This document shows, one piece after another, positions 1-34,165 of a DNA stretch of 34,165 bases. Position 1 is the first letter of the stretch, and every line of letters starts with the position of its first letter. The stretch is from IMG/VR virus record IMGVR_UViG_3300031811_000003, positions 1 through 34,165 of that record; one strand, written 5' to 3'. The notes beneath the pieces are model-generated. The model did no database searches, had not been told where the DNA came from, and saw only the letters and a program-made list of their open reading frames with translations. The stretch is from a virus. Taxonomy: Duplodnaviria > Caudoviricetes. The translations under genes were made by a program, and so were the position numbers.

Positions 1-147
1 CCCCGCCTCGCCGAAGTTCGATTTTGTCTCTTCATAAAACCTTGCCTTGCCTTGCCCTGCCTTGCCGGGCCCCGCCTCGCCCCGCCCCGCCGTAGTTCGT
101 TTTTGTCTCTTCATAAAACCTTGCCTTGCCTGGCCCTGCCCGGCCAC
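1..147. repeat. Terminal direct repeat, left copy (circular assembly overlap)
   Basis: 1-147 matches 34019-34165 except at positions 14 and 21 (a in the left copy, t in the right). Confidence 0.9.
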
Positions 148-328
148 GCCGCGCCCAGCCGCAGTTCGTTTTTGTGTCTTGAAAAAACCTTGCCTTGCCC
201 AGCCGAGCCCGGCCCCGCCCCGCCACGCCACGCCGCAGTTCGTTTTTGTATCTTGAAAAAACCTTGCCTTGCCTCGCATCGCCACGCCTCGCCAAGCCGC
301 GCCAAGCCTCGCCCGGCCACGACAAGAC
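1..328 (-). ncRNA. Array of GGC-NN pentamer units separated by 29-bp AT-rich linkers; putative guide-RNA array of the adjacent RAMP/Cas7-like gene
   Basis: On the plus strand, NNGCC tracts lie at 42-91 (10 pentamers), 121-160 (8), 190-234 (9) and 264-318 (11, one GCA variant, plus 2 degenerate to 328). Linkers lie at 13-41, 92-120, 161-189 and 235-263. The repeat is seen directly; the RNA function is inferred. Confidence 0.75.
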
Positions 329-333
329 ATCAT

Positions 334-945
334 TCACGCCACGCGGTAGCGGCCAAACCCGCCTCCACATTGAGGACGGTAATCGCCAATACCAACTATC
401 CTGCCAGCAAGTCCCAAGGCGTCTCGCACGTGGGATTCATTTAGTATCGACGTGTCGATTTCCAATGAAAGATTGACGTGCCAGTCTTCAAACTTTGGGC
501 GACACCTTAGAACCCTGGCCTTGCCGACAACCACAGGACGCTTATCTATCGTGTACTTGGTTAGAGGCTTTCCTTTCGAGTCCACTAGAATCGAGTACGG
601 CTCAGTCATAAATACAGAACCCTTGGTAGCCGTGGTAGCGGTAAGTTTCCCAAACTTCTTTCCCGTTACAGCCCTGACCATCGATTTCAGAAAACCTTCG
701 GTAGGATGATAGAAGTTCCCCTCATCATCCCTGTAGAGTCTCAATCGCGCCTCCTCCTCGTCGTCGTATTTTTTCTTGCCGCTACTCAGATCGGCCTCTT
801 GATCGACTCCGATGAAGTTGGTCGGGTTGTTATGCAACAGCGGGGTCATCCCAACTACGCGGAAAGTAAATATCTCCGGTTTCATTGTTGCCGGCGCGTT
901 AAGCGATAATGCGTCAGCGATTCGATTGGTTTCCGTTAATTTCAT
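334..945 (-). CDS. Stand-alone RAMP/Cas7-like RNA-binding protein (~203 aa)
   Basis: N-terminal strand FRVVGMTPLLH, then YHPTEGFLKSM (resembles the RAMP P.s.lKG motif) and a C-terminal Gly-rich loop GIGDYRPQCGGGFGRY. SD AGGAGA precedes ATG 945; the longer ORF start at 981 lies inside the pentamer repeat. Confidence 0.75.
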   Translation of the reverse strand: MKLTETNRIADALSLNAPATMKPEIFTFRVVGMTPLLHNNPTNFIGVDQEADLSSGKKKYDDEEEARLRLYRDDEGNFYHPTEGFLKSMVRAVTGKKFGKLTATTATKGSVFMTEPYSILVDSKGKPLTKYTIDKRPVVVGKARVLRCRPKFEDWHVNLSLEIDTSILNESHVRDALGLAGRIVGIGDYRPQCGGGFGRYRVA

Positions 946-962
946 AATGTTCTCCTGAAATA

Positions 963-1034
963 AAGTGTAAAACCTTGCCATGCCCTGCCCGGCCCGGCCA
1001 TGCCCCGCCTTGCCCGGCCCCGCCGCGCCACGCT
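963..1034 (-). repeat. Single GGC-NN pentamer unit in the leader of the RAMP gene
   Basis: 11 NNGCC pentamers at 975-1029 plus one degenerate (acgct); on the minus strand it ends in GGCAAGGTTTTACACTT, like the unit at 33969-34030. Confidence 0.9.
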
Positions 1035-1061
1035 AAAACAACTCTTTCTGCTGCTCGTCTG

Positions 1062-2522
1062 TCATGCCCATGTTTTCTTGAATAGCCGCTCCTGCTCCTC
1101 AGTGTCAGCTTGAACCCGCTTTGCTTTCCTCAGTACCGATTCGATCATAGGGTATTCGACATCTGTAACGGGAATATGGACGTTCAATGGATGCTTCGAG
1201 CCGATCCGGTTAGATCGTTTGACGGCCTGATAGTAGCTCTCGTATGAATCCTGCAAGCCGCTAAATATCTGGCGGGTTGCAATTTGCAAATTAAGACCAA
1301 AGCCTAGTATCTTTGGTTTGCTGATTAGAACTTTAATCTCGCCAGCCTTGAACGCATCAACCAATTCTTGCCGCTTCTCATACGGTGTCGATCCTGTGAT
1401 GCTTGCCGCGTCCTGCATCTCTTTTTCGAGTAGCTCTTGTTCTCGATTATAAATGCACCAGATGAGCGTTGATTCTTTCGGCCATGATTCACACAGCTCA
1501 CGAATGAACCTCGGTTTGTTGCTGTGAATGTCCTTGCCGCGATAGTTGCCTTTTGCAATCTGGCCCATGACGGAACGCGACGTAATGCCTCCCATCTTCG
1601 TTGCAAATAATTCGCCGGTTTCGATTCCGATAATGTCCGTCTGCTGTTGCGTCAGGTCAACGTCATGGATATTTACGTGAATCGGTGGGATAGTTGTTGA
1701 GTTGTCTTTCCAGCCGTAGGTTGCTGGGTTCGTCAGGAAGAAAGCCCAATGGGAAAGAGCCCGATAGAACGACGATAGGGCATGGGGTTTCAGCACCCAT
1801 CGCTCTTGCGTCTGGCCCTTGTTCACAAAGTAGGTCGATAGGAAGGCGTTGACGTTCTGGAAGTGGTCGAGGAACACGGCATGATTTGCGTACTCGATCC
1901 GATCATTGGGAGCTGGCGTGCCGGTGCAGCATAGCTTCCAATCCAGCCCTTCCCCCAATCGCAACACCACCTGGCCCCATTTCCCATAATGGCTTTTCAG
2001 CATCGAACTTTCATCGAGAACCAATGCGCCGAGATTGCCTTTTATCGTCTCGTCATTCAGTGCATCGTAATTAACGATGCCGATCCGGCCTTTTTTCTGC
2101 ATCCATTCGTTGAGGTTTTTCGACGTTAGCACATCTGGCTTGAATCCGTAGAATCGTTCGCACTCATCAACCGTCTGCTTTACTACCATCAACGGCGATA
2201 CAATAAGGGTGTGCCTACCGTCCTTGTTTGCCGCCTGCGCAAACTCCAAGAGCATCGGCGTCTTGCCGAGTCCACAGTCAGCGAAGATAGCGAACTTCCG
2301 TTTTTTTATAGCTATTTCTGTGATTGCCTTTTGGTAATCGAATAGCCAATCGCTTATCGTCCAGTTGTTTTTTCTAGCCCGCTTTTTCTTTAGTCCTAAC
2401 TGGTCGGCGTACTCGTCTGGGAAGTGTGCAACGTGCCCCCGAATCCGATACGTTGGCAGTCGCTTGATCGCCAGGAATGTTTCGTAGTCCTTCATGTCGA
2501 GCGTGTCGAGCGTAACTTGCAT
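1062..2522 (-). CDS. SF2 (SNF2/DEAD-like) helicase
   Basis: Walker A DCGLGKT, motif II LVLDESS, motif III TGTPAPN, GFGLNLQ and motif VI QAVKRSNRIG. ATG 2522 overlaps the upstream stop (TGATG), with SD GGAGGT. Confidence 0.9.
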   Translation of the reverse strand: MQVTLDTLDMKDYETFLAIKRLPTYRIRGHVAHFPDEYADQLGLKKKRARKNNWTISDWLFDYQKAITEIAIKKRKFAIFADCGLGKTPMLLEFAQAANKDGRHTLIVSPLMVVKQTVDECERFYGFKPDVLTSKNLNEWMQKKGRIGIVNYDALNDETIKGNLGALVLDESSMLKSHYGKWGQVVLRLGEGLDWKLCCTGTPAPNDRIEYANHAVFLDHFQNVNAFLSTYFVNKGQTQERWVLKPHALSSFYRALSHWAFFLTNPATYGWKDNSTTIPPIHVNIHDVDLTQQQTDIIGIETGELFATKMGGITSRSVMGQIAKGNYRGKDIHSNKPRFIRELCESWPKESTLIWCIYNREQELLEKEMQDAASITGSTPYEKRQELVDAFKAGEIKVLISKPKILGFGLNLQIATRQIFSGLQDSYESYYQAVKRSNRIGSKHPLNVHIPVTDVEYPMIESVLRKAKRVQADTEEQERLFKKTWA

Positions 2523-3487
2523 CAGACCACCTCCGCGAATAGGCTCATTTGTTCGCTGCACATCTTCTCAGCTTTCCGCAGGTTGCGTTTTGCCGTCTCG
2601 AAGTATTCCAGCTTCAGTTCGCAGCCATAGAATCTGCGACCGGCTTTGATAGCCTCATATCCTTCCGAGCCGATCCCGGTAAATGGCGAGAATACAATTT
2701 CGTCTGGATCGGAAAACAGCTTTACGAGTCGTCGGATCAGCCCGAGCTGTAGCGGGCAGATGTGCTTTGTATCGTCTTTGCCTTTTGCTTCTTTGGTATT
2801 GAGCGTGTCCGTCTCTTTGATGTCCGTCCAGCACCCCTCTGCCCAGTCAATCCACTCGTTGCGCGATACCTCGCCTTTGGTGTTGATCGCTGTTTGATTG
2901 TCGCCCGGCACCCGAAACTTAATGACATAATCCAGCAGCGTCCCGCGTTGCTTCGCTCGGTCGGATTCGAGTCCGTTGAATTGCAATTCTCTCGATCGTG
3001 TACGAATGGCTTGCGATTGCGGATTCTTCCGGATTGCCCAGTCGTACTCGAATACAAGACCAGCTCGTTCTCCTATTCGGATATTGAGACCTCGGAAGTC
3101 GTGCAGGCCCACTTCGCCGGATCGCTTCATTCGTGGTATCTGTGCGACATGCACGCAGATGGCCCGGCCCGGTTTGATGACACGAGCCAACTGCCGATAG
3201 AAAAACGAAAGATGCAGTTTGCCCTCAGTCTGTAACCCTTCGCTGTTTCCTAAGTCAGCGGCCTCATTCGTGTAAGCGTAGAGGCTTGGGAATGGCGGGC
3301 TGAATACCGAGAAGTCTAACGAGTCCTCGGGAATGCTCGCCATGTGCGTAATGCAATCCACGTTCTCAACTCGCCACCTGTCGTCGCCCATCATGAATTG
3401 CTGAAACAGGTCGCTGTCGAATTGCTCAATCTCTTTTTCTAGCTGCGGTAGCTTTTTTTTATGTACTGCTACTTTCAAGTTGCTCAT
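2522..3487 (-). CDS. DNA amino-methyltransferase (N4-C/N6-A family, beta class)
   Basis: Catalytic motif FSPPF precedes the SAM-binding motif SPFTGIGS..G..ELK; also HICPLQL. Confidence 0.9.
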   Translation of the reverse strand: MSNLKVAVHKKKLPQLEKEIEQFDSDLFQQFMMGDDRWRVENVDCITHMASIPEDSLDFSVFSPPFPSLYAYTNEAADLGNSEGLQTEGKLHLSFFYRQLARVIKPGRAICVHVAQIPRMKRSGEVGLHDFRGLNIRIGERAGLVFEYDWAIRKNPQSQAIRTRSRELQFNGLESDRAKQRGTLLDYVIKFRVPGDNQTAINTKGEVSRNEWIDWAEGCWTDIKETDTLNTKEAKGKDDTKHICPLQLGLIRRLVKLFSDPDEIVFSPFTGIGSEGYEAIKAGRRFYGCELKLEYFETAKRNLRKAEKMCSEQMSLFAEVV

Positions 3488-3518
3488 CGCTTCACCCTTT
3501 CAAGTTAATTGTGGCCAA

Positions 3519-3824
3519 TCAAAACAACTCTTTCTGCTCCTGCCGTTTCGGTTTCGTGACGGACCAGACAACCGCCCACCTACCGCTTGTTGTGCGGCGC
3601 TTCTTCTGAGAGTCTTCGATAACACCCACCTCAACCAGCTCCACCCTCCTGGGCCTTTGGGTCGATGGATTCAGGCGTAGCCCTATCTGAATCTCTTCAT
3701 CTGTCGCGCCCCAGTCGCCAAACTGCACAATGAATCTGTACACATCCCCGCGCAACGTGTCTGCTGTTGCGAGGATCTTCACGGCAGCCGCTCGACTTGT
3801 CGCACTGTGCTGTTGAAACTTCAC
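3519..3824 (-). CDS. Small winged-HTH DNA-binding protein
   Basis: GATDEEI..LRLNPSTQRPRRVELVEVGVI..TTSGRWAVVW pattern common in phage wHTH proteins; overlaps the upstream stop. Confidence 0.65.
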   Translation of the reverse strand: MKFQQHSATSRAAAVKILATADTLRGDVYRFIVQFGDWGATDEEIQIGLRLNPSTQRPRRVELVEVGVIEDSQKKRRTTSGRWAVVWSVTKPKRQEQKELF

Positions 3825-4027
3825 CTGTCAACATCCCCCCTGGCTAGCATTCGCCGCCACTCTACGAAACGCTCATACACCACGGCGCACTCGCGTAGTC
3901 GCCGGTCTTCAGTCCTCTCAGCGACTGACCAAACGTCCTTCTCTTCGCACGATAGGACGTGTGCGATCCCAGCCGCGTTCCAGTTCGTGCCGATTAGCAG
4001 CTTCTTGATTATTTCACCGTGAGTCAC
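3821..4027 (-). CDS. Hypothetical protein
   Basis: ORF fills the gap in the operon; SD GGAG before the GTG start. Confidence 0.55.
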   Translation of the reverse strand: MTHGEIIKKLLIGTNWNAAGIAHVLSCEEKDVWSVAERTEDRRLRECAVVYERFVEWRRMLARGDVDR

Positions 4028-4039
4028 GATAGCTCCGAT

Positions 4040-4726
4040 TCAGAATGGCGACTCTTCGTGGACAGACAGCTCAACCACTGTCTCACCGTAGCTTTTTGTC
4101 TGGGTGGGCGGTGGGGTGTAGAGTTTCTTAATGACATCCCTTGCACCGCAGAATTCTCCACAGAACTTTCGAAGCGCCGTCTCTAAGGCTTCCGTGCGAT
4201 CGTCTCTCTCCACCCGCAATAAGAGGCTAGGCAGGGGTGGGCAGTAGCTCAGAAAGTCGATCCAGGGTCTACCTGTCACCACAAGAAAGCCGTGGCACTG
4301 GGCGAGATGCTCCGGTGGAACACCCCCATCCAGCAGCCATTTCACCTGGGTTTTGTAGGCCGGACCCTTCAGCTCAAGCCCACCCTCCTCACCAACCAGG
4401 GCGTCGGGGCTGCATCCGAAACGACCATCGTCGGTCAGGCAAAAACCAACCTGTTGTACCTCGCACGACTGGCTGAATTCATAGAAGCGTCTGGCCTCTG
4501 GCTCAAGGTGAGTCCCAACCGCCATTGCTCTAGAGGCGTACTGATCGTGCCTGCCGTACATTGGATCATAGACCTCAGCGATCAGGTCGTGGATGTAGCC
4601 CTTCGCGCCCGCTGCATACTCCCACTTTTTAGGCGAGATGATCCGGTGAAACTCTGAGGCTGTTGGCACACCCCTACGGGCCTCCCACCACTCCGCAGTG
4701 TACTGTTGGAAGTCGAAGATTTTCAT
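4040..4726 (-). CDS. YqaJ/lambda-exonuclease family recombination nuclease
   Basis: W..ARRG.PTASEF, G..LEPEAR, GCSPDALV, LELK, HLAQC motifs. Confidence 0.92.
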   Translation of the reverse strand: MKIFDFQQYTAEWWEARRGVPTASEFHRIISPKKWEYAAGAKGYIHDLIAEVYDPMYGRHDQYASRAMAVGTHLEPEARRFYEFSQSCEVQQVGFCLTDDGRFGCSPDALVGEEGGLELKGPAYKTQVKWLLDGGVPPEHLAQCHGFLVVTGRPWIDFLSYCPPLPSLLLRVERDDRTEALETALRKFCGEFCGARDVIKKLYTPPPTQTKSYGETVVELSVHEESPF

Positions 4727-5472
4727 TGGTATTTCGCCGCCTTTGCTTCCAAGGTCTGCTTGGCGGTACGAAACCGATCAGCGGGGAGCTTATCCAAGGA
4801 GTCGATCCCCGCCCACCGCAGCAGCGCACCCATCGCGTCATCGTCAGGGTGGATCGTTTCCATGATGGTGTTTAATTTCGCCACCTGACTCTCGTTGATG
4901 CAGCGGACTGGGACGTTGCCGTCTTGGTCCAACCTGGTGACGGTGACGTTGAAGATTCCCATCTCGATGTATCGTCGCGCGTAAGAAGTGGTACTGGCGT
5001 GCGCCTGGATCTGCGTCTTGTTGACCGTGCCCTTGATCCCAGCGTCGTCCAGCGGGAAGTCATCGCCGTAGCGACGGCAGTGACCGGCCTTGTGAAGAAC
5101 GTCGATGTAGACGTGGACGTTATTTTCTTTGGACGACTTCTCGGTCCCTGCCGAAAGAGAAAAACCGTAATGGGTGTAGTGCGGTCGGATCGCCTCATCA
5201 ACTGCCACAAGATCAGCGTACAGGCTATTGGTCTGCGTGTTGCGTAGCTTGGCTACCACGGGCTGGATGGCAGACTGGCACTCACTCATCGCCTTGTTGT
5301 ATGAAAGCTCTGCGGCCCTCGATTCTTTGCGCTCTTCGCCAGCGTTCCACCTCTCCTGAAGTTCCATTAGCTTTTCTAGTCGCTCGGTGTCGCAGCCACT
5401 TTCTAGCGCGGCCTGGATGAGAGTCATCGGTGTCGGTTCGACGGCTTGCGTTTCTGACAATTGATGCGACAT
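4723..5472 (-). CDS. erf: ERF-family single-strand annealing protein
   Basis: YADLVAVDEAIRP..YGFS and IQAHASTTSYARRY motifs; coupled to the exonuclease gene. Confidence 0.85.
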   Translation of the reverse strand: MSHQLSETQAVEPTPMTLIQAALESGCDTERLEKLMELQERWNAGEERKESRAAELSYNKAMSECQSAIQPVVAKLRNTQTNSLYADLVAVDEAIRPHYTHYGFSLSAGTEKSSKENNVHVYIDVLHKAGHCRRYGDDFPLDDAGIKGTVNKTQIQAHASTTSYARRYIEMGIFNVTVTRLDQDGNVPVRCINESQVAKLNTIMETIHPDDDAMGALLRWAGIDSLDKLPADRFRTAKQTLEAKAAKYQ

Positions 5473-5612
5473 CGGTTATTTCATCCTCCGAGTAAAAAAA
5501 AGATTGTTGCCCAAGTGATAAATCCAATCGCAAAGAAAAACGCCAGAGACTCAGGGGAGATTTGTTTGCCGATCATGCGCGTGGCTCCTTGCCTTCGTAG
5601 ATTCCTGGATGG

Positions 5613-5822
5613 TTATATTCCGCGCAGGTCATCGGCTATAGACTCTAGCTCGCAAGCTATCTCAGAGTAGTCGTTTTCGTCCGCCGGGAAATGCTTGACG
5701 AGAGTCGTGACTGCGTGACCTAGCCAAGCTAATTTAAACTCGACCTCTTCTACTGCGCTCTGGTTTTTTGGTTCCGGCGGTTCCTGGGAGTCGTAAAATG
5801 ACTGCAATCTGTCCATGTACAT
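5613..5822 (-). CDS. Hypothetical acidic protein
   Basis: ORF with a purine-rich SD (AAAGGA), in the early operon. Confidence 0.55.
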   Translation of the reverse strand: MYMDRLQSFYDSQEPPEPKNQSAVEEVEFKLAWLGHAVTTLVKHFPADENDYSEIACELESIADDLRGI

Positions 5823-5869
5823 CTTTTTTTCCTTTTTTTAAAGCCTGCCCCGCCGCCCAGCCAGGGAGG

Positions 5870-6091
5870 TCATGCGGCAGGGCGGTGTGGGTTCAACAGA
5901 CCGCCAGTCAAAGATTCACTAAGCACCGCCAACCGTCCCAAACGGTAGGCGGCTTCCAGCGCGTCCCTGACGCCCCAGATGCCCACTTCATGGAAATCCA
6001 AGGCGTCCATCCCCCGCTCTTCCAGGGTCTCAATCTCCATGTTTTTTCTGGCGATTGTGAGTAGTGCTGCCTGGATGTCGTCGTTGTTCAT
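5870..6091 (-). CDS. DUF6900-like small protein
   Basis: IETLEERGMDALDFHEVGIWGVRDALEAAY.LG signature; first gene after the leftward promoter. Confidence 0.75.
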   Translation of the reverse strand: MNNDDIQAALLTIARKNMEIETLEERGMDALDFHEVGIWGVRDALEAAYRLGRLAVLSESLTGGLLNPHRPAA

Positions 6092-6141
6092 CGTGTTAGC
6101 CTTTCGATTCTCGGGTGGTTGGTGTCTGTTGCCATGCCCAC

Positions 6142-6169
6142 ATTATAGACTTTATCGGCCCCGCGTAAA
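6142..6169 (-). promoter_or_regulatory. Leftward sigma70-like early promoter
   Basis: On the minus strand, TTTACG (6169-6164), 16-bp spacer, perfect TATAAT (6147-6142). Confidence 0.6.
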
Positions 6170-6198
6170 GCCTAATAACTGATGCATTTGTGTTTTTC

Positions 6199-6227
6199 TT
6201 GTTTTTTTCGGCCCCTACTGCTATCAT
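6199..6227 (+). promoter_or_regulatory. Rightward extended -10 promoter for the regulator gene
   Basis: TTGTTT (6199-6204), 17-bp spacer, TGcTATCAT (6219-6227). Confidence 0.55.
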
Positions 6228-6233
6228 GTGGTG

Positions 6234-6428
6234 ATGGTAGCAGCCACGAAGAAAAAAGGTAGACCGCCGCTTGAGCCAGAGGCCAGGCGAGTCATAGAAA
6301 TCAAGGTGCGCCTAAACGCCGCGGAGAAGCGATCGCTGGACGAGATCCGTGGCGACCTCTCGCTTGCCGTCTGGCTGCGTGATCTGGGCCTGGATCAGAG
6401 CGCAGGATTGCGCCGATGCGAAAGATGA
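6234..6428 (+). CDS. Ribbon-helix-helix-like transcriptional regulator (probable repressor)
   Basis: KKKGRPP basic arm, alternating strand IEIKVRL, helices AAEKRSLD and SLAVWLRDLGL; the only plus-strand gene, divergent from the early operon. Confidence 0.7.
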   Translation: MVAATKKKGRPPLEPEARRVIEIKVRLNAAEKRSLDEIRGDLSLAVWLRDLGLDQSAGLRRCER

Positions 6429-6449
6429 GTTTCTGTGCAGACTGTCCAG

Positions 6450-6794
6450 CTAGTCGGAAGTGGTGAAGTCCTCGCAACCATCGCAGAGATGGTAGAGGTC
6501 AGACTCTGGCTTGCGCGCTAGCCACTCGGCGCGCTGTTCGCCAACCGGACGCAGGGTTGGCAGACAGCGCCCATGAATCTCGCAAACTCGGGACGCGTGC
6601 TTGCGTTCTTTCGTCTCGCCAGTGCAACGACACGCAACCATAATCGCAACGCCGTCTCTTTCGACCGCTGCGCCCAAGTGCTCGCAGATAACTCGACAGA
6701 CTGCCCTTGGAAACCTTCCACGGTATGTGATAGTCCGGTCGCAATTTTCGCACACCAACCGCTTGCCGATTCTCTTCCAATCACATTCAGGCAT
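6450..6794 (-). CDS. Cys-rich hypothetical protein
   Basis: 11 Cys in 114 aa, including CxxC pairs; last gene of the late operon. Confidence 0.65.
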   Translation of the reverse strand: MPECDWKRIGKRLVCENCDRTITYRGRFPRAVCRVICEHLGAAVERDGVAIMVACRCTGETKERKHASRVCEIHGRCLPTLRPVGEQRAEWLARKPESDLYHLCDGCEDFTTSD

Positions 6795-7344
6795 AGCTTA
6801 CTGACGCCACTGCAGACGATGCATCGCAGTCTCCTATACTGGTTATCCCATCACCAGAGCAAGCGTTACCCGTGTATAAATCCGACGACGTGAATTCAAT
6901 TGGTTGTGTAAAGGGTGTTACCTGGCTTTTGCGCCAATAGATCGTCCCACCATCGCTTATTCCGTCAGCGACGGAACATTCCGCAAAGTAGGTCATGCCG
7001 TTATCCCATATCGCGAACTCAACCGACGATGAGTAAGGCCAACTGCAACTGGCTGCAAGGGTGAAAAGGCCGTGCCACCAACAATCCGTCGCGCCCTCAT
7101 CTTGGTTCAGGCAAATGGTGGTAGAAGATGCGTAGGACAGTACGAAAGACGTGTTGAACTCAGTACACGCCCCGCAGGAGTCATTTACAAAGGCCGAGAC
7201 AGTGACCTCAACGTCGCTCGGATGTACTACTGATGTATCGCCGCACATGATCTCTACGCCGCAACAGCCTGACGTATCTGCACACCTCACCCGCTCGCCA
7301 GCATTACGAATCCTCTTACCGTCTGTGTGTCGCAGTCTAGACAT
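6787..7344 (-). CDS. Cys-rich putative tail-tip protein
   Basis: 12 Cys in 185 aa, beta-rich; abuts the upstream stop. Confidence 0.65.
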   Translation of the reverse strand: MSRLRHTDGKRIRNAGERVRCADTSGCCGVEIMCGDTSVVHPSDVEVTVSAFVNDSCGACTEFNTSFVLSYASSTTICLNQDEGATDCWWHGLFTLAASCSWPYSSSVEFAIWDNGMTYFAECSVADGISDGGTIYWRKSQVTPFTQPIEFTSSDLYTGNACSGDGITSIGDCDASSAVASVSYA

Positions 7345-8661
7345 TTATGGGCAGTCTGTATCGTCTTGCCATTCTGGATCACCACTAGTATCGTGGCCAA
7401 TAGACTGGTCGTTTGAAGCTCCCCAGCCGTCAAGAAGTTTCAGCCATCCGACAATCGTATCCCATTCAGGTTTAGCTTCTCCTCCAGAAACCTTCCAGCC
7501 TAGGAGGTTGTTTTCTACACTGTCGAAGTTAGGTAAACCACGCAAAACCCACACGCTATTGTATTCACTGACTGGATACCAGAGACCGTCATTGCGATTG
7601 AAATCAAGTTCTATGTTTTGATTATCTACCGCGTCGAGTCGAGGAGTGCAAGTAAAAGTTAATGGTGAAGTTGTTGGAACCAATCCTTTAACTTCTGTTA
7701 TTCCGTCCACCGTATGGGTCGCATCGGATCCTGTAACATCTCCAACAATATCCCCTCTGATACGGTCATGGATCAAAACGGGTGCTTTGAGTTCGTACCT
7801 ATCGTTTACTAGGTCGTAACCTACCTCCCAGATTTCATCTTCAAACGCATCAACTCCCGCATTCTTGTGGATATCGAGGTTGTAGGCACCTGACGCTTGC
7901 TTAGGTTGTCGTGATCCGTGAGCATTACCCAGGACCATTGACGCTGGAGTGATGTCTGCCTTATAGCCCAATCCCAGCACGTCTTCAATAATCTTGACAA
8001 TAAGTACTTCGGCCAACTGCTCCATCCAAATAATATGCGCTCCAGATTTACCTGAGTCTGCGTAGTCATCAGTAAACTTGAGAGCGTACCCGTTGAAGCC
8101 GTCAACCGTTCCTCCGGTAGCTTGAGTGTATGTGGCATATCCTCTCCACATTGCTTCGGTATCAACGACCTTGATTAGTTGTTGAGGGGAAACAGCAGCC
8201 CCTGCATCGTCAACCACTTCAGCATCCCCCGATGTTGCTGCTAACGTAAGGTCTGCGGTAAGCCGGAAGCGGTAAATGTGCTGGGTAGGGTCTACTGCGG
8301 TTTGCAAACACAAGAACGGGGGATCAGCGTCAGGGTCATCGTGCCGAATACAAGTGACCAATTCGTTTTCTTCAGACTCGAACCCTTGTGCATTTTCCAC
8401 GCTTACTGTTTCGGTCGTGCTTGTGTCGTCATCTCGCGGGTCAGAACCTGTGATAACTTGCACGTTATCAATGAGGAAATCATCACCAGTAACGGCTGCT
8501 GTCGTCTGCCCTTGTATCACCGTAGTGCGAGGACTTTTCCCAGGTGGACGACGAAACGGTACTGGCCTAGCAGTTTTGCCGGGTCCGCCGCCTCTCCACC
8601 ATCTGACGACTGATTCGAGAGTCTGCTTGTCGCCTGGCGAAAGGTAGTAGCCGTCAGCCAT
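7345..8661 (-). CDS. Putative tail tip/fibre-associated structural protein
   Basis: Acidic, Gly/Thr-rich ORF downstream of the tape measure gene; ATG 8661 coupled by TAATG. Confidence 0.65.
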   Translation of the reverse strand: MADGYYLSPGDKQTLESVVRWWRGGGPGKTARPVPFRRPPGKSPRTTVIQGQTTAAVTGDDFLIDNVQVITGSDPRDDDTSTTETVSVENAQGFESEENELVTCIRHDDPDADPPFLCLQTAVDPTQHIYRFRLTADLTLAATSGDAEVVDDAGAAVSPQQLIKVVDTEAMWRGYATYTQATGGTVDGFNGYALKFTDDYADSGKSGAHIIWMEQLAEVLIVKIIEDVLGLGYKADITPASMVLGNAHGSRQPKQASGAYNLDIHKNAGVDAFEDEIWEVGYDLVNDRYELKAPVLIHDRIRGDIVGDVTGSDATHTVDGITEVKGLVPTTSPLTFTCTPRLDAVDNQNIELDFNRNDGLWYPVSEYNSVWVLRGLPNFDSVENNLLGWKVSGGEAKPEWDTIVGWLKLLDGWGASNDQSIGHDTSGDPEWQDDTDCP

Positions 8662-9074
8662 TACGTTGGAACCACCACGCCAGAGTTGTCGATTTTCAGT
8701 TCGAGCGTATCTGCGGCGGTGCAAATCCCAAGCGTAGAACTGTATTCGCCGCTCGTTAGGTCAGCTATGGGCATTATTTTTCCAGCCGTATCGGAAAGCA
8801 CAAGAGTAGCAGCAACAGTCAAGGTCACGCCAAGATCGATGCCGCCGCTAGTTGCCATCACCGCATACCCATCGGCTGCGGCAGGCGTAAGGAAAACACC
8901 AGCGACAACAGCAGTGGCCTCAGCGCTGGCGTCTGCTAGCTTGTATTTTGATGTAGCCGTGTCTAGGTACCCTACCTCTCCTTGCTCCACGGCTTCACCG
9001 ACTTGCACGATTCGCACTTTTGCGGTGGAACCAGAAACCCCAACATTCGCAGCAGTTATCGACAAATCCGCCAT
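8661..9074 (-). CDS. Small virion protein, capsid cement/decoration (DUF2190-like) pattern
   Basis: GEAVEQGEVGYLD..YKLADA..GVFLTPAAADG pattern. Confidence 0.55.
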   Translation of the reverse strand: MADLSITAANVGVSGSTAKVRIVQVGEAVEQGEVGYLDTATSKYKLADASAEATAVVAGVFLTPAAADGYAVMATSGGIDLGVTLTVAATLVLSDTAGKIMPIADLTSGEYSSTLGICTAADTLELKIDNSGVVVPT

Positions 9075-9077
9075 TCG

Positions 9078-9998
9078 TCACCCCAGTAAAGTTGCGTAAG
9101 ATTTTTCTTCAAGGTATCGCCAAGTTATCGTAGTCGACTCGTCGCCGCCTTTGCCGCCCGCTAGAGTCAAGTTCAGCGGCTCAGTCGTCGGGTCGTTCTT
9201 TTCACCGACAGGAATCGGTTCTAGCTTGGTTTTGTCAGTGTCCCAGTACTGCATACCAACGTTGTTTAAGACCAAGTCTGTTGTTTTCATGACTTCCACT
9301 CTGGTGACGCCCGGCCAAAATTCTATTTCGTTCTCTACCTGTTTTCCCTGCGACTCAGTTACCAGGAATTTCAGAGTTCTGACACCGAAGTCTAGAATCG
9401 CATCGCTATTGGTTGATTCTAGGTAGCTCTCATTCTGGTCTACGATATTTTTTAGCCGTGAGTAGTTCCGCTCGACCACTAAAACCGGGTGCCTTGTTGT
9501 GTGCATTCGCGGCTCGTCTGGTGGAACCCCTGCCGCGTTCAGTATTTTGCCTTCCGTGTCGGCTGGACGGTTTGCGCCATCAGCTCCAGCGTGTGATAGC
9601 GCCTGTACGTTTCTGGCTTTCTCTATTTTGCGCTCGGTGTCTATGTATTCGACGTTGTACTTGGCAGGTCGTAGCAGTGGGTTCTCGCTTTGCTGTTGTT
9701 CGTCCTCGCCTTTGTCTGGCGGTGAATACGTGACCGCCCAAAGTATTGCCTCTCTGGACGCACTTTCAAACGTCGGGCTGATCGTCCTTGCGAATATGTT
9801 CGATGCACCCGTATAAAGAGCGGACCGAGGAGGAACTGGATTTGGCCCAGTCTGCTGCGCAGTCATAAGCGCTGCATATATATTGCTTTGAACTGAGTCG
9901 TAAATACATCGATAAACTTCTGTGACTGTGTCCTGATAATTGTCAGTCAGGTTCGCACTTATCCGCTCGGGAACCAATACGCAAGAAGGTGTCGCCAT
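9078..9998 (-). CDS. Putative distal tail/hub protein
   Basis: Immediately follows the tape measure gene (TAATG coupling); assignment is by position only. Confidence 0.55.
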   Translation of the reverse strand: MATPSCVLVPERISANLTDNYQDTVTEVYRCIYDSVQSNIYAALMTAQQTGPNPVPPRSALYTGASNIFARTISPTFESASREAILWAVTYSPPDKGEDEQQQSENPLLRPAKYNVEYIDTERKIEKARNVQALSHAGADGANRPADTEGKILNAAGVPPDEPRMHTTRHPVLVVERNYSRLKNIVDQNESYLESTNSDAILDFGVRTLKFLVTESQGKQVENEIEFWPGVTRVEVMKTTDLVLNNVGMQYWDTDKTKLEPIPVGEKNDPTTEPLNLTLAGGKGGDESTTITWRYLEEKSYATLLG

Positions 9999-11425
9999 TA
10001 CAGATTCGCCCCTGCTAATGTGACCGGGTTCGCTGGTATCTTGTCGCGTATCTCCGTTAGCAAGCCATCGCGTTTTTTGTTGGCGTCGTTCTGGCGTCGT
10101 ATCCTGGCGCTCTGGCGGTGCCCCTCAGCGGTTCCTGCCTCTGCGAATGATAGTCCTGAAACAGCCTGCGCCTTTCCTGGTAGCTTACCGCCAGACCTAA
10201 ACTGGCCAAGAAGAGACTGCATTAAGAGCTGGTTCACGGGATCATTGGCTATAGCGCCTACGCCAGCACGAACTCCACCAGCAACCCTGTCAGTAGCCGC
10301 ACCCGCTGCGCCTGTCACCGACTCTCTTAGCCGTGCAAATAATGATGGACCTGTCATTTCTTTCTCTTGTCTTTTTAGATAGGGATCAAACATACTAGAA
10401 AGATTTGGCGCTAGGGCAGCTTTTTCAAAGGCTGCACGAGAGTCAACAGTTGAAGAGAAAGAGGACAGGCGTTGTGATTCATTAGCAAAACCAAAACCTA
10501 ACGCGCTTCCTGCCGTGCTGTTCCTGAATTGGAACATCAGCGTCTTAATATCCAGTATCAACTTGAGGAAACCGATACGCATGAGCTGCATCGTATCAAC
10601 AACGAACTTAGCCATCTTGACAATAGCTTCCCCGATACCCTTTCCAATACTTCCGGCAGCGCCACCCTGAGAAAGTAGCTTGGTTAGATTGACACTCATC
10701 GCCTCGATGATGGGAGCAATCTCAATCGCAATAGAAGTAAATATCCCTTGAAGTGCGGACTTGAAACGTCCCCACGCATCGATTGCGCGCTCAACGCCCC
10801 TAGCTGACTCCCTGCTGACAGCAAGTCCCAAGTCCCTAGCGGCTTGCGCGGTTTCATCTAGTCCAGACTTACCTAGCTTGAGAGTGTTGACTAGAGCCAC
10901 CCCCTCGGAGTCGAAAAGTTTCATGGACAGGCGTACCCTGTCGCTCTGGTTTTTTACTTTTCCCATCGCCTTAGCAATGGCATGAAATTGCTGATCGGGC
11001 GATAGCCTATTGAGTGCCGTTGCGCTCAGGCCCAATTCCTTAAGCGCCGACTTAGCTTCCCCCGTACCCTGAGCGGCCTCAGCAACCCTGCGCACCATTC
11101 GCTGCAAAGCCATGTCAAGTGTGTTAGCAGCCACACCCGTCTCGGTGGCCGCAAGGCGCAGCCCGGCGAGTGCTTCTGTCGTTATGCCAAGTTTATCCGC
11201 CGTCTTGGCTAACGAGTCGATAGCCGTGAATGCGCTCTTGGTGAAGGTGGTGAGTGCTACTGCGCTTAGTGCTACCCCGAGGCCAGCCGCAGCTATAGTC
11301 ACTCTTTTTAGCGACTTAACGAAATTGGCTATCATGGCTCTGGCTTTCTTGAGCCCCTTGCGTAGTTTTTTGGTGCCGACCTGCACACCAAACGAAATCA
11401 TTCCTATGTTTTTCTTAGCCATCAC
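9998..11425 (-). CDS. Tail tape measure protein
   Basis: Ala/Gly-rich helical sequence with IDSLAKTADKLGITTEAL and MKLFDSEGVALVN; follows the tail chaperones. Confidence 0.88.
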   Translation of the reverse strand: MMAKKNIGMISFGVQVGTKKLRKGLKKARAMIANFVKSLKRVTIAAAGLGVALSAVALTTFTKSAFTAIDSLAKTADKLGITTEALAGLRLAATETGVAANTLDMALQRMVRRVAEAAQGTGEAKSALKELGLSATALNRLSPDQQFHAIAKAMGKVKNQSDRVRLSMKLFDSEGVALVNTLKLGKSGLDETAQAARDLGLAVSRESARGVERAIDAWGRFKSALQGIFTSIAIEIAPIIEAMSVNLTKLLSQGGAAGSIGKGIGEAIVKMAKFVVDTMQLMRIGFLKLILDIKTLMFQFRNSTAGSALGFGFANESQRLSSFSSTVDSRAAFEKAALAPNLSSMFDPYLKRQEKEMTGPSLFARLRESVTGAAGAATDRVAGGVRAGVGAIANDPVNQLLMQSLLGQFRSGGKLPGKAQAVSGLSFAEAGTAEGHRQSARIRRQNDANKKRDGLLTEIRDKIPANPVTLAGANL

Positions 11426-11772
11426 ACACCGAACCCTTCTATCCTTGCCGCCGCTGCCAATTTGGCGTCTAACTCTTCCGTGTCCTGCTTATCTTTTGCG
11501 CCGGGTATAAAGTCGTCGATCTCGTAAAACTCTACCTCACCGCCGCCCTTGGCGAACCCTGCCGACACTGCTCGGATCTCGTTGCAAATTGCCGCGATAG
11601 CCGCACTAGTTTGACGCCAGCTTTCCCCAAATGGCTCGGCTTCGTAGTAGCGTTGCCAGCCTCGAAGCTGACCGGCTGGCGCACTCTCTAGCATCGCATC
11701 GACATTATAAAACCCTAGCCGCTCCGCTACTCTGTAGGCGAATCGTCGGCCAGGGTTTCCGGCAGGTTTTTT
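11422..11772 (-). CDS. Tail assembly chaperone, T portion (reached by -1 frameshift)
   Basis: -1 frame reading ..KKPAGNPGRRFAYRVAERLG..W..YYEAEPFG, typical of gpT; no convincing start of its own. Confidence 0.78.
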   Translation of the reverse strand, partial: KKPAGNPGRRFAYRVAERLGFYNVDAMLESAPAGQLRGWQRYYEAEPFGESWRQTSAAIAAICNEIRAVSAGFAKGGGEVEFYEIDDFIPGAKDKQDTEELDAKLAAAARIEGFGV

Positions 11773-12122
11773 TCTGGTTCCTCGTCTATCTTGCAGTGCC
11801 CTAGACATTCCGCCGCTAGTGCGCTTATGAAACCGGAATCCATTTGTTGTAGAGCGTAGAAATCCTCGCCAGAAAACAGTGGATCTCCCTCGCCATCGAC
11901 CACAACTAACATGATAATTCTCACGTTGGCCGTTTCGATAACGCCCCGGTTCAGCTCGCCTTGTAAGTTTAGTTTTTGTGAGTCGTGCCTGGATGCCTCC
12001 TTGTCATTCAGGGTCCGTAGACGAAAGCTCTGGCCGGATATCGTTACATCCGTGTATCGCCTTTTTGGCGGGCTGCTAAATAGCTCGTCCCTCGTCACAT
12101 ATCCATTACCTTCACTAGACAT
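11727..12122 (-). CDS. Tail assembly chaperone gpG-like
   Basis: Lies between the tail tube and tape measure genes; VVDGEGDPLFS motif; ATG 12122 with SD GGAGAG. Confidence 0.8.
   Translation of the reverse strand: MSSEGNGYVTRDELFSSPPKRRYTDVTISGQSFRLRTLNDKEASRHDSQKLNLQGELNRGVIETANVRIIMLVVVDGEGDPLFSGEDFYALQQMDSGFISALAAECLGHCKIDEEPEKNLPETLADDSPTE
11766..11772 (-). other. Programmed -1 frameshift slippery site A AAA AAC
   Basis: The G frame reads GAA AAA AAC, an X XXY YYZ heptamer; the -1 frame is open to 11422. Confidence 0.8.
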
Positions 12123-12507
12123 TAAACACACTCTCCGTAGGTGGTGGTTCTGGGCTATCGAAAAACTCACCATCTGCCATCAGAACGACAGACTTATTTC
12201 TCTTCAGCTCGCCCTTGAGGTAGGCTTCTATCAGTCGGGGGTCTGGAAGTACTGATATACCTTTCGTGTCAATCGAGCATCCTCCAGACTTTAGCCGCAA
12301 CCGCTCTATCTCTTTTCGCAGTGGCTCGCGCAGATCCTTTTTCAAGTGTTTGCGCAGTAAAACTCTGGCTCCGTCCTGTCGCCCCACCAGACCAATCTTT
12401 TCTCGCTTGCCGTTTCGCTCGGCAAAGATGAAGTCTATAGGGACCGTTTGCCAAACGCCCTTACACATGCCAGCCATATGCTCTATCGAGAATGTTATAC
12501 CGTGCAT
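12115..12507 (-). CDS. Hypothetical protein in the tail operon
   Basis: Starts immediately after the tail tube stop. Confidence 0.6.
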   Translation of the reverse strand: MHGITFSIEHMAGMCKGVWQTVPIDFIFAERNGKREKIGLVGRQDGARVLLRKHLKKDLREPLRKEIERLRLKSGGCSIDTKGISVLPDPRLIEAYLKGELKRNKSVVLMADGEFFDSPEPPPTESVFNV

Positions 12508-12939
12508 CTATTCCGTGATGGTCGGCCAGGCGTCCCACTGTGTTGTCAACGTGCAAGCAATTATTGCGTCGGTGGTTAGGTCTTCTAGAGACCAGCCGGT
12601 GACATGCCCGTCGCCAGAGATCGTAGAAGCCCCTGCGTTGTCTAGTAGTATAGTCATTGCCTCTGAAGCTGAAGCCGCATTGGAATCGAACAGTAAATCG
12701 TCAATCGAGTTTGCTTCTCCAGTGTTTAAGGTGTCGGGGTCAAGCAGGTACGAATGCGTATTTGGACCTATTTCATACAGGTCGCCGCCTATCTTTGTCC
12801 TCGCGCCAGTTGTTGCCAGCCCAGAAGTGTCTAGACTCTCTCGCGTGGCTTCAAATCCGCCAATGGTAGTAATCGCCGGCAAGAAAGTTGTGGTTACACC
12901 GAAAGTAAACGTAGAGCTGTGTCCTGATTGAATCGCCAT
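12508..12939 (-). CDS. Major tail tube protein
   Basis: TRESLDTSGL..RTKIGGDL..G loop pattern; SD AGGAGGA; follows the tail terminator gene. Confidence 0.78.
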   Translation of the reverse strand: MAIQSGHSSTFTFGVTTTFLPAITTIGGFEATRESLDTSGLATTGARTKIGGDLYEIGPNTHSYLLDPDTLNTGEANSIDDLLFDSNAASASEAMTILLDNAGASTISGDGHVTGWSLEDLTTDAIIACTLTTQWDAWPTITE

Positions 12940-12963
12940 GTTGTCCTCCTGAGTGTCGTTAAG

Positions 12964-13380
12964 TTACTGCGTAGGTACAGCTTGCGGGTAATACAAAGCG
13001 AAGTCGGCCCGGTACCTATGAGTCCATACGTCGGATTCATTTTCTGGCGGTTCATCCATCGTCCCTTCGCTTACTATTCGCGTGCCCTGAATCTCAGAGT
13101 CACCGGCCAGGCCCGAATAGCCTGACAGGACATTTCTCACGGCTTGAAACATTTCCTCTGCCTTCGCTGGTGTCTCGGCGTAGCTGTCTACTTGGACTAT
13201 TTTTTCTGAAAGTCCTGATTCGTTCCCTATCGAATAAGTGCGTGTCGTGCTTATTTCGCGCAGAATGATCCTCGCGCCCTTGTGGTTGCGTGGGCTCTTG
13301 CCTGGCCAGATGCCACCTGGCGAGGCGTCACGCACCGCTGTGAAGCCTGACAAGTACGAACGAAGGTCACGTTCAATCAT
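12964..13380 (-). CDS. Tail terminator/completion protein (DUF3168-like)
   Basis: VQVDSYAET..AEEM..AVRNVLSGY pattern; synteny. Confidence 0.8.
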   Translation of the reverse strand: MIERDLRSYLSGFTAVRDASPGGIWPGKSPRNHKGARIILREISTTRTYSIGNESGLSEKIVQVDSYAETPAKAEEMFQAVRNVLSGYSGLAGDSEIQGTRIVSEGTMDEPPENESDVWTHRYRADFALYYPQAVPTQ

Positions 13381-13796
13381 TACTTCACCGCCATCTCGGC
13401 AAGCGTATCTAGGATGTCTTTTTCTACCAGCTTTCGTATCTTCCCTTCATTGCCGTAACCAGCCGGTCGAAGGAACGGGTCAGCTTTCATTGTTTTTGTG
13501 CCCAGCTCGATAAATGATCCGTAGAATTCATCACCCTTGTAGTAACCGTCACGCGTCATAACTACCGCTCCGATTCTATTCTTTGATCGCATCGCCCTGA
13601 CAACTATCGAGTCTTCAAGCTGTCCGGAATCTACTGGTACTCGGTTCTTAGCCTCTGGTAGGATAATTTCCTTGGTGGCCTTTCTCATCGATGACTTGGC
13701 TACTTTGTTTTGAACCTTCGTCTCTAGTTTTTTCAAGCGCCGATCAATATCTGCAAAGCCCGTGACAACAACGCCTGTGCCTGCCTTTATTGGCAT
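13380..13796 (-). CDS. HK97 gp10-like neck protein
   Basis: AKNRVPVDSGQLEDSI and FYGSFIELGTKTMKADPFLRPA. Confidence 0.88.
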   Translation of the reverse strand: MPIKAGTGVVVTGFADIDRRLKKLETKVQNKVAKSSMRKATKEIILPEAKNRVPVDSGQLEDSIVVRAMRSKNRIGAVVMTRDGYYKGDEFYGSFIELGTKTMKADPFLRPAGYGNEGKIRKLVEKDILDTLAEMAVK

Positions 13797-14125
13797 TACG
13801 CACCGCCCTCTACTAGTTGCCAAACCAACCAGCGGTTCTGTTCGTCCTTATTCACCACACTCTTCACGTTGAAAATCCTGGTTCCGTTTCTCAATCTCAA
13901 GCTAGAGTCTGCACCTTCAAAGAATTCACAGTGCGCTAAGTGTGTTATTTCGGCTTCCATTTGTCCGGCTCTTTCGTACTCGCGGCCACCTCGGGTGCTG
14001 ATAGCGAACCACCTTTTCGGCGGGTCCATTTCGTCCCACTGATCTAGCGGACCATCGCCAAAGCCATCATCTACTACCGTGAGCTTCTCAACCGAAAGTA
14101 AACTCCTATTTCTTCGCGGGTTCAT
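13796..14125 (-). CDS. Head closure protein (SPP1 gp16-like)
   Basis: DDGFG..W, GGREY, RIFNVKSVVNKDE; ATGA coupling. Confidence 0.85.
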   Translation of the reverse strand: MNPRRNRSLLSVEKLTVVDDGFGDGPLDQWDEMDPPKRWFAISTRGGREYERAGQMEAEITHLAHCEFFEGADSSLRLRNGTRIFNVKSVVNKDEQNRWLVWQLVEGGA

Positions 14126-14700
14126 GGGTACGATCCCCACCGCATACTTGAGGTCAAATCACTCGCAATTTGCGACCAGCGATCCATTTCCAAGGGAGAA
14201 AGGTCACCGAATTGAACTGTGATCCTCGATAGAATTGCGTCCCTTGCGAGTTCTGGAACATCATCAACAGTTGCATAGCCCGCTGTGTAGCGGATCTTAA
14301 TTGCATCCGACCTGACCTTGGTTGCTGGCCAAGTAAAGGATGAATCAAACTCTATCCGCGATGGTCCCTCTTCGCCAACTATCAACCTATACTCGCTCGA
14401 CGACAACGTTTGCTCTGCGTCAGACGAGTCTTGATACTTGATCGAAGTAATACCGGCGACTGGCTGCCAGGGTAGGACGGACTTAACTACCGACCAACTA
14501 GGGTATGCAGTCTCTTTGGTTACCAGTCCACGTAATACGCGGTCTGAAGCACGCTCGCACCAGACAGTACAAGTTTTAATTAACCGCGTAAGCTCTGTGT
14601 CTAGGTCGTTGTGTGAGAGCCTCAAATGGCTCTTGACCTGAGCCAGGGAAATCGTGTCGTAGCTCGAATCGGTGACTGTCGTAGTGCTGGAGGATACCAC
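14122..14700 (-). CDS. Head-tail connector (gp6-like)
   Basis: ISLAQVKSHLRL..D..L and IRYTAGY..VPE motifs. Confidence 0.88.
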   Translation of the reverse strand: MVSSSTTTVTDSSYDTISLAQVKSHLRLSHNDLDTELTRLIKTCTVWCERASDRVLRGLVTKETAYPSWSVVKSVLPWQPVAGITSIKYQDSSDAEQTLSSSEYRLIVGEEGPSRIEFDSSFTWPATKVRSDAIKIRYTAGYATVDDVPELARDAILSRITVQFGDLSPLEMDRWSQIASDLTSSMRWGSYP

Positions 14701-14701
14701 T

Positions 14702-14920
14702 CTAACCGTCCTTCTCTGCTTGGTCCAATGTTCTTCGTTTCCTGTATGTTCTCTTGGGCTTTTCTATTTTCGGTTCGCCAGATTTATTACTGACCGATCC
14801 TGTTGACACGTGGCCAGTCTTCTCTAGCTCACCGACTCGTTGCTCGGTCAACTGTGCTTTGTCGCCTGCTGCATAACCGCGCCAGGCTTTCTTGAATTGA
14901 ACTTCTATCGTATTTGGCAT
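14702..14920 (-). CDS. Small capsid-adjacent protein
   Basis: V.FKKAWRGYAAGD..L...G domain with a basic tail, typical after HK97 capsid genes. Confidence 0.65.
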   Translation of the reverse strand: MPNTIEVQFKKAWRGYAAGDKAQLTEQRVGELEKTGHVSTGSVSNKSGEPKIEKPKRTYRKRRTLDQAEKDG

Positions 14921-14936
14921 TGGGCATTCTCTGGGT

Positions 14937-14973
14937 AAAGAAAACCCAAGAGCGGAGATTCTCCGCTCTTGGG
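14937..14973 (-). terminator. Intrinsic terminator after the major capsid gene
   Basis: 13-bp perfect stem CCCAAGAGCGGAG-AAT-CTCCGCTCTTGGG followed by TTTTCTTT on the minus strand. Confidence 0.9.
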
Positions 14974-14994
14974 CGTCGTGTTTAGTCAGCGAGA

Positions 14995-16359
14995 CTAACT
15001 CGCAGCAGTAACAAGACCGACGTAAGCGCCTGCGTCAGAACCATCTCCGCCCGCGTGGACGTTGATGTCATATCTAGAAGCGCCAAGAATCCCGAGATTG
15101 CGTTCCTCGAAATACCTATGCTCCGAAGTCATGACAGACAGCGACTCTCGGTCACCAATTATCACTCCATCAGAAAACGTCCCAAACAGACATGAAGTTG
15201 TAGAAACTGCCGTTGCTGTCGGCATGTTGTCTGTCAGTGCAACTGGGTATCCCATGAACGAAGGGCCAGAACCGCCGCCCTCCAGAGCTGCTATGGTGTT
15301 CCCGCCACCAGCGGCCAACAGGCGAAGTATCACAGTGTGATAAAACGCATTGCTGCAAACCCAAGTAGGATTAGAACCATGCTGCGACGGCAAGATTGCC
15401 ATCGTGTCGTGGAAGTCCTGAAGGTCTAGTTCCGGCCAAGTGTCGGTTCCAGTAGCAGCCGTATTCTTCCCCGCAGCGCCAAGCGCAGACAGTAAACCTG
15501 TCTCTCCTCCGTAAGTGCCGCTTGAATCGCCATTTATAGCCTCATTATCTTCTTGGTACGCGAAAGAATAACCCATACGAGATATCACGTTATCAACAAA
15601 ATTTATCAAGCTGTCTGCCGCCAGCGGGTTGCTGACTTTTGTCAGAATAGCTCTCTCAACAGCCACTAACGAGATTTGCGCCCATACCTGATCTGTAGCA
15701 GTGGCTGCCGTCGCTTCTCCAGGGTACTGCACAGTCGGACCGCTGGTCATCTTTGGCACGTTCAACGTGTCGGATGACATTTGCATAACGGTGCAAAGTG
15801 GACGAATAACCGAAGCGGCATTTCTAAATTCCACAAAGGTGGAACTCACGATATCGGGAACCGTGAATCCTCCGTCGGTATTGGTCCCTTCAGTGGCTGC
15901 TTGGAATCCCCAACCGCGCCTTGCGATAACTGCCTCAGCCTGTGGATCTGTACTACCCTTAGCTCTGGTGAGCATGGCACGGAACCACATCCCCGCATCG
16001 TAAGCGTCCTGAGGGTCCTTGAATGCCTTTAGCGATCCGTGGTTCGGGATTACTCGCGCTTGCGTTTGCCCGTTTTGATGCCTGTCATTTTCGAACGGGT
16101 CACGCGGGTTGCTCAGCGCTTTGGCTAGTGCCAGTTCTTTCTTCTTGTCCTCTACCCTATCAGCAGAATCTAGCTCTGCTTGCTTGTCGGCAACTAGACC
16201 TTCGTCCGACATGAGTTCGTCCCACCTGGATTGCTGAAGTTCGTCAAGCCCGGTTTCACTCTCTTCACCAATAGCATTGATCGCCTCGCCCTCATGAACC
16301 AATTCGGCCAATTCTGCGCGAATTTCACTAGAAGGACGCCACTTCGTATTGATTGTCAC
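14995..16359 (-). CDS. Major capsid protein, HK97 fold
   Basis: N-terminal coiled-coil delta domain, GGFTVP, AINGD, FMGYPV, LFGTFS; SD AGGAGA before GTG. Confidence 0.93.
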   Translation of the reverse strand: MTINTKWRPSSEIRAELAELVHEGEAINAIGEESETGLDELQQSRWDELMSDEGLVADKQAELDSADRVEDKKKELALAKALSNPRDPFENDRHQNGQTQARVIPNHGSLKAFKDPQDAYDAGMWFRAMLTRAKGSTDPQAEAVIARRGWGFQAATEGTNTDGGFTVPDIVSSTFVEFRNAASVIRPLCTVMQMSSDTLNVPKMTSGPTVQYPGEATAATATDQVWAQISLVAVERAILTKVSNPLAADSLINFVDNVISRMGYSFAYQEDNEAINGDSSGTYGGETGLLSALGAAGKNTAATGTDTWPELDLQDFHDTMAILPSQHGSNPTWVCSNAFYHTVILRLLAAGGGNTIAALEGGGSGPSFMGYPVALTDNMPTATAVSTTSCLFGTFSDGVIIGDRESLSVMTSEHRYFEERNLGILGASRYDINVHAGGDGSDAGAYVGLVTAAS

Positions 16360-16542
16360 GGTTATTCTCCTGTTAGTCAGGCCGATGCCGTGTGCCGAGA
16401 AACGAAAACGGCACAGTTGTCGGCGCTATTTTAGCGCTAGAAAACTGTGCCGGTCAGTGTGGGCGGCTGAAGTTCCCTGTCTTTTCCGCGACCTGAGTCT
16501 ATGGGCCAGCACCGCAGAAGAGATTGAGTTTGTATATCTTCA

Positions 16543-17211
16543 TTAGAGCCTTGCCGCGCGTCGCGTCAAGTCTATTTTCCGTTGCATCGCACGCGAAGAT
16601 AAACCGTTTCTAGTCCATTTGCCTACCGGGTTTCTCAATCCTAAGTGCTTAGCGTATTTTGCGGGTACGTTTTTATATCCGAACTCTCTAGGAACCTTGT
16701 AGTCTTTGGCTTCTGATGCAGAAACTGTGTCGGCCAATCCAAGCGCTAGCGATTCCTCAGCCGTCAACCAAGTCTCGGCACGCATCAGAGCCCTGAAATG
16801 GTCTGGCGTTTCTTGCCCACGCGAGGCGTACATCTCGGCAAGATTCCTGCCGATTCCCCCAAGTGCCGACGCTTGTGCGATGTGGTCTTTTTCGTCTCCA
16901 ACAGTGGCTCCCCAGGGCTCATGAATCATAATCATAGCACCGTCTGCCATCTCCACAGTGTCGGCGGCCATTTGAATTATAGTGCTGGCCGAAGCAGACA
17001 AACCGTCGACAATCGCCTTCACCGTCCCCTCGTATCTGTCGAGTAGGGACTTGATCGCTACCGCCTCGAAAACGTCCCCGCCTGGACTGTTTAGCCGCAC
17101 GGTCAAGTCGCCTTCAATTTCGCTCAAGTGATCGCGGACGGATTCTGCCGTTATTCCGCTTTCTTCCCACCCTTGCCCGATCACGTCGTAGATCCAAAGT
17201 TCATTTTCCAT
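16543..17211 (-). CDS. ClpP-type prohead maturation protease
   Basis: LNSPGGDVF, GLSASAST, MIHEPW, ETWLTAEE..GLAD; SD GGAGAG before ATG 17211. Confidence 0.93.
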   Translation of the reverse strand: MENELWIYDVIGQGWEESGITAESVRDHLSEIEGDLTVRLNSPGGDVFEAVAIKSLLDRYEGTVKAIVDGLSASASTIIQMAADTVEMADGAMIMIHEPWGATVGDEKDHIAQASALGGIGRNLAEMYASRGQETPDHFRALMRAETWLTAEESLALGLADTVSASEAKDYKVPREFGYKNVPAKYAKHLGLRNPVGKWTRNGLSSRAMQRKIDLTRRAARL

Positions 17212-18826
17212 TGTTCTGCTCTCCAAGTAATTTACGAACTAGCGAGGAAGGGTCGGTTAACATCTCCTCAGAAATCAGGCACACCGCTTCAATTAAATCT
17301 TCCGGCTTAGTGGAATCGGTCATTAGCAGTACTCGCTCACGCATGTCGCAGGCGTGGTCTGATAGTGCGTCTGTCCAACCTTCCACGTTAGCCAAAACCA
17401 TTATAGGTTCCAAGAATGACTGGGCGTACTCGCAGTAAGAATCGTAGAAGCTAACGACCCACTCGACGAAGCTAGGTCTATCTTTCGCGCCTTGAATCAA
17501 TCTACCGCGTTCCCATTTCAGCAGTGGGCCAACCCCTCTAGCGGTCAACGCGTTGACGGTTGCGCGGTTGCTTGCTTCGCTGTCGGCTTGACTGCCCACT
17601 GGGTCAATTGCTGGATTCTCGAAAACGTCGCCGCCCTCAACAGGGTTTAAACCAAGTTCCTCACGACCTTCATTTCTTGTCATTAGCCGGGAAGATATCG
17701 CCACCGAAAGAAGGTCCACCCGTTCCTTACGTGTGCCTTGCGTTAGTACAGACGGGTCGACCTTAACCACATACTTCCTCCCGCGTCTGTCCGACTCTCT
17801 AAACAGCTTTCGTTCTATCTCGTGTTTGATTCGGCTGGCGTGTCTCGATAGCGATGTGTTGAAGTATTCGCGCTGTTGCGCCTCAAGGTTCGCTTTTACT
17901 GATGAGTCTTTCATGTAACCGAGTTTGTAAGGTGGCAACATAAACAGACGCGCAACCTGAACTGGGTCTAGTTCTACCGCCGCTAACCATTGAGCATCTT
18001 CGTTACTCATCGTGGTTTGCTGCCACTCAAGTCCCTGCCACAGAACAGCAACGTTCCCAGTGTTCCCTGCTCCCTGGTGCTGTTGGTTCCACTCCTCTCT
18101 TAAGTTGTCTCTGGCCTCTTTCGAGACCTTCACGCCCTGCGGTGCTTTGATGACTCCTCCCGGCCTCGCTGAGTTGCGGAAAACAGAATTGCCGTGACGC
18201 ATTAAGGCCAGACCGTGACCTATAACGTTTTTGCAAGTCTCAACTGCGCTCATTCCCCAGAAACCATTTGCGCTAAGACCTCTAAGGTGAATTGTGTCAG
18301 ACGGATCAAAAGCAGTGAACTCCTGCCCGTCTCCAAGGCGGGATAGGATGACAAATTCATTCTGTCCGACCTTTTCGTACTTTGTCCGCTCAGGCAAGAG
18401 CGGGAGAAGTTCTATTTCGTTGCCCCGCCTGCGTATTGCAGATATGGCATTCCCCCAGCCGAGAGACCATCCAATCATGGTTTCCAGCCACACGTCGATA
18501 GTCTGAAAATCGTTTGGCTGTTGACTGATCGCCCAGTCGACCGGGTGGGTTGCGTCACGTGTGAATGATCCTCCTTCTCGACGATGTACGCCGAAATCAA
18601 GCTGACCTATATCGCCGGCCAATATGTTTATCGCTTGCCAAACTGGACCGTGACTCATAGAGGTGGCCGGATTTACGACTTCGCCACTGTCGGCAGGATT
18701 GGCCAGTACTCCCCACCTGATCCATTCCTCTGGGTTCTGTAGCGTCAGAGCTTGGTGGGATGAAACCTCAATCAAATCCATGCCAGCAACTGCGTCAACT
18801 TGAGTCGTGTATTCGTTTGTATTCAT
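17201..18826 (-). CDS. Portal protein, HK97 family, with C-terminal extension
   Basis: WGNA, IHLRG..G.WGMS, VARLFMLPPYKLG, MTRNEGREELGLNPVEGGD. Confidence 0.93.
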   Translation of the reverse strand: MNTNEYTTQVDAVAGMDLIEVSSHQALTLQNPEEWIRWGVLANPADSGEVVNPATSMSHGPVWQAINILAGDIGQLDFGVHRREGGSFTRDATHPVDWAISQQPNDFQTIDVWLETMIGWSLGWGNAISAIRRRGNEIELLPLLPERTKYEKVGQNEFVILSRLGDGQEFTAFDPSDTIHLRGLSANGFWGMSAVETCKNVIGHGLALMRHGNSVFRNSARPGGVIKAPQGVKVSKEARDNLREEWNQQHQGAGNTGNVAVLWQGLEWQQTTMSNEDAQWLAAVELDPVQVARLFMLPPYKLGYMKDSSVKANLEAQQREYFNTSLSRHASRIKHEIERKLFRESDRRGRKYVVKVDPSVLTQGTRKERVDLLSVAISSRLMTRNEGREELGLNPVEGGDVFENPAIDPVGSQADSEASNRATVNALTARGVGPLLKWERGRLIQGAKDRPSFVEWVVSFYDSYCEYAQSFLEPIMVLANVEGWTDALSDHACDMRERVLLMTDSTKPEDLIEAVCLISEEMLTDPSSLVRKLLGEQNNGK

Positions 18827-20487
18827 AACGTTAGCATTCCTGGCGTTTCGTAAACGCTCAACTCGCTCGATTCGTTTTCAATGGAGACACAAATAGCCAT
18901 GACTAAAGCCACAATTCCGTCAACGTGTTTACGTACACCGCCGTCGGTCTTAAGTGGTTTTATGTTGCCGTTACTGTCAGGCTTAACCGCAGTATTCGCA
19001 AGCATCCACTCAAGGACCGGGTCGTTGCTGTGGTCTAGATCCCCGGCGCAAACCAACTCCTCTAGCGCAACTGACGGCGAGTTTAGGGTCATGACTCCTT
19101 GCGCTAGTTCCTTTGGTGTTCGTCCCAGTTCGTCTCGCAAAAATTCTATACTGTCGCTCATCAAAGCACGGTCAAAGCCTATGTACTCCAAGTGCCGGAA
19201 CTTCTCGCAGTCTTCTGCGAATCGCTCGTGAACTTTCCTGCGTGGTATAGGTGAAGCGTCCGTGACCGTCACCCAGCCTTGCGCCGCCCAGTCCATTATA
19301 GGTATCTCGTACTGCCCGCTCAGTTGCTCGGCCCTTTCTCTTGGAACCCAGTAGTGCCCCCAACATTTCTTTATCTCTGGCTGATACAAAACCCAAGCTG
19401 TGAAGTCTGTAGTCCGAGATAAATCTAGACCTGCGAAAGTTTCCAGGTCTGGATCAAGGTGAGCGTCTGTACTTTTACATGCGTGCCAGTCGTGTATAGA
19501 TAGCCACTGACTAGTGCTTTGCTGCCAGATGTTCAAGCGGTACTTTTTGAAATCCGCGAAGTCGGCAAGTCGTGTCTTGCTCATTTCGTAGTCATGCAAA
19601 AACTCACCAGGCTTGACAGTGTGTCCCCATGACGGGTTAGCAAGTTTGCCGTACTTTTCTGGGTCTGCGTGTATAACCTCATCTTTGATATCTTGCGGAG
19701 CCGCAAAAATCATACATAGCGTTTGGTCGTCTTTCTGGTTTCCCGCTATTACTGATTCTGCATATTTAAAACGGCCCATGCCGTAACTCTCTGGCTCGTC
19801 TCCAGCCGTCGAGACTTCTACTTGCAGAGGCTGCGGTCTTGATATCCCTGCCCGACTCACTCGACGCATGTGCTGCTTATCGACAACGTGCGTCTCGTCC
19901 ACGAAGATAGAACCATTCAGACCCTCGGCGGCTTTCTGCGTCTGTACGTTTTCCGACGACAGCGGCAAGATCAACGACCTAGTAGGCTCGTGGAGCACTG
20001 ATCCGTCCACGCGATTGATTCGACATTCCTGCATCAGTGCTTCACTCTGGCGGATCATTTCGTGGATGTGCCGGCCTACGTTCTGTCGAACTTGCGTCCC
20101 ATTCTTTGCAGTTGGGAAACACTTCTGGCCGTGAACGTTGTCACCAGCGAACATATAAACGCACCAGGCTGCCAGAGTCGGGCTCTTTTTGTTTTTCTTT
20201 CCAGTCCAAATTGACGCGCGACGGAATCGCCTCACGTTTTTCCCCCAGTCTTCACTGTCTCGAACCCAGCCGAAAAGCCTCATCGTTGCGTCTAGTTGCC
20301 AATCTAGGCACTCGAACCGCTGACCTGCCGACTCGCCTTCGTAGAGCCGCAGGTAGTCCCTCAACCAGTCTACAACCCATTCGCCTCGCCGTTCGTCAAA
20401 CCAGCAGCCGTTCGATACTGCCAGTTCATCAGAGGCGTCGCGCATCCAACGCTTGGTTATCTTGTCGGGTGTCGCCGTGGTAATCAT
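18823..20487 (-). CDS. terL: Terminase large subunit
   Basis: Walker A-position GKKNKKS, Walker B IFVDETH, STAG, nuclease GLDLS, FDR and HVDGIVA; start is 20487 (ATGA coupling) or 20496. Confidence 0.93.
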   Translation of the reverse strand: MITTATPDKITKRWMRDASDELAVSNGCWFDERRGEWVVDWLRDYLRLYEGESAGQRFECLDWQLDATMRLFGWVRDSEDWGKNVRRFRRASIWTGKKNKKSPTLAAWCVYMFAGDNVHGQKCFPTAKNGTQVRQNVGRHIHEMIRQSEALMQECRINRVDGSVLHEPTRSLILPLSSENVQTQKAAEGLNGSIFVDETHVVDKQHMRRVSRAGISRPQPLQVEVSTAGDEPESYGMGRFKYAESVIAGNQKDDQTLCMIFAAPQDIKDEVIHADPEKYGKLANPSWGHTVKPGEFLHDYEMSKTRLADFADFKKYRLNIWQQSTSQWLSIHDWHACKSTDAHLDPDLETFAGLDLSRTTDFTAWVLYQPEIKKCWGHYWVPRERAEQLSGQYEIPIMDWAAQGWVTVTDASPIPRRKVHERFAEDCEKFRHLEYIGFDRALMSDSIEFLRDELGRTPKELAQGVMTLNSPSVALEELVCAGDLDHSNDPVLEWMLANTAVKPDSNGNIKPLKTDGGVRKHVDGIVALVMAICVSIENESSELSVYETPGMLTL

Positions 20488-20948
20488 CCCTGCCACCTTC
20501 TCACGCCCTCTTTTTGCCTGTCCATCGATAGCCCAGTTCTGCTACTTGGGGTCATGCCGAATTCTGCAAGCAGCGCCCTGATCGTCTTTCGTTCGCGCTC
20601 TAGAATCCCAGAGTGTGGCGAGAATTTTATGCTTGGGAGACCGTCGCCGTTTGTCTTTACCCAGCATGGGCCATACTTTGCGACTTGCTCGGCAGCGTCT
20701 CGGTACAATGCGTATGATGTGCAGAGAAGTTCTAATGCTGTAGCATCCAACGCTGTCCCAACCCCAGCACTCTCTAGTTCAGCGCCAAACATTTCCCACG
20801 CCTTCTTTGCCATGTCCGTCAAATGGTCTGGGCATTCTCCGAATCCATGCGCCGGCTGCGGTTCGTTCTTTGGCAACGCACGTTTGCCAGGATTCCCTCG
20901 CAGGATCTTAAGTTGAGTCGGTTGGGTTTTTTGGCCACGTCGTCCCAT
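20484..20948 (-). CDS. terS: Terminase small subunit, P27 family
   Basis: PTQLKILRGNPGKR and LLAEFGMTPSSR. Confidence 0.93.
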   Translation of the reverse strand: MGRRGQKTQPTQLKILRGNPGKRALPKNEPQPAHGFGECPDHLTDMAKKAWEMFGAELESAGVGTALDATALELLCTSYALYRDAAEQVAKYGPCWVKTNGDGLPSIKFSPHSGILERERKTIRALLAEFGMTPSSRTGLSMDRQKEGVRRWQG

Positions 20949-21049
20949 TACATCACCGCCTCTGGGTGCGTCCGCCAGTTACTAGGGTTCTCTAGCAGGT
21001 CTCCAGCCTTGACTTGCCTCAGCTCGGTGATTCGGTTTTTAATCGTCAT
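20948..21049 (-). pseudogene. 33-codon remnant of a ParB/Srx-like N-terminal domain
   Basis: Translated by hand as MTIKNRITELRQVKAGDLLENPSNWRTHPEAVM*; NPxNWRxHP is the N-terminal motif of phage ParB-like proteins; coupled to terS by TAATG. Confidence 0.65.
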
Positions 21050-21057
21050 CCTGCCCT

Positions 21058-21146
21058 AAGCCCTATGTCAAAATGTGCGGGAAAATGCGGAAGTGGGGGG
21101 CTACGGTCTACCTAACGGCCTTTTTTAGGCTTCACGCCCCCCCCCT
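21058..21146 (-). other. Candidate cos/packaging initiation region
   Basis: G-run..AAAAAA..AGACCG..CCCCCC..TTTTCCCGC arrangement between HNH and terS, where cos sites usually lie in HNH/P27-TerS phages. Confidence 0.45.
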
Positions 21147-21403
21147 AATTTCGTCTCCCTGCCCGTCTTTCTGTTGTGGCACTTAGCGCAAAGCGCCTGC
21201 CAGTTTCCAGTGTCCCAAAATAGATCGTAATCACCACGATGCGGCTCGATGTGATCGACGACGGTGGCAGGTTCCATCACTCCCCAAGACTTATGCGACT
21301 CACAGAATCTATGGTCAGTCAAGAAAACCAATCTAGCTTTCTGCCAGGCTCGACCGTATCCCCGACGCGCAGCACTTAGACTTTTTTTATGTATTGCTGC
21401 CAT
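21125..21403 (-). CDS. HNH endonuclease (HK97 gp74-like packaging cofactor)
   Basis: RGYGRAWQKAR, VDHIEPHRGD, NWQALCAKCHNRKT. Confidence 0.93.
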   Translation of the reverse strand: MAAIHKKSLSAARRGYGRAWQKARLVFLTDHRFCESHKSWGVMEPATVVDHIEPHRGDYDLFWDTGNWQALCAKCHNRKTGRETKLGGGREA

Positions 21404-21654
21404 CAGTTGTACAGGACCGTTATGTCAGTAGCACTCGTGCTTGTGCCTATCTTCAGCGTTTGCATCGTGACCACTGCGCCGGCAGCAAAGTTTCCTACTT
21501 GCTTCTCTGCTGCACCGCCTGCTTCAAACGCATACAGGGTGCCAGCGCCGCCGATGATGATTTGCTTGCACTCGGTGTCTAGTGTGGTATCTCCTGAGAT
21601 AGTCGCGTGAAAGCTCCACTTAGTCGCAGAGTGTACGTCTTTATTGACAGCCAT
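21403..21654 (-). CDS. Putative head-spike base protein (RcGTA Rcc01079-like)
   Basis: 83 aa with IIIGGAGTL..AAGAVVTMQTLKIGTSTSATDITVL, matching my recollection of that family's pattern. Confidence 0.55.
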   Translation of the reverse strand: MAVNKDVHSATKWSFHATISGDTTLDTECKQIIIGGAGTLYAFEAGGAAEKQVGNFAAGAVVTMQTLKIGTSTSATDITVLYN

Positions 21655-21655
21655 T

Positions 21656-23908
21656 CTAGAATCCCATGTTTAGTTGCATTGATAAACTTCGTTGGTTCGG
21701 TGGTCCCGTTGCGGTAGAGAACGACAATTCGTCACCGCGCACGTCTTTTGTTGGGTCGCTTTCGTCGCGCGGAACGACGACCCAAATTGGTGAAGAGTAT
21801 GAAGATCCGTGAGAGCTTCCGACCGAGTCGGATATTACCGATCCGACTCCGTCAGTAAGCGCGAAATCGGCATAGGGTGTTTCGCTAGGAAGTGTGCCAT
21901 CTGTACTTAGCGTGTCGGCATCGGCGTCGGAAATGTTCGTCCTCCATACCTTGATCTGTATGAGTTCGCCGGAGGTAAAATAAGCACCTCCCGTCCACGT
22001 CATCGCCCAGACGCCTGCGCTCGCGGTCACGATTGCGTTGTTTGCTCCAGGCACCAACCCTAGTGATCCATTTCTATAGATCGCAAAACTTCTGGTGCTA
22101 TTTTCCCACGTTGCCACCCAACGCACTCTATCGCCAGAAGTTGGGTGCGGTGCAGGCGGGTTGTAGTTCGTTATGGAACTCGCGTCGTCTTCAAAATCGT
22201 CATGTGTTACACGTTTTATCTCTGATATTCCAAATGCAGATCCTGAATTGTTTTCTGAGCGCGTGCCGAAAAGAACACCAGTAGTAGCCCCCTGCACGTA
22301 ATCGAAATAGAAAGACCAGTCGCCGGAGGATAGAAACGAATCTTTAATAGTGTCTGGGAAAGTCAAATAGTCGGCTACTCCGTCGAAAAATAAACTCGAC
22401 GAGTACCCAACCTCGTTTGCAAACGAAAACGGGACTGGCGATTCAAGGTCATTTGTTACGTCGGCAGCAGCCATGCCTCCATGATTTTCGTTTCCGCTAG
22501 AGTCGAAGGCGAGGATAGGGTGTGAGCTTTCTAGTTTCCAATGTCCAGCCGTTTCGAGTGCCGTGCTGCAAGTTTTATCTATGTCAGCAATGTCAGCGAT
22601 GTCGCCGGCTGATACAGTTCCTGTGTATAGCCGAACGTCGCGCAAATATCCGCCGAAATAAACCGAACCAGCACGACCAATATGTACGTTACTCGCGCTG
22701 AAACCAGTATCGGAATCCACAAAAACATGGTGCCATACGTTGGCGGCGAGTGTGCTTCCGGCAACACCGTCCACGTACCGCGTTAGCGTTGCACCGGAGA
22801 AGCCTGTCGCGGTAACTTGGTCGTCCACAAGGGTGATCGTGTCAGTGCCGTTCAGATCAAGAATCGCGTCGGTATGGGATACCACGACGGAGGCCTTAAT
22901 CCAGAATGATATGCCCTTAATTGAAGCAGATACATCTCCAACGTCGATGAATCCATCCGTGCCATTGAATTGTTTCGATATGCGATGCGTCTGTCGGCCT
23001 AGGATATAGTCGAAAGGCCCGATAGTGTCGTTCTTACGGGTGGCAAAATGATAATCTGTCGCTGGGGTCAGGCTCGCAGATCCAGTGATCGAGAACGCAT
23101 CGGTATCTGATTTTGTGCGCGAGAAATTACCGCCCGCAAAGTCAAGGAATACTCCGGTTGATGATTGGCTGGATGCGACAGAATCCTTCACGTTATGGTT
23201 TCCGTAGTTGGCTGTCGCATCCCCCGAAACGCAATTATATAGGCGAGTCACTCCGTTTGGTTGGTCTCGAAAATCATTACTGTTGCCCATAGATAGGCAA
23301 TTTTGGAAAATGTTAATCTGGGTTGCGTCATCTTCTGTACCGAACCCGTCCGCCCCATTGCTGAAACACCCGCAATTTGAGTAAGTCAGCGTGCATGAGG
23401 TAGCCTGGGGATGAAAGCCATGAGCGGCGTTATTGTCTGCGATGCAGTTATTAAGTGTGACCGTGGTCAAGTCTGATGCCGAACTTAATTTTAATCCGCT
23501 AGAGGGACTATTGCTAACTCGCACGCGATTTAGCAATAGGGTGCCACCACCAGATTTATAGTAAATGCCGATCCGATAAGACGTTTGCAGCGTGCCATCG
23601 GTCCAGATGTCATTAATCGTTACGTTAGTAATGTTGGTGTCATCGAATTCAAGAACATATTGAGCGCCACTGGATGAGGAGATTTTTCTTTGTGCGCCCT
23701 CCTCGCTGCTGACGATTTCTATTATGTTGTCTTCATCATCGGCCCAGTTGATGAACGACACATTGTCTTCTATGTCTGTAATCAAAATGGCTCGCTGTTC
23801 TCCACCGTCCGAGTCGTAGTTATTCTCCCAATCTTGGAGTGCTCCCACACTCGCTGCATAATCCGCGCCGGACCCGAGAGTGCCAACAGTAGATTCCGTG
23901 AATGCCAT
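21656..23908 (-). CDS. Virion adhesion protein: right-handed beta-helix plus two LamG/ConA-like domains
   Basis: Asn-rich parallel beta-helix repeats (NNCIADNN, SNCGCFSNGADG); FNGTDGFID..ISFWIK..WHHV..YFGGYLRDVRLY; second FFDGVADY..YRNG..IKVW domain. Confidence 0.8.
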   Translation of the reverse strand: MAFTESTVGTLGSGADYAASVGALQDWENNYDSDGGEQRAILITDIEDNVSFINWADDEDNIIEIVSSEEGAQRKISSSSGAQYVLEFDDTNITNVTINDIWTDGTLQTSYRIGIYYKSGGGTLLLNRVRVSNSPSSGLKLSSASDLTTVTLNNCIADNNAAHGFHPQATSCTLTYSNCGCFSNGADGFGTEDDATQINIFQNCLSMGNSNDFRDQPNGVTRLYNCVSGDATANYGNHNVKDSVASSQSSTGVFLDFAGGNFSRTKSDTDAFSITGSASLTPATDYHFATRKNDTIGPFDYILGRQTHRISKQFNGTDGFIDVGDVSASIKGISFWIKASVVVSHTDAILDLNGTDTITLVDDQVTATGFSGATLTRYVDGVAGSTLAANVWHHVFVDSDTGFSASNVHIGRAGSVYFGGYLRDVRLYTGTVSAGDIADIADIDKTCSTALETAGHWKLESSHPILAFDSSGNENHGGMAAADVTNDLESPVPFSFANEVGYSSSLFFDGVADYLTFPDTIKDSFLSSGDWSFYFDYVQGATTGVLFGTRSENNSGSAFGISEIKRVTHDDFEDDASSITNYNPPAPHPTSGDRVRWVATWENSTRSFAIYRNGSLGLVPGANNAIVTASAGVWAMTWTGGAYFTSGELIQIKVWRTNISDADADTLSTDGTLPSETPYADFALTDGVGSVISDSVGSSHGSSYSSPIWVVVPRDESDPTKDVRGDELSFSTATGPPNQRSLSMQLNMGF

Positions 23909-23921
23909 TTTTATCTGCCCC

Positions 23922-24308
23922 TTACGGTGCGGTTGATGGAATTGGATCGCCTACCGCTTGACGCTCTTTTATTAGTTCTGACCGCGTTTGCGTTTCCTCG
24001 ACAGGATCTACTGATTGGCTAGAGTTTCGCACTGCCGCCCTGGCGGCCTCTGATGTGAAAGCCGAATCGATATCAATCACGCCCCGAAATTTATGTACGA
24101 TGTTTTCAGAGTCGTCGAGAACTGGACCGATCAGAGGCAATAAGTCTGAGAGCGGTTCGTCCACGTGGACGTGAAAATTCCTTTGCAGCATCGTCTCACT
24201 CACCGGTAACCGACCCTCGTCATCTGGGCCGCTGTCAGTGTGAAATCCGTCGTCCTGACTGAGGGCGACGGTAGATCCGTTTACAATTGAACAGTGTATC
24301 CAGGTCAT
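23922..24308 (-). CDS. Hypothetical protein
   Basis: Tightly packed ORF in the operon; SD AAGGGG. Confidence 0.6.
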   Translation of the reverse strand: MTWIHCSIVNGSTVALSQDDGFHTDSGPDDEGRLPVSETMLQRNFHVHVDEPLSDLLPLIGPVLDDSENIVHKFRGVIDIDSAFTSEAARAAVRNSSQSVDPVEETQTRSELIKERQAVGDPIPSTAP

Positions 24309-24309
24309 G

Positions 24310-26328
24310 TTATATCATCCCCCTTCTATCTACCAAGTAACTGTTTACAACTTCTGTAGTGAATATAAATTCGCCAACTAGGACGGGGATATTAGCCTCG
24401 CCGGAATTGGATCGCACCGCCAAGCGGAAATCATAATTCTCTTGACCCGATGTGAAATCGCTTGTGGTCAGCTCGCCGCCGAATGTTTGCCAGTCCTCTG
24501 TAACATGAATGGCAATTCTATGGTCGGTGTATTTGTTTTCTGTTTCGTTATGTGTCGATAGACGCATCAGATGCACACCACCAGAGTTGGACTCTGCCAC
24601 CATGTCCACTTTCCATTTTATCGTCACCGAGGCTTTGGGACGCAGTCCGTTCAGTACCCATTCCCGACCTTTCCACGAAACGTATTTCAGCGTGACTCCC
24701 CACCTGCCGTCTTTCTGACGCATTTCTAGCTTGCGAACTTCCGCGTTCTTCGTGTCGCGCATCCCTTGCGAACAAGTACCGGCCCATCTTCTGCCGGGAA
24801 TCGAACTGGCTGGTGATTCGTAATATGGTGACACACTCTTGTCGTAATAGCCCATCCCGTGGTAGACCGCCAAAGGGTGGTCAGGACGGTGGAGGCGGTT
24901 GCCGCCTTCGATGAGAATCGCCGGGCCTGGTGGGCTTGTTTCGCCGGGTGTCCATCCGCATATAATTCCTTTATTGTCCGCCTGGTCGAGCGCGTTAAAT
25001 GTTGACCTAGCACCACTTAACAATGCCGGGCCAGACGACGGATAGACGGCCCAAAGTGGTAAGTTTTCGTAGTCACGATTTAGCGTTAGCTCGGGTGCGA
25101 TCAATGACACTTCGCCAGAGCCGAAAATAAACGGAATCCCGAAGTACCGACGTATCGAATTGCCAGACAGATCGCGGTTGTTGTAGCAGTAGCCGGAGGA
25201 ATTCATTATCTTCAGGCTGTTATCCGCCGCATTGATTTCGCTGATCCCGACAGTGTAGGAATTGCCATCACTCGATGTGAACGTGGCTGGCAGCAACGGC
25301 TCGAAATAGTCGCCAACATCGTAACCGTCACCGAATCCAGAGACGTAGATATATTCACTGCCTTCTTTCCACGTCCAGGTAAGGCCGGTGGTATTCCACT
25401 CGCCAAGATCGGCTTGTGCTGTGCTGTTCTCACACCGGATTCCGAATACTGATCCGGTGTCTAAATACGATTGACACGCGCTCGACCCCTCGCAATATAT
25501 CCCGTGCCACCTGCCAGGGACGGACGGACCACTTGCTCTGTAGTGCCGAACTCCCCACGCGCAAAAAGATGTGCGAATTCCTGACGCTTGGATCGAATCA
25601 CTGCCAAGTATGTCGACGCCTACCCGGTGACCACGAACCTTAACATTCTGTAGAACACAGTCGTAGGCTTTTGTTAGTCGTAGGCCGGTCGTGACCGGGC
25701 TTGTCTTTGCGATTCTCTTATCGTCCGCAGGACTTTCTGGGTCGAGGAATGGGAACTTGTGGGAAGCAACCTCGGAGCTGTACAGTTCGTTTGGCTTGGT
25801 CAGAATTACGTTGCTTATGAAAACGCCGACGCTGTTCTTTCCTCCTCGGGAGGTGTCAGACTCGTCCGATATTCTCAGCGAACTGCCAGCACCGTTGTTT
25901 TGTATTACTAGATCACGGAAGACAACCGGACCAAGTCGATTTCCTTTGGCTGTTTTCGTGTCGATATCGAAACACCAGTCTGTTTCATTCGGGTTGTCGA
26001 ATCTGAGGACTGTCCCAGCCTCTGCGAATCCGGCTGGGTTTTCATAGTGTTGGTGGCTGACTTCTGGTCTAATTCCTGTGATCGAAAAGCTGTACAGCGA
26101 CTTGAGCCGAGCGGCATCGATTGGAGAGGCGAAGTAGTAGACACCTCGCCCGAATGTAACATCTCTGTTTTCCTCCAGCGCAGCCAGCAGCGGTTCGCAA
26201 TTGTCGTGTGCCGGGTCGTCAGCCTTGCCGCCGAATCCCTCGATTCGGTAATCAGAGCCGGTGGTTCGGTCACGTCCGTTGACCGTTACCCTGTCGTCTG
26301 ATGTGATTGCTAGTTCAGTCGGCATCAA
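24310..26328 (-). CDS. Tailspike-like pectin-lyase-fold beta-helix protein with a possible C-terminal carbohydrate-binding domain
   Basis: FGGKADD..DN..L.AALE..VTFGRGVYYF (pectate_lyase_3-like start), GTVLRF, C-terminal VTEDWQTF. Confidence 0.72.
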   Translation of the reverse strand: MMPTELAITSDDRVTVNGRDRTTGSDYRIEGFGGKADDPAHDNCEPLLAALEENRDVTFGRGVYYFASPIDAARLKSLYSFSITGIRPEVSHQHYENPAGFAEAGTVLRFDNPNETDWCFDIDTKTAKGNRLGPVVFRDLVIQNNGAGSSLRISDESDTSRGGKNSVGVFISNVILTKPNELYSSEVASHKFPFLDPESPADDKRIAKTSPVTTGLRLTKAYDCVLQNVKVRGHRVGVDILGSDSIQASGIRTSFCAWGVRHYRASGPSVPGRWHGIYCEGSSACQSYLDTGSVFGIRCENSTAQADLGEWNTTGLTWTWKEGSEYIYVSGFGDGYDVGDYFEPLLPATFTSSDGNSYTVGISEINAADNSLKIMNSSGYCYNNRDLSGNSIRRYFGIPFIFGSGEVSLIAPELTLNRDYENLPLWAVYPSSGPALLSGARSTFNALDQADNKGIICGWTPGETSPPGPAILIEGGNRLHRPDHPLAVYHGMGYYDKSVSPYYESPASSIPGRRWAGTCSQGMRDTKNAEVRKLEMRQKDGRWGVTLKYVSWKGREWVLNGLRPKASVTIKWKVDMVAESNSGGVHLMRLSTHNETENKYTDHRIAIHVTEDWQTFGGELTTSDFTSGQENYDFRLAVRSNSGEANIPVLVGEFIFTTEVVNSYLVDRRGMI

Positions 26329-26708
26329 TACGTGATCGCCTCTTCAATCGTCACTGGACCGCCTGCGACAACAGCCCTTAAGTCGGAGCCGTCGATCAAT
26401 ACCACGTCGTAGGAAGGAAGATCACTTGGCGAGAACCAGTCGGAATCGGTGCTAGTGAGCGTTGCGGTCTGGACATCGGTCAGGCTGATCGTGAGGGTTC
26501 CGCTAGCAGCAACCAGAATCGCACCTGTAGCCGTTATGACATTGCCAGGCACGAACGAACTTCCTGAAGCATCGCGGATCTTACACTCGACCGTATACCC
26601 TGTAATGTCTACGGCGACTCCATCCTTCTTGACTGTTATGGTTTTTTGGAAGTCTGCATTACGAAACACTGTCAGCGGTTGGCTGTCTATAGGTGACGTA
26701 TTGAGCAT
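26325..26708 (-). CDS. BppU-N-like fibre adaptor protein
   Basis: VDITGYTVECKIR..GTLTISLTDVQTATL..YDV..GPVTI pattern. Confidence 0.65.
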   Translation of the reverse strand: MLNTSPIDSQPLTVFRNADFQKTITVKKDGVAVDITGYTVECKIRDASGSSFVPGNVITATGAILVAASGTLTISLTDVQTATLTSTDSDWFSPSDLPSYDVVLIDGSDLRAVVAGGPVTIEEAITY

Positions 26709-26720
26709 CGGGTGCCTCGC

Positions 26721-27218
26721 CTATCGTTTCTCAATTTCAACAACATATAGCCTGTCGACTAGTTCTTGGCTCATTATGTGAATTCTAACAGGAGTAGTTT
26801 CGCCACCATGAAGAAGCGAACATTCCAAAACCGTATCGACAGGGTCATGGCCCGCACTTGCTTCGTTTATTACTTTACTGAGTCTGTTTGAGTCTTCATT
26901 TGAAACAAAACTACATAGGTTCGACCCAAGCACATTCTCGTATTCACACGGTTCTTCTTTGCCAGAAAACAGGCAAGCCAACGGCGTGTTTATTTGCAGA
27001 AACCTCCCATCGCTATCAGTCACACCAGTCGCAACTTTATCTTCTAGCAGCACTTCAAAGAGTTCCTCAGCTAACTCGTTACCTCTTCCGAGTATTGCAC
27101 GTGTCCCTGTCGGTAGAGATACAGCAGCGGCAACAGTAATACAAAGTAGAAGAAACCTAAAAAGCCAGGTTGGAACCGGCTTGCTTATGAACAGATTGAC
27201 TCTTTCACCGATTCCCAT
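26721..27218 (-). CDS. Membrane-anchored PAS-domain protein
   Basis: TM segment FLLLCITVAAAVSL, then VTDSDGRFLQINTPLACLF..VLGSNLCSFVSNED (PAS signature D.dG.f..vN). Confidence 0.72.
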   Translation of the reverse strand: MGIGERVNLFISKPVPTWLFRFLLLCITVAAAVSLPTGTRAILGRGNELAEELFEVLLEDKVATGVTDSDGRFLQINTPLACLFSGKEEPCEYENVLGSNLCSFVSNEDSNRLSKVINEASAGHDPVDTVLECSLLHGGETTPVRIHIMSQELVDRLYVVEIEKR

Positions 27219-27582
27219 TTTTCCTAGTCCTTATGACCCTGACGACAAACTCGCTGCCAGCGCAACCGCCTATCACGCTTGATCCCCAGACTTTCGGAAC
27301 CGAAGACTCCATATGCACTGCTGCTGCAAAGGCTAGGAACGCTCCAACAGCGCACAAACCCCACTCCCCTAATGCTTGTGGCCAATCGAGCGTCCCACGG
27401 TCGGCCCTAACTAATTGCATGAAACCACCGCCAACCAATCCCAGAAGGACCGCAATTGAAGCGCTTCTCCACGACCACGGCAAAGCTAATTCGTTTGCTG
27501 AGTTCACCGCCAAAACCATTCCCAGTACATATATTGTTTTCCCCACATGCCATTTAATCACTTGCCGTACTCGTTCCACCAC
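27205..27582 (-). CDS. Holin-like multi-pass membrane protein
   Basis: 3-4 hydrophobic segments and a basic C-terminus (RVIRTRK). Confidence 0.55.
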   Translation of the reverse strand: MVERVRQVIKWHVGKTIYVLGMVLAVNSANELALPWSWRSASIAVLLGLVGGGFMQLVRADRGTLDWPQALGEWGLCAVGAFLAFAAAVHMESSVPKVWGSSVIGGCAGSEFVVRVIRTRKNGNR

Positions 27583-27848
27583 AAGATCACGAGCTGCACT
27601 ATGCGGAATGATATATTGATAATCATGAATATCAGCGCTAAATTAAATCCTGCGTTCCTTATGGATTCATTACGGGCTAAGAAAAATACCCTATCAGCTG
27701 GGGTTCCAGTCGACAGCAACTTGACCGAATGCCTGGCGACAATTCTACGGGCGACACGATACCGCTTCTTCGGTATTTCGCCCCTGGGATAGTTCAGGTC
27801 ATTAATTGCTACCCAATGTAGACAGCGATTTATCTTTGCCTCTTCCAT
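27558..27848 (-). CDS. Hypothetical membrane protein
   Basis: Hydrophobic C-terminal segment; operon packing. Confidence 0.55.
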   Translation of the reverse strand: MEEAKINRCLHWVAINDLNYPRGEIPKKRYRVARRIVARHSVKLLSTGTPADRVFFLARNESIRNAGFNLALIFMIINISFRIVQLVILWWNEYGK

Positions 27849-27864
27849 TGAATGGCCGTCGCTA

Positions 27865-28203
27865 TTAATCGCAAGCGCAATTTCTCAAGAAAAAAACCGA
27901 AGGGCGAACCGGCAAACCGATAGCAACCCTAGCAACTGGGTATGGTGGGAACACCGCATTCACGGAGAACCTTACGGCATTCGTGATTGGTTGCGATTGA
28001 ACGTATCCGAGAACCTGGCCAGGTCTCCTGTATATCCTTGGAAGTCTCGCCCTTGCGAATAAACGTGGACCGACTCCCACACAGCAAACTCTTTCAACTT
28101 TCGTCTGCTCTGTCTTGCATGCTTCACAATCCGCATTTTCTCCTGCGTATGTCGCTGAGCTGCTTAGGATTATTACGCAAGCTACAAACAATCTTTTAAC
28201 CAT
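27865..28203 (-). CDS. Secreted Cys-containing hypothetical protein
   Basis: Sec signal MVKRLFVACVIILSSSATYA. Confidence 0.6.
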   Translation of the reverse strand: MVKRLFVACVIILSSSATYAGENADCEACKTEQTKVERVCCVGVGPRLFARARLPRIYRRPGQVLGYVQSQPITNAVRFSVNAVFPPYPVARVAIGLPVRPSVFFLRNCACD

Positions 28204-28210
28204 AATTATC

Positions 28211-28978
28211 TCACTTTCTTCTGTTGCGGCTCTCGTTGAGCCAGGAAGTAATACCTTTGGGAGTCTTTGAATTCATGTCGTATATCTTGACGATTCCGCC
28301 GTGAGATACAGTTACGGCTGGTAGCTTGCGAATGTTTCTTGGTGCCCCACCGTTTGAAACATCTACCCAAACAGCGTGAAAGTATCCTTCGACAATCGAA
28401 ACCACTTCAGGACTTTTCAAAACGTCTCGCTTGAATGCTTGGCACGGTTTACACCATGAAGCGGTGTAGAAAGTAAGGACTGGCTTGACTGGCTTTGCTG
28501 GCGGTTCGATAAGCCACGATATTCTAGACGGAATTCGTTGTGCCGCCGCCTTGGTTGCGACAGTTTGCAAACGTCGCTCAATGTTTTCTAGCCGTTTCTC
28601 TAGAGATGTTAACTGCTTGTCACACCGCAGGCCAAAATCGTAAAGGGCTTGTGATATGTTTTGGATTCTACGCCGCTCGTCTACAGGATTCCCTGCACCC
28701 ACGCAAACCGGGCAAGGTATTATTATCGTTCCATCTCCTAGCTCGCCATCTCCACCGCAGTTTTCACAGTCGTCGCTTGGCGTGGGTTCTTCGTGGTCTT
28801 CCTCAAACGATGCGTAGCTTAGTGCAACCGCTGCGTGAGACCGGCCAATAACCACCGCGCCGCCTTCGTCGGTGAATCCTGGTGTTTCTGGGACGCAACC
28901 GCTAAGGATCACCAGAACTCCAATCCCAAGTATTAGCGACCTCAGACCAAGTAATCTTCTGTGGAGGAAAGCCTTCAA
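28211..28978 (-). CDS. Lipoprotein with a CxxCxGxG zinc-finger segment, coiled coil and C-terminal thioredoxin domain
   Basis: Lipobox LSGC after a hydrophobic stretch; CENCGGDG..CPVCVGAG; FYTASWCKPCQAF and LP (cis-Pro). Start uncertain (TTG 28978 or ATG 29002). Confidence 0.78.
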   Translation of the reverse strand: MKAFLHRRLLGLRSLILGIGVLVILSGCVPETPGFTDEGGAVVIGRSHAAVALSYASFEEDHEEPTPSDDCENCGGDGELGDGTIIIPCPVCVGAGNPVDERRRIQNISQALYDFGLRCDKQLTSLEKRLENIERRLQTVATKAAAQRIPSRISWLIEPPAKPVKPVLTFYTASWCKPCQAFKRDVLKSPEVVSIVEGYFHAVWVDVSNGGAPRNIRKLPAVTVSHGGIVKIYDMNSKTPKGITSWLNESRNRRK

Positions 28979-29957
28979 CTGACGAGAAAGCGAACGAATC
29001 ATTAGCCCGAAGTTGCCGCCCTGCATCCTCGCTGGTAGTCCACCAAGAACAGTCCGATACCGCCTCACACTCGGTGCCGGGATCTGGCCCGCTGCAACTT
29101 TTTCCCCATGACTGAAATTGTCGAAATTGCGGTTCATTCTTAACCCATCTGATTCCTGCGAATGCCATTTGATGCGCCCACTGTCCAGACGCGAGGCAAA
29201 CCCCATTTTTGTTTCTTTGCATTCGCCCAAAACCGACCATAGAGGCAACGCTTACTGGGTATCCGTTTTGCAACGCTGATGCTAATTCCTCGGTAGTTTT
29301 CACCGACGTGACTGTTTTGCATGGGTGTTCCTGCGCTATCTTGTCAAGTAAACCATCAGCACGCCCTGCGTCACTGACGCCACCGCAACCGAAGTTTCCC
29401 CATTCTTTGGCGCGGTTCTTGTCGTATGCTCTAAGGTCATGTTCGTCGACATCAGTCGCCGCTGAGTAATCTTTACGAAGCACGACCCCACCGGAATCTT
29501 GGAGCCATTTGGCTGCCGCGCTTCCCCACGAGCCGTCCTGATATCCACCAAGTTTGCCGCCATTCGCTTCAACTCTCGCGCCACCATAGATTGGCTCTGT
29601 CGCCGCTTCTTCCGTCCATTCACTCTGGCCGTTCTTCGCTTGGATCGCCAGCAGAATTGTCACGCACAATTCCGCCCCCCACGAAACACAGTCGCCTATA
29701 CCTTGTGAACCTCGCTTCCAATTAGGCTTTGCTTCTATCAGCGGTCGCCAGAGGTCTACATCTATTCGGTCAGTGTGCATTACTTCGCCAGCCTCGCCAA
29801 ATCTTGGCACAGACAGCGAAGAAACGAATCTTTCGGTATCCTCAACGTGCGGCAGGTAACCGCAAAACTCAGGTATTTTAGTCGGGTCGAATGTCAGCCC
29901 TTGTCTACCCTTTCTACTTTCAGTTCCAGTCCGCAGTGCGCACAAGCGGCCAAGCAT
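28902..29957 (-). CDS. Papain-like (C1-type) cysteine peptidase
   Basis: QGIGDCVSWG (oxyanion Gln and catalytic Cys), WAHQMAFAG (His), QSWG in place of NSWG. Start uncertain, possibly CTG 29897. Confidence 0.8.
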   Translation of the reverse strand: MLGRLCALRTGTESRKGRQGLTFDPTKIPEFCGYLPHVEDTERFVSSLSVPRFGEAGEVMHTDRIDVDLWRPLIEAKPNWKRGSQGIGDCVSWGAELCVTILLAIQAKNGQSEWTEEAATEPIYGGARVEANGGKLGGYQDGSWGSAAAKWLQDSGGVVLRKDYSAATDVDEHDLRAYDKNRAKEWGNFGCGGVSDAGRADGLLDKIAQEHPCKTVTSVKTTEELASALQNGYPVSVASMVGFGRMQRNKNGVCLASGQWAHQMAFAGIRWVKNEPQFRQFQSWGKSCSGPDPGTECEAVSDCSWWTTSEDAGRQLRANDSFAFSSVEGFPPQKITWSEVANTWDWSSGDP

Positions 29958-30234
29958 CGCAAGTAGTATATGATTTCAGATTTCAAATTCCCCCTGCCCA
30001 TCAGTAATATCACTCCACCGTTCTTGCCTGTAGATAGTCGGTAAAATATCGCTTGCCCTATTGCTTGCGGCCATTTCTTGCAGCACCACTCGACTTCCCA
30101 TGCAGTCTCGACTGTCTCGATGTCGACCCTGGAACCGTCAGGCAATCTCGACTCGGGTATTCCTCCAAGCTCGTTGGCAAGGTAACGACTCCAGGCGGTC
30201 TCACGGTCGTATTTTGTTGGCCTATCGACTTCAT
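29894..30234 (-). pseudogene. PD-(D/E)XK-like small nuclease-fold gene with an apparent 1-nt frameshift near the 5' end
   Basis: LGGIPESRLPDGSRVDIET..EVEW..W.QAIGQAIFY. ATG 30234 (ATGA coupled) joins this frame only if one A is added at 30212-30215; otherwise the first in-frame start is TTG 30145. Confidence 0.55.
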
Positions 30235-30689
30235 AGTTCCTGGAATGCCAATGCTATTTTCTTCATTTCCCCGGCAGCTCTAACCCTGTCCGAGTCTGAA
30301 AACTTGGCAGGTTTGTCAATCCACGAAAACGCAGTTTGGATTATCGGCGCTAGGTTGGCGTTGTATGGTTCGTTAGCCTTCAACATCGATCCGAGGTCAC
30401 GGACAAATTCGCTGAATTGCTTCCTTGTTTTTATCTTTTTGCCTGCGTCTGTCAGTATCTTTTCTGATGCTGCCGCGAAAGCGCCTCCAGCGTATTCGTC
30501 CGCTAACCCAGTCTGGTCGCCTGCTACTGCCTTGACTGCCATTTCGCGGTAATTGTTGCTCGGCGTCGGTGTCGGACTTTGGCCGTCTAAGTCTCGAATG
30601 GCAGAAATTATGTAAATCAATCCGCCGCCTATAGTTATCAGGATTGACAGTAAAAACAAAACTATAGTAGCCGAAAGCCACGCAGGCAT
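30231..30689 (-). CDS. N-terminally membrane-anchored hypothetical protein
   Basis: Long hydrophobic N-terminus, PTPTP linker, helical domain. Confidence 0.7.
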   Translation of the reverse strand: MPAWLSATIVLFLLSILITIGGGLIYIISAIRDLDGQSPTPTPSNNYREMAVKAVAGDQTGLADEYAGGAFAAASEKILTDAGKKIKTRKQFSEFVRDLGSMLKANEPYNANLAPIIQTAFSWIDKPAKFSDSDRVRAAGEMKKIALAFQEL

Positions 30690-30692
30690 GTT

Positions 30693-30875
30693 TTAACTTC
30701 CTTGTGCTGCAACATCATTCGCATACTTTGCGTTTGACCGCATTAGATTCATGGCTGATTTCATTTCCTCTTTCGTCTGGTAGCCTTGACCGCTGTCCGC
30801 TATCGTTTCGCCATTGCCTGCGATCAGACGCCATCGGTGCAGGTCTTGAGCGTCTTGGTAAGTTTCAAACACCAT
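30693..30875 (-). CDS. DUF1508/YegP-family protein
   Basis: FETYQD..RWRLIAGNGETIADSGQGY. Confidence 0.85.
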   Translation of the reverse strand: MVFETYQDAQDLHRWRLIAGNGETIADSGQGYQTKEEMKSAMNLMRSNAKYANDVAAQGS

Positions 30876-31089
30876 CGCCAGAAATCTCTTTTATGGCGCC
30901 GTCAACGTCTCGTTTGTCATCATCGCTCAGAATCGTTGGGGTTGACCCAACTAGAAATTCGCTGTCAAGCGCGTGCAGGATGATCTCTAGCGCTTCGCAA
31001 ATTATCTTGGCGGTCTCGTTGTCTTCTCGCCTTGATGCGATTTGGCGAATTACGCGAAGCAGAACTTTGATTACCTTGACAGCCGTCAT
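30865..31089 (-). CDS. Hypothetical protein
   Basis: SD AGGAG before ATG. Confidence 0.6.
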   Translation of the reverse strand: MTAVKVIKVLLRVIRQIASRREDNETAKIICEALEIILHALDSEFLVGSTPTILSDDDKRDVDGAIKEISGDGV

Positions 31090-31222
31090 TGGTGGCTCCT
31101 GATCGGCGTGAGCTTCCTGCTCAGTAGGCAGAATCCTTCAGCCCCGCCGATGTCGATGAATGCAAGAGGCCGGGCAATCGCTCGCTAGGAGAACTGCTCG
31201 GCCCGGTTTGCCCGTGGTACGA

Positions 31223-31411
31223 TTATTTAGCCAGCTCTGAGAATTTCGTAACCTCGACGATTAGGGTGATTTCGCCGCGAGTGATGGACAGCATGATGCC
31301 GGTTTTCCCGTACTTTTTTTGGCGATTTGCATCCATTGCCAAGCGTACCAGCGATCTGCAAGCCGAGTCAATGGCAGAATCCTGGTCGGTGGGATTTGGT
31401 TTTTCGTCCAT
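31223..31411 (-). CDS. Small hypothetical protein, first gene after the putative late promoter
   Basis: YGKTGIMLSITRGEI beta-hairpin pattern (DUF2292-like). Confidence 0.55.
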   Translation of the reverse strand: MDEKPNPTDQDSAIDSACRSLVRLAMDANRQKKYGKTGIMLSITRGEITLIVEVTKFSELAK

Positions 31412-31425
31412 GATTGGAGTCTCAG

Positions 31426-31487
31426 ATTTTAGGACAAGTTTTGTCAGCGGGCATAAAATACCCGCGTCCTGCCCGCACTCTGCCCGC
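31426..31487 (-). promoter_or_regulatory. Putative activator-dependent late promoter with phased heptamer repeats
   Basis: T(A/G)CCCGC at 31459, 31470 and 31481 (11-bp period), an inverted copy at 31447-31453, and -10 TAAAAT at 31431-31426. Confidence 0.55.
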
Positions 31488-31507
31488 GCTCGTTACGACA
31501 AAATCTG

Positions 31508-31882
31508 TCAAACGTTTGACTTCGCATACTGTGCCTTTAGCGGCGAGATAGTAACGTCGGCGTGCCCCCCAGCAACCCTAGCCAACCTCCTGACACGCAA
31601 GTCGTCGAACTGTTCATCGTCCCCTATGATTCCGGCGTGTTCGATTGCGTCAAGGATTGCCTTCAAGTGGTTATCAACGTCTCTCTTCCGACGGCAAGGT
31701 GGTGACAGCCCGATATAGATCGCCAGCCTGTCTAGGCTCTGCGCCATTCTGAGGCCCTTGATAATTGCTACCGAGTCTGCTCTGAACTGCTTGCCTCGCT
31801 CCGACAAGTAAATCCCATGCCTTGACCGTATCCAGTAGCTGTTAATAGTCGGCGGCCACGGAAGTCGAAAGCTAACGTTCAC
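31508..31882 (-). CDS. rusA: RusA-family Holliday junction resolvase
   Basis: LPWPPTINSYW and PPCRRKRDVDNHLKAILDAI..GIIGDDEQ. Confidence 0.93.
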   Translation of the reverse strand: MNVSFRLPWPPTINSYWIRSRHGIYLSERGKQFRADSVAIIKGLRMAQSLDRLAIYIGLSPPCRRKRDVDNHLKAILDAIEHAGIIGDDEQFDDLRVRRLARVAGGHADVTISPLKAQYAKSNV

Positions 31883-32087
31883 CGAGGGCCTCCCTGGCCG
31901 CCCAGCCGAAAGTGAACATATTAGAGGCCCCTAGCTTCTCCCTTATAGCTTTCCGTCTGCTATCAATTGTCTTCGTGCTGACGCTGAAGAAGCCTGCAAT
32001 CTGCTTGCAGTTGTAACCTCGCCAAAGTAGGTCGATCATTTCTATCTCGGCCTGGGTAAGGTCGTTGCTTGCGTTGTCAGTTTTCAA
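31872..32087 (-). CDS. Stand-alone LuxR/GerE-type HTH regulator
   Basis: LTQAEIEMIDLLWRGYNCKQIA..VSTKTIDSRRKAIREKLG; SD GGAGG before TTG 32087. Confidence 0.85.
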   Translation of the reverse strand: MKTDNASNDLTQAEIEMIDLLWRGYNCKQIAGFFSVSTKTIDSRRKAIREKLGASNMFTFGWAAREALGER

Positions 32088-32517
32088 TTTTGAGCCTCCT
32101 TGCATCGGGTTTGCTCGATAACAGTTTCGTGTCTCGGACGGCTTGCACGTATGATTCCAGAAACTCTGAGCGTCCTAGAGTATACCACTCAATCGTGTTC
32201 CTTTCGTATGGCAGCGAGTCGGCTAATCGCGCCGAGAGTTCATCTGCGCGGCCGAAGTTTTTTAAGTGTTCCCAAGCAGTTATAGCCGCTCGCCTGCTGC
32301 GTTGTTCTATGTCGGTGGCCAATCGGAGCAGCTCACCAGGCGCGGGCATGAACACCCTGTCGGAACGCATGACCTCATATGTCGCTTTCCGGATCGATGA
32401 GTCATCCATGTCGCGGAACACCTCACCGAATGCCATGAATGTCGCCTTGGTCGGCTTCGTCCTGTACGACTCGCACAGCATAGCAACGCAAGCCGTGATT
32501 GATTCCTTACTCGCCAT
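32077..32517 (-). CDS. Replication accessory protein (helicase loader/inhibitor-like)
   Basis: Follows the initiator; FMPAPGELLR..AW motif typical of lambda P/G39P-position proteins. Confidence 0.6.
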   Translation of the reverse strand: MASKESITACVAMLCESYRTKPTKATFMAFGEVFRDMDDSSIRKATYEVMRSDRVFMPAPGELLRLATDIEQRSRRAAITAWEHLKNFGRADELSARLADSLPYERNTIEWYTLGRSEFLESYVQAVRDTKLLSSKPDARRLKIEN

Positions 32518-33253
32518 TCGTTAGATACTCCTTGGCCGCAGCGAACGTGCCGAGTGGGTCTGCTATACCGTTGCTTTCGCTGGCGTCCCACGTGGCTGGG
32601 TCATCGTCATAGTGACCGTCACGCAACCACCTCAGAATCCCCCATGCATATTTCGACCGGCCCTTTGCAGAAGCCTGATACTCGCAAAGCCGAGCAAGTA
32701 GATATTCGTGCGGATCGCCAGCGATTGCATCGCCAACGGAATCGACAGCTTGCTCGTATCGTTTCCGGCACCCTGCTTTTCCCTGCTTTGAATCTACAGC
32801 GAGCCAGAACGCATCGAAACCTGATGCCGCCTCTTGTCTCTCTTGTCTCTTCTGTCTTCTGTCTTCAGTCTTCAGTCTTCTGTCTTCAGCAGACAAGCTA
32901 GCTTCTAGCTCTAGCTTTGCTCTAGCTTTGCTAAGTCCGCCTTTGCGTCCTGCTGCCGCCATCCTAGTCGACCTATCTCGCACTTGTTTTCTAATGTTTT
33001 CGAGCCGACTGTTGCGAAGTACTCCGTCGACAATTTCAAATTTACAAGAGATTTCATGCCAGTCTTCGGCGAATTGTTCGTCGGGAATCCCGATCATTCT
33101 GGCCAACTTTTCTGGCTCAAAAGGTAGCTCGGCTTGCGTCCACTCATAGCAAAGCAGAAGCAAAAAGGTAGCTTTGCTAGAGTGGGAAAGGCCAGCCGTG
33201 CCTACCAGCCAATCAGCTGGGTAAAATTGAAAGCTGGGTGGTGCTTTTGCCAT
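32507..33253 (-). CDS. Replication initiator with a DUF1376/YdaU-like N-terminus
   Basis: PSFQFYPADWL..G.L.N.RL..AGRKGG; C-terminal FDAFW..KQGK..WLRDGHYDD; SD GGAGG before ATG 33253. Confidence 0.82.
   Translation of the reverse strand: MAKAPPSFQFYPADWLVGTAGLSHSSKATFLLLLCYEWTQAELPFEPEKLARMIGIPDEQFAEDWHEISCKFEIVDGVLRNSRLENIRKQVRDRSTRMAAAGRKGGLSKARAKLELEASLSAEDRRLKTEDRRQKRQERQEAASGFDAFWLAVDSKQGKAGCRKRYEQAVDSVGDAIAGDPHEYLLARLCEYQASAKGRSKYAWGILRWLRDGHYDDDPATWDASESNGIADPLGTFAAAKEYLTNGE
32831..32932. repeat. Iteron-like short repeats inside the initiator gene (candidate origin)
   Basis: CTCTTGTCT x2 (32831-32848), WGTCTTC x5 (32853-32887), GCTCTAGCTTT x2 (32908-32929). Confidence 0.65.
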
Positions 33254-33287
33254 GTCCTTCCTCCTGTTTTGATACCCCGCCACGCGA

Positions 33288-33947
33288 CTAAACAACAGAA
33301 GGCACACCATCAAGAAGCTCGCGTAACTTTATCAGCCGTTCAACCAACCGCTCATCAGAGAGGTCTATCAGCTCAGACTCAATAAGCTCAATCAATTGAT
33401 TGACATAAAACACTTGGCGCATACCAGACAGGTTCTCATTGGCTTTTTGTTGTCGCTTCGTTAATTTCATGCCCGCCTTGTGCTGTATGGTTCTCTTGAG
33501 CGGTATAGTCAAATTGCCCATTTTTGCAGTGCGTCCTGACAGAAGCCTCGTTGCCTTTTCTATTGGTATACGCAACACACCAGCCACTGAATCGGCGGGT
33601 ATCCCCAGCCGCTCAGCCACAATGAGGCAGTGTGTCCTATCGCAGGTGTCTAGCTTTGCGCCGTGACTTGCGTTGAATTTTATTGCATCTAAGAACATAT
33701 CAGCCTCTGTCTGGTATACCTTTTCTATGACAGCGATTTCAGCGTCAGCACCAAATACCTTGATCGTTGCTTTGACGCGATGGACACCATCGACGACCCG
33801 CTTGCTTTTCTTGTCAGCAATGACAGGAGGCAGCTCGCCCCCTTCAGCAATAACATCAGACAATGCGCGGACGTTGTGCGAGTCAACATTGTTTCGAGGG
33901 TACAGATCAAAATCTAGAATCAACTCCGCTGCCTTCATCTTCCTCAT
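33288..33947 (-). CDS. ParB/Sulfiredoxin-like N-terminal domain protein
   Basis: LYPR, LPPVIAD..VVDGVHRVKA, NASHG..L, followed by an HTH-like segment; SD AAAGGA. Confidence 0.8.
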   Translation of the reverse strand: MRKMKAAELILDFDLYPRNNVDSHNVRALSDVIAEGGELPPVIADKKSKRVVDGVHRVKATIKVFGADAEIAVIEKVYQTEADMFLDAIKFNASHGAKLDTCDRTHCLIVAERLGIPADSVAGVLRIPIEKATRLLSGRTAKMGNLTIPLKRTIQHKAGMKLTKRQQKANENLSGMRQVFYVNQLIELIESELIDLSDERLVERLIKLRELLDGVPSVV

Positions 33948-33968
33948 GGTATATCCTTTCCAGTGTTT

Positions 33969-34165
33969 AAGTGTAAAACCTTGCCTTGCCTTGCCGAGCC
34001 CGGCCGCGCCGCGCCACGCCCCGCCTCGCCGTAGTTCGTTTTTGTCTCTTCATAAAACCTTGCCTTGCCTTGCCCTGCCTTGCCGGGCCCCGCCTCGCCC
34101 CGCCCCGCCGTAGTTCGTTTTTGTCTCTTCATAAAACCTTGCCTTGCCTGGCCCTGCCCGGCCAC
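33969..34165 (-). ncRNA. Distal part of the GGC-NN unit array (continues across the junction into 1-328)
   Basis: 10 NNGCC pentamers at 33981-34030, linker at 34031-34059, then copies of the units seen at 42-147. Confidence 0.75.
34019..34165. repeat. Terminal direct repeat, right copy
   Basis: Matches 1-147 with 2 mismatches. Confidence 0.9.

Follow-up and report, generated by a model that had tools for sequence, protein, structure and literature searches.

A Vipr RAMP, six GGY/NN repeat tracts and a ParB-fold partner point to a VIPR system in an uncultured marine phage

Experiments on VIPR, first described in 2026, cover two type II systems. In the SUSP1 system, one subunit of the RAMP protein Vipr occupies each GGY of a guide RNA, the NN dinucleotides are displayed, and a gapped target is silenced without a nuclease (10.64898/2026.04.26.720920). 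The same mechanism, with one subunit per pentamer and DNA read at two bases in three, is set out in 10.64898/2026.10.15.759431. Published guide tracts comprise at least 4 units and typically 9 to 16, and the discovery preprint lists six accessory genes (vaps), some of them described as "predicted DNA binding proteins" (10.64898/2026.04.26.720920).

The 34,165-nucleotide window analyzed here encodes a Vipr RAMP, six GGY/NN tracts and a ParB-fold partner, which likely make up a VIPR system directed against rival phages or satellites, whose genes it would silence through RNA-guided DNA binding without cutting (probability about 0.88). The preliminary description had pointed to VIPR systems and regarded the locus as a possible new member rather than a new class. 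Such systems exist (10.64898/2026.04.26.720920), and homology to SUSP1 Vipr makes the locus a member of the class published in 2026; it is no new class. Its type is other than type II, and its branch may already be among the seven published VIPR types. As in the SUSP1 type II system (10.64898/2026.04.26.720920; PDB 36pp), a homologous RAMP of about 200 residues with a G-loop D-aromatic-R motif and a thumb Arg is borne by a phage without cas genes, accompanied by YNNGG tracts on the strand of the gene, one guide upstream, an array downstream and a single accessory gene.

The window is the whole circular genome of a tailed phage. Its final 147 nt (34019 to 34165, an unstranded assembly overlap) copy positions 1 to 147 with 2 mismatches, so that the genome is 34,018 bp long. 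The minus strand carries nearly all genes. Pfam and PHROGs recognized terminase, portal, Clp protease, HK97-type capsid, head-tail and tape-measure genes, together with RusA, YqaJ, ERF, a DNA methylase, an SNF2-like helicase and a DUF1376 replication protein. The Pfam scan covered 103 of the 169 ORFs and revealed no integrase in them; most of the others are short frames on the plus strand. A promoter scan returned 2 weak sites against 0.9 expected. The locus was found in 16 runs among the matches listed, all 16 of seawater or marine DNA, and no RNA dataset was among the runs listed with it. When contigs of four runs were aligned, X1 (perhaps the source sample) and X2 each yielded exact pieces, and X4 a relative at 93-96%. 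Planctomycete MAGs were the only named relatives among the matches listed (Vipr 62%, terminase 52%), a weak hint to the host.

Two further features of the genome deserve mention. Two long minus-strand ORFs of 345 and 351 aa overlap in different frames at 28211-29957, the first of them with a C-terminal thioredoxin-like domain. A 21-nt direct repeat at 1035-1055 and 3521-3541 closes a frame with Q-K-E-L-F-stop in each copy: the ORF 3824-3519, and a short frame that overlaps the end of the helicase gene and stops just before the first repeat tract. These ends resemble what we take to be a sliding-clamp-binding motif.

The vipr gene lies on the minus strand at 334..945 and encodes a 203-aa RAMP with an RRM core, thumb and G-loop, as judged from sequence, profile and model. 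The RAMP-like ORF with a terminal Gly-rich loop noted earlier, with its strand left unstated, is thus borne out and reads from 945 to 334. A Shine-Dalgarno-like stretch stands 7 nt ahead of the start at 945, and a 96%-identical homologue is likewise 203 aa long; an in-frame ATG at 981 (215 aa) falls within the upstream repeat tract. The sole significant match among 177,635 PDB sequences was SUSP1 Vipr (36pp_D), at E 3.4e-8 with the single sequence; a profile of 105 sequences gave E 1.3e-13 with the same chain. The structure prediction that had been proposed as a check of the RAMP/Cas7 fold yielded a model with pLDDT 86, for which Csm3/Cas7-group RAMPs lead both structure searches (Foldseek E 1e-5; 6ae2_B with Z 10.8 and rmsd 3.0 over 142 aligned residues). 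Pfam, NCBIfam and PADLOC give the protein no name, and PHROG 4652, of unknown function, matches it. Homologues number 178, the best 120 of the 178 at 54% identity or more.

This fold is shared with the Cas7/Csm3 backbone of class 1 CRISPR-Cas (Z 8-11). However, identity to those proteins is 6-14%, the guides are built of five-base repeats, and Cas1/2/3/5/6/8/10 and a CRISPR array are missing. The preliminary description had recognized no cas genes, and indeed no Cas family appeared among the 103 of 169 ORFs scanned with Pfam or the 13 ORFs examined with PADLOC, nor was there a CRISPR array among the direct repeats of the genome. A class 1 CRISPR-Cas system was therefore rejected, these scans having found neither an array nor Cas5, Cas6 or a large subunit.

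Residues of SUSP1 Vipr were mapped through a near-identical protein of phage SeKF_63, which is about 29% identical to the window's Vipr. The GGY-binding residues R138, D177 and R179 correspond to R149, D188 and R190, invariant in 105/105 relatives, and W178 to Y189, a Tyr in 98/105. Among DNA contacts, G87 equals G99 (invariant, 105/105) and K88 equals K100 (Lys in 104/105); R39 equals K58, Lys in 99 of the 105 relatives, and H17 aligns to Asn. K33 and K82, essential in SUSP1 Vipr according to 10.64898/2026.04.26.720927, align to A51 and T94 in this distant alignment (about 29% identity), and an invariant K97 lies three residues from the K82-aligned position. The window's protein thus differs from the SUSP1-like protein of SeKF_63 in its low identity of about 29% and from SUSP1 Vipr in having no Lys at the K33- and K82-aligned positions.

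Read along the minus strand, the locus runs from the helicase gene through U0, vipr, U1 to U5 and the ParB-like gene to the replication gene. U0 (973..1032, minus), an upstream guide tract of 12 YNNGG units, starts directly after a stop codon and is followed by a U-rich 3' tail (946..972, minus) with the likely ribosome-binding site of vipr. Twelve nucleotides past the vipr stop begins the downstream array, all on the minus strand: U1 (262..321; 12 units, one of them degenerate), U2 (188..237; 10 units), U3 (119..163; 9 units), U4 (40..94; 11 units) and U5 (33979..34033; 11 units), the last lying across the circular junction and found exactly in a contig of run X1 (33100-34051). These are the 8 to 11 GGC-NN pentamers per unit of the preliminary description, the same tracts counting 9 to 12 units as YNNGG, a length that fits published VIPR tracts. 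Its tally of five downstream units and one upstream is also right once the duplicated end is counted once, since the strict tracts at 34055-34163 repeat U4 and part of U3 and add no units. U1 to U5 are joined by four nearly identical 24-nt linkers in two versions (29 nt in the GGC-NN register), at 238..261 (A/U-rich, with a weak hairpin at best), 164..187, 95..118 and 16..39, all minus strand, the last equal to 34034-34057 in the duplicated end. The 29-nt linker claimed for each unit therefore holds for the four junctions among U1 to U5. U0 and U5, in contrast, are each followed by a U-rich tail of another kind, in which a ribosome-binding-like site is present; the U5 tail (33948..33978, minus) takes the place of the 24-nt linker, opens like the U0 tail and probably provides the ribosome-binding site for the ParB-like gene.

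The six tracts of 9 to 12 units are far beyond chance. Outside them, YNNGG runs in the genome reach at most 2-3 units, the maximum in 100 Markov-simulated genomes was 2-4 in 99 and 6 in 1, and 10,000 shuffles of the array region gave a maximum of 5 units. An expansion of simple repeats, or an assembly artefact at the contig junction with an unrelated gene adjoining, might be suggested by the fall of the 147-nt terminal overlap within the array. Moreover, no public contig among those listed bridges U3 to U5, positions 1-95 and 34052-34165 having been skipped as repeats. Yet the NN string differs from tract to tract, the spans 102-199, 170-989 and 33100-34051 (run X1, possibly the source sample) and 201-354 (X2) are matched exactly by contigs, and dozens of independent loci share this architecture. 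The artefact is thus largely refuted already, and we regard its likelihood as negligible.

Among the differences listed for aligned public contigs, some of which align by repeat only, the eight inside U0 and U5 all fall at NN, and the one in U1 is a C/T change at Y. U2 (188-237) and U5 (33979-34033) differ at 5 bases over a 51-nt alignment, and from their sequences one may have arisen from the other. The proposal that the NN dinucleotides jointly specify the target needs trimming. The last two NN are near-constant AA: all six guides end in AA, with at least two terminal AA in five of them, so that only some 6 to 11 positions per guide are informative, fewer than the units. Translation of the guides as codons gave no recognizable conserved motif. 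U4 read in this way loosely resembles what we take to be a helicase Walker A motif; as a Walker A it was rejected, a mismatch being needed at the invariant Gly, with 1 match against 13 controls.

The linkers seem to depart from the SUSP1 plan. Whereas an invariant structured 3' tail is a VIPR hallmark, here the linker is conserved within the phage but not across the clade, and its local folds are no better than shuffles (z 0.2 to 0.6). No sign of a pseudoknot was found in the 24-nt linkers, which seem unlike the SUSP1 ones in this; the window also differs from SUSP1 in having Y nearly always C and the last two NN near-constant AA. A hammerhead-ribozyme linker was rejected, as Rfam gave no ribozyme and no hammerhead family match in window 1-1100 at E up to 10 and the linkers are only 24 nt long.

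The tails of U0 and U5 bear on another reading, in which Vipr would regulate itself at the RNA level, throttling translation of vipr and the ParB-like gene by binding U0 and U5, with no current DNA target. The likely ribosome-binding sites in these tails lie 27-31 nt past the last repeat, and under a strict pattern the same layout recurs at 7/15 vipr starts and 10/16 ParB-like starts in relatives. A solo tract also precedes a RecT-like-looking gene in a planctomycete MAG in which no vipr was found, and no target of the window's guides came to light. However, four internal units adjoin no gene, and NN varies while GGC is fixed, a variation unneeded for mere binding. Further, the vrRNA1 of SUSP1 also lies upstream of vipr and yet is a working DNA guide (10.64898/2026.04.26.720920), and failure to find targets is expected if host and rivals are unsampled, which is probably so. 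RNA self-regulation as the main role is very unlikely, although translational feedback may well coexist with targeting. The solo tract itself (L108:2501-2541, minus, Planctomycetaceae MAG) is a short GGC-NN tract with the same 3' end and U-run, placed just ahead of the RecT-like-looking gene start in a phage-like recombination region; no vipr was found in this possibly incomplete genome.

Related loci repeat the arrangement of the window. The expectation that homologues would be flanked by GGY repeats with five-nucleotide periodicity was borne out by same-strand tracts of at least 4 units within 1.5 kb in 49/64 related loci, against 3/64 on the opposite strand. With at least 5 units, the counts were 33 of 57 non-redundant loci (7 duplicates dropped) versus 1 of 57. 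Homology to SUSP1 Vipr, the RAMP fold, the invariant GGY-binding residues and these tracts in 49 of 64 loci together identify a VIPR system. In 15/64 related loci no strict YNNGG tract was present, among them 12 that are from IMG/VR or phage-like; several of these 12 belong to a sub-branch (L058-L062) that keeps a distant ParB-like partner. L015 has a Vipr homologue with no strict tract and a degenerate GTC-type five-base pattern upstream. In the near clade (85 tracts from 19 chosen loci), Y is C in 818/898 units, all 16 dinucleotides are present at NN, and AA is the last NN in 52/85 tracts and the second-last in 48/85; relatives' linkers have little in common except a U-run. No close Viprs were found in GTDB, and among genomes of the planctomycete MAG's phylum 8 of 401 held Viprs, distant ones only.

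Several of these loci are of interest in their own right. About 30 tracts with short linkers lie between vipr and the ParB-like gene at L017:1693-4000, and at L008:4581-6010 a small gene and the ParB-like gene stand between tracts, which go on past the latter gene. Two cultured phages, Pseudomonas phage LESphi2 (L065, OQ594955.1) and Gordonia phage Ecliptus (L068, OP820472.1), each carry an unannotated Vipr homologue adjoining YNNGG tracts.

The preliminary description took the RAMP gene to stand alone, and here it was mistaken. After the array, at 33288..33947 on the minus strand, comes a 219-aa accessory gene whose product starts with a ParB-CTPase-fold domain followed by helical domains. 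Weak PHROG ParB matches are backed by a model (pLDDT 94) in which residues 1-140 match ParB, KorB and Noc at Z 13.3-13.8, the remainder being unmatched. Myxococcus ParB gave Z 13.8 and rmsd 1.8-2.4 over 92 aligned residues, and a KorB-KorA-DNA chain aligns over 134 residues. In the GxxR motif, G54, H56 and R57 are invariant in 108/108 homologues, and the neighboring Y-P-R and N-x-x-H-G motifs occur in 107-108 of the 108.

A tree of 64 Viprs (leaving out 7 duplicates, one L106 repeat and 9 rows under 130 aa) placed the window in a 29-row branch with support 91/96; the position of this branch as sister of the SUSP1-like Viprs is poorly supported (84/53). The partner is present in 24/29 rows of this branch, the window counted, and in 1/35 Viprs outside it, as a weak match. 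The five branch rows without a full partner comprise one contig-end fragment and four loci whose contigs end 114-1030 nt away on at least one side. In relatives, the partner is found either upstream or downstream of vipr. With vipr and this one accessory gene, the locus has the minimal two-gene makeup of VIPR. Membership in a replication module was rejected, as the neighboring replication and helicase genes have matches in 0/68 loci. The window is also unlike SUSP1 in that its accessory gene is of ParB fold and placed after the array, with no vap1. Identity with vap1 was rejected on the basis of a different fold and profile E values of 0.06 or worse against the genes that follow vipr in SeKF_63, LESphi2, Vibrio 1.266 and Ecliptus. 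The word "ParB" occurs nowhere in three VIPR preprints and a PMC supplement when these are searched as text, the figure and data files of the vap classification lying outside this search, nor in the text of 10.64898/2026.10.21.760802. By text and legends, VIPR types VI and VII and the staggered-array VIPRs (10.64898/2026.04.26.720920) likewise have closely packed arrays, and their accessories are given there simply as predicted DNA-binding proteins.

The partner gene also contains a perfect 16-bp palindrome (33388-33403), the longest in the genome and single-copy. As a parS site it was rejected, mean pairing being 3.7 versus 3.5 upon synonymous recoding in 22 genes (window included); it is not conserved in relatives, one at 96% differing within it.

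A ParB-fold partner raises the question of which protein does the silencing. The locus could be VIPR by descent with the ParB-fold protein as its main effector. The filament would then mark, in a programmable way, where a sliding clamp is loaded or stopped, and the outcome would be long-range silencing or a link between the phage genome and other DNA instead of simple roadblock repression. The tight linkage of the partner in either gene order, its conserved GxxR, Y-P-R and N-x-x-H-G motifs and its fold similarity to ParB, KorB and Noc are consistent with this. As in KorB-KorA of plasmid RK2 and ParB CTPase clamps (PMC11790492; PMC12704722), the partner has an N-terminal ParB-CTPase fold with GxxR, and the former source describes KorA acting on the KorB clamp for long-range silencing. 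There is also a parallel in TIGR-TasA with tasParB (PMC12045711), where a phage-borne, RNA-guided DNA binder without a nuclease shares its operon with a ParB-like gene and guide arrays lie around and between the genes. Tas, however, is a Nop-domain protein with dual-repeat guides and is unrelated to RAMPs. Against a ParB-type effector, PMC12704722 states that nucleotide choice is unpredictable for ParB-CTPase-like folds, and sulfiredoxin and kinases share the fold of the partner. Unlike the KorB and ParB clamps, the window has no ParA among the scanned ORFs (Pfam, 103/169) and no conserved operator was found, there being no conserved parS-like site in the partner homologues compared; the C-terminal part of the partner is unmatched. 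In addition, SUSP1 Vipr represses in reporter assays without any vap (10.64898/2026.04.26.720920). We therefore consider the ParB-fold protein rather unlikely as main effector and keep to RNA-guided silencing by Vipr itself.

Searches for targets used the one-base-skip rule published for SUSP1. Within the phage genome, the best self-target scores were at shuffle level for skips 0 to 3, and nothing rose above the null in 68 related loci. Exact IMG/VR scans, one per guide with 16-18 fixed bases, returned 1, 1, 9, 3, 15 and 8 stretches for the six guides; these extend no better than chance and show no convergence. The best full-guide IMG/VR scores were 18/24, 19/24, 19/20, 17/18, 18/22 and 18/22. 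The 19/20 site of U2, in an A/T-rich, apparently intergenic and promoter-like stretch of L073, is left unclaimed, as an estimated chance of about a quarter attaches to it given 6 seed matches. Three unrelated matches of U5 were set aside as well: they are wobble-aligned, yet the genes that hold them are not homologous. In about 400 genomes of the planctomycete MAG's phylum, matches versus reversed-pattern controls were 19/8 for U0, 25/19 for U1 and 1/13 for U4, all at the mismatch limit (three mismatches for U0), and no gene was common to the target sites among 39 sites (19 for U0) except in one near-identical pair. When 71 guides of the clade were compared with 350 kb, no excess appeared for any skip, skip 1 included. 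With no target above chance, the skip rule on this branch is assumed from SUSP1.

By analogy with SUSP1 (10.64898/2026.04.26.720920; 10.64898/2026.04.26.720927), the tracts would be transcribed and released as vrRNAs of about 70-90 nt, Vipr would polymerize with one subunit per pentamer, burying GGY and presenting NN, and the filament would read double-stranded DNA as NN-skip-NN, two bases in three, thereby blocking the rival's transcription. The guides may be cut from an early-gene transcript at the A/U-rich linkers while the filament protects them, and the near-constant 3' AA units might act as a scaffold or an easily melted start. The ParB-fold protein might replace vap1 and strengthen repression, probably as a nucleotide-gated DNA clamp gathering at the bound filament. 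A step further would be a VIPR type outside the seven published, with an RNA-guided RAMP filament that draws in or stops a nucleotide-gated sliding clamp of ParB type. We find this quite unlikely; if true, it would provide a PAM-free loading site that can be programmed to silence at long range or to tether DNA, the same solution as that of the unrelated TIGR-TasA with tasParB.

To conclude, the locus offers a complete and compact VIPR, contained in a closed phage genome and belonging to a distant branch that is widespread and uncultured. It allows the one-base-skip code to be tested in a system that seems to lack both the pseudoknot tail and two of the residues essential in SUSP1. As to the role of accessory vaps, the ParB-fold partner suggests a sliding clamp coupled to an RNA guide.

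What the first reader, a model, noticed from the sequence alone, without database searches (positions are those of the whole stretch)
42..318. Decoded dinucleotide strings: each unit differs and all end in AA then GGTTT
NN read 5'->3' on the minus strand. 1029-975: GC GG CG AA GG AT CG CG AG AT AA. 318-264: CG GA TT GC TT GA GT GA GA AA AA. 234-190: GT GT GG GG CG TC TG AA AA. 160-121: TG GC GT CG AG CA AA AA. 91-42: GG GG GA GG CC AA AG AA AA AA. 34030-33981: GA GG GT GC GC CG TC AA AA AA. The GGC is almost invariant while NN varies freely, which slippage in a neutral microsatellite would not produce. The 5' pentamers tend to be GN and the 3' ones are fixed AA, suggesting a variable specificity segment and a constant 3' handle (inference).
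Basis: partly seen in the sequence, partly recalled or inferred. Interest (0 to 1): 0.82.

Follow-up and report, generated by a model that had tools for sequence, protein, structure and literature searches.

The report
Phage VIPR guide array, ParB-like partner
These five-letter repeats are six different guide units of a VIPR system, a recently described CRISPR-ancestral gene silencer, sitting beside its Cas7-like gene in a bacterial virus; they likely steer that protein to rival viruses' DNA, and a neighbouring ParB-fold gene might add a DNA clamp, but no target was found.

Summary
Six GGC-NN tracts (8-11 units; 58 of 59 triplets GGC) lie on the minus strand of a circular 34-kb tailed phage, one before and five after a 203-aa gene. 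That gene is a Vipr: its family profile hits PDB 36PP 'SUSP1 Vipr protein' (E 1e-13), the GGY-binding residues are kept, and the model folds like Csm3/Cas7. Added here: in a related strain 18 of 19 listed repeat-tract differences fall on NN; the last two units are a clade-wide constant AA-AA end (18 and 17 of 21 tracts); clade NN composition fits codon positions 1-2, indirect support for wobble skipping (not significant for this window alone). The downstream gene is ParB/KorB-fold with an invariant GxxR motif and sits beside vipr in 11 of 14 viral loci; the VIPR papers' text does not name ParB, but I could not see their type figures. No target exceeded chance. The scan noted a VIPR plus ParB-like locus before on other DNA (e1-5358369). 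Verdict: new member of a known kind.

The parts
975..1029 (-). Guide tract g1 (11 GGC-NN units), upstream of vipr; terminal GGTTT at 974-970 runs into the vipr ribosome-binding region
334..945 (-). vipr gene, 203 aa RAMP/Cas7-like protein (open frame extends to an upstream ATG at 981; the database call is 203 aa)
264..318 (-). Guide tract g2 (11 units, one TGC)
235..263 (-). Constant end GGTTT plus 24-nt linker after g2
190..234 (-). Guide tract g3 (9 units)
161..189 (-). Constant end plus linker after g3
121..160 (-). Guide tract g4 (8 units)
92..120 (-). Constant end plus linker after g4
42..91 (-). Guide tract g5 (10 units)
13..41 (-). Constant end plus linker after g5 (clean copy at 34031-34059)
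33981..34030 (-). Guide tract g6 (10 units), last of the downstream array across the circular join; its end runs into the start of the ParB-like gene
33288..33947 (-). Candidate vap gene: 219 aa ParB/KorB-fold N-terminal domain with DGxHR (GxxR) motif, helix-turn-helix, helical C-terminus
34019..34165 (.). Terminal overlap duplicating positions 1-147 (circular assembly)

Best explanation
This is a phage-encoded VIPR locus: six distinct GGC-NN tracts flank a Vipr (ancestral RAMP) gene, and each tract is likely transcribed as a guide RNA on which Vipr is predicted to polymerise one subunit per five bases, so that the NN pairs would read double-stranded DNA two bases at a time with every third base skipped and likely silence genes of competing phages or satellites. 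Shown here: the tracts, their hypervariable NN, the constant AA-AA-GGTTT end, Vipr homology and fold, and a conserved ParB-fold neighbour. Taken from published work on SUSP1 and a Pseudomonas fulva prophage: RNA binding, the 1-base skip, silencing. Inferred: the last two AA units are scaffold (or a fixed T-T requirement in the target), leaving 6-10 programmable units (12-20 read bases); the ParB-like protein is this clade's accessory (vap) and strengthens repression.
For: Family profile of the 203-aa protein hits PDB 36pp_D 'SUSP1 Vipr protein', E 1.2e-13, next hit E 0.075; pairwise 29% identity over 162 columns to SUSP1 ALH47069.1, E 1e-13. SUSP1 residues R138, D177, W178, R179, which contact GGY (10.64898/2026.04.26.720927), align to R161, D200, Y201, R202; R161, D200, R202 are invariant and Y201 at least 90% conserved in 105 homologs. 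AlphaFold model (pLDDT 85) has Csm3/Cas7-type RAMPs as its top Foldseek matches. Layout (one tract upstream, array downstream, two genes, phage genome) matches the published one. In a contig of run X5, 18 of 19 listed differences inside repeat tracts are at NN and the other turns the one TGC into GGC (binomial P 8e-7; 24 of 27 differences were listed). NN composition of 21-22 clade tracts fits sense codon positions 1-2 best of six registers (LLR +14.4, 0 of 5000 shuffles; +13.7, 0 of 2000 with another codon reference), as do 5 held-out tracts (+7.4) and 8 SUSP1-type control tracts (+10.0). No self-target: best 1-skip match in the window 16 of 22.
Against: No target was found above chance in IMG/VR, JGI metagenomes or 401 genomes of a candidate host phylum. 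The codon-register signal is absent for the window's own 47 NN (LLR -0.3, 318 of 2000 shuffles), and the shuffle would be beaten by any cause of G-rich first positions. g4 has 8 units, just under the published 9-16. The linkers do not fold better than shuffles (z -0.5 to +0.8), unlike the structured SUSP1 tail. Expression, RNA binding and silencing were not tested.
Confidence: 0.93

Rival explanations
1. The system is VIPR, but the ParB-fold partner changes the output: the guide-bound Vipr filament loads or stalls an NTP-dependent sliding clamp (KorB-like), spreading repression over a kilobase scale instead of only blocking locally.
For: Best Foldseek match of the partner's model is the KorB-KorA-DNA complex 8QA9 (E 1.6e-5), then Noc and ParB; VIA-align Z 10.7 to KorB 8QA8 and pNOB8-like ParB-N 5K5D. 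D53, G54, H56, R57 are invariant in 115 homologs; GxxR is the nucleotide-binding P motif (PMC12704722 passages). KorB silences at up to 1.5 kb as a clamp locked by KorA (PMC11790492 abstract). Gene sits beside vipr in 11 of 14 viral loci. SUSP1 needs its own, unrelated vap1 for protection.
Against: A shared fold shows no function; nucleotide specificity and clamp behaviour cannot be predicted from sequence. No ParA or parS was identified, no KorB-type C-terminal dimerisation domain was tested, and nothing here shows clamp closure. The protein could simply be a DNA-binding co-repressor or autoregulator.
Confidence: 0.2
2. The tracts are neutral or slippage-driven minisatellites next to a RAMP-like gene, with no targeting role in this phage.
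For: No target found; GC-rich pentamer repeats can slip; no RNA evidence.
Against: Substitutions between strains concentrate on NN while GGC is kept (18 of 19); the same layout and 3' end recur beside vipr in distant loci with unrelated NN strings; the neighbour is a Vipr homolog with intact RNA-binding residues.
Confidence: 0.03
3. The tracts encode a low-complexity peptide (an open frame runs 370-32 on the minus strand).
For: ORF of 112 codons listed.
Against: Period is 5, unit lengths are 69, 74 and 79-84 nt, variation follows the 5-base and not the 3-base register; g1 and g6 lie outside that frame; tract numbers and positions differ among relatives.
Confidence: 0.02

Closest known systems
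VIPR systems (Vipr + vrRNA + vap), type II exemplars Escherichia phage SUSP1 and Pseudomonas fulva prophage; bioRxiv 10.64898/2026.04.26.720920, .720927, 10.64898/2026.10.15.759431; PDB 36PP
   Same: Homologous Vipr with conserved thumb arginine and G-loop; GGY/NN tracts with hypervariable NN; one tract upstream and an array downstream; two-gene phage locus; no self-target.
   Different: Only 29% identical to SUSP1 Vipr; GGC rather than mostly GGT; last two units fixed as AA; 24-nt weakly structured linker instead of a ~40-nt pseudoknot tail; accessory gene is ParB/KorB-fold and shows no alignment to SUSP1 vap1. Which of the seven published types this is could not be settled (type figures and data files not visible).
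Class 1 CRISPR Cas7/Csm3 backbones
   Same: RAMP fold; filament on a guide RNA (published).
   Different: No CRISPR repeats, cas1/2 or other cas genes among the 50 ORFs scanned; specificity is in dinucleotides of a 5-base repeat, not a contiguous spacer.
KorB/ParB CTPase clamps (RK2 KorB-KorA, PMC11790492)
   Same: ParB-N fold with GxxR followed by a helix-turn-helix.
   Different: 12-17% identity; encoded inside a VIPR locus, with no ParA or KorA partner identified; clamp and NTPase activity untested.

Membership tests
VIPR system | vipr gene: stand-alone RAMP homolog with RRM core, thumb and G-loop | tested here: met
   Profile hit to PDB 36pp SUSP1 Vipr E 1.2e-13; BLASTP E 1e-13; RAMP fold; R161, D200, R202 invariant
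VIPR system | Flanking tracts of alternating GGY and hypervariable NN, about 9-16 units | tested here: met
   Six tracts of 8-11 units, all different; strain differences at NN
VIPR system | Minimal vipr + vap locus, no CRISPR array or other cas genes, mostly viral | tested here: met
   Complete head, tail and replication modules of a tailed phage; no cas hits among 50 ORFs; ParB-like neighbour conserved
VIPR system | Invariant 3' tail after the repeat tract | tested here: met
   AA-AA-GGTTT end and near-identical 24-nt linkers; stable structure not supported
VIPR system | Targets follow the 1-base skip rule, mostly at codon wobble positions, in competing mobile elements | tested here: inconclusive
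   No target above chance; clade-level NN composition fits codon positions 1-2 but window alone does not
VIPR system | Tracts are expressed as small RNAs bound by Vipr and repress transcription | not testable with these tools
   Needs small-RNA sequencing, pull-down and reporter assays
VIPR type II (SUSP1/P. fulva) | vap1 accessory gene and pseudoknot tail | tested here: not met
   No alignment between the ParB-like protein and SUSP1 ALH47068.1; different tail
VIPR types I, III-VII | Type-specific Vipr clade, vap gene and array layout | not testable with these tools
   Type figures and data files not visible; 'ParB' has 0 occurrences in the three papers' text and the supplement PDF text
ParB/KorB CTPase clamp | ParB-N fold with GxxR P motif plus HTH | tested here: met
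ParB/KorB CTPase clamp | CTP binding and hydrolysis, clamp closure, sliding from a loading site | not testable with these tools
   Not predictable from sequence per PMC12704722 passages

The most novel reading that the evidence does not exclude
A widespread VIPR branch in which the RNA-guided Vipr filament replaces parS/KorA: it loads or locks a ParB/KorB-type NTP-dependent clamp at any programmed site and so silences rival phage genes over long range, with the fixed AA-AA units acting as a built-in nucleation handle. This would be an RNA-guided sliding-clamp repressor, not named in the VIPR papers' text.
Probability: 0.18. Interest if true: 0.72.

Novelty: new member of a known kind. Interest (0 to 1): 0.33.

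Why it matters
Its value is as a compact, clean representative of a branch distant from the two studied systems (at least 120 homologs at 53-96% identity), with a ParB/KorB-fold accessory and a fixed 3' end. It makes two open points directly testable: what non-type-II accessory proteins do, and whether the 3'-most units pair with DNA. Strain pairs with swapped NN strings also bear on how guides are rewritten, which the sections I read did not explain.

Tried and rejected
Target searches, 1-base skip. g1, 20 bases exact: 0 in IMG/VR; 1 in JGI metagenomes (L030, 21 of 22 bases, antisense to an alcohol-dehydrogenase-like gene, skip on codon position 2, about what chance gives), rejected. g1 halves of 14 bases: 122 and 120 loci from scans stopped at 44 and 22 of 64 parts; extension to the other 8 bases followed the binomial expectation, best 19 of 22. 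g2, 16 bases: 12 hits, none matches the next three units. g6, 16 bases: 8 hits, one extends one unit, none both. 401 genomes of the phylum of G001: g1 with 1 mismatch 3 hits (2 distinct, very GC-rich host DNA, 19-20 of 22; control 0), g2 0 hits (control 1). g3, g4 and g5 were not searched in the large collections; spacings 0, 2 and 3 were tested only in the window. Guides against 368 fetched proteins and against 24 vipr loci plus the window: no better than shuffled guides. The window's tail motif had 0 hits in IMG/VR. Vipr with the ParB-like protein in complex prediction: no answer, no evidence either way. No RNA holder listed among 24 runs. Rfam: 0 matches. Linker folding no better than shuffles. 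Promoter scan: 2 weak sites against 0.8 expected. Pfam and PADLOC give no family for Vipr; Pfam ParBc_2 is matched by only 4 of 115 partner homologs and PDB sequence search gave nothing under E 0.1. Close Vipr relatives were not found in GTDB genomes (9 of 401 genomes have distant matches), so the host is unassigned. The 38 shared longest-contig lengths between 119 Vipr and 120 partner hits are only a proxy for linkage.

Full report
Observation. The minus strand carries six tracts of GGC-NN pentamers: g1 1029-975, g2 318-264, g3 234-190, g4 160-121, g5 91-42 and g6 34030-33981. 58 of 59 triplets are GGC; 6 of 6 tracts end in AA followed by GGTTT. The longest GGY-NN run in 200 first-order Markov simulations of the window was 4 units against 12 seen. 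The first and last 147 bases are the same sequence with 2 mismatches, so the contig is circular and the order is g1, gene A (945-334), g2-g5, g6, gene B (33947-33288). Contigs of runs X1 (possibly the source) and X2 reproduce 170-989 and 201-354 without differences.

Setting. A PHROG scan of 50 ORFs shows a complete tailed phage (terminase, portal, head, tail, recombination and replication genes) and no cas gene. The host is unassigned; the only named close relatives are labelled Planctomycetes, and only distant Vipr matches were found in 9 of 401 genomes of that phylum.

Gene A is Vipr. It has no Pfam family but 152 homologs were returned, the 120 listed at 53-96% identity. A profile of 105 of them hits PDB 36pp_D, 'SUSP1 Vipr protein', at E 1.2e-13; tblastn of gene A finds phage SUSP1 itself among 135 records, and the pairwise identity is 29% over 162 columns. 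SUSP1 R138, D177, W178 and R179, which hold the GGY bases, align with R161, D200, Y201 and R202 (numbering of the 215-codon frame); three are invariant and Y201 is at least 90% conserved. The model (pLDDT 85) matches Csm3/Cas7-type RAMPs at TM about 0.4-0.5; that library ends in April 2026 and listed no Vipr chain.

What is published. bioRxiv 10.64898/2026.04.26.720920 (whole text read; figures not seen; supplement PDF searched by term; data files not held) defines VIPR: a Vipr protein plus RNAs of 9-16 GGY/NN units whose NN pair with DNA with one base skipped, usually the codon wobble, repressing competing phages. 10.64898/2026.04.26.720927 (parts 1-2 of 6) shows one subunit per unit and assembly from the 3' end. 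10.64898/2026.10.15.759431 (parts 1-2 of 8 and passages) shows that SUSP1 needs both vipr and vap1 against its satellite. 10.64898/2026.10.21.760802 (passages) recovers 99 VIPR-like clusters.

NN is the variable part. One contig of run X5 covers 182-353 with 27 differences, 24 of them listed; 19 lie in repeat tracts, 18 at NN and one restoring GGC at the single TGC (binomial P 8e-7 at 0.4). A contig of X11 gives 8 of 8 listed in-tract differences at NN; X4, X5 and X11 are one sample, depth is under 5, and the units laid may be paralogous. In X4 the vipr gene differs by 25 of 329 and 28 of 361 bases. So guides are replaced while the scaffold and protein stay close.

Constant 3' end. In 21 tracts from the window, L002, L003 and L031 (my parser missed one degenerate L003 tract), AA is the last NN in 18 and the second last in 17, against 12 of 172 at four or more units from the end. 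SUSP1 tracts do not end this way. I infer that these two units are scaffold or impose a fixed T-T requirement; this leaves 6-10 programmable units per guide. The 24-nt linkers can form a weak U-A stem but fold no better than shuffles.

Indirect test of the skip rule. With the last two units dropped, 193 NN fit codon positions 1-2 of the coding strand best among six registers (LLR +14.4; 0 of 5000 letter shuffles). With a codon reference from related loci: +13.7 for 203 NN, +7.4 for 38 held-out NN and +10.0 for 86 SUSP1-type control NN, each 0 of 2000; TA, the start of two stop codons, occurs once in 203. Against this: the window's own 47 NN give -0.3 (318 of 2000), and any cause of G-rich first positions would also pass. 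It is support for the clade, not proof for this phage.

Targets. None was found above chance; details are under Tried and rejected. There is no self-target (best 16 of 22), as reported for other VIPRs.

Gene B. It has weak PHROG ParB-like hits and 238 homologs, the 120 listed at 56-96%. D53, G54, H56 and R57 are invariant in 115 sequences. The model (pLDDT 93.5) matches KorB, Noc and ParB by Foldseek (best 8QA9, E 1.6e-5) and KorB, pNOB8-like ParB-N and PadC at Z 10.6-10.7. It lies beside vipr in 11 of 14 IMG/VR loci (L031 was found with gene B as query; L003/L004 and L006/L007 give identical matches), in 0 of 2 SUSP1-type loci, 0 of 2 GTDB loci and 1 of 9 short phylum-sample loci. It does not align with SUSP1 vap1. 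'ParB' occurs 0 times in the text of the three VIPR papers and in the supplement PDF text, and no 2026 paper in the library holds VIPR, ParB and RNA-guided together; but the papers list six vap families, some called DNA-binding or nuclease, in figures I could not see, so it may already be one of them. [quoted passage not shown] A clamp role is therefore a hypothesis only.

Earlier notes. The scan holds one similar finding on another genome, a VIPR with CGC-type guides and a ParB-like gene (e1-5358369); I had reached the VIPR and ParB reading before that call, and L032 shows such a locus. Look-ups by place, by sequence and by a second word set returned nothing.

Verdict. A genuine VIPR system, outside type II, type unassigned. 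It works like SUSP1 VIPR (0.93) and meets every sequence-testable defining feature except a demonstrated target. New member of a known kind; interest 0.33. The boldest open reading, an RNA-guided ParB/KorB-type clamp, has probability about 0.18 and would deserve about 0.72.

Noticed in passing
window 1-34165: Whole contig is a circularly assembled tailed phage with the annotated genes on the minus strand (terminase, portal, protease, major head, tail, RecE/Erf-like recombination, RusA, SNF2 helicase, DNA methylase); no integrase among the 50 ORFs scanned. The only named close hits are labelled Planctomycetes (P0078, 62% to Vipr; P0293, 52% to terminase), a weak host hint; the best-holding runs are marine metagenomes.
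   Followed up: partly
window 974-946 and 33980-33948: The two tracts that directly precede a gene (g1, g6) share a different 12-base end from the internal units and run straight into the ribosome-binding site, so guide and mRNA may be one transcript, allowing Vipr to regulate its own and the partner's translation. Similar T-rich ends precede genes in L002, L003, L005 and L031.
   Followed up: no
L002 2779-2878: A tract of 19 GGC-NN units, longer than the published 9-16 range.
   Followed up: no
L003 2798-5011: At least nine tracts in three clusters around vipr and the ParB-like gene, ending in AA-AA-GGTGT.
   Followed up: partly
L032 (G298:C35), L013, L029: Vipr loci whose units use xGC (CGC, TGC, AGC) instead of GGY; L032 also has the ParB-like gene (40% identity).
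   Followed up: partly
window 32831-32932: Short tandem repeats (7-, 9- and 11-base periods) inside the DUF1376 replication-protein gene, possibly origin iterons.
   Followed up: no
window 14 and 21: The two mismatches in the terminal overlap break the linker consensus, so they are probably contig-end errors.
   Followed up: yes
runs X1, X2, X3, X6: Many short contigs with other NN strings align to the tracts at 80-90% identity, so further VIPR guides of this kind occur in the same samples.
   Followed up: no
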